Source: Eledone cirrhosa
Taxonomy: Eukaryota
Reading direction: 5' to 3'
DNA length: 64,000 nt
Assembly (NCBI GenBank): GCA_964016885.1
Contig: OZ024754.1
Span: forward strand, 37,324,001 to 37,388,000
This document shows, piece by piece, positions 1 to 64,000 of the stretch (position 1 is its first letter; every line of letters starts with the position of its first letter). The notes under the pieces were generated by a model that was not told where the DNA came from, did not search any database, and saw nothing but the letters and a program-made list of their open reading frames with translations. Position numbers and translations under genes: made by a program.

Positions 1-144
1 ATAAAACTTGGGTTAACCCGAGCCTATGGCAAATGGCACTCGCCCAAGATGCCAAACAGTGGCATATAACTCTGGACTATATGATTATGAAGTTAACTCC
101 TTAATCATTTGGTCATGTTGCATCTGTCATATGCAGTATACAGC

Positions 145-2220
145 CATCATCATCATCATCATCGTTTAATGTCCATCTTCCACGCTAGCATGGGTTTGAC
201 GGTTTTGTTCCATTCGATGTAGGAATGGTCAGGAGCGTCTCTGGCAGGTTTTTTTTTTTACAGCTGGTTGCCCTTCCTAAGACCAACCACATTTACAGTG
301 TGGACTGGGAGCCTTTTCATCGTGTCTCCTACACGGCCACCTTACAGTATGGACTGGGAGCCTTTTTACCGTGTCTCCTACACAACCACCTTACAGTGTG
401 GACTGGGAGCCTTTTCACCGTGTCTCCTACACAACCATCTTTCAGTGTGGACTGGGAGCCTTTTTACTATGTCTCCTACACAACCACCTTACAGTGTGGA
501 CTGGGAGCCTTTTCACTGTGTCTCCTACACAACCATCTTACAGTGTAGACTGGGAGCCTTTTTACTATGTCTCCTACACAGCCACCTTACAGTGTGGACT
601 GGGAACCTTTTCACTGTGTCTCCTACACGGCCACATTACAGTGTGGACTGGGAGCCTTTTCACTGTCTCCTACACGACCACCTTACAGTGTGGACTGGGA
701 GCCTTTTCACTGTGTCTCCTACACGACCACCTTACAGTGTGGACTGGGAGCCTTTTTACCATGTCTCCTACACAACCACCTTACAGTGTGGACTGGGAAC
801 CTTTTCACTGTGTCTCCTACACGACCACCTTACAGTGTGGACTGGGAGCCTTTTTACCATGTCTCCTACACAACCACCTTACAGTGTGGACTGGGAGCCT
901 TTTCACTGTGTCTCCTACACGGCCACATTACAGTGTGGACTGGGAACCTTTTCACTGTGTCTCCTACACGACCACCTTACAGTGTGGACTGGGAGCCTTT
1001 TTACCATGTCTCCTACACAACCACCTTACAGTGTGGACTGGGAGCCTTTTCACTGTGTCTCCTACACGGCCACATTACAGTGTGGACTGGGAACCTTTTC
1101 ACTGTGTCTCCTACACGGCCACCTTACAGTGTGGACTGGGAGCCTTTTTACCATGTCTCCTACACAACCACCTTACAGTGTGGACTGGGAGCCTTTTCAC
1201 TGTGTCTCCTACACGGCCACATTACAGTGTGGACTGGAAGCCTTTTCACTGTGTCTCCTACACGGCCACCTTACAGTGTGGACTGGGAGCCTTTTCACTG
1301 TGTTTCCTACACGGCCACCTTACAGTGTGGACTGGAAGCCTTTTCACTGTGTCTCCTACACAACCACCTTACAGTGTGGACTGGAAGCCTTTTCACTGTG
1401 TCTCCTACACGGCCACATTACAGTGTGGACTGGGAACCTTTTCACTGTGTCTCCTACACGACCACCTTACAGTGTGGACTGGGAGCCTTTTTACCATGTC
1501 TCCTACACAACCACCTGACAGTGTGGACTGGGAACCTTTTCACTGTGTCTCCTACACAACCACCTTACAGTGTGGACTGGGAACCTTTTCACTGTGTCTC
1601 CTACACAGCCACCTTACAGTGTGGACTGGGAGCCTTTTTACCATGTCTCCTACACAACCACCTTACAGTGTGGACTGGGAACCTTTTCACCGTGTCTCCT
1701 ACACGGCCACCTTACAGTGTGGACTGGGAACCTTTTCACTGTGTCTCCTACACAACCACCTTACAGTGTGGACTGGGAGCCTTTTTACCATGTCTCCTAC
1801 ACAACCACCTTACAGTGTGGACTGGGAGCCTTTTCACTGTGTCTCCTACACAGCCACCTTACAGTGTGGACTGGAGCCTTTTCACTGTGTTTCCTACATG
1901 GCCACCTTACAGTGTGGACTGGGAGCCTTTTCACTGTGTCTCCTACACGGCCACCTTACAGTGTGGACTGGGAGCCTTTTCATTGTGTTTCCTACATGAC
2001 CCCTTTACAGTGTGGACTGGGAGCCTTTTCACTGTGTCTCCTACACGGCCACCTTACAGTGTGGACTGGGAGCCTTTTCATTGTGTTTCCTACACGGCCA
2101 CCTTACAGTGTGGACTGGGAGCCTTTTCATTGTGTCTCCTACATGGCCACCTTACAGTGTGGACTGTTGTGTCATCGACACAGTGGACGGAATGGGAGAG
2201 GGAGGATGGGGTAGGATGGA
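145..2220 (-). mobile_element. RTE-LINE 3'UTR-derived element with (GAT)n tail, internally expanded by a minisatellite
   Basis: Reverse complement ends ...AACCCATGCTAGCGTGGAAGATGGACATTAAACGATGATGAT; colinear with the unexpanded copy at 50482-50771. Confidence 0.8.
293..2166. repeat. 49-bp minisatellite, about 38 copies
   Basis: Unit TTACAGTGTGGACTGGGAGCCTTTTCACTGTGTCTCCTACACGGCCACC; the 49-aa periodicity in all three + frames is an artefact of it. Confidence 0.95.
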
Positions 2221-2684
2221 AATCTGTGTAGTAAATATAGATTTTAAATTTCCGTATATGGCATCAGACTTCGATTGAAAGAGTCTTGGGAAAAAAATAA
2301 GCTCAAAATTTTGAAGTATTTTAACATGAAAGAAAGAGAGATCAAACAAAACAGCAGATGTAATATTGTGCTAGCGATAAAGGAACAAGTAAATGTTTTA
2401 TATTTGATATTGTTATAATTGGAAAGCACAATATTACCCCACCCCTAAGGAATTTGAGAAAATTTGTAAGTATTCAGGTTTTAGATGTCTGAAATATGTG
2501 GAGAAATATGGTAACCAAGATAACTGTAACAGTCCTTACACATCACTCAACTTCCAGAACATTTTAATTCTACTTGGAAGAACTTTCAATAAATCTAACA
2601 TCAATACTACTCCAAATCTAGTGTTGCTAGGGAATGATTATATTTGAAGGAGTGTTATATCTTTGGTCAGAAATCTTCAAATCA

Positions 2685-3135
2685 AAGAAGAGTATCTTCT
2701 GCCACAGTCTTGATATCGAAGGGGAGTCTTAATATTAAAGGAGAGTATCTTCTGTAAAAAGTTTTGATATCAAAGAAGAGTATCTTTTGCCAAAAGTCTT
2801 AATACTGAAGGAGAGTATCTTCTGCCAAAAGTCTTGATATTGAAGGAGAGTCTTGATATTGAAGGAGAGTCTTGATATCAAAAGAGAGTATCTTTTGCCA
2901 AAAGTCTTGATATGAAAAGAGAGTATCTTTTGCCAAAAGTCTTGATATCAAAAGAGAGTATCTTCTGCTAAAAGTCTTAATATTGAAGGAAAGTATCTTC
3001 TGCTAAAATCTTGATATTAAAGGAGAGTATCTTCTACCAAAAGTCTTAATACTGAAGGAGAGAATTTCCTGCCAAAAGTGTTGATATCAAAGGAAAGTAC
3101 CTCAGACCAAAAGATAGTATCTTCTGACAGAAGTC
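2685..3135. repeat. ~35-bp tandem repeat, about 13 diverged copies
   Basis: Unit AAAGAGAGTATCTTTTGCCAAAAGTCTTGATATC(A). Confidence 0.9.
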
Positions 3136-3363
3136 TTCAGATCAAACGAAAGAGACATTATTTATATATTTTCAGCAGTCTACATCTATGCTGCTAATAC
3201 AAATACGAATGAAAAATAATTGTTTTTACGTTAGGCACAAGGTCAGCAATTACCCAGTGCATTACTGGTACTTTATTTTATCGACCCCCGTAAGGATGAA
3301 AGGCAAAGTTAAATAATGGTTTCCAATTTTGGCTCAAGGCCAGCACTTTTGTGGGAGGTTTAA

Positions 3364-3584
3364 CCCTTTAGCATTAACATTACTCTATATTTACAATTAT
3401 ATTTTCATGGGAAAGGTTTTACGTCATGTAATTATCTTACATGATATCACATCTATGAGATTTTGATATTATTTATTTTGAGAACAATACCATAACACCA
3501 ATATGAGTAGCCAGTTATGGCCGGTTTGAACAGAAATAGGTTAGAGAATGCTGGCCGGATACAACCAGTTTAAATGCTAAAGGG
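3364..3584. mobile_element. piggyBac-type MITE (~220 bp)
   Basis: TTAA|CCCTTTAGCATT...AATGCTAAAGGG|TTAA: TIRs starting CCC with a TTAA duplication. Confidence 0.85.
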
Positions 3585-4316
3585 TTAATTCAGTTGCCAC
3601 CATGTCTTTTTATGTCATGTGTTCAAATCTTGCTAAAGTTAACTTTTTATTCTTCTGATGTCGAAGACTGATGAACAAAGACTGGGAGAGAGTAGATATA
3701 ATGAAACATCCTCTAATATGGGAGAAGGTTTCTAAGATAAAAATATCTAGGTTAACCCCAAGGGGTGACAATTGAGCTTCAGAATTGTTAGAATAAGATT
3801 GATAAAATTTAGTACCAGTATAATAATTGTTTCCACTTTTGGCACAAGGCCAGCAATTACCCCAGTGTATTACTGGTGCTTTATTTTAATGACCCCCATA
3901 AGGTAAAGTTAACCTCGGCGGGATACCAGTCATGCACAGGGGCCCATTTAATAGACTTTCCCTTCCCCCAAAATTGCTGGCCTTGTGCCTATACTAGAAA
4001 TCATTATTATTATTATCATTATTATTATTATTCTGAGGCTGATAAAATATGTACAATACCAGCATGAGTGTCGATTTAATCGACCCCTTTTATCTTCTCC
4101 AACGCCACCATTGTTGCCACCCCTACAACATGTGCAACTTCCAAAATCAATACAAATAGACAGACAAAGCATTGGTATTTCAATTTATTGATTTTGTACC
4201 ATGTGACAACAATTGTTTCATGCTGTCAGCCTTGTGGCAAGATAACTATCTCAACATTTCACCTTCGAGTGGTTAGAAGCAGTTAACTTTCATACCTCAA
4301 CTTTCAATACATCAGA

Positions 4317-6000
4317 AGCATTACAGATTAATTTTTTACTGTTTTTGTTAGGGGAAAAAATCTATGTGCTTCTTCCAAACCCTTCAACACTGGGGGGTGG
4401 GGGAGAAGAGACGCAAGGATAGTCAAACCAGAAATCTGACTTAACCCTTTAGCATTTACATTCTTCTCCATTTACTATTGTATTTTCATAGTAAAGACTT
4501 TATCTCACATAATGAATGGGCAAAGTAAGCATTAGAGATGAATTTTTTACTGTTTTTGTTAGGAAAAGAAGGGCAAAAATCTATGTGCCTCTTCCGAACC
4601 CTTAAACACTGGTGGGAGGAAGAAGGGAAGCAAGAGAGTCAAACCAGAAATTTGACTTAACCCTTTAGCATTTACATTCTTCTCCATTTACTATTGTATT
4701 TTCATAGTAAAGACTTTATCTCACATAATGAATGGGAAAAGTAAGCATTAGAGATGAATTTTTTACTGTTTTTGTTAGGAAAAGAAGGGCAAAAATCTAT
4801 GTGCCTCTTCCAAACCCTTAAACACTGGTGGGAGGAAGAAGGGAAGCAAGGAGAGTCAAACCAGAAATCTGACTTAACCCTTTAGCATTTACATTCTTCT
4901 CCATTTACTATTGTATTTTCATAGTAAAGACTTTATCTCACATAATGAATGGGAAAAGTAAGCATTAGAGATGAATTTTTTACTGTTTTTGTTAGGAAAA
5001 GAAGGGCAAAAATCTATGTGCCTCTTCCGAACCCTTAAACACTGGTGGGAGGAAGAAGGGAAGCAAGGAGAGTCAAACCAGAAATCTGACTTAACCCTTT
5101 AGCATGTACATTCTTCTCCATTTACTATTGTATTTTCATAGTAAAGACTTTATCTCACATAATGAATTTTTTACTGTTTTTGTTAGGAAAAGAAGGGCAA
5201 AAAAATCTATGTACCTCTTCCGAACCCTTCAACACTGGTGGGAGTAAGAAGGGAAGCAAGGAGAGTCAAACCAGAAATCTGACTTAACCCTTTAGCATTT
5301 ACATTCTTCTCCATTTACTATTGTATTTTCATAGTAAAGACTTTATCTCACATAATGAATGGGAAAAGTAAGCATTAGAGATGAATTTTTTACTGTTTTT
5401 GTTAGGAAAAGAAGGGCAAAAATCTATGTGCCTCTTCCGAACCCTTAAACACTGGTGGGAGGAAGAAGGGAAGCAAGAGAGTCAAACCAGAAATTTGACT
5501 TAACCCTTTAGCATTTACATTCTTCTCCATTTACTATTGTATTTTCATAGTAAAGACTTTATCTCACATAATGAATTGGCAAAGTAAGCATTTGAGATTA
5601 ATTTTTTACTGTTTTTGTTAGGAAAAGAAGGGCAAAAATCTATGTGCCTCTTCCGAACCCTTAAACACTGGTGGGGGGAAGAAGGGAAGCAAGAGAGTCA
5701 AACCAGAAATTTGACTTAACCCTTTAGCATTTACATTCTTCTCCATTTACTATTGTATTTTCATAGTAAAGACTTTATCTCACATAATGAATTGGCAAAG
5801 TAAGCATTTGAAATGAATTTTTTACTGTTTTTGTTAGGAAAAGAAGGGCAAAAATCTATGTGCCTCTTCCGAACCCTTAAACACTGGTGGGAGGAAGAAG
5901 GGAAGCAAGGAGAGTCAAACCAGAAATCTGACTTAACATTAGTCTACATTTACTATTGTATTTTCATAGTAAAGGCTTTATCTCACGTAATGAATTGACT
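4317..6000. repeat. ~216-bp tandem repeat, 7-8 copies, each containing the left end of the piggyBac-type MITE
   Basis: Unit starts AAGCATT at about 4527, 4743, 4960, 5370, 5586 and 5802; most units contain TTAACCCTTTAGCATTTACATT. Confidence 0.92.
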
Positions 6001-6276
6001 AAGTTGTTAGGGTACTGGATAATATTTTGTGATATATATTCCAGCTTTTCTGAACTCTGACTTCAAATCCTGCTGTGGTCAATTTTGCCTTTCACCTTTT
6101 CTCGGGTTGATAAAATAAAGTACTATTTCAGATTCAGTTGATTGATAAAATAAAGGTGGTTTGGGGAACTGTAGTGTTTAAGATGTTGATAAGATAAAAG
6201 TAATTTGGTGTATCTGTAGAGATAAAGATAAGATGTTGATAAAATACAGGTAAATTAGTGGAACTGTACTGCTTAA

Positions 6277-6763
6277 CCCTTTAGCATTTAAACTTGCAGA
6301 ATTCTCTCACCTCTTTCTGTTCAAACTGGCTGTAATGGTCACTCATACTGATGTTAAGGTATTGTTCTCAAAATAAATAATATCAAAATCTCATAGTTTC
6401 GATATAATGTGAGATAATTATGTGAGGTAAAGCCTTTACCGGGAAAATATAATAGTAAATATAAAGTAGATAATATCAAAATCTCATAGTTTCGATATAA
6501 TGTGAGATAATTATGTGAGGTAAAGCCTTTACCGGGAAAATATAATAGTATATATAAAGTAGATAATATCAAAATCTCATAGATTCGATATTATGTGAGA
6601 TAATTATGTGAGGTGAAGCCTTTACCAGGAAAATATAATATTATATATAAAGTAGATAATATCAAAATCTCATAGATTCGATATTATGTGAGATAATTAT
6701 GTGAGGTGAAGCCTTTACCAGGAAAATATAATATTATATAGAGTAATGTAAATACAAAAAAAG
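6277..6763. mobile_element. piggyBac-type MITE with internal 93-bp x4 tandem expansion
   Basis: TTAACCCTTTAGCATTTAAAC start; TAATATCAAAATCTCATAG recurs at 6378, 6471, 6564 and 6657; ends near TTAA 6764. Confidence 0.85.
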
Positions 6764-6904
6764 TTAAGGTAGGATGTTGATAAAATAGAGGTGATTTGGT
6801 AGATTTATTAGTGTCAGATGAGATGAGATGCCATGTAGTATCTACTTCTGTACAAGTTCAAATTTCACTAAATTGATTCAAATCCTAAAAATGTTGAGGG
6901 TTAG

Positions 6905-7138
6905 CCCTTTAGCATTTAAACTGGCTGTATCCAACCAGGATTTTCTTACCTCTTTCTGTTCAAATTGGTTGTAACTGGCCACTCATACTGATGTTAAGGT
7001 ATTGTTCTCAAAATAAATAATATCTAAATCTCATATATCCAATTTTATGTGAGATAATTATGTGATATAATCATGGGAAGTAAAGCCTTTACCATGAAAA
7101 TACAATAGTATATATAGAGTAATGTAAATGGTGAAGAG
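6905..7138. mobile_element. piggyBac-type MITE
   Basis: CCCTTTAGCATTTAAAC...GTAAATGGTGAAGAG|TTAA, same family. Confidence 0.8.
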
Positions 7139-7256
7139 TTAATCACCCAACTATGGTGACAGCAACTGATTATGAAAGCTGGGATGAGTGGAAGAAGATT
7201 GTGGCTATTTGTTACTGTTGGATCTATGATAGACTGATATATACCAAGTAATACTC

Positions 7257-7480
7257 AGAGTGGGATTTACGTATAAGCTAAACAAACTATAGCTTAGGGC
7301 CCCCACTTCCTTGAGGCCCCGAAAAAAATTGAAAAAAACCGTGTGTACATTTTCAAAATATAAGATAAAAAAGAACTAAAATAATGCAATAGTTTTAAAC
7401 AGTTTTCTGCTTTAATATTGAACGTGGACGTAAAAATGAAATGAAATGAAAAATGAAAATGATACACATATATATACATA
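7257..7480. mobile_element. probable hAT-type DNA transposon end (decayed)
   Basis: CAGAGTGGGATTTACG...GCTTAGGGCCCC...GAGGCCCC resembles hAT subterminal sequence; no partner end found. Confidence 0.35.
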
Positions 7481-8108
7481 TATATATACATATATATATA
7501 CATATATATATATATACATATATATATACATATATATAACTTTTTTTTCTACATTCTGTTGAAAAAGAAAGCAGTCTCTTCAAAAACAACAAAATATTTT
7601 GTGGTGAAGTTAAAAGCAGGAAAAAATTTAATTTTATAAACATCAATTGAGGGAAAAATCTAGAAATGTGAACGGACACTAGAATGTTCCTCATCAGGTT
7701 TAAATGATTTGATTGTGTCATGAAGAAGCTTTGGCATTTTTAGATTTGATTGGATCGTGTGTAATTTGTTCATATTTTTATTTACTTCTTTCTATGACTG
7801 GTTTGACATTCAAAAAGTTAGAGAGAGAGAGTACTCTGGTCGAATGAATAGCGAGGAAGGAGATTGTGACTGAGTTTTTATGTTGCTTCTGACTTGATGG
7901 AGCTAAAAGAATGTAGTGACATATATGAAGATAAATAAAACAAACAACAAAATATATAATAATGAAGAAGATTTGAAATGTCAATAAAATAGTTCAACAT
8001 TTTGGAGAACAGTTTTGATTGATACATTGATGATTCAATAAGGAATATTTGGGTAGCTGATGGAGAGAACTGGCTTCGCAGTATTAAGAATGAAAAACTG
8101 TTGGTTAA

Positions 8109-8304
8109 ACCTCTAGCATTTACATTACTCTATATAAACTATTGTATTTTTGCAGTAAAGGCTTTATCTCACATAATTATCTCATAATATTAAATCTACG
8201 AGATTTTTATATTATTTATTTTATGAGTGGCCAGTTACGGCCGGTTTGAACAGAAAGTGGTGAGAGAATTCTGGCTGGATATGGCCGGTTTAAATGCTAA
8301 AGGG
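8109..8304. mobile_element. piggyBac-type MITE
   Basis: TTAA-ACCTCTAGCATTTAC...TAAATGCTAAAGGG-TCAA. Confidence 0.8.
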
Positions 8305-8619
8305 TCAATGATAATTTCACTAGCAATGCAAATCTCTCTCTTCAAAGCCTCTCCTATGACACACTACTTGCTCTCCCACTGTGCTAGTGCCACAACAAAA
8401 ACCACCCACTCCACCCTGTACAATGGTAGTGCTTGTGCTATGACTAAAGCAACCAGTCTACTCTGTAAGGGGTCATACTCCAGCCATAATAACATTTACT
8501 CTGTTCAACCTGTAAGGTGGTAGTGATGGTGCCATGAAAAAGCCTCCCAGTACATGCTCCAAAGCAACCAGTCCACTCTGTAAGGAGAAAATTGTAATGA
8601 AATATTCACTGACAAAAAA

Positions 8620-9045
8620 TAACTTTAAACCGGCCATAACCAGCCAGAATTCTTTCATCTCATACTGATGTTAAGGTATTGTTCTCAAAATAAATAATAT
8701 CAAAATCTCATAGACTCAATATTATGTAAAATAATTATGTGAGGTAAAGCCTTTACTGTGAAAATATAATAGTAAATATAATAGTATATATAGAATATTG
8801 GCGGGTGGCTGAGTGGTTAGAGAATTGGATTTGCAATCATGAGGCTGTGAGTTCCATTCCCAAACCGGGCAATGCGTTATGTCCTTGGGCAAGACACTTT
8901 ATTTCACATTGCTCCTTCTACCTGGAGTTGCAACCGATAGATAGTATTAGCAATTGGAAAGACCAATGGAAACATTGTTTCCACGGTCCGATTTGACGAA
9001 AGTCGATCGATTGTCAATATATAGAATAATGTAAATGCTAAAGGG
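8620..9045. mobile_element. piggyBac-type MITE interrupted by a SINE
   Basis: MITE body at 8620-8797 resumes at 9017 and ends AATGCTAAAGGG|TTAA. Confidence 0.75.
8798..9016 (+). mobile_element. tRNA-derived SINE with 12-bp TSD
   Basis: A box TGGCTGAGTGG, B box GTTCCATTCC, central TGTCCTTGGGCAAGACACTTT; TSD ATATATAGAATA at 8786-8797 and 9017-9028; related copies at 21235-21350 (-) and 28065-28279 (+). Confidence 0.85.
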
Positions 9046-9317
9046 TTAACTACTCATTCCCATATATTTCATTGAATTACATGAGATTAGTGTATTTATA
9101 GTTCTACTGATCCTATAGAGATAAACTGTTGCTATCTTAGTTTTAGATTTAGTTTGTGTTCTGAGATGAGATTAAAACCCATTACTGTGTCATTGTGACT
9201 GGACAATAAACTCAGTTGACATAAAATACACATACAATATAACAGGTCAACTGATAGGACAACATGATAGCTTTTAATCTGATTAAATATCTTAGGAACA
9301 ATTAAAGGGTTTGAGTA

Positions 9318-9672
9318 GTATAGCTCAGTGATTAGAGTGTTAGGCTTATAGTTGTAAATTTGTGGTGTTCAATTCCTTGAATGGTGTGGTGTGTTCTTAA
9401 CCCCTTAGCATTTAAACCAGCTGTATCCGGCCAGAATTCTCTCACCTATTTCTGTTCAAACCGGTTGTAACTGGTCACTCATACTTATGTTAAGGTATTG
9501 TTCTCAAAATAAATAATATCAAAATCTCATAGTTTGATATTATATGAGATATTATGTAAGATAAAACTTTTGCTGTGAAAATATAATATTCTATATAGAG
9601 TAATGTAAATGCTCAAAGGTTAAGCAAAACATTTCATTTCACATTGCTCCAGTCCACTCAACTGAAAATGAG
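9318..9672 (+). mobile_element. tRNA-SINE interrupted at a TTAA by a piggyBac-type MITE (9401-9619)
   Basis: TAGCTCAGTGATTAG...GTTCAATTCC...GTGTTC|TTAA MITE TTAA|GCAAAACATTTCATTTCACATTGCTCCAG. Confidence 0.8.
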
Positions 9673-10652
9673 ACACAGCAGCAGCAGCAGCAGCAACATC
9701 TAGGAATTAAACAGCAGTAGTAGGAGCAGCAATAGCAGCAGCACCAACATTAGTAGTAGTAGCAGAAGCAACATTAGTAGTAGTTGTAGTAGTAGTAATA
9801 GTAGCAGCAGCAACAGTACTAGCAGCAGCAGCAGCAACAGCAGCAGTAGTAGCAACAGTAGTAGTAGTAGCAGTAGTAGTAATCAACTATACCACTATTA
9901 TCTAATGTGGTGATCAAAAATAAATACCTCGGGTTTTGTTCGTCAAAAGAATTCTATCAACGACTATTAGATTTTTATAATCTAATCATACTACCATGGT
10001 CTTTCTGTTGGAAACAGATAAATAGTTTTTTTCTTCATTAGAAGTAAGATTTAACCAATTTATATTTCTACTTAGTAACAAATGGCAAAATGTTTTCCAA
10101 TACCTAGAAATAATTGACCTCACAATGGTTTTCGTTGTTGAATAAAAATGGTAACAACAAAAAAAAAACAAAAACAAAACAACAACAACAACAACACTAT
10201 TCAAACAAAAGACAATTTTGCTTTCTTTGGCATGTTTCAAAGATGGAAGATGGCTTGAGGTGTCTTTAGGTTGAAATAAGCATGTAATTCCTGCTGTGTG
10301 ATCACGTGAGCGTTTAAAATGAGGCTCGTTTAAAACGTGGCTTGTTTGCTGTTTCTTTTGTTTTTATTACTCGCATGTGCGCTATAGTCAGTTAGAAAAT
10401 AGTAACCTGAGTAAACATGAAAGAACAGCCGAACTCCCACTGTCATCGCCTCCATCTCTCTCGCCCTCCCCATCTTTCCGTATGGTGAGCAAATGGGGTC
10501 CCACGTGAATACAGTAATATGGATCACAGAACAAAATTGTTTTTAAGAATAGTCTCAACTAAATTGAATTAGTCAGTATGGTTGAATGTATGGGTACGTT
10601 GACTCTAGATAATGAACACAACCACAAGGATATGGTCTGAACATGGAAAGAT

Positions 10653-11058
10653 CGAACTCCCACTGTCATCGCCTCCATCTCTCTCGCCCTCCCCATCTCT
10701 CTGTATGGTGAACAAATGGGGTCCCATGTGCTGGCCTCCCCACAGCCCCTACGGACAGAATGGAGAAGGCATTTCTCCGGAGGACGGTAAGGGAGATGCG
10801 CTGGAAGAGCCATTCCAGGTTGCGAGGCTCACACCTGCGGCTGGCCAGCTCAGCACCTATGGTGGTGAGGGGTGAGTAGTGAGGTAGCCCTAGGGCCAAG
10901 GATACCAGAAGTCGCCACTGCTATGGGTAGCCAGCTCAGCACCTATGGTGGTGAATAGTGAGGTAGCCTTAGGGCCAAGGACACCAGGAGTCTCCACTGC
11001 CAAGGGCACGACTGCGAACCTGTCGGAGAGCAACCGGTTTTTTCTGGTCGATTGTTAC
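10653..11058 (-). mobile_element. CRE-like (restriction-like endonuclease) non-LTR retrotransposon 3' fragment
   Basis: Minus-strand translation LSDRFAVVPLAVETPGVLGPKATSLFTTIGAELA...EPRNLEWLFQRISLTVLRRNAFSIL matches the C-terminal 'P.A.ET.G..G / LFQRIS....RGNA' signature of CRE-clade elements; ~80-bp internal duplication (10844-10929 / 10930-11008); downstream segment duplicated at 10430-10507. Confidence 0.75.
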
Positions 11059-12273
11059 ATGTGTGTGAAATGGAGGGCACAACATGTTTAGTTTATAACT
11101 TTTGTTCTAACTTTTACATTTTGAGTTTTACAGTAAGTCTTTAGTAAAAAGTTTGTGGTTTTGAGCTTAGGATGTTTAATTTGTGATTGTAAGGTTGTGA
11201 GTTTCATCCCCAAACCATCATCATCATCATCATCATCATCGTTTAACGTCTATCTTCCACGCTAGCATGATGTTTTATGTTCTTGAGCAATGCACTTCAT
11301 TTCACATTGCTCCAGTTCTCTCACCTGAACATGAGTACCAGTGGCAGTTAGGGGTGACCACTGTGAAGAACTGGTATCTTATCCAGGGGGAAATCTTCTA
11401 CACTTAATCCCATAATACCCAGGAAACTGTGATAAGCTCTAGGTAGCAACTTAGCTTCAGTTCCTATTATAATCAATTCATTTACCTTATACACCTAATG
11501 GCTTTCACTAAATAAATATATTCTTTTATTTAATAAGATATTATAGTTTGCTTGAAGCATTGTATATGATATATAGCTTTGGAAAAGATAGAAGGCTGAA
11601 CAATGCAAAATAGTCCATTTTGTAAGATGAGGTAACGAAAGGTAAAAGTAAGTTACCTGGTAATCTTTGTTTATTTGTTGTTGTTGTTTTATCTGACCAA
11701 TATTTAAAATATCAATTTGAAAGATATATCATTAGACTGGTGCATTACCTTAAAGTGATTTACTCTGTCATATCACCATTAGCACTTATTCTTTAAGCCT
11801 GATACTTATTTTATCGATCTCTTTTGTGTCAAACTGCTATGTTTACAGGACATCATACATGCATGTACACACACACACACACACACAAACGTAAATACTG
11901 AGATTCTACAGTTTCTGTCTACCGAATTCCATTCACAAGGCATTGTTCAATCTGAGTGTATAGTAGAAGAGACTTATCTAAAAAACTGAACCCAGAATCA
12001 TGTGGTTGAGAAGCCAACTCCTTAACCATACCACCGTCCTCACACTCATGACACTGACAAATAAATAAATAAATAAATAAATAAATAAACAAACAAATAA
12101 ATAAATATATAAATACATATATACAGTCTTATTTGCTATATTTACTTTCCTCCATAAATTTGTACCATTGTCTAAGGAAGAAGAAGAAGGCAGCTGAAGA
12201 ATTTTGTGTCATTGAATTAGTGTAGTTAAAATCTGACCCCTTAAATTTTGAACTGAAACCCTGCTAGCAGTTA

Positions 12274-12980
12274 TATATCAATTTAAAAGATATATCAATT
12301 TAAAACAGATATCAGTTGAAAACTTATATCAATTTAAAATATATCAATTTAAAATATATCAATTTAAAACATATCAATTTAAAACATATCAATTCAAAAC
12401 ATATATCAGTCGAAAACATATATCAGTTTAAAATATATCGATTTCAAACATATCAATTTAAAATATGTTTTAAAGTGATATATGTTTTAAATTGATATAT
12501 ATTTTAAATTGATATATGTTTAAGCCACTGGGATGACGCTAGCATGTTGTTAGTAGTTTTAGAATTGCAACACGTGCGATGGGTCACTCGCAGATTTGCA
12601 TTTGATGTGTAAACACAGATAGTTAAATCTTCTCCCTTGCAGAAGATCTGGGATTTGACTACTGTGACTTTATGGATTAATGGTGAAATATATTTCTTTA
12701 ATGAAATATATACAAGGAAGATTAATAATTTTTTAAAATGTAATATTTGAAGCTCTAGTTAAACTTTAATTAGTTACCTACCTAGCTATGTGTGATTACA
12801 CACTTTACAAATTATACCATGTGATTGTTTCATGTGTTTATTTTAAATATATATATATATGTCAATCAATTTCTAGTTGATATGTTTAAATTAATATATT
12901 TTAAATTGATATATGTTTTGAACTGATATATGCTTTAAATTGACATGTTTTAAATTGATATATGTTTTAAATTGGTACAT
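12274..12980. repeat. 17-19-bp ATATCAATTTAAAA repeat arrays in both orientations
   Basis: Direct array 12274-12463, inverted arrays 12465-12520 and 12876-12980. Confidence 0.85.
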
Positions 12981-13623
12981 TTTAGATAACATTTAATCCT
13001 ATCCATCTTGAATATTGGAAAATATCAGCTTATCAAAACTAAATTTTGTCTGTGGGAGCTATTTCCTTTGCTATTTTGTCAGAGAACTAAATGACACTAT
13101 ATAAGAGCAGCTTCCTAAATTGGTTTTGGTGTTATACAGCACAAGAGGTATTTATCTAATTAGCTACTGACATTAGATACACAATATTACATGCTACAGC
13201 TACATTATTATAATAGGATTGGAAGCTGGTGGCTTTGTTGGAGTTATATAGGTTTCACTCTTTGTTGGTGTATGTTTTTAATAATTTGGATATCAACGTG
13301 GCAAAGGAATCAATAAATGTGTCAAGCATATCAGAAATATAGTACATCCACAGAGGTCTCGATAATAAGGCGTTAAATGAGAAATGCTGTAATAATTTGG
13401 TATTAAGTTCTTCAGCCACACAACAGCTGCGCACCAGAGGCAGGCAACAATGCACTATTGTTAATTAGAATTGATAATATAATAAACTAGTGCATAATTG
13501 GTACGAGTTTTGTGCAACACCTGCTCACCTTTCACAGTCAAATACTTGCTTTGACATGGAAACAGTTGCACAAGTTTATACACATTATTCATATTATTAT
13601 TATCATTATTATTATCCAATTTA

Positions 13624-14240
13624 CGGTGGATTGGCAGTATCGGTAGAACGTCGGATGCCATGCTTTGCAGCATAGAGTTATGGCCCTTTATGATCAGAGT
13701 TCAAATCCCGCCGAGGTTAACTTTGTCTTTCATCCTTACGGAGTCGATAAAATAAAGTACCAGCCATGCACTGGGGCCCATTTTAATCGACTTTCCCCTC
13801 CCCCAAAATTGCTGGCCTTGTGCCTATATACGAAACCATTGGCAGTATCGGTAGAGGGTCGGACGTCATGCTTTCCAGCATAGTTACGTCCCTTTACGAT
13901 CTGAATTCAAATCCCGCCGAGGTTGACTTTGCCTTTCATCCTTACGGGGGTCGATAAAATAAAGTACCAGTAATGCACTGGGTGATTGCTGGCCTTGTGT
14001 CTAAAGTAGAAACAATTATTATTATTATCCAATTATATGCCAATAAGGGCGGTGGATTGGCAGTATAGGTAGAGGGTCTGACGCCATGCTTCAAAGCATA
14101 GAGTTACCTCCCTTTATGATCTGAGTTCAAATCCCGCCGAGGTTAACTTTGCCTTTCATCTTTACGGGGTCGATAAAATAAAGTACCAGTAATACACTGG
14201 GATAATTGCTGGCCTTGTACCAAAAGTAGAAACAATTATT
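13624..14240 (+). mobile_element. three head-to-tail tRNA-derived SINEs with Nin/Deu-like central domain
   Basis: TGGCAGTATCGGTAGAG (A box), GAGTTCAAATCC (B box), GCCTTTCATCC...GGGGTCGATAAAATAAAGTACC domain, (ATT)n tail; units start at about 13624, 13839 and 14047. Confidence 0.85.
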
Positions 14241-14521
14241 ATTATCCAATTTGCAGCTTTGCAGTGTTTAAGCAGGCAGATCAAATACATATGTAGAAAT
14301 AAATACAATCATTTCAGATAATCATTGTTGCTAGATTAAATTCTCCCAAGATTTTCCACCCAAACTTGTCTTTGATATTCTGTAAAAAGTTGAAGCTTCT
14401 CTCAAGTTTAGAAGCTAATCAACCTGAAGCCTATCCTGCTTTCAGTTGTGTTAAGTGATTGATATTACAAGTCTGTCGTGAGTATTGCTATAGGTACCTA
14501 GCTTAGTATATGTATATATAT

Positions 14522-14560
<39 letters not shown>

Positions 14561-14757
14561 AAAATAAAAGGTAGAGTTAATAATTCATATTGATACCCTG
14601 TAATTAACAAGCTCACACATATAAATACATATATATGCTCGAATATATATGTGTATTTTCATATATATACTCTAATATATATACACACACATATATATAT
14701 ATATATATACTCTAATATATATTTATACATATATATACTCTAATATATATATATATA

Positions 14758-14794
<37 letters not shown>

Positions 14795-15066
14795 TCATAT
14801 ATATATATATATACTCATATATATATATACTCATATATATATATATACTCATATATATATATATATATAAACTCTAATATATATATACTCATATATATAT
14901 ACTCTAATATATATACATATATATATTCATATATACACTCATATATATACTCTAATATATATACTTATTCATATATATATATATACATTTATATATTCAT
15001 ATATATATATATATCATCATCATCATCATACGTCCATCTGCCATGCTTTTCCCCACTTATGAATAT

Positions 15067-15141
<75 letters not shown>

Positions 15142-15164
15142 CATATATATATACACATATATAT

Positions 15165-15395
15165 ATTCATAAGTAGGGAAAAGCAAGCAAGATAAAATAT
15201 TAATGTACTTACTTGAGATGTCCCAACTGACTGCGGTTTCACCAGATGAGATCGACATTAGATATTCTAATAAGTTGGGATATTGGATATCAGGAGAACG
15301 ACAGCTCCTCGGGGGACTTGCTCACATCAAGAGGAATCTTTACATGACCGCTACATAGGATTTTTTTAAATGGGAAAAATGTCACATATCGACAC
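15165..15395 (-). mobile_element. PLE-like pLTR remnant carrying the 3' half of a hammerhead
   Basis: Minus strand GAAAC-CGCA-GTC-AGTTGGGA (15221-15240) followed by AAGTAAGT donor-like site; inverted end copy at 15045-15065; embedded in (TA)n. Confidence 0.4.
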
Positions 15396-15839
15396 ACACA
15401 CACACACAAACACACATACACACACATTAACAGAAAGCGATCAGTAGTTTCATGATAGAGTTTTAAAAAATAACCCAAAGATCATTGGACCATGTAAGAC
15501 TGTCAATCTTCAATGAAGGTTCCATAATTCATGTATATTTACGGGATACCAATTTATCTACAGTATATAGGCGGCGAATTGGAAGCCATTAGAGTGTCAG
15601 AATGCTTTATAGTATTCGTTCAAACTCTGTACTCTCTGAGTTCAAATCCTGCTGAGGTCAACTTTGCTTTTCATCCTTTCGGTGTCGATAAAAATAAATA
15701 CCAGTCTAGTACTGGGGTTGATTCTTCCTCTCTCTGGAAGAAATCTGCTGTACTGAGGCCTGGAGAGGGATGGGCTCTGCCAGGCTTATTTCCCAAGAAC
15801 CACCATATGTCAATTCAGCTCCCCTACGACTATCAGGAG

Positions 15840-16110
15840 TTACAGGACCATACATACATATTTGCAGGGCACTTTTAACAAACTACCCTATCTTGTGTGT
15901 TTACAGGACACTTACAATAGCAACCTATCTCATGTCTTTTTACAGGACACCTCCAACAAAAGTACTCTGTATATTTACAGCACAATTTCAATGAAAATAC
16001 CCTGACTCATGTCTTTTTACAAGACATTCAACGAATGTACCCTATCTCATGTATATTTACAAGACACTTAAAACATAGCTATACTGTCTCATGTCTGTTT
16101 ACAGGACATG
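15840..16110. repeat. diverged ~40-bp repeat (TTTACAGGACAC...CCCTATCTCATGT)
   Basis: About 7 degenerate copies; the upstream element at 15720-15830 is similar to 31070-31170. Confidence 0.65.
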
Positions 16111-16180
16111 TTTTCTTTTTAATGTTTTGCTGCTCTGCTCAGGTGTTACAAAGAGAACAAATCTATTAAACTCTATAGTT

Positions 16181-16915
16181 GTGTAGGCGCCACGGTAAAA
16201 AAGCACCCAGTACTCACTGTAAAGTGGTCATGTAGGCGCCATGGTAAAAAAAGCACCCAGTACTCACGTAGGTGCCATGGTAAAAAAGCACCCAGGACTC
16301 ACTGTAAAGTGGTCATGTAGGCGGCATGGTAAAAAAGCACCCAGTACTCACTGCAAAGTAGTCATCTAGGCGCCACGGTAAAAAAAGCACCCAGAACTCA
16401 CTGTAAAGTAGTCATGTAGGTGCCATGGTAAAAATGCACCCAGGACTCACTGTAAAGTGGTCATGTAGGTGCCACGGTAAAAAAGCACCCAGTACTCACT
16501 GTAAAGTAGTCATCTAGGCGCCACGGTAAAAAAGCACCCAGGACTCACTGTAAAGTGGTCATGTAGGTGCCACGGTAAAAAAGCACCCAGTACTCACTGT
16601 AAAGTAGTCATCTAGGCGCCACGGTAAAAAAGCACCCAGGACTCACTGTAAAGTGGTCATGTAGGTGCCACGGTAAAAAAGCACCCAGTACTCACTGTAA
16701 AGTCGTCGTGTAGGCACCATGGTATAAAAGCACCCAGTACTCACTGTAAATGAAGTTGGTATGAGGAAGGGCATCCAGCTGTAGAAACCAAACCAAAATC
16801 AGTTCCCGAATGAGCAAGACATGGTCACCCAACCTGGCATTGCCCACAACAGGACAACCCATCTAACCCATGCTAGCATGGAAGAATGGATGTAAAATGG
16901 TGATGATGATGATGT
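16181..16915 (+). mobile_element. RTE-tailed element with 49-bp unit expanded about 12x (16181-16750)
   Basis: Unit GTAGGTGCCACGGTAAAAAAGCACCCAGTACTCACTGTAAAGTGGTCAT, then GGAAGGGCATCCAGCTGTAG...AACCCATGCTAGCATGGAAG...(GAT)n. Confidence 0.85.
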
Positions 16916-17817
16916 CTAAGTTGGGGTGGTCACTTTCAAATCGATAAATTATAGAAGATTATTAGATAATAGTGTGGCTCTAATGTAAGATAGTGGGCCT
17001 TGACTATCTCAGTCCTTACCATCTACCCATACTGCACCAGAAACACGAGAACCAGCCAAAGATCAAACTCATAATATTCTATACTACTCCAAGTATTGGT
17101 TATAGTTGCTAATGTTGTTAATACAGTTAATCTTGTTGAAATTTTTCAAAATAGTCTCGTTTTCTCTCAGAAAATTGACATGTCTTCTTGTGAATTATGT
17201 ATATTCTTCTAAGAAATTGCATTTATTGTTGTTCTGTTTCTCATTTAGTCTTCATAGAAGTGTCTTTGAGTTCATTTAAGTTTTCTTCGATGTCTCAGCA
17301 TGGAGTAAGTAGCCATGTTGTTAATTTACAAGTGGAAGAACATTTTTTTTTTTTTCACAAACAGCCATTTATTTCAATAACAGGGTAAGAGAAGAGAATT
17401 CTAAATTCTAAATATTCTTCTTGCAAAGTATCTACATAAATTCATACTTTATAAATTCATTTGATATGCTCCAAACCCATGCTAGCGTGGAAGATGGACG
17501 TTAAACGATGATGATGATGATGTAGAGCGTTCACATAAAAGGTATAATTTTCCAAGTGATTGTGTCAAGTCTAAAGTGCTAAGAGTTGAGTGAGTACATA
17601 TCTGATAACAGAAAAAACAAAGATATCATTGTAATAATGGTGATGATGGTGATGATGATGGTGATGGTGATGATGGTGATGATAAGGATTGTTTCTACCT
17701 TTGGCACAAGGCCAGCAATTATCCCACTGCATTACTGTACTTTATTATATCAACCCATACGTACATATGTATATGTATATAGGTGTGTGTATATATATAT
17801 GTGTATATGTATGCATA

Positions 17818-17874
<57 letters not shown>

Positions 17875-17923
17875 ATATAAATATGTGTATATATATATAT
17901 GTGTGTGTGTGTATATAAATATG

Positions 17924-17956
<33 letters not shown>

Positions 17957-18535
17957 ATATATATATAAATATGTGTATATATATATACATGTGTGTGTAT
18001 ATATATATGTGTGTATATATATATAAACATATGTATGTATACATATATAAATATGTGTATGATGATGATGATGATGATATAAATAAATGTGTGTATATAT
18101 GTATACATATATATACACACACATACACATATATATATATGTATATAAATATGTGTATGTATATATATATATGTGTACATATATATATATGTATATATAT
18201 ACCCACACATATACACACACACATATATATATATATATACATACACACATATACACACATATATATATATATATAATTATATAATATATATGAGTGTGTG
18301 TGTGTGCGTGAGAGAGTATTGGTAATCAATTAACAACTATTTGTAAGCAAATAGAGAGCAGGAAATACTTCTCCTATTTGTTGGTGCTGCCATCTGTTAG
18401 GCTTATTTTTCATGAAATTTTTTTCCTTAGTTAGAAATAATTGATGCATCATGTTTCAACTGTTACTCACAAATAAGGAACTGAATAATAAATAATTGAC
18501 ATAAAGGCATGTAACTATGTCCCCCTTACCCACCT

Positions 18536-18577
<42 letters not shown>

Positions 18578-18637
18578 TATATATATAAAATAAAGTTAAA
18601 TAAAAAGTCAAATGATTAAAATTTAGCTTCGTTTATT

Positions 18638-18692
18638 ACTGCTATATATATTTCAGTGACAGCCATCTTTGGCTGTGACCTCTTCAGGCAGT
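18638..18692 (-). ncRNA. minimal type-I hammerhead ribozyme (family A)
   Basis: ACTGC-CTGAAGA-stem II (ACAGCCA aaga TGGCTGT)-GAAA-tatata-TA-GCAGT, followed by AATAAA. Confidence 0.8.
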
Positions 18693-18802
18693 TTGAATTA
18701 GTATGGTATAGACAAGTACATATGTTGTTGAGGTGTATAATATTGTCAATACTCTGATATGCCCAGTTCCTGGTTGTGTTGTTATTTCACTGAGGAATTC
18801 AA

Positions 18803-18857
18803 ACTGCCTGAAGAGGTCACAGCCAAAGATGGCTGCCACTGAAATATATATAGCAGT
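18803..18857 (+). ncRNA. minimal type-I hammerhead ribozyme (family A), inverted partner of 18638-18692
   Basis: ACTGC CTGAAGA ggtcacagccaaagatggctgccact GAAA tatata TA GCAGT. Confidence 0.8.
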
Positions 18858-18919
18858 AATAACATTTACACTACTCTGGAGTATATATAGCAGTAATAAC
18901 AATTACACTACTCTGGAGT

Positions 18920-19564
18920 AACCAAACCAACCTGCGCACTTCGTCGAGTGCTCCAGCCTGCATACTGAGGTGTTGGTATACAACCAACATAAACTCAAAA
19001 TCTATACCTATGGTAAGGTTTTGCGTATTCTTGTGTATGTACGTATCTGTTTGCGTGTATGTATTTATTTGCTTCTATTACTTCTGTATTGTATTTATTT
19101 ACTTTGTTCTTAACTCTGTAGCGGAGATTCATTTGGTCTCCTAGTTAGAATTTTAGTCTACGAATTCTGCTATACCATTTACATGGTTTTGTCTTTGCGT
19201 GCTTTGTTCTTCACGCTCCACATATGACTTATTATCTTCGTTTTTTCGTTCATTGCCAGAGAACGTCTCTATACACCACCTAAGAGAACATTAATCTACG
19301 ACCTCTATTAAACCATAAACGTGGTTCTGTCTTTGCGCGTAATTGTTTTTCACCGCTCCTATTAATGACGTATTATTCGTTTTTTCCCGTTCTTTGCCAG
19401 CGAACGTTTCCACGAACCAAAGTATCGTCTTCCTGTCTTCCTCCGGTGGCAACGTTTTTTGAAATATCCAGTTCTGCGTTTACAGATTGACTTTGTTAGT
19501 TTCAGAAGATCCCGTTAAGGGTGAAAGCAGCGATTCTTTGCTTAAACTTTAATCTGTTATTTTA

Positions 19565-19570
<6 letters not shown>
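18920..19570 (+). mobile_element. ~650-bp PLE/retrozyme-like segment ending in a hammerhead and AATAAA
   Basis: CpG-richer unique sequence; intron-like 19013-19121; diverged ~137-bp internal duplication; HHR-like 3' end before (TA)n. Confidence 0.45.
19482..19557 (+). ncRNA. hammerhead-like motif with extended helix I (family B; core CAGAAGA variant)
   Basis: ACAGATT..AGTTT CAGAAGA t-CCC gttaa GGG-t GAAA GCA..TGC TT AAACT..AATCTGT. Confidence 0.6.
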
Positions 19571-19597
<27 letters not shown>

Positions 19598-19600
<3 letters not shown>

Positions 19601-19965
19601 TCATCATCATCATCACCGTTTTACGTCCGTTCTTCCACGCTAGCATGGGTTAGACGGGTTGTCCTGTTGTGGGCAGTGTCTGGTCGGCTGACCATGCCTT
19701 GCTCATACAGGAACTGATTTGGCTTGATTTCTACAGCTGGATGCCCTTCCTAACACCAACCTCATTTACAGTGAGTGCTGGGTGCTTTTTTCCGTGGTGC
19801 CTACACGTCCACTTTACAGTGTGGGCTGGGTGCTTTTTTGCCGTGGCACCTCCACGACCACCTTGCGGTAGGGGGTGTGGGGGCATATTGTCCATATGCT
19901 TCAGCTTGTACCCACGGGAGGTCGGGTACTCTGTATTACTGCGTGACACCAGAGGTCACGGTCGT
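19598..19965 (-). mobile_element. RTE-tailed SINE/LINE 3' fragment
   Basis: (CAT)n...CCGTTCTTCCACGCTAGCATGGGTT...CTACAGCTGGATGCCCTTCC. Confidence 0.75.
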
Positions 19966-19986
19966 GTGTATATATATATATGTGAA

Positions 19987-20227
19987 GGTGTTAGGAAGGG
20001 AATCCAGCTGTAGAAAACCCGCCAGACAGTCCACGCTGTAATGTGGCCGTGTAGGCAACACGGTAAAAACCTCCCAGTCCCACACTGTAAATGTGGTTGG
20101 TGTTAGGAAGGGCATCCAGCTGTAGAAAACCCGCCAGACAGTCCTATGCGAGCAAGACAATCACTCTTGCCTCAAGTGGGAAAACCCCCGTCCAAACCCA
20201 TGCAAGCGTGGAACACGGACGTTAAAC

Positions 20228-20265
<38 letters not shown>
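19987..20265 (+). mobile_element. RTE-LINE 3'UTR fragment with internal duplication
   Basis: GGTGTTAGGAAGGG..TCCAGCTGTAGAAAACCCGCCAGACAGTCC twice; ends CCATGCAAGCGTGGAACACGGACGTTAAAC(GAT)n. Confidence 0.8.
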
Positions 20266-20267
<2 letters not shown>

Positions 20268-20571
20268 TGAAGGAACATGGCTTAGTGGTTAGAGCATTGG
20301 GCTTGCAATCGAAAGGTTGATGGATTTGTAGTAATCATACCTTAGCTTTAAGCAATAAACACACATTCTTTCTAGCTTAGGTTCTAAATTATGAAGTAGA
20401 TTCTTGTTTTTTTTATAAATGCCAGCACTGCATTGTACACTTTCCCACATGAATCTAATTAAAAATAATCAATCACTGTAAAAGGGTTTTAAAAAACAAC
20501 AATGAATTTGAGAATGATTGAAGGAAGTGCTTTAAAATTTCTTTCAAAAGTAATTTAGATGAGAAATAGTA

Positions 20572-20643
20572 ATTTGCATAATAGAATGTTAACGAAGTTT
20601 TATTTGCATATCGCAAAAGTAATTAGCGATGGAATATTTGCAT
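20572..20643. promoter_or_regulatory. cluster of three perfect octamer (ATTTGCAT) motifs plus TAATTA; candidate POU/homeodomain enhancer
   Basis: ATTTGCAT at 20572, 20602 and 20636 in non-repetitive sequence. Confidence 0.35.
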
Positions 20644-21041
20644 CTCATTTCAGTTCATCTCAATATAATGAGGGTTTCTTCACAATGAATGAATAAATGA
20701 ACATGTTCCTTCTTTACATAAACCTGCAATGTAATTACTACACTGGACTTTTGTGAGGTCATGCATGCTACATCTCAAGAGGCTGCATTTTTCAGCTTTG
20801 CATCTAGTAGCTTGTAAAGTAACTAAATACCTGTGCATGTGTGTGTGTATGTGTGTGTTTGTGTGTGTATGTGTGTGTGTAAGTGTGTATGATGTACATG
20901 TATATGTGCTCATATATAAACATATAAACACACATACATGAAGATGAAAACAAATATATATATATATATATACATGTAAATATATATATACACATATATA
21001 TACATAGATACGTACATACATACATATATACATATATATAT

Positions 21042-21078
<37 letters not shown>

Positions 21079-21199
21079 GTAATAATAATAAATTTGAAGA
21101 CTAAAATCCAAAGAGGGCTCGATAAGGATAAATATATATCAAATATATAAGAACCGTAGAGCAAATATTTATTAAAATATATATATATTACATAAATAT

Positions 21200-21232
<33 letters not shown>

Positions 21233-21424
21233 GATTCATCAAATCGGACCAAGGAAACAATGTTTCCATTGGTCTTTCCAATTGCTAATACTATCTATCG
21301 GTTGCAACTCCAGGTAGCAGGAGCCACATGAAATAAAGAGTCTTGCTCAAATAAATGTGTATATGTATATATACATACACACATACATATATATATATAA
21401 TATATATAAACATATATACATATA

Positions 21425-21725
21425 TTGTTATATTTGGGGAGGATCATATTGTTATAATATTGCCAGAAATAATAACAGAGCACACTCACTGTTAGGTTTG
21501 GGTTGGTTTTCGCTTCTGTATCTTTTATATCTCCAGAGTTAATTTATCTGGCAATCAATGTTTATCATTGAATCACTAACAGTTAAAAATACAGATATAA
21601 ATATATATATATATAGTCTATCAAAGTTCTTTCATCACACATCTGTGACATCATCAGTGGTACTGTTATGTTTCCTCCCAGTGTATTATAATGCATACAC
21701 CATTTTTATTTAGTTTAACAAATTC
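21425..21725 (-). mobile_element. PLE-like pLTR element (family C) with hammerhead at 21620-21661
   Basis: ACCA CTGATGA tGTCACA gatg TGTGAT GAAA gaac TT TGAT; ends ATG ATC CTC CCC AAA TAT AAC AAT (MILPKYNN). Confidence 0.6.
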
Positions 21726-22120
<395 letters not shown>

Positions 22121-22324
22121 TATACACACATATATACAAGTATATATATAATACACACCTGTATGTACAGACCACACCCTTCAATGAATATCTATATTCT
22201 ATATCTACTATTTTAATTTCTTTGAAAATACAATCCTCACCCACTACCTTCTCCCCCCCCCCCCACTCTTCCATTTTTGTGTATCTATATATCAATACTT
22301 ACACTGAGGTTTATTGATGTCTCA

Positions 22325-22401
<77 letters not shown>

Positions 22402-22493
22402 TATATATACACAGACATATATATATATACACACACACATACATACACACACACACACACACATATATATATACATACACACATACACACATA

Positions 22494-22675
22494 TCATCAT
22501 CATCATCATCATCATCAGGTTTAGCGTCCGTGTTCCACGCTTGCATGGGTTTGGACGGGGGTTTTCCCACTTGAGGCAAGAGTGGTTGTCTTGCTCGCAT
22601 AGGACTGTCTGGCGGGTTTTCTACAGCTGGATGCCCTTCCTAACACCAACCACATTTACAGTGTGGGGCTGGGAC
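22494..22675 (-). mobile_element. RTE-LINE 3'UTR fragment
   Basis: (CAT)n...GTGTTCCACGCTTGCATGGGTTTGGACG, same family as 27158. Confidence 0.75.
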
Positions 22676-22739
22676 ACATATATATATACACACACATACA
22701 CACATATATATATATATATACACACACACATACACACAC

Positions 22740-22820
<81 letters not shown>

Positions 22821-22927
22821 CATACACACACTCATATATATATACATACACACACATACACACACACACACACATATATATACATACACACACATACACA
22901 CACACACACATATATATATACATACAC

Positions 22928-22958
<31 letters not shown>

Positions 22959-23039
22959 TGTGAATGTAAGGTTGTTTTTTTTAAATGGATATTGTATAAA
23001 GGGACTTTTATATAATATCCAATAATATATATATATATG

Positions 23040-23295
23040 GAGTAGAGAAACACGATCAGGACAAAGAAGGGACATAGATGAGCATGAATTGATACTGAGG
23101 TCACAGGTTGTGTGATGAAAGACCTTTAAGAACCAACCAGTTATTAAACTAACTGGCGAAGGGATTACTTACTCAACTAATAATAAAACAGAAGGGAAAT
23201 CCAGATGGTGCATGTGTTGTATTTGTCAGCATGACCCTGCCAAAGTATAACAACATCTGTTTCAACACATGATTCCCTATCAAGTATCTTGCTTA
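23040..23295 (+). mobile_element. PLE-like pLTR element (family C), hammerhead core with 3-nt deletion
   Basis: CTGA(---)GGTCACAggttgTGTGAT GAAA gacc TT at 23095-23126; ATG ACC CTG CCA AAG TAT AAC AAC ATC TGT TTC AAC ACA at 23231. Confidence 0.6.
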
Positions 23296-23869
23296 ACAAT
23301 TACAAAAACGATTTTCATACATACATACATTGGAAATTACAAGTACAATCCATTATTGGAACAGTAAAAATATGTAAAACATTCCAAAAATTCTGCATCT
23401 AATAACTGCATATACACTTGTACAGATACAAAGCATATACACAGGCACACATACAACTCAAAACATACACATCCACACATACAATAACACCCATACCTGC
23501 ACACACAGATACATACATATATACCTAGTTGATGCTGTGTAAATTTCAATGAGAGAGTCTTGTGTCTATGTTAGAAACCAACTCTCTCTCTCTCTATTGG
23601 CAAAAATCTGTGAAATTATAAAACCAGAAGAACATACATACATACATACATGTATATAGACATATAATAGCTAAATAAATAAAAAAAAAATATATATATA
23701 TATACATACACACACACATATATATATATAGGTGTGCATGTGTAAATATAGAAAAGCTATTAGAATGATAGTTATTCAAATGCCATTGACTTCATAATAA
23801 TAGTTAGATTTGGGTCAGCAAGCATGAATCAACTTCGAACGACCAGTTCCTCATTAAAAGTCTATATAA

Positions 23870-24300
23870 AGTTTATTAACATGGGAAATCAGGAAAATGT
23901 TTGGTCTCACCATTATAAATCATGGCTCTTCTTTAACAATAATTCATATGAAAAATATCACAACAACTACAAAACACTCAAAATTTTGTACCATCTCCTA
24001 TCATTTATATCGATATCGAAGAAGTTTTGTGGAAAAAACAATGAGTTCTTTATTTATACATTGATATTTCATCAACTTTGAGCTATGGCTTCCTTGTTTA
24101 TTCTGTTACAGGGATATGTTGCCGAAATAATTGGAAGAATCAAGATTAGAGTTAAAATTAAAAGAAAACCACTAGTGTCTGAGAAAACTATAATAAAACA
24201 GAAAAGAAATCTTGATGGTGCATGTGTTGTATTTGTCAGCATGACGCTACCAAAGTATAACAATATCTGTTTCAACACATGATTTCTTAAAAAATACAGA
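23870..24300 (+). pseudogene. possible decayed PLE GIY-YIG C-terminus followed by pLTR start (family C)
   Basis: Frameshifted NHGSS-FNNNSYEK..T..SK and SKKFC...E..I loosely resemble the PLE endonuclease C-terminal region; ends in MTLPKYNNICFNT at 24241. Confidence 0.3.
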
Positions 24301-24857
24301 AAAAAAACAACCAAATCCCCCAAAACAAAACTGAAATGTAACAACAACAAAAATAATGATGATGATGATGATGACTCTGTCACAAGCCCAGAGGCACATT
24401 AGGTTAGTGCTTATCCTAGTTTCTGTGGTGCTAAGTGACTGACAGTACAATACTTCCTCCTTGATATGACACCAGTCCATTGCAGGATTAAACCCTCAGC
24501 TATTTTCAGCTGAGTATACTGAAGCAATGTGAAATGAAGTGTTTTGCTCAAGAACACAACACACAACCCATTCCAGGAATCGAACCCACAACATTGTGAT
24601 GAGTAGTCCAACATCCTTACCACTAGGTCAATAGTCTCCCCTCGCCTCCCCTCATAAATGAAGTTAAAATTTCCAAAAGAAGAAATGGTAGTTTTCAGTG
24701 GAGAGAGTTTTCAGGATTTTCTAGCCCCCTTTTCAGAAGAAAAAAAAAAAAAATCCAAACATTTAGATTGTTTTACTGTTTACCTAACTTTGATGTAGGA
24801 GCAGAAATGATTGGGTTGCTTTCAGAATATTTTATTACTATATTCCTTCCAAGAGCT

Positions 24858-25062
24858 GTGGATTGGCAGTGTCGGTAGAGGGTCGGACACCATGCTTTGC
24901 AGAATAGAGTTACGGTCCTTTATGATCTGAGTTCAAATTCCGCCAAGGTTAACTTTGCCTTTCATCCTTGCAGGGTTGATAAAATAAAGTACTGGGGTAG
25001 ATTTAATCGACCCCCCCCCCCTTCCAAATTGCTGGTCTTGTGCTTATATAAGAAACCATTAT
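24858..25062 (+). mobile_element. tRNA/Nin-type SINE
   Basis: Same head and central domain as the 13624 cluster. Confidence 0.8.
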
Positions 25063-25403
25063 TATATTCCTTCCAAAGAGAACTAAATTACTGGAATCAT
25101 TGGAGCATCAGACAGAACACTTTGGCATTTGTTCAAGCTTGCTACATTCTGAGTTCAAATTAAAATGAAGTACCACCAGACATGTTTTGGGATGGATATA
25201 ATCAACTTGCCTCTCCCCTCATATTGCTGTACCTAAAATAGAAACCTTTATTATATGAATTCCATGTGGTTGAACTTTAGATGTCCTTTGAATCATTTAA
25301 CTGTGTATATATATGTATATATATATGTATATATATATATATGTATATGTATATATGTATATATATATATGTATATATGTATATATATATATATGTATAT
25401 ATG

Positions 25404-25452
<49 letters not shown>

Positions 25453-25832
25453 GTGTATATATATATATGTATATATATATATATGTATATATGTGTATAT
25501 ATATATATGTATGTATATATATATGTATGTATATATATATGTATATATATATGTGTATATATATATATGTATATATATATGTGTATATATATATATGTGT
25601 ATATATATATATATGTATATATTTATATATGTATATATATATATGTATATATTTATATATGTATATATATATAGATAGATAAATATACACGGGTGTGTAT
25701 GATTGTGTATAGAAGATTATATTAATAAAAGGAATTCCAACTTTGTCTAATTTACTCGTTTTATTTACAATCCCTTAAAATTTATAATGGTATTAGAATG
25801 AAATAGTATGGTAGAATATTAAATGTTAAGTG

Positions 25833-25871
25833 TTAATATGTACTTTCATGCTTTCGCAATCTTCAGGTTCA
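25833..25871 (-). ncRNA. degenerate hammerhead-like motif
   Basis: TGAAC CTGAAGA t-TGC GAAA GCA-t GAAA gtac; U16.1 and stem I are decayed. Confidence 0.35.
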
Positions 25872-25905
25872 TAATGTGTGGTGACAGTCAAGTTTGCAAT
25901 TTTCA

Positions 25906-25987
<82 letters not shown>

Positions 25988-26340
25988 ATATGTATATATA
26001 TATATGTATAGATATATATGTATATATATATATGTATAGATATATATGTATATATATATATGTATATATATGTATATATATATATATATGTATATATATG
26101 TATATATATATATATGTATATATATGTATATATATATATATGTGTATATATATGTATATATATATATATGTATATATATATGTATATATATGCAGAGGTT
26201 ATATTTAATTTGTTGGGATACAACAAGCTAAAAATATTTTTATAACTGATATAAAGCACTCAACAAATTATTGGAGTAAATATACAATATATTAACAAAT
26301 GTATATATATATGTATATATATATGTATATATATATATAT

Positions 26341-26532
26341 TATAGAAAGGGCTTCTACAGGACTAGAACTGTTTCATTCGGGAGAAATCATCAGGGCTTC
26401 CTGATGATTTCTCCCGAATGAAACAGATCTAGTCCTGTAGAAGCCATTTCTATATTAAATATTTATACTCTGCTATGTATTGAGTACCTTACTTACTGTG
26501 GTTACCCGCAATTATTGAACCCGGAATAAACT
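26341..26532 (+). mobile_element. palindromic PLE-like element (family D)
   Basis: Inverted arms 26341-26394 / 26400-26454 plus tail GTATTGAGTACCTTACTTACTGTGGTTACC; in (TA)n. Confidence 0.75.
26395..26445 (+). ncRNA. type-I hammerhead ribozyme (family D)
   Basis: GGCTTC CTGATGA t-TTC tccc GAA-t GAAA CAG atctagtc CTG TA GAAGCC; GUA cleavage triplet. Confidence 0.8.
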
Positions 26533-27157
26533 TATATATATATATATGGAAAATGTAATGTGTTGATGGCAAGCCCTGCTATTTCAACTTGTTTACTCAT
26601 GTTGAAACGAGAAGCAAAAGGTATTTATTTACCTTAGATTTGTTTCTTAGCCTCAAACTTAAGAGTATGTCTTGTTTAATGAGGTTTTCATTCAACAGGT
26701 GGTCCATCTGAATTTTCAGGTTCATTCATTATTTGCTCACAGTAACACTTTATCTGAAAACATGTTGGCACAAGGTTTGAGATATGTGGAACAAGATATA
26801 TAAAAAGATATATATTTAAAAAAAAGAAAAGAAAATTAGTGGGATTATAATTTCTGACCTATAACTGGTTTGTGGTCATCAGATAATTTCATTCTTGCAT
26901 TCCTACATTACTGAGAAACATTTGAAATTGTATAGATTACGGGTGCTACTGTATGCTGTCAATGTTTCCTTTAATCCACTTTAATAAATTGAATTGTCAC
27001 CCAATGCTGGCAACTCTAGTATAAAACCAGATCTACTGTAATTATGACTCACTTATTTACACAGTAGATTGTATGGACAATTTATAGAGGGTTGGTTTTC
27101 TTAAAGTTTAATTTCTAACTTGTGTATGTACATATGTATGTACATATGTATGTACAT

Positions 27158-27745
27158 ATCATCATCATCATCATCAACGTTTAACGTCCGTGTTCCACGC
27201 TTGCATGGGTTTGGACGGGGGTAGTCCCACTTGATGCAAGAGTGATTGTCTTGCTCGCATAGGACTGTCTGGCAGGTTTTCTACAGTTGGATGCCCTTCC
27301 TAACACCAACCACATTTACAGTGTGGGTCTGGGAGGTTTTTACCGTGTTGCCTACACGGCCACATTACAGCGTGGACTGTGTGTTTTTTTGTCGTGACAC
27401 CTACACGATCTCGTTTGTTTCGGCCTGGATGGCGCGGCACCAACATAACTTTACATAGAACGGGGTGGTGTGGATGGGGTGGGGGTGGTGGCGAGACGGG
27501 GTGTAGTTTGTTAGAGATGCCTACTGGCAAGGCGGGTCTTCTCTATTACTGAGTACCGCCAAAGGTCTCGGTCCAGTGACATTGTCTTGGAGAGGTGTAA
27601 GTGTGTGAGGTCGGAGTTTATCAGCTCATCCCATGTTTTTCTAGGTCTGCCTATTCCGTGGCTACCGTCTATCTTTATTGCCCTGCACTTTGTAATACAG
27701 CTATCGACTTTCATGTGCATCACGTGTCCATACCAACGCAGCCTT
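27158..27745 (-). mobile_element. RTE-clade LINE 3' end (ORF C-terminus, 3'UTR and (GAT)n)
   Basis: RRLRWYGHVMHM...GRPRKTWDELINSDL...DRDLWR is a typical RTE C-terminus; the 3'UTR is the module dispersed throughout the window. Confidence 0.9.
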
Positions 27746-27849
27746 CTATGTATGTACATATGTATGTACATATGTATGTACGTATGTATGTACATATGTA
27801 TGTACGTATGTATGTACGTATGTATGTACGTATGTATGTATAGATCATT

Positions 27850-28004
27850 GGCCGTTTCGATAGGTAGACAGGTCTAGCTGTCGAAATGGCCAGAGCTCAG
27901 CCGGCGGGGTCCTGACTGTTTTCTTGTAACCCACTCTACTACCCTAAGTATTGAGTACTCTGGTGCGTTATGGTCCACCTAGCTCCTTACCACACTTCCT
28001 TTGT

Positions 28005-28008
<4 letters not shown>
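27850..28008 (+). mobile_element. family F PLE-like element (half hammerhead plus tail)
   Basis: CTAGCTGTCGAAATGGCCAGAGCTCAGCCGGCGGGGTC...GTATTGAGTACTCTGGTGCGTTATGGTCCACC. Confidence 0.55.
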
Positions 28009-28064
<56 letters not shown>

Positions 28065-28283
28065 GGCGTGTGGCTGATTGGTTAGAGAACTGGATTTGCA
28101 ATCATGAGGTTGTCAGTTCGATTCCCAGACCGGGTGATGTGTTATGTCCTTGAGCAAGACTCCTTATTCCCCGTTGCTCCTTCTACCTGGAGTTGCGGCC
28201 GATAGATAGTATTAGCAATTGGAAAGACCAACGGAAACATTGTTTCCTCGGTCCGATTTGATGAAAATTGATCAACAACTTTT

Positions 28284-28320
<37 letters not shown>

Positions 28321-28388
28321 CTATATATATATATCTATATATCTATCTATATCTATATATCTATATCTATCTATTAAAACCTACTCCA

Positions 28389-28760
28389 GCCAGTAGGCAT
28401 CTCTAACAAAATACACCCCGTCCCACCACCCCCCACCCCATCCACACCACCCCGTTCTATGTAAAGTTATGTTGGTGCCGCGCCATCCAGGCCGAAACAA
28501 ATGAGATCGTGTAGGTGTCACGACAAAAAAACACACAGTCCACGCTGTAATGTGGCCGTGTAGGCAACACGGTAAAAACCTCCCAGACCCACACTGTAAA
28601 TGTGGTTGGTGTTAGGAAGGGCATCCAGCTGTAGAAAACCTGCCAGACAGTCCTATGCGAGCAAGACAATCACTCTTGCCTCAAGTGGGACTACCCCCGT
28701 CCAAACCCATGCAAGCGTGGAACACGGACGTTAAACGTTGATGATGATGATGATGATGAT
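28389..28760 (+). mobile_element. RTE-LINE 3'UTR, near-identical inverted copy of 27158-27530
   Basis: Identical predicted 70-aa pseudo-ORFs on opposite strands (27246-27458 + and 28457-28669 -). Confidence 0.85.
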
Positions 28761-29282
28761 ATATATAATATATATATAGATATATACACACACATATATA
28801 TGTATATATAATAGCAACAAGTCTCTTGTTTATTTTCTCCTACTCCTTTAAGTTCTCTCCTCAAGATAGCTAATGATTTTTAAAGTGAGTTTCATAAAAC
28901 CCACTTAGTCAGACATCCGGATTTCAAGGCAGAACTTGTATAGTTGTTCATGTTCATTATTAACCAGCTTGTGTTGTTAGTACAGTAGTAATAACAAACT
29001 AACAAATACTAACAAAACATTGAAATAAAAAAATACAAAAAAAAAAAAAAAAAAAATCAAAACCCACCCAAAATAAAACCAAACTATAACAACAAAAATA
29101 ATGATGGTGATGATTGATAAATGGAAACAAAACTGAAGGAAGAGGAAAATCACTAACAATAATAATGATAATAACACTACTACTACTATTATTGCTACTA
29201 CTACTACTACTATTATTATTGCTACTACTACTACTACTATTGCTACTACTACTACTGCTACTACTGCTACTACTACTACGGA

Positions 29283-29317
<35 letters not shown>

Positions 29318-29978
29318 TTACTACTACCAATACCACTACTACCACCACCACTACTACTAATAATGATGATGGTGATGGTGGTGATGATGATAATAATGTT
29401 TTAAAAAACAAGGGAAACTGAAGCTGGTTTCCAGTTAGGAAAGTAATTGCCGCGGCTGCCGTAGAATATGCTGAATATTAGATCTATAGTAATCAAATGA
29501 AGGGTGTTAATACACAAATCAATAATACATTAACATCCTAAAAGCATTCTAGCATTGTAAAGTGCTTTCGACACTTCCCTCTTATTTCAAATAACACAGT
29601 TATATAGGGTTTCTCTCTAGAACTAGAATCTTCAATCCCTCAGGCTATTTTTCGCATTTAGCTTTTCTATGTGTTGTTTTGGTTTTCTGTTTGTGCTTTT
29701 GTTTTGTTTTTGTCCCCTTCTTATTCCTTATTTGTTTGGCTTCATCTTCTTTTCCTTCTAGAGGACATTTGACCCTAAACTTCAAACTGTTTTGTTGTTC
29801 AAGAGATGTCTTGTTAAACTTTATAGACTTTGAAGAGAACATGGCGAAATATATTATTAGCCACCTTATATCTCTCTAACTTTCTATTTTTCCGCCTGCC
29901 GAGGTGTCTATCTGTCTACCTGTATCTATCTATCTATCCATCTACCTGTCTATCTATTTACCTACTTATCTATCTATC

Positions 29979-30320
29979 AGGATGGAGAGAGAGGTGCTGT
30001 ACCCCAGCAAGTTTTATGAAAGGTGGGTGAAAGTGGCGAGAATGGCCCGAGTGAATGGGCCTTCTCTCTATATCAGCCTGTAGGTTGAGGAAAAAGAGGA
30101 AGAGTGGAAAGGGGTACAAACTCTTCGTACTCCTGGAGATGAGGGTTGCACATTTTTTCGGGGGTATGTGTTACCCATATGTAATGTCTCCCCCTATTGG
30201 GTAAAATCGATTGGTTTTTTAAATTGCATTTGTGATAGTATTTTACACGTTTTTATTGTATGTAAACTTCCCCTTTGTATTTGTCCCCTTCTTTTGTGCC
30301 CCTGTGGCTAATAAAGAAAC
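29979..30320 (+). mobile_element. Tx1/L1-like LINE 3' end inserted in (ATCT)n
   Basis: RMEREVLYPSKFYERWVKVARMARVNGPSLYISL* (stop at 30081-30083; the F..RW motif is typical of L1/Tx1 ORF2 ends), ~230-bp UTR, AATAAA, flanked by TCTA repeats. Confidence 0.6.
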
Positions 30321-32512
30321 ATATCTATCTATCTACCTCTCTATCTATTTACCTACCTATCTACCTACCTATCTACCAATTTAGCTACTTACCTTTCTAT
30401 CTATTTATCTACCTATCTACCTACATATCTACCAATTTAGCTACTTACCTTTCTATCTATTTACCTACCTATCTATTTACCTTTCTACCAGTTTAGCTAC
30501 TTACCTTTCTATCTATTTACCTACCTATCTATCTACCTATCTACCAATTTAGCTACTTACCTTTCTATCTATTTATCTACCTATCTATCTACCTATCTAT
30601 TTATGTATACCACTTTTTCCAGCTACCAAATAAAGTACACCATACTTTCCATCTACCAAATTAGGTACAATTTACTTTCTATCTACCAAATTTCAGTCAC
30701 AAGTCTATGATTCACCTGGGGCTTACTATATAATTTACAAATCAGAATGGAGTGCAGTGGGATTAGATCTAAAGCCACATGGTGTTAAGGCCAACTTTAT
30801 ATGGTACCTAAACATCTTCAATGCTGCAAATTATTTCTCTTTCATGAATAATTGTTTGATAAGTTTAATTTCTAGAATCGTTAGAATGTGGGATAGAATG
30901 GTTTGTGGTATTTGTTCTGGCTTTCTGCTATCTCAGTTCAATCTTGCTAAACTTTGATTTTCATCCTTTTGAGATCGATTAAAAAAAGTACCAGTCAAGT
31001 ACTGGGGTTGATTCTTCCTTTATATCTCTTTCTCACTTCCATTCTATCACTCTCTCTCTCTCTCTCCTTCTCTGGAAGAAATCTGCTGTATTCAGACCTG
31101 GAGAGGAGATGAGCTCCATCAGGTTTAAAAACACCCTAGAAATGCTGTATGTCAATACAGTACCCCTATAACTCACCCAGAAGTTGCAACTTGAACAACA
31201 TTTAATAAATATATATTATTACAGTAAAGTGGTTGTGTAGGTGTCACGACAAAAAATACCCAGTCCACACTGTAAAGTCGTCGTGTATGGGCTCCACCAG
31301 GTTTAAAATGCCCCCCAAAACGCTGCATATGCCCCCCCCCCTGTAACTCCAACAGGATCTGCAGGATTATCACATCATACAGTACTTGTAGTGTGGTGCC
31401 AGGTGTATGTTGGATTTCCATTGGTTCAAATTAAAAGAATTCCATTTTTATGACAAATGGAATAGCCTACTCATGAAATTGACATTCAAGTGACTGCGCA
31501 TTCTACAGTCACTTATACCCTTAATGCAATTCTAAAGGAGATTCAGTGCAACACAGTATGTGAGATGGCTGACCCTTTAAATTACAGGTACAACTAATTT
31601 TTTTCTGGCTGAGTGGACTGGGACAACATGAAATAAAATGCCTTGTTCAAGAACACAACAAGATCTCAGGAATTGAACTCATGACGTCAGGATGACCCTA
31701 AATACTAAGCCACACATACCTTTACTGTGATGCTAAGTAAAGATATAAATATTGCTAGACTTTAGCTTAGAGTTATCTAACTGTCCTCATAGATGTTGCT
31801 GCTACTGTTACTGCTTTTGCTGCTGCTGTTGTTGTTGTTGTTGGAGCTACTGCTGTTGCTGCTGCTGTTGTTGTTGTTCTTCAGATTTATATTTGAATTA
31901 TTTATACACTGTCAGATTTGCTTTTAAGATTATTGCTTTAACAAATTTTATTTTTACCATTTCCACACAGAAAAATGTCTGTTTTAGTTGATGGCCCCAG
32001 GGAAAAAAAATCTGGAATAATTCAATTCCTACATTTAAAAAAAAAATTATTTTAATAATTGAACACAAAAAAAAAAAAAAAAAAAAAAAATAACACTTTC
32101 ACTGACTAAAATATCTAAGAATAGAACAGAATTAAATTTTAAGAACTTGCCCCAAATAAAGGGTGTCTGTAATATCTTATAAACTGTCATAATTACAAGT
32201 TCTTAGAGACTAAAAAAAAAACTCAAAATAAATAGGAATGGTAGAGGAGGAGGAATGGGGGGGGGGGGGGGGGGCTGTGTGGTATTCATACATTGTTTTA
32301 GGATATTAGCTGGGTAAGTGAGGTGGTTTTACATAATCAAAACTCAAACTATTCTCTCTTATGAAAAGATTATGTCCATAACATTCAATATTAGAAATAA
32401 CAAAAGTAGAGGAGATATATTTTTTGATCAGAGATATTGTGATTCCAGCTATTGATTTTTTTTTTTTTTATTCCGCTAGTCTACATATTATACATATACA
32501 ATGATATATATA

Positions 32513-32903
32513 TCATCATCATCATCATCATTTTATGTCCGCTTTTCCCTGCTTGCAAGGGTGGGACGGGAACTGATTCTGGCTTGATTTCTACAGCTGG
32601 ATGCCCTTCCTAACACCAACCTCATTTACAGTGAGTGCTGGGGGCTTTTTTTCCATGGCGCCGACACATCCACTTTACAGTGTGGGTTGGGTGCTTTTTT
32701 TGCCGTGGCACCTCCACGACCACTTTGCAGTGGAATGATATGGACCCCAGTCCCTATCATCTCATTTCTACAGCTGAGTAAACTGGAGCAACGTGAAATA
32801 AAGTGCCTTGCTCAAGGAAACAACACATCACCCGGTCTGAGAATTGAACTCACAACCTTTCGATTGCAAGGCCAATGCTCTAACCACTAAGCCATGTGCC
32901 TCC
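32513..32903 (-). mobile_element. full-length tRNA-SINE with RTE tail
   Basis: Reverse complement of the 41360-41690 type. Confidence 0.85.
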
Positions 32904-32914
32904 ATATATATATA

Positions 32915-33004
32915 AATGAAAAGATTCAGGACTCCGACGGCTGAGCTCCGGCCATTTCGACAGCTAGATCCAAATTGGTGGGTTATGGTCCACCTGGTAT
33001 TTTA

Positions 33005-33008
<4 letters not shown>
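32915..33008. mobile_element. family F fragment (inverted half hammerhead plus tail)
   Basis: GACTCCGACGGCTGAGCTCCGGCCATTTCGACAGCTAG...TTATGGTCCACCTGG. Confidence 0.5.
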
Positions 33009-33037
<29 letters not shown>

Positions 33038-33040
<3 letters not shown>

Positions 33041-33255
33041 CACCCAGCCCACACTGTAAAGTGGACGTGTAGGCGCCACGAAAAAGCACCCAGCATTCAC
33101 TGTAAATGAGGTTGGTGTTAGGAAGGGCATCCAGCTGTAGAAATCAAGCCAAATCAGTTCCTGTATGAGCAAGGCATGGTCAGCCGACCAGACACTGCCC
33201 ACAACAGGACAACCCGTCTAACCCAAGCTAGCGTGGAAGAACGGACATAAAACGG

Positions 33256-33285
<30 letters not shown>
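33038..33285 (+). mobile_element. RTE-tailed element fragment
   Basis: Near-identical inverted copy of 19598-19835. Confidence 0.75.
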
Positions 33286-33286
<1 letters not shown>

Positions 33287-33463
33287 ATATAAGGAAAATG
33301 ATTAAAAAAAAAAAGGTTTGATGATCCAAAACAGAGAAAGCAGACTTTGCTAACATCAATTTGTTATACACGTTATAAAGATCCTTTATAAATATATACC
33401 AGGTGCACTTTTCAAAGCCTTTTCATTATCATTTTCTAACGTCCACACTTTTTTTCACTACAA

Positions 33464-33583
<120 letters not shown>

Positions 33584-34124
33584 ACATTATCAAGTAACTG
33601 ACTTTCAATCTGGTCTAAGATACCCCTGCTTTTCTTTCTGTTAGAAAATTCCAACTGAACATTGCAGTTTCCATTTGTTCCTACCACCATCACCACTCCC
33701 CACTGCAGCTCAACCCCATCCCCACCACAGCCACCTATACCACCACCACCACCACCCTCACCACCATGTCAAACAAATCAATATCAATGATATTCCATTA
33801 TATCTCAAGATAGCCATTTGATAAAATAATCTATATTATGAAAGCTCATACCTATTATCAAAACACTATACTGCTGTGAAGTTAGTGAAGTGAAAGTAAC
33901 AATTCCCAACACTGCCATATATATGTTTACTTTACACATTCTTTTATTGATTCATTTATTCATTAATTAGACTGGAGTCATATGGGTAAGCCTGTGGTCG
34001 TAGTGAGATGCCTGTGGTTATATTTTAATATCTGCAGTCATATTGACGTTTTGTGGCCGTGTTAAGGTGTTTGTGTTTGTGTTGTGATGTGATGATGCAA
34101 TCATGTTCACATACCTGCAGTACC

Positions 34125-34800
34125 TGTTGAGGTACTTGAAGTCCTGTTGAGGTACTTGTGGATATATTGAGGTAGTGAGGTGACGAGGAGGTACTTGTGG
34201 ATATATTGAGGTAGTGATGTCATGAGGAGGTACCTGTAGATATATTGAGGTAGTGAGGTCATGATGAGGTACTTGTGGATTTATTGAGGTAGTGATGTCA
34301 TGAGGAGGTACTTGTAGAGGTAGTGAGGTCATGGTGAGGTACTTGTGGATATATTGAGATAGTGAGGTCATGATGAGGTACTTGTAGATATATTGAGGTA
34401 GTGAGGTCATGAGGTGGTACTTGTAGAGTTAGTGAGGTCATGAGGAGGTACATATGGATATATTGAGGTAGTGAGGTCATGATGAGGTACATATGGATAC
34501 AGTGAAGTAGTGGGGTGGGATGAGGTACTTGTGGATATATTGAGGCAGTGAGGTCATGATGAGGTACCTGTAGATATATTGAGGTAGTGAGGTCATGATG
34601 AGGTACTTGTGGATATATTGAGGTAGTGAGGTCATGATGAGGTACATATGGATACAGTGAGGAGGTACTTGTGGATATATTGAAGTACCTGTCATTTTAT
34701 TGAGGTAGTGAGGTTGGGATTAGGTACCTGTAGATATATTGAGGTAGGGAGGTTGTGATGAGTTACCTGTGGATATATTGAAATACCTGTGGTCTTGTTA
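34125..34800. repeat. ~39-bp minisatellite
   Basis: Unit GAGGTACTTGTGGATATATTGAGGTAGTGAGGTCATGAT, with shorter variants. Confidence 0.9.
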
Positions 34801-34874
34801 TGGTACTGCAGTCATATTGAGGAACTGTGGTGATGTTGTGATACCAGTGGGTATATTGTGGCCATGCAGTGATA

Positions 34875-34921
<47 letters not shown>

Positions 34922-34924
<3 letters not shown>

Positions 34925-35250
34925 TCATCATTTCATTTTACGTCCGCTTTCCCTGCTTGCAAGGGTGGGACGGGAACTGATTCTGGCTGGATTTCTACAG
35001 CTGGATGCCCTTCCTAACACCAACCTCATTTACAGTGTGGGCTGGGTGCTTTTTTGCCATGGCACCTCCACGACCACTTTGCAGTGGAATGATAGGGACC
35101 CCAGTCCCTATCATCTCATTTCTACAGCTGAGTAAACTGGAGCAATGTGAAATAAAGTGTCTTACTCAAGGAAACAACACATCACCCGGTCCGAGAATTG
35201 AACTCACAACCTTTCGATTGCAAGGCCAATGCTCTAACCACTAAGCCATG
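34922..35250 (-). mobile_element. tRNA-SINE with RTE tail
   Basis: Same family as 41360-41690. Confidence 0.85.
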
Positions 35251-35261
35251 TATATATATCA

Positions 35262-35452
35262 AGTTTATCCCGGGTTCAATCGGGGGTAACCACAGTAAGT
35301 AAAGTACTCAATACAAAGCAGAGTATAAATATTTAATATAGAAAGGCTTCTACAGGACTAGAACTGTTTCATTCGGGAGAAATCATCAGGCTTCCTGTTG
35401 ATTTCTCCCGAATGAAACACTTCTAGTCTTGTAGAAGCCTTTCTATATTAAA
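35262..35452. mobile_element. palindromic family D element with two hammerhead copies (one with core mutation CTGTTGA)
   Basis: Arms about 35332-35389 / 35394-35452, plus tail on the minus strand. Confidence 0.75.
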
Positions 35453-35455
35453 CAT

Positions 35456-35790
35456 ATCATCATCATCGTTTAACGTCTATCTTCCACGCTAGCATGGGTT
35501 TAGACGGGAATGGTCCCACTTGAGGCAAGATTGATTGTCTTGCTCGTATAGGACTGTTTGGCAGGTTTTCTACGGCTGGATGCCCTTCCTGACACCAACC
35601 ATTTTTTACAGTGTGGACTGGGAGGTTTTTACCGTGTTACCTACACGGCCACATTACAGCGTGGAGTGTGTGTTTTTTTGTCATGACACCTACACAATAT
35701 CATTTATTTAGGACTGGGTGTTGTGGGTGGAGGTGGGTGGAGTTGCGGTAGTGGGGGGGGGGAGGTGCGGTAGTGGGAGGGGGGGGGTTA
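35456..35790 (-). mobile_element. RTE-LINE 3'UTR fragment
   Basis: (CAT)nCGTTTAACGTCTATCTTCCACGCTAGCATGGG...; colinear with the 27158 family. Confidence 0.75.
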
Positions 35791-35825
35791 AACTAATATA
35801 TTTCTTCATTGTACTGTGTTATTTG

Positions 35826-35866
<41 letters not shown>

Positions 35867-35884
35867 ACCAATAATGCACCTTAC

Positions 35885-35915
<31 letters not shown>

Positions 35916-35944
35916 TCTTTCATTCTACTGTGTTATTTGCTGCT

Positions 35945-36027
<83 letters not shown>

Positions 36028-36081
36028 TATATGTGTGTGTTACACTAACATATTTATTCATTGTACTGTGTTATTTGCTGC

Positions 36082-36118
<37 letters not shown>

Positions 36119-36829
36119 TAAATATATATATATATATATATACATTAAATATTTATATATATATATACAATAAATATTTATATATATATATATACAATAA
36201 ATATATATATATATATATATATACAATAAATATTTATATATATATATATATACAATAAATATTTATATATATATATATATATACAATAAATATTTATATA
36301 TATATATACAATAAATATTTATATATATATATATACAATAAATATTTATATATATATATATACAATAAATATTTATATATATATATATACAATATATACA
36401 ATATATACAATATATATATATATATATACACAATAAATATTTTTATATATATATATATACAATATATACAATATATATATATATATACACACAATAATAA
36501 TAATAATAACACAGATAGTAGCAGCAGCAGCAGCAGAATCGAAAACGTTATTGATATAGCTAGCATCTTTCCAGCAGGTGTAATGTGAGATTTACAGCTA
36601 TTTTACATATATTATTAACACAGCTTCAATCCTAAACAGCAGAGATAGATGTATTTACTATAAAATATGTGCAATTTCCCATTCTAGACATGTGTGATAA
36701 AATTATAAAATAGTCATGGATGATTGAACCCAAGCAATGAAGTCAGGTAATCACTGATATATCTATACCTGTAGCAATGTATAGGCATCTACACTTACTG
36801 ACTATATACACACATGCGTGTATATATAA

Positions 36830-36869
<40 letters not shown>

Positions 36870-36954
36870 TGTGTGTATATATGTATTTGTAAATATATAT
36901 ATATTTATATATACGATATTAAACAAATGGAAACTATATTTATAAAACCATATT

Positions 36955-37020
36955 TATTTCATTATACATATTTCAGGGATACCATATTAAGAATATGGCA
37001 TGTCTTCTTCAGATAAAATA
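36955..37020 (-). ncRNA. type-I hammerhead ribozyme (family E)
   Basis: Inverted copy of 37165-37230. Confidence 0.72.
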
Positions 37021-37164
37021 CAATATATAAGCAGTTTTATAAATAAATTTGACGTACCATAAGATATTGATCAACTTCCATTTAAAAAAGTTGGGTTTTT
37101 TAAATGGAAGTTGATCAATATCTTATGGTACGTCAAATTTATTTATAAAACTGCTTATATATTG

Positions 37165-37230
37165 TATTTTATCTGAAGAAGGCATGCCATATTCTTAATA
37201 TGGTATCCCTGAAATATGTATAATGAAATA
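37165..37230 (+). ncRNA. type-I hammerhead ribozyme (family E)
   Basis: TATTTTAT CTGAAGA AGGc ATGCCATATT ctt AATATGGTAT cCCT GAAA tatgta TA ATGAAATA. Confidence 0.75.
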
Positions 37231-37468
37231 AATATGGTTTTATAAATATAGTTTCCATTTGTTTAATATCGTATATCTACTCCAAAACTTGTTGAGTGCT
37301 TTATATCAGTTATAAAATATTTACTCGTTGTAACCCAACAATTTTAAATAAAACTTTTGCATATATATTTATATATATATATATATACGTTATTCCGGGT
37401 TGAATCGGAGGTAACCACAGTAAGTAAGGTACTCAATACATAGCAGAGTATAACAGTTTTAATATAGT

Positions 37469-37517
37469 GATTCCTGATGATTTCTAATGAATGAAACAGT
37501 TCTAGTCCTGTAGAATC
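37469..37517 (+). ncRNA. type-I hammerhead ribozyme (family D variant)
   Basis: GATTC CTGATGA t-TTC taat GAA-t GAAA CAG ttctagtc CTG TA GAATC; stem I covaries with the GGCTTC/GAAGCC copy. Confidence 0.8.
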
Positions 37518-37554
37518 TCATCTATATTAAAACTATATATATATATATATATAT

Positions 37555-37674
37555 GTTTACGGCCATATCACACTGAAAACACTGGTTCTCGTCCGATCAC
37601 CGAAGTTAAGCAACGTCGAGCCTAGTTAGTACTTGGATGGGTGACCGCTTGGGAGCCCTAGGTGCCGTAAGCGT
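37555..37674 (+). rRNA. 5S_rRNA: 5S rRNA sequence, full length, dispersed; head of a retroposed 5S-RTE chimera
   Basis: GTTTACGGCCATATCACACTGAAAACACTGGTTCTCGTCCGATCACCGAAGTTAAGCAACGTCGAGCCTAGTTAGTACTTGGATGGGTGACCGCTTGGGAGCCCTAGGTGCCGTAAGCGT; box A and box C present; helix I pairs. Confidence 0.95.
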
Positions 37675-37725
37675 TTAATTAGTCCCACCCTTGCAAGCAG
37701 GGAAAAGCGGACGTAAAATGATGAT
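37555..37725 (+). mobile_element. 5S-derived SINE (SINE3-like) or 5S-RTE chimeric retrocopy
   Basis: 5S is followed directly by GTCCCACCCTTGCAAGCAGGGAAAAGCGGACGTAAAATGATGAT, the tail of the RTE LINE at 44850-44905 and of the tRNA-SINE at 41647-41690. Confidence 0.8.
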
Positions 37726-37755
37726 ATATATGATGTGTGTGTATATATGTATTTG

Positions 37756-37790
<35 letters not shown>

Positions 37791-37794
<4 letters not shown>

Positions 37795-37991
37795 CAGAGT
37801 ATAAAAGTTTTAATATAGATGAGATTCTACAGGACTAGAACTGTTTCATTCTTTAGAAATCATCAGGAATCTCTAAAGAATGAAACAGTTCTAGTCCTGT
37901 AGAATCTCATCTATATTAAAACTTTTATACTCTGCAATGTATTGAGTACCTTACTTACTGTGGTTACCTCCGATTCAACCCGGAATAACGT
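37791..37991. mobile_element. palindromic family D element; intact hammerhead on the minus strand at 37821-37873
   Basis: Arms 37791-37857 / 37872-37938; minus strand GAGATTC CTGATGA tttctaaagaat GAAA CAG ttctagtc CTG TA GAATCTC. Confidence 0.8.
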
Positions 37992-38017
37992 ACTATATAT
38001 ATATATATATATATATA

Positions 38018-38165
38018 TAACAAAGGAAATGTGGTAAGGAACCAGGTGGACCATAACGCACCAAAGTACTCAATACTTAGGGTAGTAGAGTGGGTAATAG
38101 GAACGAGTAGGACCAGAATTAGCCATCGAAACGGTTTGAGTTCAGCCGTCGGGGTCCTACTCGTT

Positions 38166-38170
<5 letters not shown>
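38018..38170. mobile_element. family F element (tail plus inverted half hammerhead)
   Basis: ATAGGAACGAGTAGGACC / GGTCCTACTCGTTCCTAT arms around GAAACGGTTTGAGTTCAGCCGTC. Confidence 0.6.
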
Positions 38171-38204
<34 letters not shown>

Positions 38205-38224
38205 GTAATCTGTTATTTTAATAA

Positions 38225-38278
<54 letters not shown>

Positions 38279-38350
38279 ATATGTATATATGTATATATAT
38301 GTAAATATGTATATATATATATATATAAATGTGTATATATGTATATGTAA

Positions 38351-38386
<36 letters not shown>

Positions 38387-38591
38387 GTGTGTATATCTAT
38401 GAATATGTAAATATATGTGTATATATATATATATTATATATATATATATATTAGAAAATGAGTCTTTTTTAATGAAAAAACAAGATGTCCTACATGAGTG
38501 AAAGTATAAAGAAAAGAAATCGAAAATGCAACTGGAGTCTTTTTAAGAATATTTACTTTTTATTTTCCAGTTGCATTTTCGATTTCTTTTC

Positions 38592-38623
<32 letters not shown>

Positions 38624-38627
<4 letters not shown>

Positions 38628-38913
38628 AAAGTTCTATTTAAATTTGTTGGGATACAACAAGTAAATATTTTTATAACTGATATAAAGCACTCGACAAATT
38701 TTTGGAGTAGATATACGATATTAATAAATGGAAACTATATTTATAAAACCATATTTATTTCATTATACATATTTTACAAACCTATTTGTAAAACTGTTAT
38801 ATATTGTATTTTGTCTGATGAAGGCATACCATAATTTAATGTGGTATCCCTGAAATATGTATAATGAAATAAATATGGTTTTATAAATATAGTTTCCATT
38901 TATTAATATCGTA

Positions 38914-38916
<3 letters not shown>
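38624..38916. mobile_element. family E element with inverted arms; hammerhead at 38807-38871 (+)
   Basis: TATTTTGT CTGATGA AGGcATACCATAatttaaTGTGGTATcCCT GAAA tatgta TA ATGAAATA; arms 38711-38774 / 38853-38916. Confidence 0.75.
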
Positions 38917-38944
<28 letters not shown>

Positions 38945-39470
38945 ATATATATATAATAGAGAGTCAGGGCCAGGCAGCTGAGATTGCCGTTCCAACACCA
39001 AATTCCAGAGCGGAGATTTATCTAACATCCCAAGTATTGAGTACTCTACTGAATTATGTGTGTCTAGAGCATATAGGGTATTATAATGCCTTCATGGATG
39101 TGTATTTCAGACATGTAAGACAGTTAAGGAAGAACACATTGATTGTTCGTTTTAGTTTTTAACCATTTCTGTTTCACATTTGAAAAGAGAGTTATACCCC
39201 TGAAATATCATGTTGAAATATACTGGGTAAAACATTACTTTTTTTTTTGTTTTATTTTCCCTCCTTTACTCTTTATACATTGCTACCACCTTGTACCAGC
39301 TTTTTTCAAATTTATCAGTCATTTATTAAACACACACACGCATATATATATATATATATATATATATCAAAAGTATATATTGAGTTAAATACTCACATTA
39401 GTCCCTTATAATTAAAATACCTCAAGTAAAAAAAAAAATTTTCCGAGCCTTATAATATGATATAATGAAG

Positions 39471-39636
39471 AGAGACAAACACAGATATATACATATATTC
39501 ATTCAAATCACAAGGGGCATAAACCGCTAGGGTGAAGAAAATACTAAGAATATTCTTAGTAAGTATTTTCTTCACCCTAGCGGTTTACCTCCCTTGTGAT
39601 TTGAACGCATATGTGTATATATCTGTGATTGTCTCT
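39471..39636. repeat. imperfect ~75-bp inverted repeat in microsatellite context
   Basis: TTCAAATCACAAGGG..TAAACCGCTAGGGTGAAGAAAATACT / AGTATTTTCTTCACCCTAGCGGTTTA..CCCTTGTGATTTGAA. Confidence 0.8.
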
Positions 39637-39716
39637 ATTATATATATATATATGTCCCAAGGCTCTGATACCATCAACACTATAAACACAGAGCTGGAAT
39701 ATCTAAGAACTGACTA

Positions 39717-39772
39717 ACTGCCTGATGAGGTCATAGCCATTCAATGGCTATCATCGAAATATATATAGCAGT
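39717..39772 (+). ncRNA. minimal type-I hammerhead ribozyme (family A), canonical core
   Basis: ACTGC CTGATGA Ggtc ATAGCCAT tca ATGGCTAT catC GAAA tatata TA GCAGT, then AATAAA; preceded by an ORF end (...INTELEYLRTD*). Confidence 0.85.
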
Positions 39773-40032
39773 AAATAAAGGATTATGAGTACATGCAATT
39801 GACTTATGATTCGTCACTATATATATATATATATATATTTGTTATATTGTTATGTTTGAGGATGGGCATGTTTCAAATTTTGCCTATAAAATACGTAATA
39901 TTTGACTTTCACTTCAGTTTTATCATTAATCATTAGTTAGGTTGTCATATCTCTTTTGTCACATGTTCTTGCAAAACCAATACATAAACGTGATATATAT
40001 ATATATGTTTATGCCGGGTTATATATATATAT

Positions 40033-40223
40033 AATTATATTCGGGGATGGTCATGTAGCCAATAAGAACAAATGCACCCTATGATTTTCACTTAATCTTT
40101 TTTTACTAGTTAATCATTAGTTCATCAAAGGTCTTTCGTCACACATTCTGTGACCTCATCAATGACTATTTGTTCTCTTTTGTGCCTCTTCTTCTTTCTG
40201 GACTTAATCTGTTACTCTTGTCT

Positions 40224-40225
<2 letters not shown>
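40033..40225 (-). mobile_element. family C element; hammerhead at 40124-40166 (C3U variant)
   Basis: GTCA TTGATGA gGTCACA gaatg TGTGAC GAAA gacc TT TGAT; ends ATG ACC ATC CCC GAA TAT AAT; a related fragment lies at 39840-39965. Confidence 0.6.
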
Positions 40226-40320
<95 letters not shown>

Positions 40321-40396
40321 CATATAAAATGCTTGCACACTTCAGGAAAAGAACATTTTGTATAAAAATGTTAATACTAATTTACTATAGTACACA

Positions 40397-40452
<56 letters not shown>

Positions 40453-40806
40453 ATATACACACACACATACATACATAGATATATACATATATTTGAATGT
40501 ATATATATGTATGTATGCAGTGTATGTGTATTTAATAAACTCATTTCACCTTTATTATCAGTATTAACAAAATTTTTTTTATAATTTTTGAATTGCCAGC
40601 ATGTCTGGTTAGCTCTCACGGTTTGAGGCCAAATATTGGAATATTTTCATTGTTATTCAGGATTTAACGGAAGTACTTCTACACTTTACCGATATTATAT
40701 GTATTTAACCTATTTTGTTATCTAGAAATTGACTAATGTCTAAATCTTGGGTGGGCAACCTTTTCAATCTGAACAGCCACTTTTTGCTAATAATAATAAT
40801 AATAAT

Positions 40807-41357
40807 ATTGTTTCTACGTTAGGCACAAGGCCAGCAATCACCCAGTACATTACTGGTACTTTATTTTATCGACCCCCGTAAGGATGAAAGGCAAAGTTAA
40901 CCTCGGCGAATTTGAAGTGAGAACGTAAAGGGCCATAACACTATCCTGAAAAACATGGTGTCTGATGCTCTACTGATACTGCTAATAATAATAATAATAA
41001 TAATAATTGTTTCTACTTTAGGCACAAGGCCAGCAATTATCCCAGTGCATTACTGGTACTTTATTTTATCGACCCCGTAAGGATGATAGGCAAACTTAAC
41101 CTCGGCGAATTTGAAGTCAGAACGTAAAGGGCCATAACACTATCCTGAAAAACATGGTGTCTGATGCTCTACTGATACTGCTAATAATAATAATAATAAT
41201 AATAATAATGGTTTCTGATGTAGGCACAAGGCCAGCAATTTTGGGGAGGAGGAGAAAGTAAATAAAATTGACCCCAGTGCATTACTGGTGCTTTATTTTA
41301 TCAACCTCGTAAGGATGAAAGGCAAAGTTAACCTTGGTGGAATTTGAACTCAGAACA
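40807..41357 (-). mobile_element. three tandem tRNA/Nin-type SINEs
   Basis: Repeated ATTGTTTCTAC..GGCACAAGGCCAGCAAT..GGTACTTTATTTTATCGACCCC separated by (AAT)n. Confidence 0.85.
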
Positions 41358-41359
41358 AT

Positions 41360-41690
41360 GGAGGCACATGGCTTAGTGGTTAGAGCATTGGCCTTGCAAT
41401 CGAAAGGTTGTGAGTTCAATTCTCAGACCGGGTGATGTGTTGTTTCCTTGAGCAAGACACTTTATTTCACATTGCTCCAGTTTACTCAGCTGTAGAAATG
41501 AGATGATAGGGACTGGGGTCCATATCATTCCACTGCAAAGTGGTTGTGGAGGTGCCACGGCAAAAAAAGCACCCAGCACTCACTGTAAATGAGGTTGGTG
41601 TTAGGAAGGGCATCCAGCTGTAGAAATCAAGTCAGAGTCAGTTCCCGTCCCACCCTTGCAAGCAGGGAAAAGCGGACGTAAAATGAAATG
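41360..41690 (+). mobile_element. full-length tRNA-SINE with RTE tail
   Basis: GGAGGCACATGGCTTAGTGGTTAGAGC (A box), GAGTTCAATTC (B box), central domain, GGAAGGGCATCCAGCTGTAG module, tail CCCACCCTTGCAAGCAGGGAAAAGCGGACGTAAAATGA. Confidence 0.9.
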
Positions 41691-41833
41691 AATGATGAAT
41701 GAACGTAAAGAACCGTAACTCATGGTGTCTGATGCTAGAGCCAATTGTGTACATTTCTGTGTACATGACTATTGTACATAAAAAGCTATGTAATGAAAGT
41801 TTTACAAGAGAAGCTGGTAAGAACTATCTAGTT

Positions 41834-41900
41834 CAGTCATGGGCAACCTGCGGCCCGCAAGCCACATACGGCTCACAAAGCTTTCTGACTGGCTCGCCTA
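41834..41900 (+). mobile_element. hAT (Charlie-like) transposon left end
   Basis: CAGTCATGGGCAACCTGCGGCCCGCAAGCCACATACGGCTC; a similar end lies at about 40745. Confidence 0.55.
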
Positions 41901-42104
41901 AGTCACCTTAGTGAAATCTTTCTGATTTTTTTACAACTTTTCAGTCGGAATTTATCTTTCTATCATTTTTACGATTGAGGAAAACAACGTGTACGAATTC
42001 TGGTCTACTTCTAGATTTGTTTTGTGGAAATAATTCTCTCTCTCTCTCTCTATATATATATATCATCATCATCACTGTTTTACGTCCATTCTTGCTCATA
42101 CGGG

Positions 42105-42147
<43 letters not shown>

Positions 42148-42151
42148 CATA

Positions 42152-42289
42152 CCATATTTCCCAGTGTCAAAAAAAATCTATCATGCATCCTGGAGGCCAA
42201 AGGTTGTTTCTTTTTTTTTTCAAATTTTTGTTTGTCAAAATTTGAGTGCGTCCTCGAGGACAAAGTGTCTTTGGCGCCAGGAAATACGG
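42152..42289. mobile_element. Tc1/mariner-superfamily (Tc2-like) MITE
   Basis: TA|CCATATTTCCCAGTGTCAAA ... TTTGGCGCCAGGAAATACGG|TA; 15 of 20 TIR positions match; TA TSD. Confidence 0.65.
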
Positions 42290-42704
42290 TATCTATCTAT
42301 CTATCTATATATATATATATTGTGATAAAAAACTCAAAACATGTTTTATGATTTGAATTCATTATCTATATATATGACAAGAAAAGAACAGCAGTAATCT
42401 AACTACTTGTATTTACCCCTACCCCACTACTACCTGTATTTACCCCTAAGCCACTACTACCTGTATTTACCCCTACCCCACTTATAGATACAGACAACAT
42501 TGTATTTGAATTGAATGTGTTTTATTTGGAGTTTATTTAATCTTTATAAAACAAGGTTTATCTTATCTCTTCTGTAAAGTTGAGTAAAGCTTTATATAAA
42601 TATTATATAAATTGATTTGATGTCCCACTTGATATTTTGATTAAATGACACCTGTTGGTTTTTGAACCTCCTTGACATGACAAAAATACCTATAGAGAGA
42701 ATGT

Positions 42705-43345
42705 CTGTGTGTGAGGTCATTGAGTGTGTGTGAGGTCATTGAGTGTGTGTGAGTGTGTGTTTGTATGTGTTTGTGAGTGTATGTGTGTGAGTGAGTATGT
42801 GTGTGTGAGTGTGTGTTTGTATGTGTGTGAGTGTGTGTGTGTATGTGTGTGAGTGAGTATGTGTGTGTGAGTGTGTGTTTGTATGTGTTTGTGAGTGTGT
42901 GTGTGTGTGAGTGAGTATGTGTTTGTGAGTGTGTGTGTGTGTGTGAGTGAGTATGTGCCTGTGTGTGAGGTCATTGCGTGTGTGTGTGAGTGTGTGTTTG
43001 TTTGTATGTGTGTGTGAGTGTGTGAGGTCATTGCGAGTATGTGTTTGTGAGTGTGTGTGTGTGTGTGAGTGAGTATGTGTGTGTGTGTGTGTTTGTATGT
43101 GTGTGTGTGTGTGTGTATGTGTGGGAGTGAGTATGTGTGTGTGAGTGTTTGTTTGTATGTGTGTGTGAGTGTGTGAGGTCATTGCGAGTATGTGTTTGTG
43201 AGTGTGTGTGTGTGTGTGTGTGTGAGTGAGTATGTGAGTGTGTGTGTGTGAGTGAGTATGTGAGTGTGTGTGTGTGTGAGTGAGTATGTGTGTGTGAGTG
43301 TGTCTGTGTGTGAGGTCATTGCGAGTGTGGTGAGTGTGTGTGTGT
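42705..43345. repeat. (GT)n/(GAGT)n compound satellite punctuated by GAGGTCATT
   Basis: Direct reading. Confidence 0.85.
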
Positions 43346-43489
43346 GTATCCTGCTTCTCTTATTTTTGTTGGTGTTGTTGTTGCTGCTGCATTTGTTGTT
43401 ATTGGAAATAATGAAGTGGACATTTCATTGGAATGACAGTCAACCAGTGTTTCAGGGTAGCTTTCTTCACCACCCCACCCCAACTTGAG

Positions 43490-43574
43490 GAGTCTACCCC
43501 TCTTCTAACATTACACATCAATGTGTGTGTGTGTGTGTGTGTGTACAAGTCTATCCCTCTTCTAAGATTACATA

Positions 43575-43657
<83 letters not shown>

Positions 43658-43691
43658 GTGTACAAGTCTATCCCTCTTCTAAGATTACATA

Positions 43692-43727
<36 letters not shown>

Positions 43728-43790
43728 TATATGTGTGTGTGTATGTGTGTACAAGTCTATCCCTCTTCTAAGATTACATATCAATGTGTG
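43490..43790. repeat. 35-bp repeat x4 separated by (GT)n tracts
   Basis: ACAAGTCTATCCCTCTTCTAAGATTACATATCAAT. Confidence 0.85.
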
Positions 43791-44299
43791 GGTGTGTGTG
43801 TGTCTGTATGTGTGTGTGTGTGTGTGTGTGTATGCGTGTGTGTATGTAGATTGTCATGTAGATTACCAAATTAAATCTTATATTGTCCTCCAGTAATACA
43901 GAAGACCCAAGTTCCCACAGGTACAAGCTGAAGCATATAGACAATATGCCCGTATGCCCCCCCCCCACTGTAAGGTGGTCATAGAGGTGTAAATGAGGTT
44001 GGTTTTAGGAAGGGCATCCAGCTGTAGAAACTGAGCCAAAATCAGTTCCCGTATGAGCAAGACATGGTCACCTGACCTGACATTGTCCACAACAAGACAA
44101 CCCATCAAACCCATGCTAGCGTGGAAACATTTACGTAAAACGGTGATGATGATGAGGATTTGGGGTTCAAAACCAGTTTTTTTTTTCAGTTAATGCTATG
44201 TATATTTCTCATCTGGGAATTCATGTCATTGGCCAAATATGAACATATTTCTCACTATTACATTTCAAATATATAAATGTCTAAATTTTTTATAGTAAG

Positions 44300-44845
44300 G
44301 GCATTCAATGAGAGAAAACCTGCCAGATAAAAGATCAGCAGGGCTCTTCAGCTGTGTCAGAAACTTGGCAATCTCTTAAGTATTGATAAGCTACATAACA
44401 AAAGCAGCCAGTAAACTCAGTAAAAGGGTGGCTGATAGGAGTGACACCCAGCCATAGAAAACCTGTCAAATAAAGGATTGGTAGGATTATTCAGCTGAGT
44501 CAAAGACATGAAAACCTCTCTAGTGTTAGTAATCTACATGACAACTGCACTCAATACATTCTGTAAAATGATTGCTGATAAGAAAGTCCGACAGCCATAG
44601 AAAACCTGTGAAAGAAAGGTTTTAGAGGAGTATTCAGCTGTGTCAAAGATATGATAATCTCCCCTAGTGCTGGGGTCACAATAAAATACACACAGTAGAG
44701 TGTAGCAACATATGTATGTGAGATATAAACCCCTGGCCTATCTGAGGGGTCAGTAACTCTACTTAAGTACTGGCTCGGTCTGTGAAAACCCATCCAACCC
44801 TTGCTAGTGGGTAAGTTGGATATTAAATGATGATGATGATGATGA
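44300..44845 (+). repeat. three diverged 143-bp units ending in an RTE-like tail
   Basis: GAAAACCTG at 44314, 44457 and 44600; ends CCAACCCTTGCTAGTGGG...(GAT)n. Confidence 0.65.
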
Positions 44846-44849
44846 TAAT

Positions 44850-45270
44850 ATCATCATCATCATTTTATGTCCGCTTTTCCCTGCTTGTAAAAGTGGGACG
44901 GGTCCTATTCAGCACGGCACTTTGTCATTTCCTCTGTGAGCTTCAGCAATCTGAGGTTTGCTCTCACCACCTCCGCCCATGTTTTTCATGGTCTTCCTCC
45001 ACTGCGTCTTCCTTCCACTGGGTTTATACTTGACACTTCTTCACCCAGCGGTCATCCTCCATGCGCATCACATGTCCATACCAATGCAGTCTTCTCTCCC
45101 GCATACTACAGCCTATCCCTCTTATACACAGTTTCTCTCTCAACTCATCTATGCTTGGTTATTCACGCACATTGACATTGTATAGCCAATGGAGCATGCT
45201 TGCTTCATTTCTCTCCAGCCGTCACATATCCTCCACAGTTCCTGCCCATATCTCACTACCATGCAACATG
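44850..45270 (-). mobile_element. RTE-clade LINE 3' end (decayed), source-type of the 5S/tRNA SINE tail
   Basis: MLHGSEIWA...RLERNEASML...RERRLHWYGHVMRM...GRP*KTWAEVV; 3' end CCCGTCCCACTTTTACAAGCAGGGAAAAGCGGACATAAAA(TGA)n. Confidence 0.9.
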
Positions 45271-45291
45271 ATATATATATATATAATAATG

Positions 45292-45574
45292 TAACGAAGG
45301 AAGTGTGGTAAGGAACCAGGTGGACCATAACGCACCAGAGTACACAATACTTAGGGTAGTAGAGTGGGTAATAGGAAAATGTTCAAGACCTCAACGGCAG
45401 GCAGAGCTCAAGCCATTTCGACGGCTATTTAAGACCCCGACGGCAGAGCTCAAGCCGTTTCGACAGCTATTTAAGACTCCGACGGCAGAGCTCAAGCCGT
45501 TTCGACAGCTATTTCTAAAAATAGCCGTCGAAACGGCTTGAGCTCTGCTGTCGGGCTCTTGAACATTTTCCTAT
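45292..45574. mobile_element. family F element with three tandem 42-bp half-hammerhead units plus an inverted copy
   Basis: AAGACCCCGACGGCAGAGCTCAAGCCGTTTCGACAGCTATTT x3 (45385-45514), then inverted at 45519-45574. Confidence 0.7.
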
Positions 45575-46224
45575 ATAATAATGTATATATTTGAAATACA
45601 ATACTGTAAATGTTTTTATAACCTCCCTTGTAGAAATTAGTAAAATTTCCTTTTGAGCACTGATAACTTTTAAAGTAGCATCTGAGACAATGATTGATAT
45701 TGTAAACTATCAAAACATACAATAACTCTGAGGATTTCTCAATAGAAATGTCTTCATATGTTAGTCTCAATACGCATGGCTAGACACAGTATGTTCTGAC
45801 TCCTGGAAAACTGTGATAGTTGTGTTATATGCTTTATCAATAAAGTCCTTCACTGCAAGGATTGCATCTATTCATCTAATGTATGGTATGGCATCAAAGA
45901 CTAATGGTAGTTCAAGCAAGAGATGTTACTACAGAAGTGACACTTTATAGTTGTTGTTCTTATCAAATTCAGTTGGTTTTGATATTGACAATGGTGGAGA
46001 CACAGAAAGAATCAATAAATAGTTTTACTTTCTCTTTTTCTCATATTCCTTGCACATATGTATATATATGTGTGCGTCTGTGTGTATATATATATATATA
46101 TTTACATGTGTGTGTTTATGTCTACAAATATGTGTGCTCATACAGACATACTTAGGATAACAGAGATCTGAAAATGGCTATTCTTTGAGTAGTAAAAATC
46201 TTTAAAATGATCAAAAATTATATA

Positions 46225-46504
46225 TATATATTTCGTTTCTGAATTTGTTTACAAAGATTCTTTATCTGAACACACACAAAAACAAGATGGCGTAGGACAG
46301 AACAAAGGAGAGGCACAAAACAAAGAAATGAATCCCCGGTCACTGAAGAGGTCACAGAATGTGTGACGAAAGAACTTTGACAATATATGAACAACCGTCT
46401 GGTTGTGGAACCAACCAACCAACCAAAAATTTATAATAAATTGGAGTGAAAGCAATTGGTGCGTGTGTTTTTGATTGGCAACATGACCCTCCCAAAGTAT
46501 AACA

Positions 46505-46506
<2 letters not shown>
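46225..46506 (+). mobile_element. family C element; hammerhead at 46339-46381
   Basis: GTCA CTGAAGA gGTCACA gaatg TGTGAC GAAA gaac TT TGAC; ends ATG ACC CTC CCA AAG TAT AAC. Confidence 0.7.
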
Positions 46507-46541
<35 letters not shown>

Positions 46542-46579
46542 TACATACATATATATATATATATATGTATGTATGTATG

Positions 46580-46955
46580 CTCTCCTCTTACAAGCCATAC
46601 TTCTACACCTAGTCTACTTAAGGGCCATCAAAGACTTCCCTAGACCAACAAAAGCTAGATATAGTGGCTTATTCTTAGCTAGGAACATCTGTTATAACTG
46701 CCTCACTCAGAAGAGGGCATATCTGGTGCTCCCTCCTGATACAAAACTAAACTGCATCTCATCTATTTTGACTTTTCTCCTTAAATTAACTGTTCTAAGA
46801 CTCTTTCTCTTACATTCATAATTTGATCCATGTTTAATCACCCTTTTTCTTGTAACAATGATTATACTGCTACACCAGCCATGCGGTATGACCCTTTAAT
46901 GTATTACTTGATTGACTATATGGATGACTAGCTCAAATCTTATTTCACCATCCTT
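46580..46955 (-). pseudogene. RTE LINE reverse transcriptase fragment (decayed)
   Basis: KVKIDEMQFSFVSGGSTRYALF*VRQL*QMFLAKNKPLYLAFVGLGKS..LGVEVWLVR matches RT motifs 'QFGF..GRST.DAIF..RQLQEK...LYLAFVDLEKAFD'. Confidence 0.85.
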
Positions 46956-46957
46956 AT

Positions 46958-47150
46958 CGGCGGTGGATTGGCAGTATCGGTAGAGGGTCGGACGCCATGC
47001 TTTGATGCATAGAGTTACGGCCCTTGCCATTCTGAGTTCAAATCCTGCCGAGGTTAACTTTGCCTTTCATCCTTACGGGGTCAATAAAATAAAGTACCAG
47101 TAATGTACTGGGTAATTTTGCTGGCCTTGTGCCAAAAGTAGAAACAATTA
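46958..47150 (+). mobile_element. tRNA/Nin-type SINE
   Basis: GGCGGTGGATTGGCAGTATCGGTAGAG...; further copies at 48964-49165 and 56082-56290. Confidence 0.85.
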
Positions 47151-47839
47151 TTTCAGCATCCTAGAGTTTATCTTTAATGGTCCAGCTGCTTTTTCTATTT
47201 TTCATCACTTCAATTGCTTGTTTGACCCTATAACTGTCAAATTCGATAGTTGGTCCCCGGTATATTTATCCTTATGTAAGTAAAATATTTCAGATTTATA
47301 AGATAATCTACATGTCTCCAGGTTAGCTTTGACTTTCAATCTTACGAATTCAATAAAGTAAAGTACCAGTAAAAAAAATGGGGCCAATTTAATCAATTTT
47401 CCCCTTCCTCCAACTCCAAAAGTGTTGCCCTTGTGCCTAAATAAAAAAAAAAAATAATAATAAATGTAAAGGGAATGTGAAGGGTGCAGCAAACCCTACA
47501 ACCCAGCCTAGTTGCACCCCATGGAGAAAATAGCAAAGTCATTGCTGTGGAGAAAAGCAGTGACAGCCATAGTATCAGTTATTCCCCCTGACAGAGCTCT
47601 TTCTTAAGACAGGATACATTCCTCCCAGTTTTGCTGAGGAAAATGACAGTTTGGGGACCAAGGACACCAGTGACCCATGGTGACTTGCATGAAAAGGAAG
47701 TAGTCATTTCCTGGTATTTTGTTATCTTCCCCTACTTAGTATTATGGGCTGCAGTAGCTGAGGCTGCTGTCAAGTAGTTAGCCATATATACATAAATATA
47801 TATATATATATATATAAATACATATATATATATATATAA

Positions 47840-47886
<47 letters not shown>

Positions 47887-47888
47887 CA

Positions 47889-47953
<65 letters not shown>

Positions 47954-48015
47954 AAATACATATATATAAATACATATATATAAATACATATATATAAATA
48001 CATATATATAAATAC

Positions 48016-48050
<35 letters not shown>

Positions 48051-48398
48051 CATATATATGTGTATATATATATACATATATATGTGTATATATATATACA
48101 TATATATGTGTATATATATATGTATATATATGTGTATATATATATGTATATATATGTGTATATATATATATATATACATATATGTGTATATATATACATA
48201 TATGTGTATATATATACATATATGTGTATATATATACATATATGTGTATATATATACATATATGTGTATATATATACATATATGTGTATATATATACATA
48301 TATGTGTATATATATACATATACATGTGTATATATATATACATATATATGTGTATATATACATACATATATATGTGTATACATACATACATACATACA

Positions 48399-48434
<36 letters not shown>

Positions 48435-49237
48435 TATATATATCTCATCAGTCATCAGAATGAAAAAATCCTGGTGTAGATACTTGTGATTACACTCTTT
48501 TCTTCTTTATTTCCCCTCCATCTTCCTCTACCCATCATCACCATACCATAACCATCATCGTCACCACCACCATCACCACCATCACCACCACCACCATCAT
48601 CACCACATACATCTATTTCTACCTATCCTGTCCATCTTCATACATTCATTTCTCACACACACCTTTTTCCTTTTGTCATTTAAACATCTACCTGTGTTAT
48701 CTGTCTACTAAATTTCCATGTGAAAAGTCCATTGATTATCGGATAAAGAACAGACAATGAGAGACGTTTAGCTGCAGAACATAAAAACACAGCCATACTT
48801 CTTCACTGTAAACCCTACACGTGATCAAAAGACAATTGTTTATTCTATTATCTTCGTTTTCCATTAAAACGCTTGATTATGTCTTTTATAGCTGGTCATT
48901 AAAACACACAGATGATGTTTTTACAAGTTGCTGGCATATTTCGATCAGTTATTTAATAACCAAGGGCGGTGGATTGGCAGTATCGGTAGAGGGTCGGACG
49001 CCATGCTTTGAAGCATAGAGTTACGTCCCTTTACGATCTGGGTTCAAATCCCGCCGAGGTTGACTTTGCCTTTCATCCTTACGGGGGGGGGGGGGTCGTC
49101 GATGAAATAAAGTACCAGTAATGCACTGGGTAATTGCTGGCCTTGTGCCTAAAGTAGAAACAGTTATTTAATAAATGAGGGAGAAGTGTTTGCCATTTGT
49201 CTCAGTATAAGTGTGTGTCTATGAAATATATACATAT

Positions 49238-49770
49238 ATAGACCAGGTCTCTGAACAGGAAGGAACCAAACTCCCACTCTCACTGCCTCTGTCTCTTCTG
49301 TTCTCCCCATCTCTCACTTTTACACTACTACTACTACTACTATTACTACTACTACTGCCATATAGACCAGGTCTGAACAGAAAGGAACCAAACTCCTACT
49401 GTCACTGCCTCTGTCTCTTCTGTTCTCCCCATCTCTCACTTTTACAATACTACTACTACTACTACTACTGCCATATAGACCAGGGCTGAACAGAAAGGAA
49501 CCAAACTCCTACTTTCACTCTGCCTCTGTCTCTCCTTTTCTCCCCATCTCTCACTTTTACAATACTACTACTACTACTACTACCATATAGACCAGGGCTG
49601 AACAGAAAGGAACCAAACTCCCACTCTCACTGCCTCTGTCTCTTCTGTTCTCCCCATCTCTCACTTTTACAATACTACTACTACTACTACTACTATAGAC
49701 CAGGTCTGAACAGAAAGGAACCAAACTCCCACTCTCACTGCGTGTGTCTCTCCTGTTCTCCCTCACTTTT
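49238..49770. repeat. ~115-120-bp tandem repeat x5 with (CTA)n
   Basis: ATAGACCAGGTCTGAACAGAAAGGAACCAAACTCC recurs. Confidence 0.9.
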
Positions 49771-50100
49771 ACAAGTTGCTGATATATTTCGATCAGTTCT
49801 TCAATAAATGACCCTGCAATCAAAAATCAAAACTAAAGAAACTAAATGGAAGTTAGCAGCAAACTTGGCTGTCTGCTTTCTTCTTTTGTTCTTGTTTTTA
49901 TAGTTTTTTGTTATTGATTTTTGTCCCTTTCTTCCCCCCTTCCACCTGCCCATCGTTCTCTCCTTTCATCCACCCTTCTTTTTCCTCTACTACTGCCACT
50001 ACTACTAGCACTGCTGCTACTACTACTACTGCTGTTGCTTCTGCTGCTGCTACTACTACTACTACTACTGCAACTACTACTACTACTACTGTTGCTTCTG

Positions 50101-50131
<31 letters not shown>

Positions 50132-50481
50132 CACTGCTGCTTCTGCTGCTACCAGTACTACTAATACTACTACTACTAGCACTGCTGTTAATACTACTAC
50201 TACTATTACTACTACTACTACTGCTGCTACTTCTGCTACTACTACAACCACCACAATACTTACAATAATTCTAAAGCAGAGTTTTGGAATCAGCATATCC
50301 CCTTCATTTTTTCTAAACCTGAGAGTACACCATTGAAAAGTAGAAGAACAATAAAATACCACCACTAGGCACTGTAGAAACATTACGTATGTTAAAATAT
50401 TTAACCCTTTAGAATTTAGAGATCTTTGGCGCCATGCAGTTGTACAGAAGACCTGACTACCATTGCATACAAACCTACAGT

Positions 50482-50771
50482 CAGTAGGCACCTCTTAACT
50501 CAAAGTACACCCCCACCCCATCCTCATTCTCCTGTTCCGTCCACAGTTGATGACACAACAGTCCACACTGTAAGGTGGTCGTGTAGGAGACACAGTGAAA
50601 AGGCTCCCATTCCACACTGTAAATGTGGTTGGTGTTAGGAAGGGCATCCAGCTGTAAAAAAACCCTGCTAGAGACACTTCCGTACGAGCGAGACACGGTC
50701 TCCCAACCATTCCTGCATCAAATGGAACAAAACCGTCTAACCCATGCTAGCGTGGAAGATGGACGTTAAAC
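50482..50771 (+). mobile_element. RTE-LINE 3'UTR copy, inside a piggyBac-type MITE (about 50405-50932)
   Basis: Unexpanded homologue of 145-2220; MITE left end TTAACCCTTTAG at 50401, right part at 50772-50936. Confidence 0.8.
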
Positions 50772-50917
50772 TTACATAATTATCTCACATAATATTGAAT
50801 CTATGAGATTTTGATGTTATTTATTTTGAGAACAATACCTTAACATCAGTATAAGCGGTCAGTTACAGCCGGTTTGAACAGAAAAAGGGGAGAGAATTCT
50901 GGCCGGATATGGCCAGT

Positions 50918-51690
50918 TTAAATGCTAAAGGGTTAAATCTGTGTTACAGAAGACATTGGCAGATTTTAAATGCTACAGAGTTAAATCTGTGTTACAGAAG
51001 ACATTGGCAGGTTTTAAATGCTACAGAGTTAAATCTGTGTTACAGAAGACATTGGCAGGTTTTAAATGCTAAAGGGTTAAATCTGTGTTACAGAAGACAT
51101 TGGCAGATTTTAAATGCTAAAGAGTTAAATCTGTGTTACAGAAGACATTGGCAGGTTTTAAATGCTAAAGAGTTAAATCTGTGTTACAGAAGACATTGGC
51201 AGGTTTTAAATGCTAAAGGGTTAAATCTGTGTTACAGAAGATATTGGCAGGTTTTAAATGCTAAAGGGTTAAATCTGTGTTACAGAAGACATTGGCAGGT
51301 TTTAAATGCTAAAGGGTTAAATCTGTGTTACAGAAGACATTGGCAGGTTTTAAAGGCTAAAGGGTTAAATCTGTGTTACAAAAGACATTGGCAGATTTTA
51401 AATGCTAAAGAGTTAAATCTGTGTTACAGAAGACATTGGCAGGTTTTAAATGCTAAAGGGTTAAATCTGTGTTACAGAAGACATTGGCAGGTTTTAAATG
51501 CTAAAGGGTTAAATCTGTGTTACAGAAGACATTGGCAGGTTTTAAATGTTAAAGGGTTAAATCTGTGTTACAGAAGACATTGGCAGGTTTTAAATGTTAA
51601 AGGGTTAAATCTGTGTTACAGAAGAGATTGGCAGGTTTTAAATGTTAAAGGGTTAAATCTGTGTTACAGAAGACATTGGCAGGTTTTGAA
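50918..51690. repeat. 48-bp tandem repeat, about 16 copies, containing the MITE TIR and TTAA
   Basis: Unit TTTTAAATGCTAAAGGGTTAAATCTGTGTTACAGAAGACATTGGCAGG. Confidence 0.95.
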
Positions 51691-51749
51691 CTCAGAAGCT
51701 GGTAATCAGGTGGATTTTTCTAGTTGATTAAATCTTCCTATCCCAGCCA

Positions 51750-51930
51750 CACAAAAAGCAAGACCTGTTAAAAGGATGAATGGACTCCACCCCAAAGATG
51801 GGTTAAATGGCCTGACCTCCTTGCAATTGGCCAAGTATGGAGGGTATGGCTACACCCCTGACATGACCAAAACAAATAGAAATCGATGGTAGTCAACCAG
51901 GGAGGGGTTCCTCCAACAGGAGTGAGAGGG
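51750..51930 (+). mobile_element. decayed RTE-like LINE C-terminal fragment
   Basis: RPVKR..MD...TKTNRNRW*STREGFLQQE* resembles RTE 'RP..RW.D...A.DR..W...E' ends. Confidence 0.4.
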
Positions 51931-51965
51931 CCAGGGATTGGATTGGAAATCTCCCTGTTATAGAT

Positions 51966-52704
51966 TATGGTGGTGGTTGTAGTGAGGGTAATGATGGTGA
52001 TGGTGGTGGTGATGGTAGTGATGATGGTGGTGGTGGATGACAGTGGTGGTGATGATGATGGTGGTGATGGTGGTGATGCTGATAGTAATGATGATGGTGA
52101 TGATGATGGTAGGGATGATGGTGGTGGTGATGACAGTGATGATGATGGTGATGATGATGATGGAAGGGGTGGTGGTGGTGATGACAGTGACGATGATGGT
52201 GATGATGGAAGGAATGATGGTGGTGGTGGTGATGACAGTGGTGGTGATGGTGATGATGGAAGGGATGGTGGTGGTGATGACAGTGATGGTGATGGTGATG
52301 ATGGTTGTGGTGGTGGTGATGACAGTGATGATGATGGTGATGATGGAAGGGATGGTGGTGGTGATGACAGTGATGGTGATGGTGATGATGATGGAAGGGA
52401 TGGTTGTGGTGGTGGTGATGACAGTGATGATGATGGAAGGGATGGTGGTGGTGATGACAGTGATGGTGATGGTGATGATGATGGAAGGGATGGTTGTGGT
52501 GGTGGTGATGACAGTGATGGTGATGGTGATGATGGAAGGGATGGTGGTGATGGAAGGGATGGTGGTGGCGGTGGTGATGACAGTGATGGTGATGGTGATG
52601 AATAAAGATGAAGTGATGGAGGCGGAACATTCTGATGGTTAACGAGCTTGATGATTTTAGTTTACAGGGAAGATGTTGACATTTGATGATATTGATGATG
52701 CTGG

Positions 52705-52754
<50 letters not shown>

Positions 52755-52820
52755 ATGGTGGTGGTGGTGGTAATAATGATGATGATTATGATGATGATGA
52801 TGATGGTGGTGGTGATGAGG
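51966..52820. repeat. (GAT/GGT)n compound microsatellite with higher-order units
   Basis: GATGACAGT and GGAAGG punctuations recur. Confidence 0.9.
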
Positions 52821-52974
52821 ATGAAAATAATTAGAGTTTTGTTGGTGATGAAAGATAAAAGTGATGAAGATGGAGCTGTTGATAAAGGTGTCGATAGCGA
52901 CGATAGTGATTAGAACGTAAGGAAAACTGTCACAACCATGTTGATTGTGTTGATGATGATGATGATGATGATGA

Positions 52975-55900
52975 TAATTAACTAACTAATGATTATAATG
53001 ATGATGATGTTGATGGTGATGATGAGCTAACTAATGATTATGATGATGATGATGTTGATGGTGATGATGAGCTAACTAATGATTATGATGATGTTGATGG
53101 TGATGATGAGCTAACTAATGATTATGATGATGATGATGTTGATGGTGATGATGAGCTAACTAATGATTATGATGATGATGATGTTGATGGTGATGATTAG
53201 CTAACTAATGATGATGGTGATGATGATGTTGATGGTGATGATTAGCTAACTAATGATTATGATGATGATGATGTTGATGGTGATGATTAGCTAACTAATG
53301 ATGATGGTGATGATGATGTTGATGGTGATGATTAGCTAACTAATGATTATGATGATGATGATGTTGATGGTGATGATTAGCTAACTAATGATGATGGTGA
53401 TGATGATGTTGATGGTGATGATTAGCTAACTAATGATGATGGTGATGATGATGTTGATGGTGATGATGAGCTAACTAATGATTATGATGATGTTGATGGT
53501 GATGATTAGCTAACTAATGATGATGGTGATGATGATGTTGATGGTGATGATTAGCTAACTAATGATTATGATGATGTTGATGGTGATGATTAGCTAACTA
53601 ATGATGATGGTGATGATGATGTTGATGGTGATGATGAGCTAACTAATGATTATGATGATGTTGATGGTGATGATTAGCTAACTAATGATGATGGTGATGA
53701 TGATGTTGATGGTGATGATGAGCTAACTAATGATTATGATGATGTTGATGGTGATGATTAGCTAACTAATGATGATGGTGATGATGATGTTGATGGTGAT
53801 GATGAGCTAACTAATGATTATGATGATGTTGATGGTGATGATTAGCTAACTAATGATGATGGTGATGATGATGTTGATGGTGATGATTAGCTAACTAATG
53901 ATTATGATGATGTTGATGGTGATGATTAGCTAACTAATGATGATGGTGATGATGATGTTGATGGTGATGATGAGCTAACTAATGATTATGATGATGTTGA
54001 TGGTGATGATTAGCTAACTAATGATGATGGTGATGATGATGTTGATGGTGATGATGAGCTAACTAATGATTATGATGATGTTGATGGTGATGATTAGCTA
54101 ACTAATGATGATGGTGATGGTGATGATGATGTTGATGGTGATTAGCTAACTAATGATTATGATGATGATGATGTTGATGGTGATGATTAGCTAACTAATG
54201 ATGATGGTGATGATGATGTTGATGGTGATGATGATTAGCTAACTAATGATTATGATGATGATGATGATGTTGATGGTGATGATTAGCTAACTAATGATGA
54301 TGGTGATGATGATGTTGATGGTGATGATTAGCTAACTAATGATGATGGTGATGATGATGTTGATGGTGATGATTAGCTAACTAATGATGATGGTGATGAT
54401 GATGTTGATGGTGATGATTAGCTAACTAATGATGATGGTGATGATGATGTTGATGGTGATGATTAGCTAACTAATGATGATGGTGATGATGATGTTGATG
54501 GTGATGATGAGCTAACTAATGATTATGATGATGTTGATGGTGATGATTAGCTAACTAATGATGATGGTGATGATGATGTTGATGGTGATGATGATTAGCT
54601 AACTAATGATTATGATGATGATGATGATGTTGATGGTGATGATTAGCTAACTAATGATGATGGTGATGATGATGTTGATGGTGATGATTAGCTAACTAAT
54701 GATGATGGTGATGATGATGTTGATGGTGATGATGAGCTAACTAATGATTATAATGATGATGATGATGATGATGATGAGCTAACTAATGATTATGATGATG
54801 TTGATGGTGATGATTAGCTAACTAATGATGATGGTGATGATGATGTTGATGGTGATGATGATTAGCTAACTAATGATGGTGATGATGATGTTGATGGTGA
54901 TGATTAGCTAACTAATGATGATGGTGATGATGATGTTGATGGTGATTAGCTAACTAATGATTATGATGGTGATGATGATGTTGATGGTGATGATGAGCTA
55001 ACTAATGATTATAATGATGATGATGATGATGATGATGAGCTAACTAATGATTATGATGATGTTGATGGTGATGATTAGCTAACTAATGATGATGGTGATG
55101 ATGATGTTGATGGTGATGATGATTAGCTAACTAATGATGGTGATGATGATGTTGATGGTGATGATTAGCTAACTAATGATGATGGTGATGATGATGTTGA
55201 TGGTGATTAGCTAACTAATGATTATGATGGTGATGATGATGTTGATGGTGATGATTAGCTAACTAATGATTATGATGGTGATGATGATGTTGATGGTGAT
55301 GATTAGCTAACTAATGATGATGGTGATGATGATGTTGATGGTGATTAGCTAACTAATGATTATGATGATGATGATGTTGATGGTGATGATTAGCTAACTA
55401 ATGATTATGATGGTGATGATGATGTTGATGGTGATGATGATTAGCTAACTAATGATTATGATGATGATGATGATGTTGATGGTGATGATTAGCTAACTAA
55501 TGATTATAATGATGTTGATGGTGATGATTAGCTAACTAATGATGATGGTGATGATGATGTTGATGATGATGACGATGGTGATGATGATCTTGATGGTGAT
55601 GATTAGCTAATTAATGATGATGGTGATGATGATGTTGATGATGATGATGATTAGCTAACTAATGATGATGGTGATGATGATGTTGATGGTGATGATTAGC
55701 TAACTAATGATTATGATGATGATGATGTTGATGGTGATGATTAGCTAACTAATGATGATGGTGATGATGATGTTGATGGTGATGATGATTAGCTAACTAA
55801 TGATGATGGTGATGATGATGTTGATGATGGTGATGATTAGCTAACTAATGATGATGGTGATGATGATGTTGATGATGATGACGATGGTGATGATGATCTT

Positions 55901-55990
55901 GATGGTGATGATTAGCTAATTAATGATGATGGTGATGATGATGTTGATGATGATGATGATTAGCTAACTAATGATGATGGTGATGGTGAT
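52975..55990. repeat. 3-kb satellite, ~40-50-bp units (GAT)n + ATTAGCTAACTAAT
   Basis: Dozens of copies of GCTAACTAATGAT in (GAT/GTT/GGT)n. Confidence 0.95.
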
Positions 55991-56444
55991 GGTTGTAATT
56001 ATTCTGATTAAAGAACAAAGTATTGAGATGGGAAAAAGATGCTATTTTTTGTGAAGATGACAACGGTTATTATTATTATTGGGGGCGGTGGATTGGCAGA
56101 ATCGGTAGAGCGCCGGACAACATGCTTAGCAACATAGAGTTATGGCTCTTTATGTTCTGAGTTCAAATCCTGCCAAGTTTAGCTGTGCCTTTAATATTAA
56201 CAGGGTCAATAAAATAAAGTACCAGTAATGCACTGGGATCGACTTTCCCCTTCCCCCAAGATTGTTCATTTGTGCCTAAATCAGAAAACATTATTATTAT
56301 GAGTCCAGTGGATTAGAGATATTGATAGAGCTTTGGACAACATGTTTTGCATCATATAGTTACGTCCCTTTACATTCAGAGTTCAAATCCCAGATTTAAA
56401 AAAATAAAGCACCAGTAATGCACTGGAATTGATTTAATCGACTT

Positions 56445-57510
56445 TCCCTTCTTCTTTGCCCACTTATTCCTGAGAGAGTCGTGGGGGACAGAGTCTTCAA
56501 ACACTCCTTCTAGTGGGTCTTGTCAGAAGCAACCATCTCCAAATGATCCCAGCTGGATCCCCAAGTGAGACTAGCCAAGCCCATGGATGTTATCTAACCA
56601 TCTTGCTTGAGGTCTACCCCAGGGTCTCATGCCAGTTGGTTTTGCCTGTAAAATCTGTCCAGAGATTCTTTCCTGAGACATTCTAACCACATGCCCATAG
56701 TATTGGAGCTGTGATCTCTCAATTCAGAGAAGTAGTGGCTCTACATGGAGTGACTCTCTGATCTCTGAGCTACAGATATGACCAGTGATTCTTTCCTGAG
56801 ACATTCTAACCACATGTCCATAGTTTCAGAGCAATGATCTCTCAATTCAGAGAAGTAGTGGCTCTACCTAGAGTGACTCTCTGATCTCTGAGCTACAGAT
56901 ATGACCAGTGATTCTTTCCTGAGACATTTTAACCACATGCCCATAGTATCGGAGCTGTGATCTCTCAATTCAGAGAAGTAGTGGCTCTACCTGGGGTGAC
57001 TCTCTGATCTCTGAGCTACAGATATGACCAGTGATTCTTTCCTGAGACATTTTAACCACATGCCCATAGTATCAGAGCTGTGATCTCTCAATTCGGAGAA
57101 GTAGCGGCTCTACCTGGAGTGACTCTCTGATCTCTGAGCTACAGATATGCCCAGTGATTCTTTCCTGAGACATTCTAACCACATGCCCATAGTATCAGAG
57201 CAATGATCTCTCAATTCAGAGAAGTAGTGGCTCTACCTGGAGTGACTCTCTGATCTCTGAGCTACAGATATGACGAGTGATTCTTTCCTGAGACATTCTA
57301 ACCACATGTCTATAGTATCGGAGCTGTGATCTCTCAATTCAGAGAAGTAGTGGCTCTACTTGGAGTGACTCTCTGATCTTCGAGTTACACACTATCAAGT
57401 AACAATACTTCAAAAACCCTTCAGAGGAACCCCATTTCAGCTACTTGTATTCGCAATCATATTCTTTCGGTCATACTCCAAGATTCATGACCACAGGCAT
57501 GGGTTAGCAC
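56445..57510 (-). mobile_element. RTE-clade LINE 3' fragment with 123-bp x6 in-frame tandem duplication
   Basis: GHESWSMTERI..IQVAEMGFL..VEPLLL.IERSQL.YYGHVVRMSQERI..GRPQARWLD; GATTCTTTCCTGAGAC at 56664, 56787, 56910, 57033, 57156 and 57279. Confidence 0.88.
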
Positions 57511-57929
57511 GAATACCAAATTGTTGGCCTTGTGCCTAAATCAGAAATTATTGAAATTAGATTCACAGAGGAAAGGTTGATGGTGATGGTGATGGTGATG
57601 ATGATAACAGCTAGTGATGATAGTGGGTGGGGGTGCTAATGAATGTAAAGGTTGTGAAGTGTGGGGGGGGGGGGGGTAAAAAATGATGAGAAAGAATAAT
57701 TACAGTGATTTAAGACATGCTGCTACTGCTGCTTATGTTGATCAATATCCCCCCCCCCCACACACACACACATACACCCAATCTGCCAAATCAATATGAA
57801 AAGCTACACTATAAAATAGAACTTCATAAGGAAGCCTTTAGGTTTTAACAAATTGGAGAATTTAGCACTAAGAGCTAAACATATATTATAGTTTGAAAAA
57901 TAATATATATTATATGTATGCATACAAAT

Positions 57930-57939
<10 letters not shown>

Positions 57940-57976
<37 letters not shown>

Positions 57977-58394
57977 TATATATATATATATATATATGAT
58001 TATATATATATATATATATGATTATATATATATATATATATGATTATATATATATATATAATTATATATATATATATATATGATTATATATATATATATA
58101 TATATATGATTATATATATATATATATATATGATTATATATATATATATGATTATATATATATATATATATGATTATATATATATATATATATGATTATA
58201 TATATATATATATATATGATTATATATATATATATATATATGATTATATATATATATATATATATGATTATATATATATATAGATGATTATATATATATA
58301 TAGATGATTATATATATATATATATATATGATTATATATATATATAGATGATTATATATATATATATATATGATTATATATATATATATATATG

Positions 58395-58446
<52 letters not shown>

Positions 58447-58916
58447 TATATATATATATATATGATTATATATATATATATATGATTATATATATATATA
58501 TGATTATATATATATATATGATTATATATATATATATATGATTATATATATATATATATATGATTATATATATATATATATGATTATATATATATATATG
58601 ATTATATATATATATATATATAATTATATATATATATAATTATATATATATATATATATGATTATATATATATATATATATGATTATATATATATATATA
58701 TATGATTATATATATATATGATTATATATATATATGATTATATATATATATGATTATATATATATGATTATATATATATGATTATATATATATATGATTA
58801 TATATATGATTATATATATATATATATATGATTATATATATATGATTATATATATATATGATTATATATATATATATATGATTATATATATATATGATTA
58901 TATATATATATATATG

Positions 58917-58952
<36 letters not shown>

Positions 58953-59700
58953 TATATATATATATATATGATTATATATATATATGATTATATATATATG
59001 ATTATATATATATATATGATTATATATATATATATATGATTATATATATATGATTATATATATATATATGATTATATATATATATGATTATATATATATA
59101 TGATTATATATATATATATATATATGATTATATATATATATATATATGATTATATATATATATATATGATTATATATATATATATATATGATTATATATA
59201 TATATATATATATGATTATATATATATATATATATATGATTATATATATATATATATATATGATTATATATATATATATATGATTATATATATATATATA
59301 TATGATTATATATATATATATATATGATTATATATATATATATATATGATTATATATATATATATATGATTATATATATATATATATGATTATATATATA
59401 TATATATATGATTATATATATATATATGATTATATATATATATATAATCATATATGTATATATATATAATCATATATATATATATATAATCATATATATA
59501 TATTACATATATATATATATATATATAATCATATATATATATTACATATATATAATTATATATATATATATATATAATCATATATATATATTACATATAT
59601 ATAATTATATATATATATATATGATTATATATATATATATGATTATATATATATATATGATTATATATATATATGTATATGATTTTATATATATATATGA
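57940..59700. repeat. (TA)n array punctuated by TGAT/ATCA
   Basis: Direct reading. Confidence 0.95.
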
Positions 59701-60614
59701 GTGTGTGTGTATATATATATATGATTTTATATATATGTGTGTGTGTATGTGTATGTGTACACACATACCCCCACACACACATATAATGATGCATTTCAAT
59801 TTTCCTTGGAGGTAGGAAATGATCACCATCACCCCATCACCATCACCACCACCATCACCATCATCATCACCATCAACGTTTTTTAATAAGAAACAAAAAT
59901 AACTACTACATACAGAATATCTTGCAAATAGAATCAGTGGGGTGTTTTGTTCTTTTTTTTAAAATTTGATTTGATTTATTTTTCTGATATTTTTTATTAT
60001 TTATTTTGGTGATGGTGGTGGTGGTTGTAGTGGTTGTGTGTATATGGGGTGGGAGTTATTTTGAAAATAATTTCTGAAGCATTAATGGGTAAGAATAAGG
60101 TATAGAACTAACTGTAGGTTTCGATGTAAGAAGCCAATTAGTGACTAATGTAACTTGAGGCAAAACATATTTCATGCTGCCACACAAACGACAAACATTA
60201 ACTGATGTGGTTAAATTAAGGGAATATTGAAACTTGTTTATTGAAATAGTGTATGACAACTATTCTATCAGCAGTTTTCAGATCAAATATTTATGTTTGT
60301 ATTTAAATATATTTGCAAAAATGATTTACAAGAAATTTTATTTATTTAGCCATGGGACTACAACGAATAAAGGTAGGATAGGGGAAGAGGAAATATATAT
60401 GTCTCTCTCTACAAATAAGAGAGATTACAGTTTCTAGCTAAAAGGTAACTGGTAGCTGTATATAGTTGCTTCTTGATAACATCTAGCTACTACACATTAT
60501 GGTGAATAAGTACGGACTTTAATGTTTTTAATACACAAAGCAGTTTAAGCTATAAAATATTACAAAACATATATTTCATTGCTCAAACATTTTCTGTAAT
60601 TCATTGCTGTTTAA

Positions 60615-60811
60615 CGTTTTAATGTTCAAACCGGCCAAAACAAGCCAGAATTCTCTACCTCTTTCTGTTGAAACTGGCTGTAACTGGTTGCTCAAACTGA
60701 TGTTAAGGTATTGTTCTCAAAATAAATACTTTCAAAATCTCATAAATTCGATATTATGTGAGATAAAGTCTTTACCATGAAAATATAACAGTATATGTGA
60801 ATACTAAACAG
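60615..60811. mobile_element. piggyBac-type MITE (older)
   Basis: TTAA at 60611 and 60812; the body matches the family. Confidence 0.65.
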
Positions 60812-60924
60812 TTAAGATGTATTATGTATTAAATCGAGCATGGTTAATTACTGGTATTTTATTTTATTGACACCATAAAGATGAAAGGCAAAGCTAACCT
60901 CAGCCGGTGTATTATAAAATTAAT

Positions 60925-61975
60925 TGTTTCTGCTTTTGTAACAAGGCCAGCAATTACCCAGCGCATTACTGGTACTTTATTTTATCGACCCCGTAAGGAT
61001 GAAAAAGCAAAGTTAACCTCGGTGGGATTTGAACTCAGGCCATAAAGGGACGTAACTCTATGCTGGAAAGCACGGTGTCCGGCCCTCTACCGATACTGCC
61101 AATCCACTGCCCTTGTATATGTGATAAAAATTGTTTCTACTTTTGCCACAAGGCCAGCAATTACCCCAGTGCATTACTGGTACTTTATTTTATCAACCCT
61201 GTAAAAATTGTTTCTACTTTTGCCACAAGGCCAGCAATTACCCCCAGTGCATTACTGGTACTTTATTTTATCAACCCTGTAATAATTGTTTCTACTTTTG
61301 CCACAAGGCCAGCAATTACCCCAGTGTGTTACTGGTACTTTATTTTATTGACCCTGTAAGGATGAAAGGCTAAAGTGGGATTTGAACTCAGACCGTAAAG
61401 GGCCGAAACTCTATGCTGCACAGCATGGCGTCCGATCCTCTACTGATGCTGCTAATCCACCAGCTGTAGTATTATAAAATTAATGCAGTAGCAATAGCAA
61501 GTTTAGTTAGTTGCACCAATCGTGGTCTCAGAAAAGAAGTGGCTACGTTTTATGACCTTTGAAAGCTCTTCCATTCTGTTGACATTATAAATGTGGTGAA
61601 AAGGGCAGCGGATTGTCAGTATCAGTAGAGGGTCGGACACCATGCTTTGCAACACAGAGTTTCGGCCCTTTACGGCCTGAGTTCAAATCCCACTTAGCCT
61701 TTCATCCTTACAGGGTCAATAAAATAAAGTACCAGTAACAACACACTGGGGTCGATTTAATTGACTTTCTCCCCCCCAAAAAAATTGCTGCCCTTGTGCC
61801 TATATAAGAAACCATTGTTAGAATGTCGGACGTTTTGCAGCATAGAGTTATGGCCCTTTGTGTTCTGAGTTCAAATCCTGCTGAGGTTAGCTTTGCCTTT
61901 CATCCATATGGTGTTAATAAAATACAGTACCAGTAATGCACCATGGTCGATTTAATCAATTTTCCCCACCTCCTT
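60925..61975. mobile_element. cluster of tRNA/Nin-type SINEs (minus 60925-61460 with triplicated 3' part; plus 61603-61975)
   Basis: Same head and central domain; TTGTTTCTACTTTTGCCACAAGGCC x3. Confidence 0.8.
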
Positions 61976-61979
61976 TCAA

Positions 61980-62187
61980 CCCTTTAGCATTTACATTACT
62001 CTATATATACTATTGTATTTTCACAGTAAAGGCTTTACCTCACATAATATCAAATCTATGAGATTTTGATACTGATTATTTTGAGAACAATACCTTAACA
62101 TCAGTATGAGTGGCCAGTTATGATCAGTTTGAACAGAAAGAGGTGAGAGAATTCTAGCCGGATACGGCTGGTTTAAATGCTGAAGGG
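61980..62187. mobile_element. piggyBac-type MITE inserted in a SINE tail
   Basis: TCAA|CCCTTTAGCATT...AATGCTGAAGGG|TTAA; the SINE resumes with ATTGCTGGCCTTGTGCC. Confidence 0.8.
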
Positions 62188-62285
62188 TTAAATTGCTGGC
62201 CTTGTGCCTGAAGTAAAAACAATTATTAATTTGGTGACTAAAACTATATATATGGAACCAAATACAATATGTTTACGGGTATTAA

Positions 62286-62488
62286 CTCTTTAGCATTTAA
62301 ACTGGCCATATCCAGCCAGAATTCTCTTACCTCTTTCTGTTCAAACCGGCCATAACTGGCCTCTCATACTGATGTTAAGGTATTGTTATCCAAATATATA
62401 ATATCATAATCTCATAGATTCAACATTATGTGAGGTAAAGCCTTTACTGTGAAAATACAATAGTATATATATAGTAAACACTAAAGGG
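62286..62488. mobile_element. piggyBac-type MITE
   Basis: TTAA|CTCTTTAGCATT...CTAAAGGG|TTAA. Confidence 0.8.
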
Positions 62489-63175
62489 TTAAACATACAT
62501 GTAGTCTCACTGAAAATATTTTAAGCTGTGAATCACACTGTGTTAGTGCTATCATTGAATGATGTAATTGGGTATTGGCATAAACATTTGCAGATTAAAA
62601 TCAGCAATACAAGGTATTAGAGGTGGGATGGAATAACAGGGCGGAGTCTGAATGCTTGTAATGTATAGAGTTTTGCTAAAGGTACTCAGACGAGATGAGA
62701 GTGTTTCATGATAGTGGTGGGGCAGTGATCTGAATAGCTTTGCTAAACGTACTCTAGAGACCAGGTGAGAGTGTTTCACCTAGAGGTGTGATAAGCCTGC
62801 CATTAAAAGTATTGGATCTGAAATGAGATTATGTGATAAAATTACATCAACTTTGCATCATTTACTCAAATGGTAAAATAACTACAAGCAATTGACTGTG
62901 GTTGAAATAATCAACATTTTTTTTCTCCCCCCTACTTCATTAATGGGCCTTTTGGACAAGGAAGATAGCACATGTTCTTAAATATAACCAATATAATATT
63001 TTATTACACAACTTTAAAGGCTGTTGAACAAGTGGAAACCCCTCCAGCTTATTCAGATTCTTTGTAGGGTTCCAGTCACTTCACATATTCTGTGAGTACA
63101 GTTGGATAATCTCAAATATGACAAATTACCCCCCACCCCCCTTTTTTTGCCAGCTGAAAATCAAAATTTTCTTTC

Positions 63176-63740
63176 ATTCTTTTACTGGTTTCAGTCATTA
63201 GACTGTGGCCATGCTGGGGCACCACACTCTGTTACTGGTTTCAGTCATTAAACTGTGGTCATGCTAGGGCTCCATATTCTTTTACTGGTCTCAGTCATTA
63301 GACTGTGGCCATGCTGGGGCACCACACTCTGTTACTGGTCTCAGTCATTAGACTGTGGCCATGCTGGGGCACCACACTCTGTTACTGGTCTCAGTCATTA
63401 GACTGTGGCCATGCTGGGGCACCACATTTTTTTTACTGGTTTCAGTCATTAGACTGTGACCATGCTGGGCACCACATTTTTTTTACTGGTTTCAGTCATT
63501 AGACTGTGGCCATGCTGGGGCACCACATTCTTGAACTGGTTTCAGTCATTAGACTGTGGCCATGCTGGGGCACCACATTCTTGAACTGGTTTCAGTCATT
63601 AAACTGTGGCCATGCTGGGGCACCACATTCTTGAACTGGTTTCAGTCATTAGACTGTGGCCATGCTGGGGCACCACATTCTTGAACTGGTTTCAGTCATT
63701 AGACTGTGGCCATGCTGGGGCACTACATTCTTTTACTGAA
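63176..63740. repeat. 50-bp minisatellite, about 11 copies
   Basis: Unit TTACTGGTTTCAGTCATTAGACTGTGGCCATGCTGGGGCACCACACTCTG. Confidence 0.95.
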
Positions 63741-63913
63741 TATTACTTGTCGCAGGAATGCTACTACTTAAAATAAAATTTCACCGGAGATAGGTTAGCA
63801 AAAATTTAATAAGCAGAGGGCTTGAAATAAAAGCAGGTTGTGGGGTTAGAAAAAATATATACATATATATATATACACACACACACGTGTGTGTGTATAT
63901 ATATATGTGTATC

Positions 63914-63981
63914 TCTATCTGACGACCGGTACAGACGTATATATTATTATCGTCTGGGATCCAGAAACCTTTGGTAATAGA
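63914..63981 (+). ncRNA. type-I hammerhead ribozyme (family G)
   Basis: TCTAT CTGACGA ..CAGACG (loop) CGTCTG.. GAAA CC ttt GG TA ATAGA; GUA triplet; adjacent to a (TA)/(CA) tract; base of stem II poorly paired. Confidence 0.65.
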
Positions 63982-64000
63982 ATAGTTATATTTTGTGTTG

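Follow-up and report, generated by a model that had tools for sequence, protein, structure and literature searches.

Introduction

Where do short interspersed elements (SINEs) acquire their heads? By the standard proposal, new SINE heads, among them the 5S sequences added to tRNA-SINEs, are acquired through template switching onto small RNAs, and the gain of a head by a SINE is usually inferred from finished families. Zebrafish SINE3 reportedly joins a 5S head to a LINE-derived 3′ end.

Two kinds of described element come closest to the one reported here. The first consists of amplified families. CoeSINE5 and HaSE3 carry a 5S head and an RTE-derived end (PMC5786205), and the DeuSINE founders carry a 5S-tRNA head (PMC4758252, PMC4494074); as these sources describe them, the SINE3 and DeuSINE families are amplified, have a common origin, and usually contain a body. 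The second kind consists of individual chimeras. In the platypus and lizard genomes, the U6-L2, U6-Mon-1, U6-RTEX, and U6-AnolisSINE2 elements carry a Pol III RNA sequence on the 5′ side of a short, sense-oriented 3′ end that comes from a LINE or SINE; stringent LINEs and several LINE families per genome are involved, and the same source holds that LINEs needing a structured 3′ end move cellular RNAs only as chimeras (PMC4476161). Mammalian U6/L1 and 5S/L1 chimeras are described as unique, non-self-propagating events with target site duplications (TSDs) that flank the entire unit, and the human 5S/L1 heads as often being antisense and cut short at nt 46 or 90 (PMC11838501). In hagfish, a family is described as having been born from such a chimera (PMC7245038). 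For cephalopods, the O. vulgaris repeat annotation names one recent "5S" SINE family with 7 insertions, and the string "chimer" is absent from its main text (PMC13282606); the repeat library of that study may hold such elements. Our literature searches, whose scope did not extend to subscription journals or Repbase Reports, found no report, for cephalopods or other invertebrates, of chimeras that join a full-length 5S in sense to a SINE.

Here we analyze a 171-nt element located in a 64,000-nucleotide stretch of Eledone cirrhosa DNA (hereafter the window; 34.6% GC, AT-rich animal DNA, C14:37324001–37388000 in a 3.0-Gb assembly). The element consists of a 5S rRNA copy followed by the 3′-terminal 44 bases of an abundant retroposon. 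Its layout is like that of CoeSINE5 and HaSE3; in contrast to the SINE3 and DeuSINE families, it is body-less and single-copy and mirrors current rDNA alleles. We propose, with a probability of roughly 0.85, that it is a single chimeric retrocopy formed when a reverse transcriptase (RT) jumped from the 3′ end of a family-A SINE or LINE to a 5S precursor.

Results

The 5S head matches Rfam RF00001 along model positions 1–120 with a score of 105.4 bits, and it is therefore complete, as the original prediction had claimed. Relative to type 1 of the tandem array genes it is changed at positions 16, 18, 29, and 101. The changes at positions 18 and 29 are CpG transitions, and none of the four falls inside the internal promoter region, which we take to span approximately nt 50–97. 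The copy starts with the mature 5′ G (nt 1) inside (TA)n, and the upstream flank of the rDNA is absent. At the opposite end, an 8-nt linker, TTTAATTA (37674–37681), separates the 5S from the tail. Thus, of the earlier claim that the 5S runs directly into GTCCCACC, the presence of the tail stands, but the direct contact does not. The first 7 nt of the linker match the trailer found in the true tandem 5S genes, whose ends read GCG-TTTA(A)-T6 or longer or GCG-TTTATC-Tn, and genome matches to a whole-element query reach query position 126, i.e., into the trailer. Because the trailer matches that of the array genes, the terminator of those genes is the later T-run, and the window copy stops two T into that run. 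The missing rDNA flank together with an end within the transcribed trailer indicates that the head was copied from a precursor RNA, and the lack of a T4 terminator, correctly noted before (TTTT is absent inside the element and first occurs at 37808), is then expected. The last base of the linker, an A, is likely to be a non-templated base or the 3′ adenylate of a 5S RNA. In contigs assembled from four RNA runs the 5S and the tail are covered separately and none spans the junction, which carries no weight either way. With three to four substitutions and no daughters found, the window copy is probably inert and the locus probably a dead pseudogene.

True 5S genes are present in tandem arrays on C4 (92.40–93.24 Mb), with units of 1379 bp and ~870 bp, and in a cluster on C14 (L067, 42.77 Mb), where 11 5S copies in alternating orientation carry C63A/A106G. 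At least three 5S rDNA types exist, represented by the 1379-bp unit, by a shorter unit that has A23C/T95C, and by the 11-copy C14 cluster. Many chimeras have A81 together with a TTTAATTTT trailer, but no gene of this type was located in the sampled portions of the C14 cluster and the C4 arrays. The spacer of the 1379-bp unit contains a degenerate 5S 3′-like segment just downstream of the gene.

The tail (37682–37721) is identical at 40 of 40 positions to the end of a full-length family-A SINE in the window (41647–41686), and at 40/41 and 39/40 positions to two further SINE ends (32567–32527 and 34971–34933); 37 of 41 positions are identical to the end of the LINE (44899–44859). The window's LINE and tRNA-SINEs thus do share the tail, as had been predicted. 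The 5S/tail junction falls on the first base of a predicted 31-nt hairpin, the fold of which (−9.5 kcal/mol) has a z score of only −1.1 and is no better than shuffles. The heads of the family-A SINEs show A-box- and B-box-like motifs (by eye only), ARAGORN made 0 tRNA calls over the window, and we take the repeats of the window to resemble octopod SINEs.

Table 1. Coordinates of the chimeric element, its flanks, and related repeats in the window.
Feature	Position	Strand	Basis
Full-length 5S rRNA copy, 119 nt	37555..37673	+	Rfam and alignment to array genes
TTTAATT, 3′ trailer of 5S primary transcript	37674..37680	+	Array genes end GCG-TTTAA-T6+
Extra A at junction, in neither parent	37681..37681	+	Before the tail, SINE has TTCCC and LINE has GACCC; array trailer continues with T
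Predicted 3′ recognition hairpin, common to SINE family A and its LINE	37682..37712	+	Alignment and fold
GTAAAA plus short (TGA)n microsatellite tail, GTAAAATGATGAT, of family A	37713..37725	+	Alignment
(TA)n left flank, as is usual at targets of partners A, B, D, E	37534..37554	.	Flank survey
Right flank, possible right copy of long TSD	37724..37779	+	55/56 identical to 36858-36913
Possible left copy of long TSD	36858..36913	+	Candidate; match to right flank
Foldback elements	36914-37359, 37387-37533, 37787-37992, 35252-35452, 26338-26541, 38608-38920	.	TA-flanked, MITE-like
Full-length tRNA-type SINE, family A, possible tail donor type	41358..41700	+	Tail alignment
Further family-A SINE copies	32513-32905, 34922-35251	-, -	Tail alignment
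Decayed 3′ fragment of partner LINE, same tail end	44851..45270	-	Tail alignment

Sister copies of the partner encode RVT_1 and PHD domains (RVT_1 E value 1.3e-12 in L182), which confirms its identification as a LINE family. Its non-LTR RT, the zinc finger C-terminal to it, and the short repeats of its tail make up an RTE-type layout. This fits the EN-RT-Znf layout given for octopus RTE-2_OV (PMC9115989), although layout does not prove clade, and neither the names of homologs nor PDB matches pointed to a clade. The PHD finger lies just after the RT domain (L182:745–1401, L185:829–1770), and close relatives of the LINE occur in cnidarian and metagenome records.

How general is the arrangement? 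Dispersed 5S copies were sampled with a 3′-anchored pattern (chimera-biased), a 5′-anchored pattern (unbiased on the 3′ side), and a whole-element search. The census was made by exact patterns and is a lower bound; tandem array copies, the 11 C14-cluster genes, and one extra C28 fragment were excluded from the counts. One locus, L075, was omitted from the partner alignment and entered the totals of 35 and 54 copies given below as a non-chimeric copy, and three partner references (L094, L095, L098) were drawn from chimeric loci themselves. Sense fusion to the 3′ part of a SINE or LINE was found in 42 of the 54 dispersed 5S copies examined, with at least five partners. In the unbiased set, selected by the 5′ end only, 24 of 35 copies have a sense partner within 40 nt and 0 of 35 an antisense one. 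The window background for neighboring partners is 13/624 sense and 11/624 antisense (~2%), for an expectation of ~0.7. Among the 42 junctions, 22 are at a SINE 5′ end (10 in SINE A or A-like, 9 in SINE C, 3 in SINE E), 14 are on a 40–64-nt tail (8 on the last 64 nt of repeat B, 3 on the A hairpin, 3 on the related D hairpin), and 6 are internal. Since each of the 11 longer 5S chimeras with family A is either SINE-like or derived from a SINE, a SINE RNA would be a little likelier than a LINE RNA as donor of the window tail, the 40 nt of which are common to both.

The linkers and heads of the series are heterogeneous. T4 is absent from the linker in 18 of the 42 chimeras, including the window copy. 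In five copies (L080, L082, L089, L090, L175) an A-rich run of 8–19 nt replaces the T-run and is followed by the SINE 5′ end; these A-runs point to an RNA-level or non-templated step, possibly adenylated 5S RNA or long non-templated additions. Across partners, the heads mix alleles and trailers from different rDNA types: C63A/A106G of the C14 cluster, A16C of C4 type 1, A23C/T95C of C4 type 2, and a G119A type. In the alignment of dispersed copies, 85 of 190 variants, at 22 of the 119 sites, represent CpG decay. The SINE bodies of the chimeras fall at scattered places between plain copies (9 rows needed 9 changes, and 8 rows needed 8); the SINE trees are star-like or poorly resolved, with 0 starred branches for family A, and such trees leave formal room for a single origin.

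The whole-element genome search yielded three copies in which 5S is joined to the short tail: the window element, L002, and L003, with copies on C14, C7, and C8. All three break at the identical tail base. Exact copies of the family-A tail with intact upstream sequence number 27,876. Solo tails beginning at the hairpin base number 704 (exact), those beginning five bases further on number 439, and 29 of 30 solo tails inspected have no SINE sequence upstream. The solo truncations are thus spread, so that a sharp hot spot confined to one base at the foot of the hairpin was borne out only in part and accounts incompletely for the breakpoint common to the three chimeras, which common descent would produce as well.

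No clean adjacent TSD is visible at the window locus, both flanks of which are TA-rich. A 56-bp duplication (Table 1) may be a long TSD split by two later insertions: its 28-nt core has only two occurrences in the 757 kb searched, and between its left copy and the 5S lie two TA-flanked foldback repeats (36914–37359 and 37387–37533), both present elsewhere. Because solo family-A tails rarely show a TSD (recognizable in 1 of 29, a 33-bp duplication at L128), the single-event status of the window locus rests on its class. Of 12 family-C chimeras inspected by eye, 9 have a TSD that surrounds the 5S+SINE unit as a whole, examples being L071 (17 bp) and L089 (15 bp), and an automated TSD test was positive for 9 of 40 chimeras, 3 of these 9 being low-complexity, versus 25 of 1560 mismatched pairs. 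Target type follows the 3′ partner: (TA)n lies upstream of 17 of the 30 chimeras whose partner is not C and of none of the 12 with partner C. The foldback repeats of the window comprise two TA-flanked, MITE-like families, one with 184-nt arms that are 99% complementary.

Several further observations concern the dispersed copies and their partners. L076 and L077 are partner-less 5S copies in which a ATTTACTGCTA trailer leads straight into (TA)n, possibly through reduction of the tail to a microsatellite or through direct priming. L073 and L075 are located inside local inverted duplications. Partner B corresponds to the 3′ terminus of a long repeat that is young (97–99% identity among copies; 3,246 exact matches). 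In a sample of 30 copies (L196–L225), half are tail-only. All 11 5S/U6 junctions with partner B lie within a few bases of one point. We considered and rejected partner B as a tiny stand-alone element, as 15 of the 30 sampled copies carry upstream sequence at 97–99%.

U6 RNA has been captured as well. Two of 16 dispersed U6 copies are gene-like and 7 are joined to partner B or C; of the remaining non-gene copies, 5 directly abut other repeats and 2 precede MITE-like DNA. The U6 fusion loci are L161–L172 and L145. L162 and L169 share one repeat-end type and L165 and L168 another, which also occurs in the window at ~10729–10869. A tandem U6 array (L133–L160; C19:31.78–31.84 Mb) has ~1.8-kb units, and two or more of the units sampled (L141, L143) contain a family-C SINE.

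Discussion

What events could have produced the window element? We propose that the LINE protein would bind the 3′ hairpin of a family-A RNA, either SINE or LINE, and that priming in a (TA)n target would proceed via the (TGA)n tail. The RT would stop or run off at the base of the hairpin, add or meet one extra base, and continue along an unprocessed 5S transcript from its U-rich 3′ end to its 5′ end. The copy would then integrate and decay without detectable daughters. Jumps by the R2 RT are described as requiring non-templated addition (PMC8857657). According to the criterion of Kojima, independent template switches are indicated when parent copies far outnumber chimeras (PMC4494074); the 27,876 exact tails versus few chimeras, with independent junctions, agree with this criterion. 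Likewise, the rule that stringent LINEs move cellular RNAs only as chimeras agrees with the scarcity of partner-less 5S retrocopies.

The chimeras of this genome resemble those of platypus and lizard in having a Pol III RNA 5′ of a LINE or SINE 3′ end and in drawing on several LINE families. Unlike the published U6 chimeras (PMC4476161), the heads here are 5S (and U6 too), often with the full precursor trailer or an A-run, and many junctions are at SINE 5′ ends or at the hairpin base. The present class is like the mammalian U6/L1 and 5S/L1 chimeras in being made up of apparently unique events that do not self-propagate, with unit-flanking TSDs in family C; however, the partner is not L1, none of the 35 unbiased copies has an antisense partner, and most reach the 3′ end of 5S, in contrast to the human 5S/L1 copies (PMC11838501). 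The fusions of 5S to a full tRNA-SINE have the layout of the 5S-tRNA DeuSINE founders as those sources present them (PMC4758252, PMC4494074).

A more far-reaching version of this proposal, which we consider unlikely, is that new SINE3 elements are still arising in this genome, several LINE machines repeatedly passing on their cDNA, at the hairpin base and at SINE 5′ ends, to 5S RNA that is nascent or adenylated. The 18 of 42 fusions that lack T4 would then be Pol III-competent minimal 5S-SINEs, and at least one of them would be transcribed through its tail and could found a family.

The anatomy of the element would be the same if the joining had taken place between RNAs, that is, if pre-5S RNA had been ligated to a clipped SINE or LINE RNA and the product reverse transcribed as one template, a route listed for U6/L1 (PMC11838501). 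A discrete, clipped 40-nt RNA would moreover account for the breakpoint common to the three short-tail copies. We nevertheless regard this as improbable, for two indirect reasons. RtcB is not known to use 5′ triphosphate ends, and 22 of the 42 junctions are at SINE 5′ ends, which are expected to be triphosphate-bearing Pol III starts. The varied 3′ ends of the heads (U-runs, A-runs) also do not point to one ligatable end.

Of the two readings offered by the original prediction, the template-switch chimera is the one that survives; it is highly improbable that the element belongs to, or is the master of, a small LINE-mobilized SINE3 family that has a 5S head and lacks a body. In favor of such a family, the three short-tail copies share their tail breakpoint, the internal promoter region is unchanged and the first T4 lies beyond the element so that read-through might occur, 5S-headed SINEs with RTE tails are known (CoeSINE5 and HaSE3; PMC5786205), and L042, L063, and L073 have one 5S/SINE-A junction in common. 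The element is also of SINE size (171 nt, below 1 kb), interspersed and non-tandem, and its head is 96.6% identical to 5S over 119 nt, where at least 60% over at least 60 nt is asked of a SINE3 head. However, SINEs are defined in SINEBase by a genomic copy number of 100 or more and by a common origin visible in diagnostic changes (PMC3531059), and we count at least 3 copies of 5S plus the 40-nt tail, at least 14 with a family-A or A-like part, and at least 42 chimeras with all partners. Many copies with one identical junction, named beforehand as the mark of a SINE3 family, did not turn up in the searches; the junctions vary. The linkers of the three short-tail copies are TTTAATTA, TTTAATTTTT, and TTTAAGTTTG, one of which has T5, and pattern searches of the genome found the exact window junction a single time; L194 (C13) also matched the junction pattern, but with an 11-nt 5S-like end only, and was dropped as likely chance. 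The three copies differ in their tail variants (4 A vs 5 A), L003 has the other allele at 5S position 81, and the alignment revealed no derived 5S change common to them. Such variants as are shared are rDNA alleles or CpG decay and do not cluster, at low resolution, and L042, L063, and L073 fail to group in the tree. We therefore reject SINE3 membership, and the window element belongs with the U6-L1/U6-L2-type chimeras.

Finally, it is barely conceivable that two events were involved, a solo tail having inserted by chance or local preference 3′ of an existing 5S retrocopy (the 5S orphon with an independent tail that had been named as the refuting case), because, common as solo tails starting at the hairpin base without SINE sequence upstream are, and although a clean TSD is absent at the window locus, 24 of 35 neighbors are in sense where ~0.7 are expected and none is antisense, no second trailer copy follows the tail, and family-C TSDs span whole units.

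For annotation, loci such as the one in the window should be counted neither as 5S genes nor as a SINE3 family. In this genome, dozens of independent 5S and U6 captures with several partners can be counted together with their junctions, trailers, and terminators. They constitute a fossil record, in series, of the step by which SINEs with 5S heads are proposed to arise, and the series allows one to ask what makes a chimera into a family, for example, loss of the T-run or the upstream promoter context.
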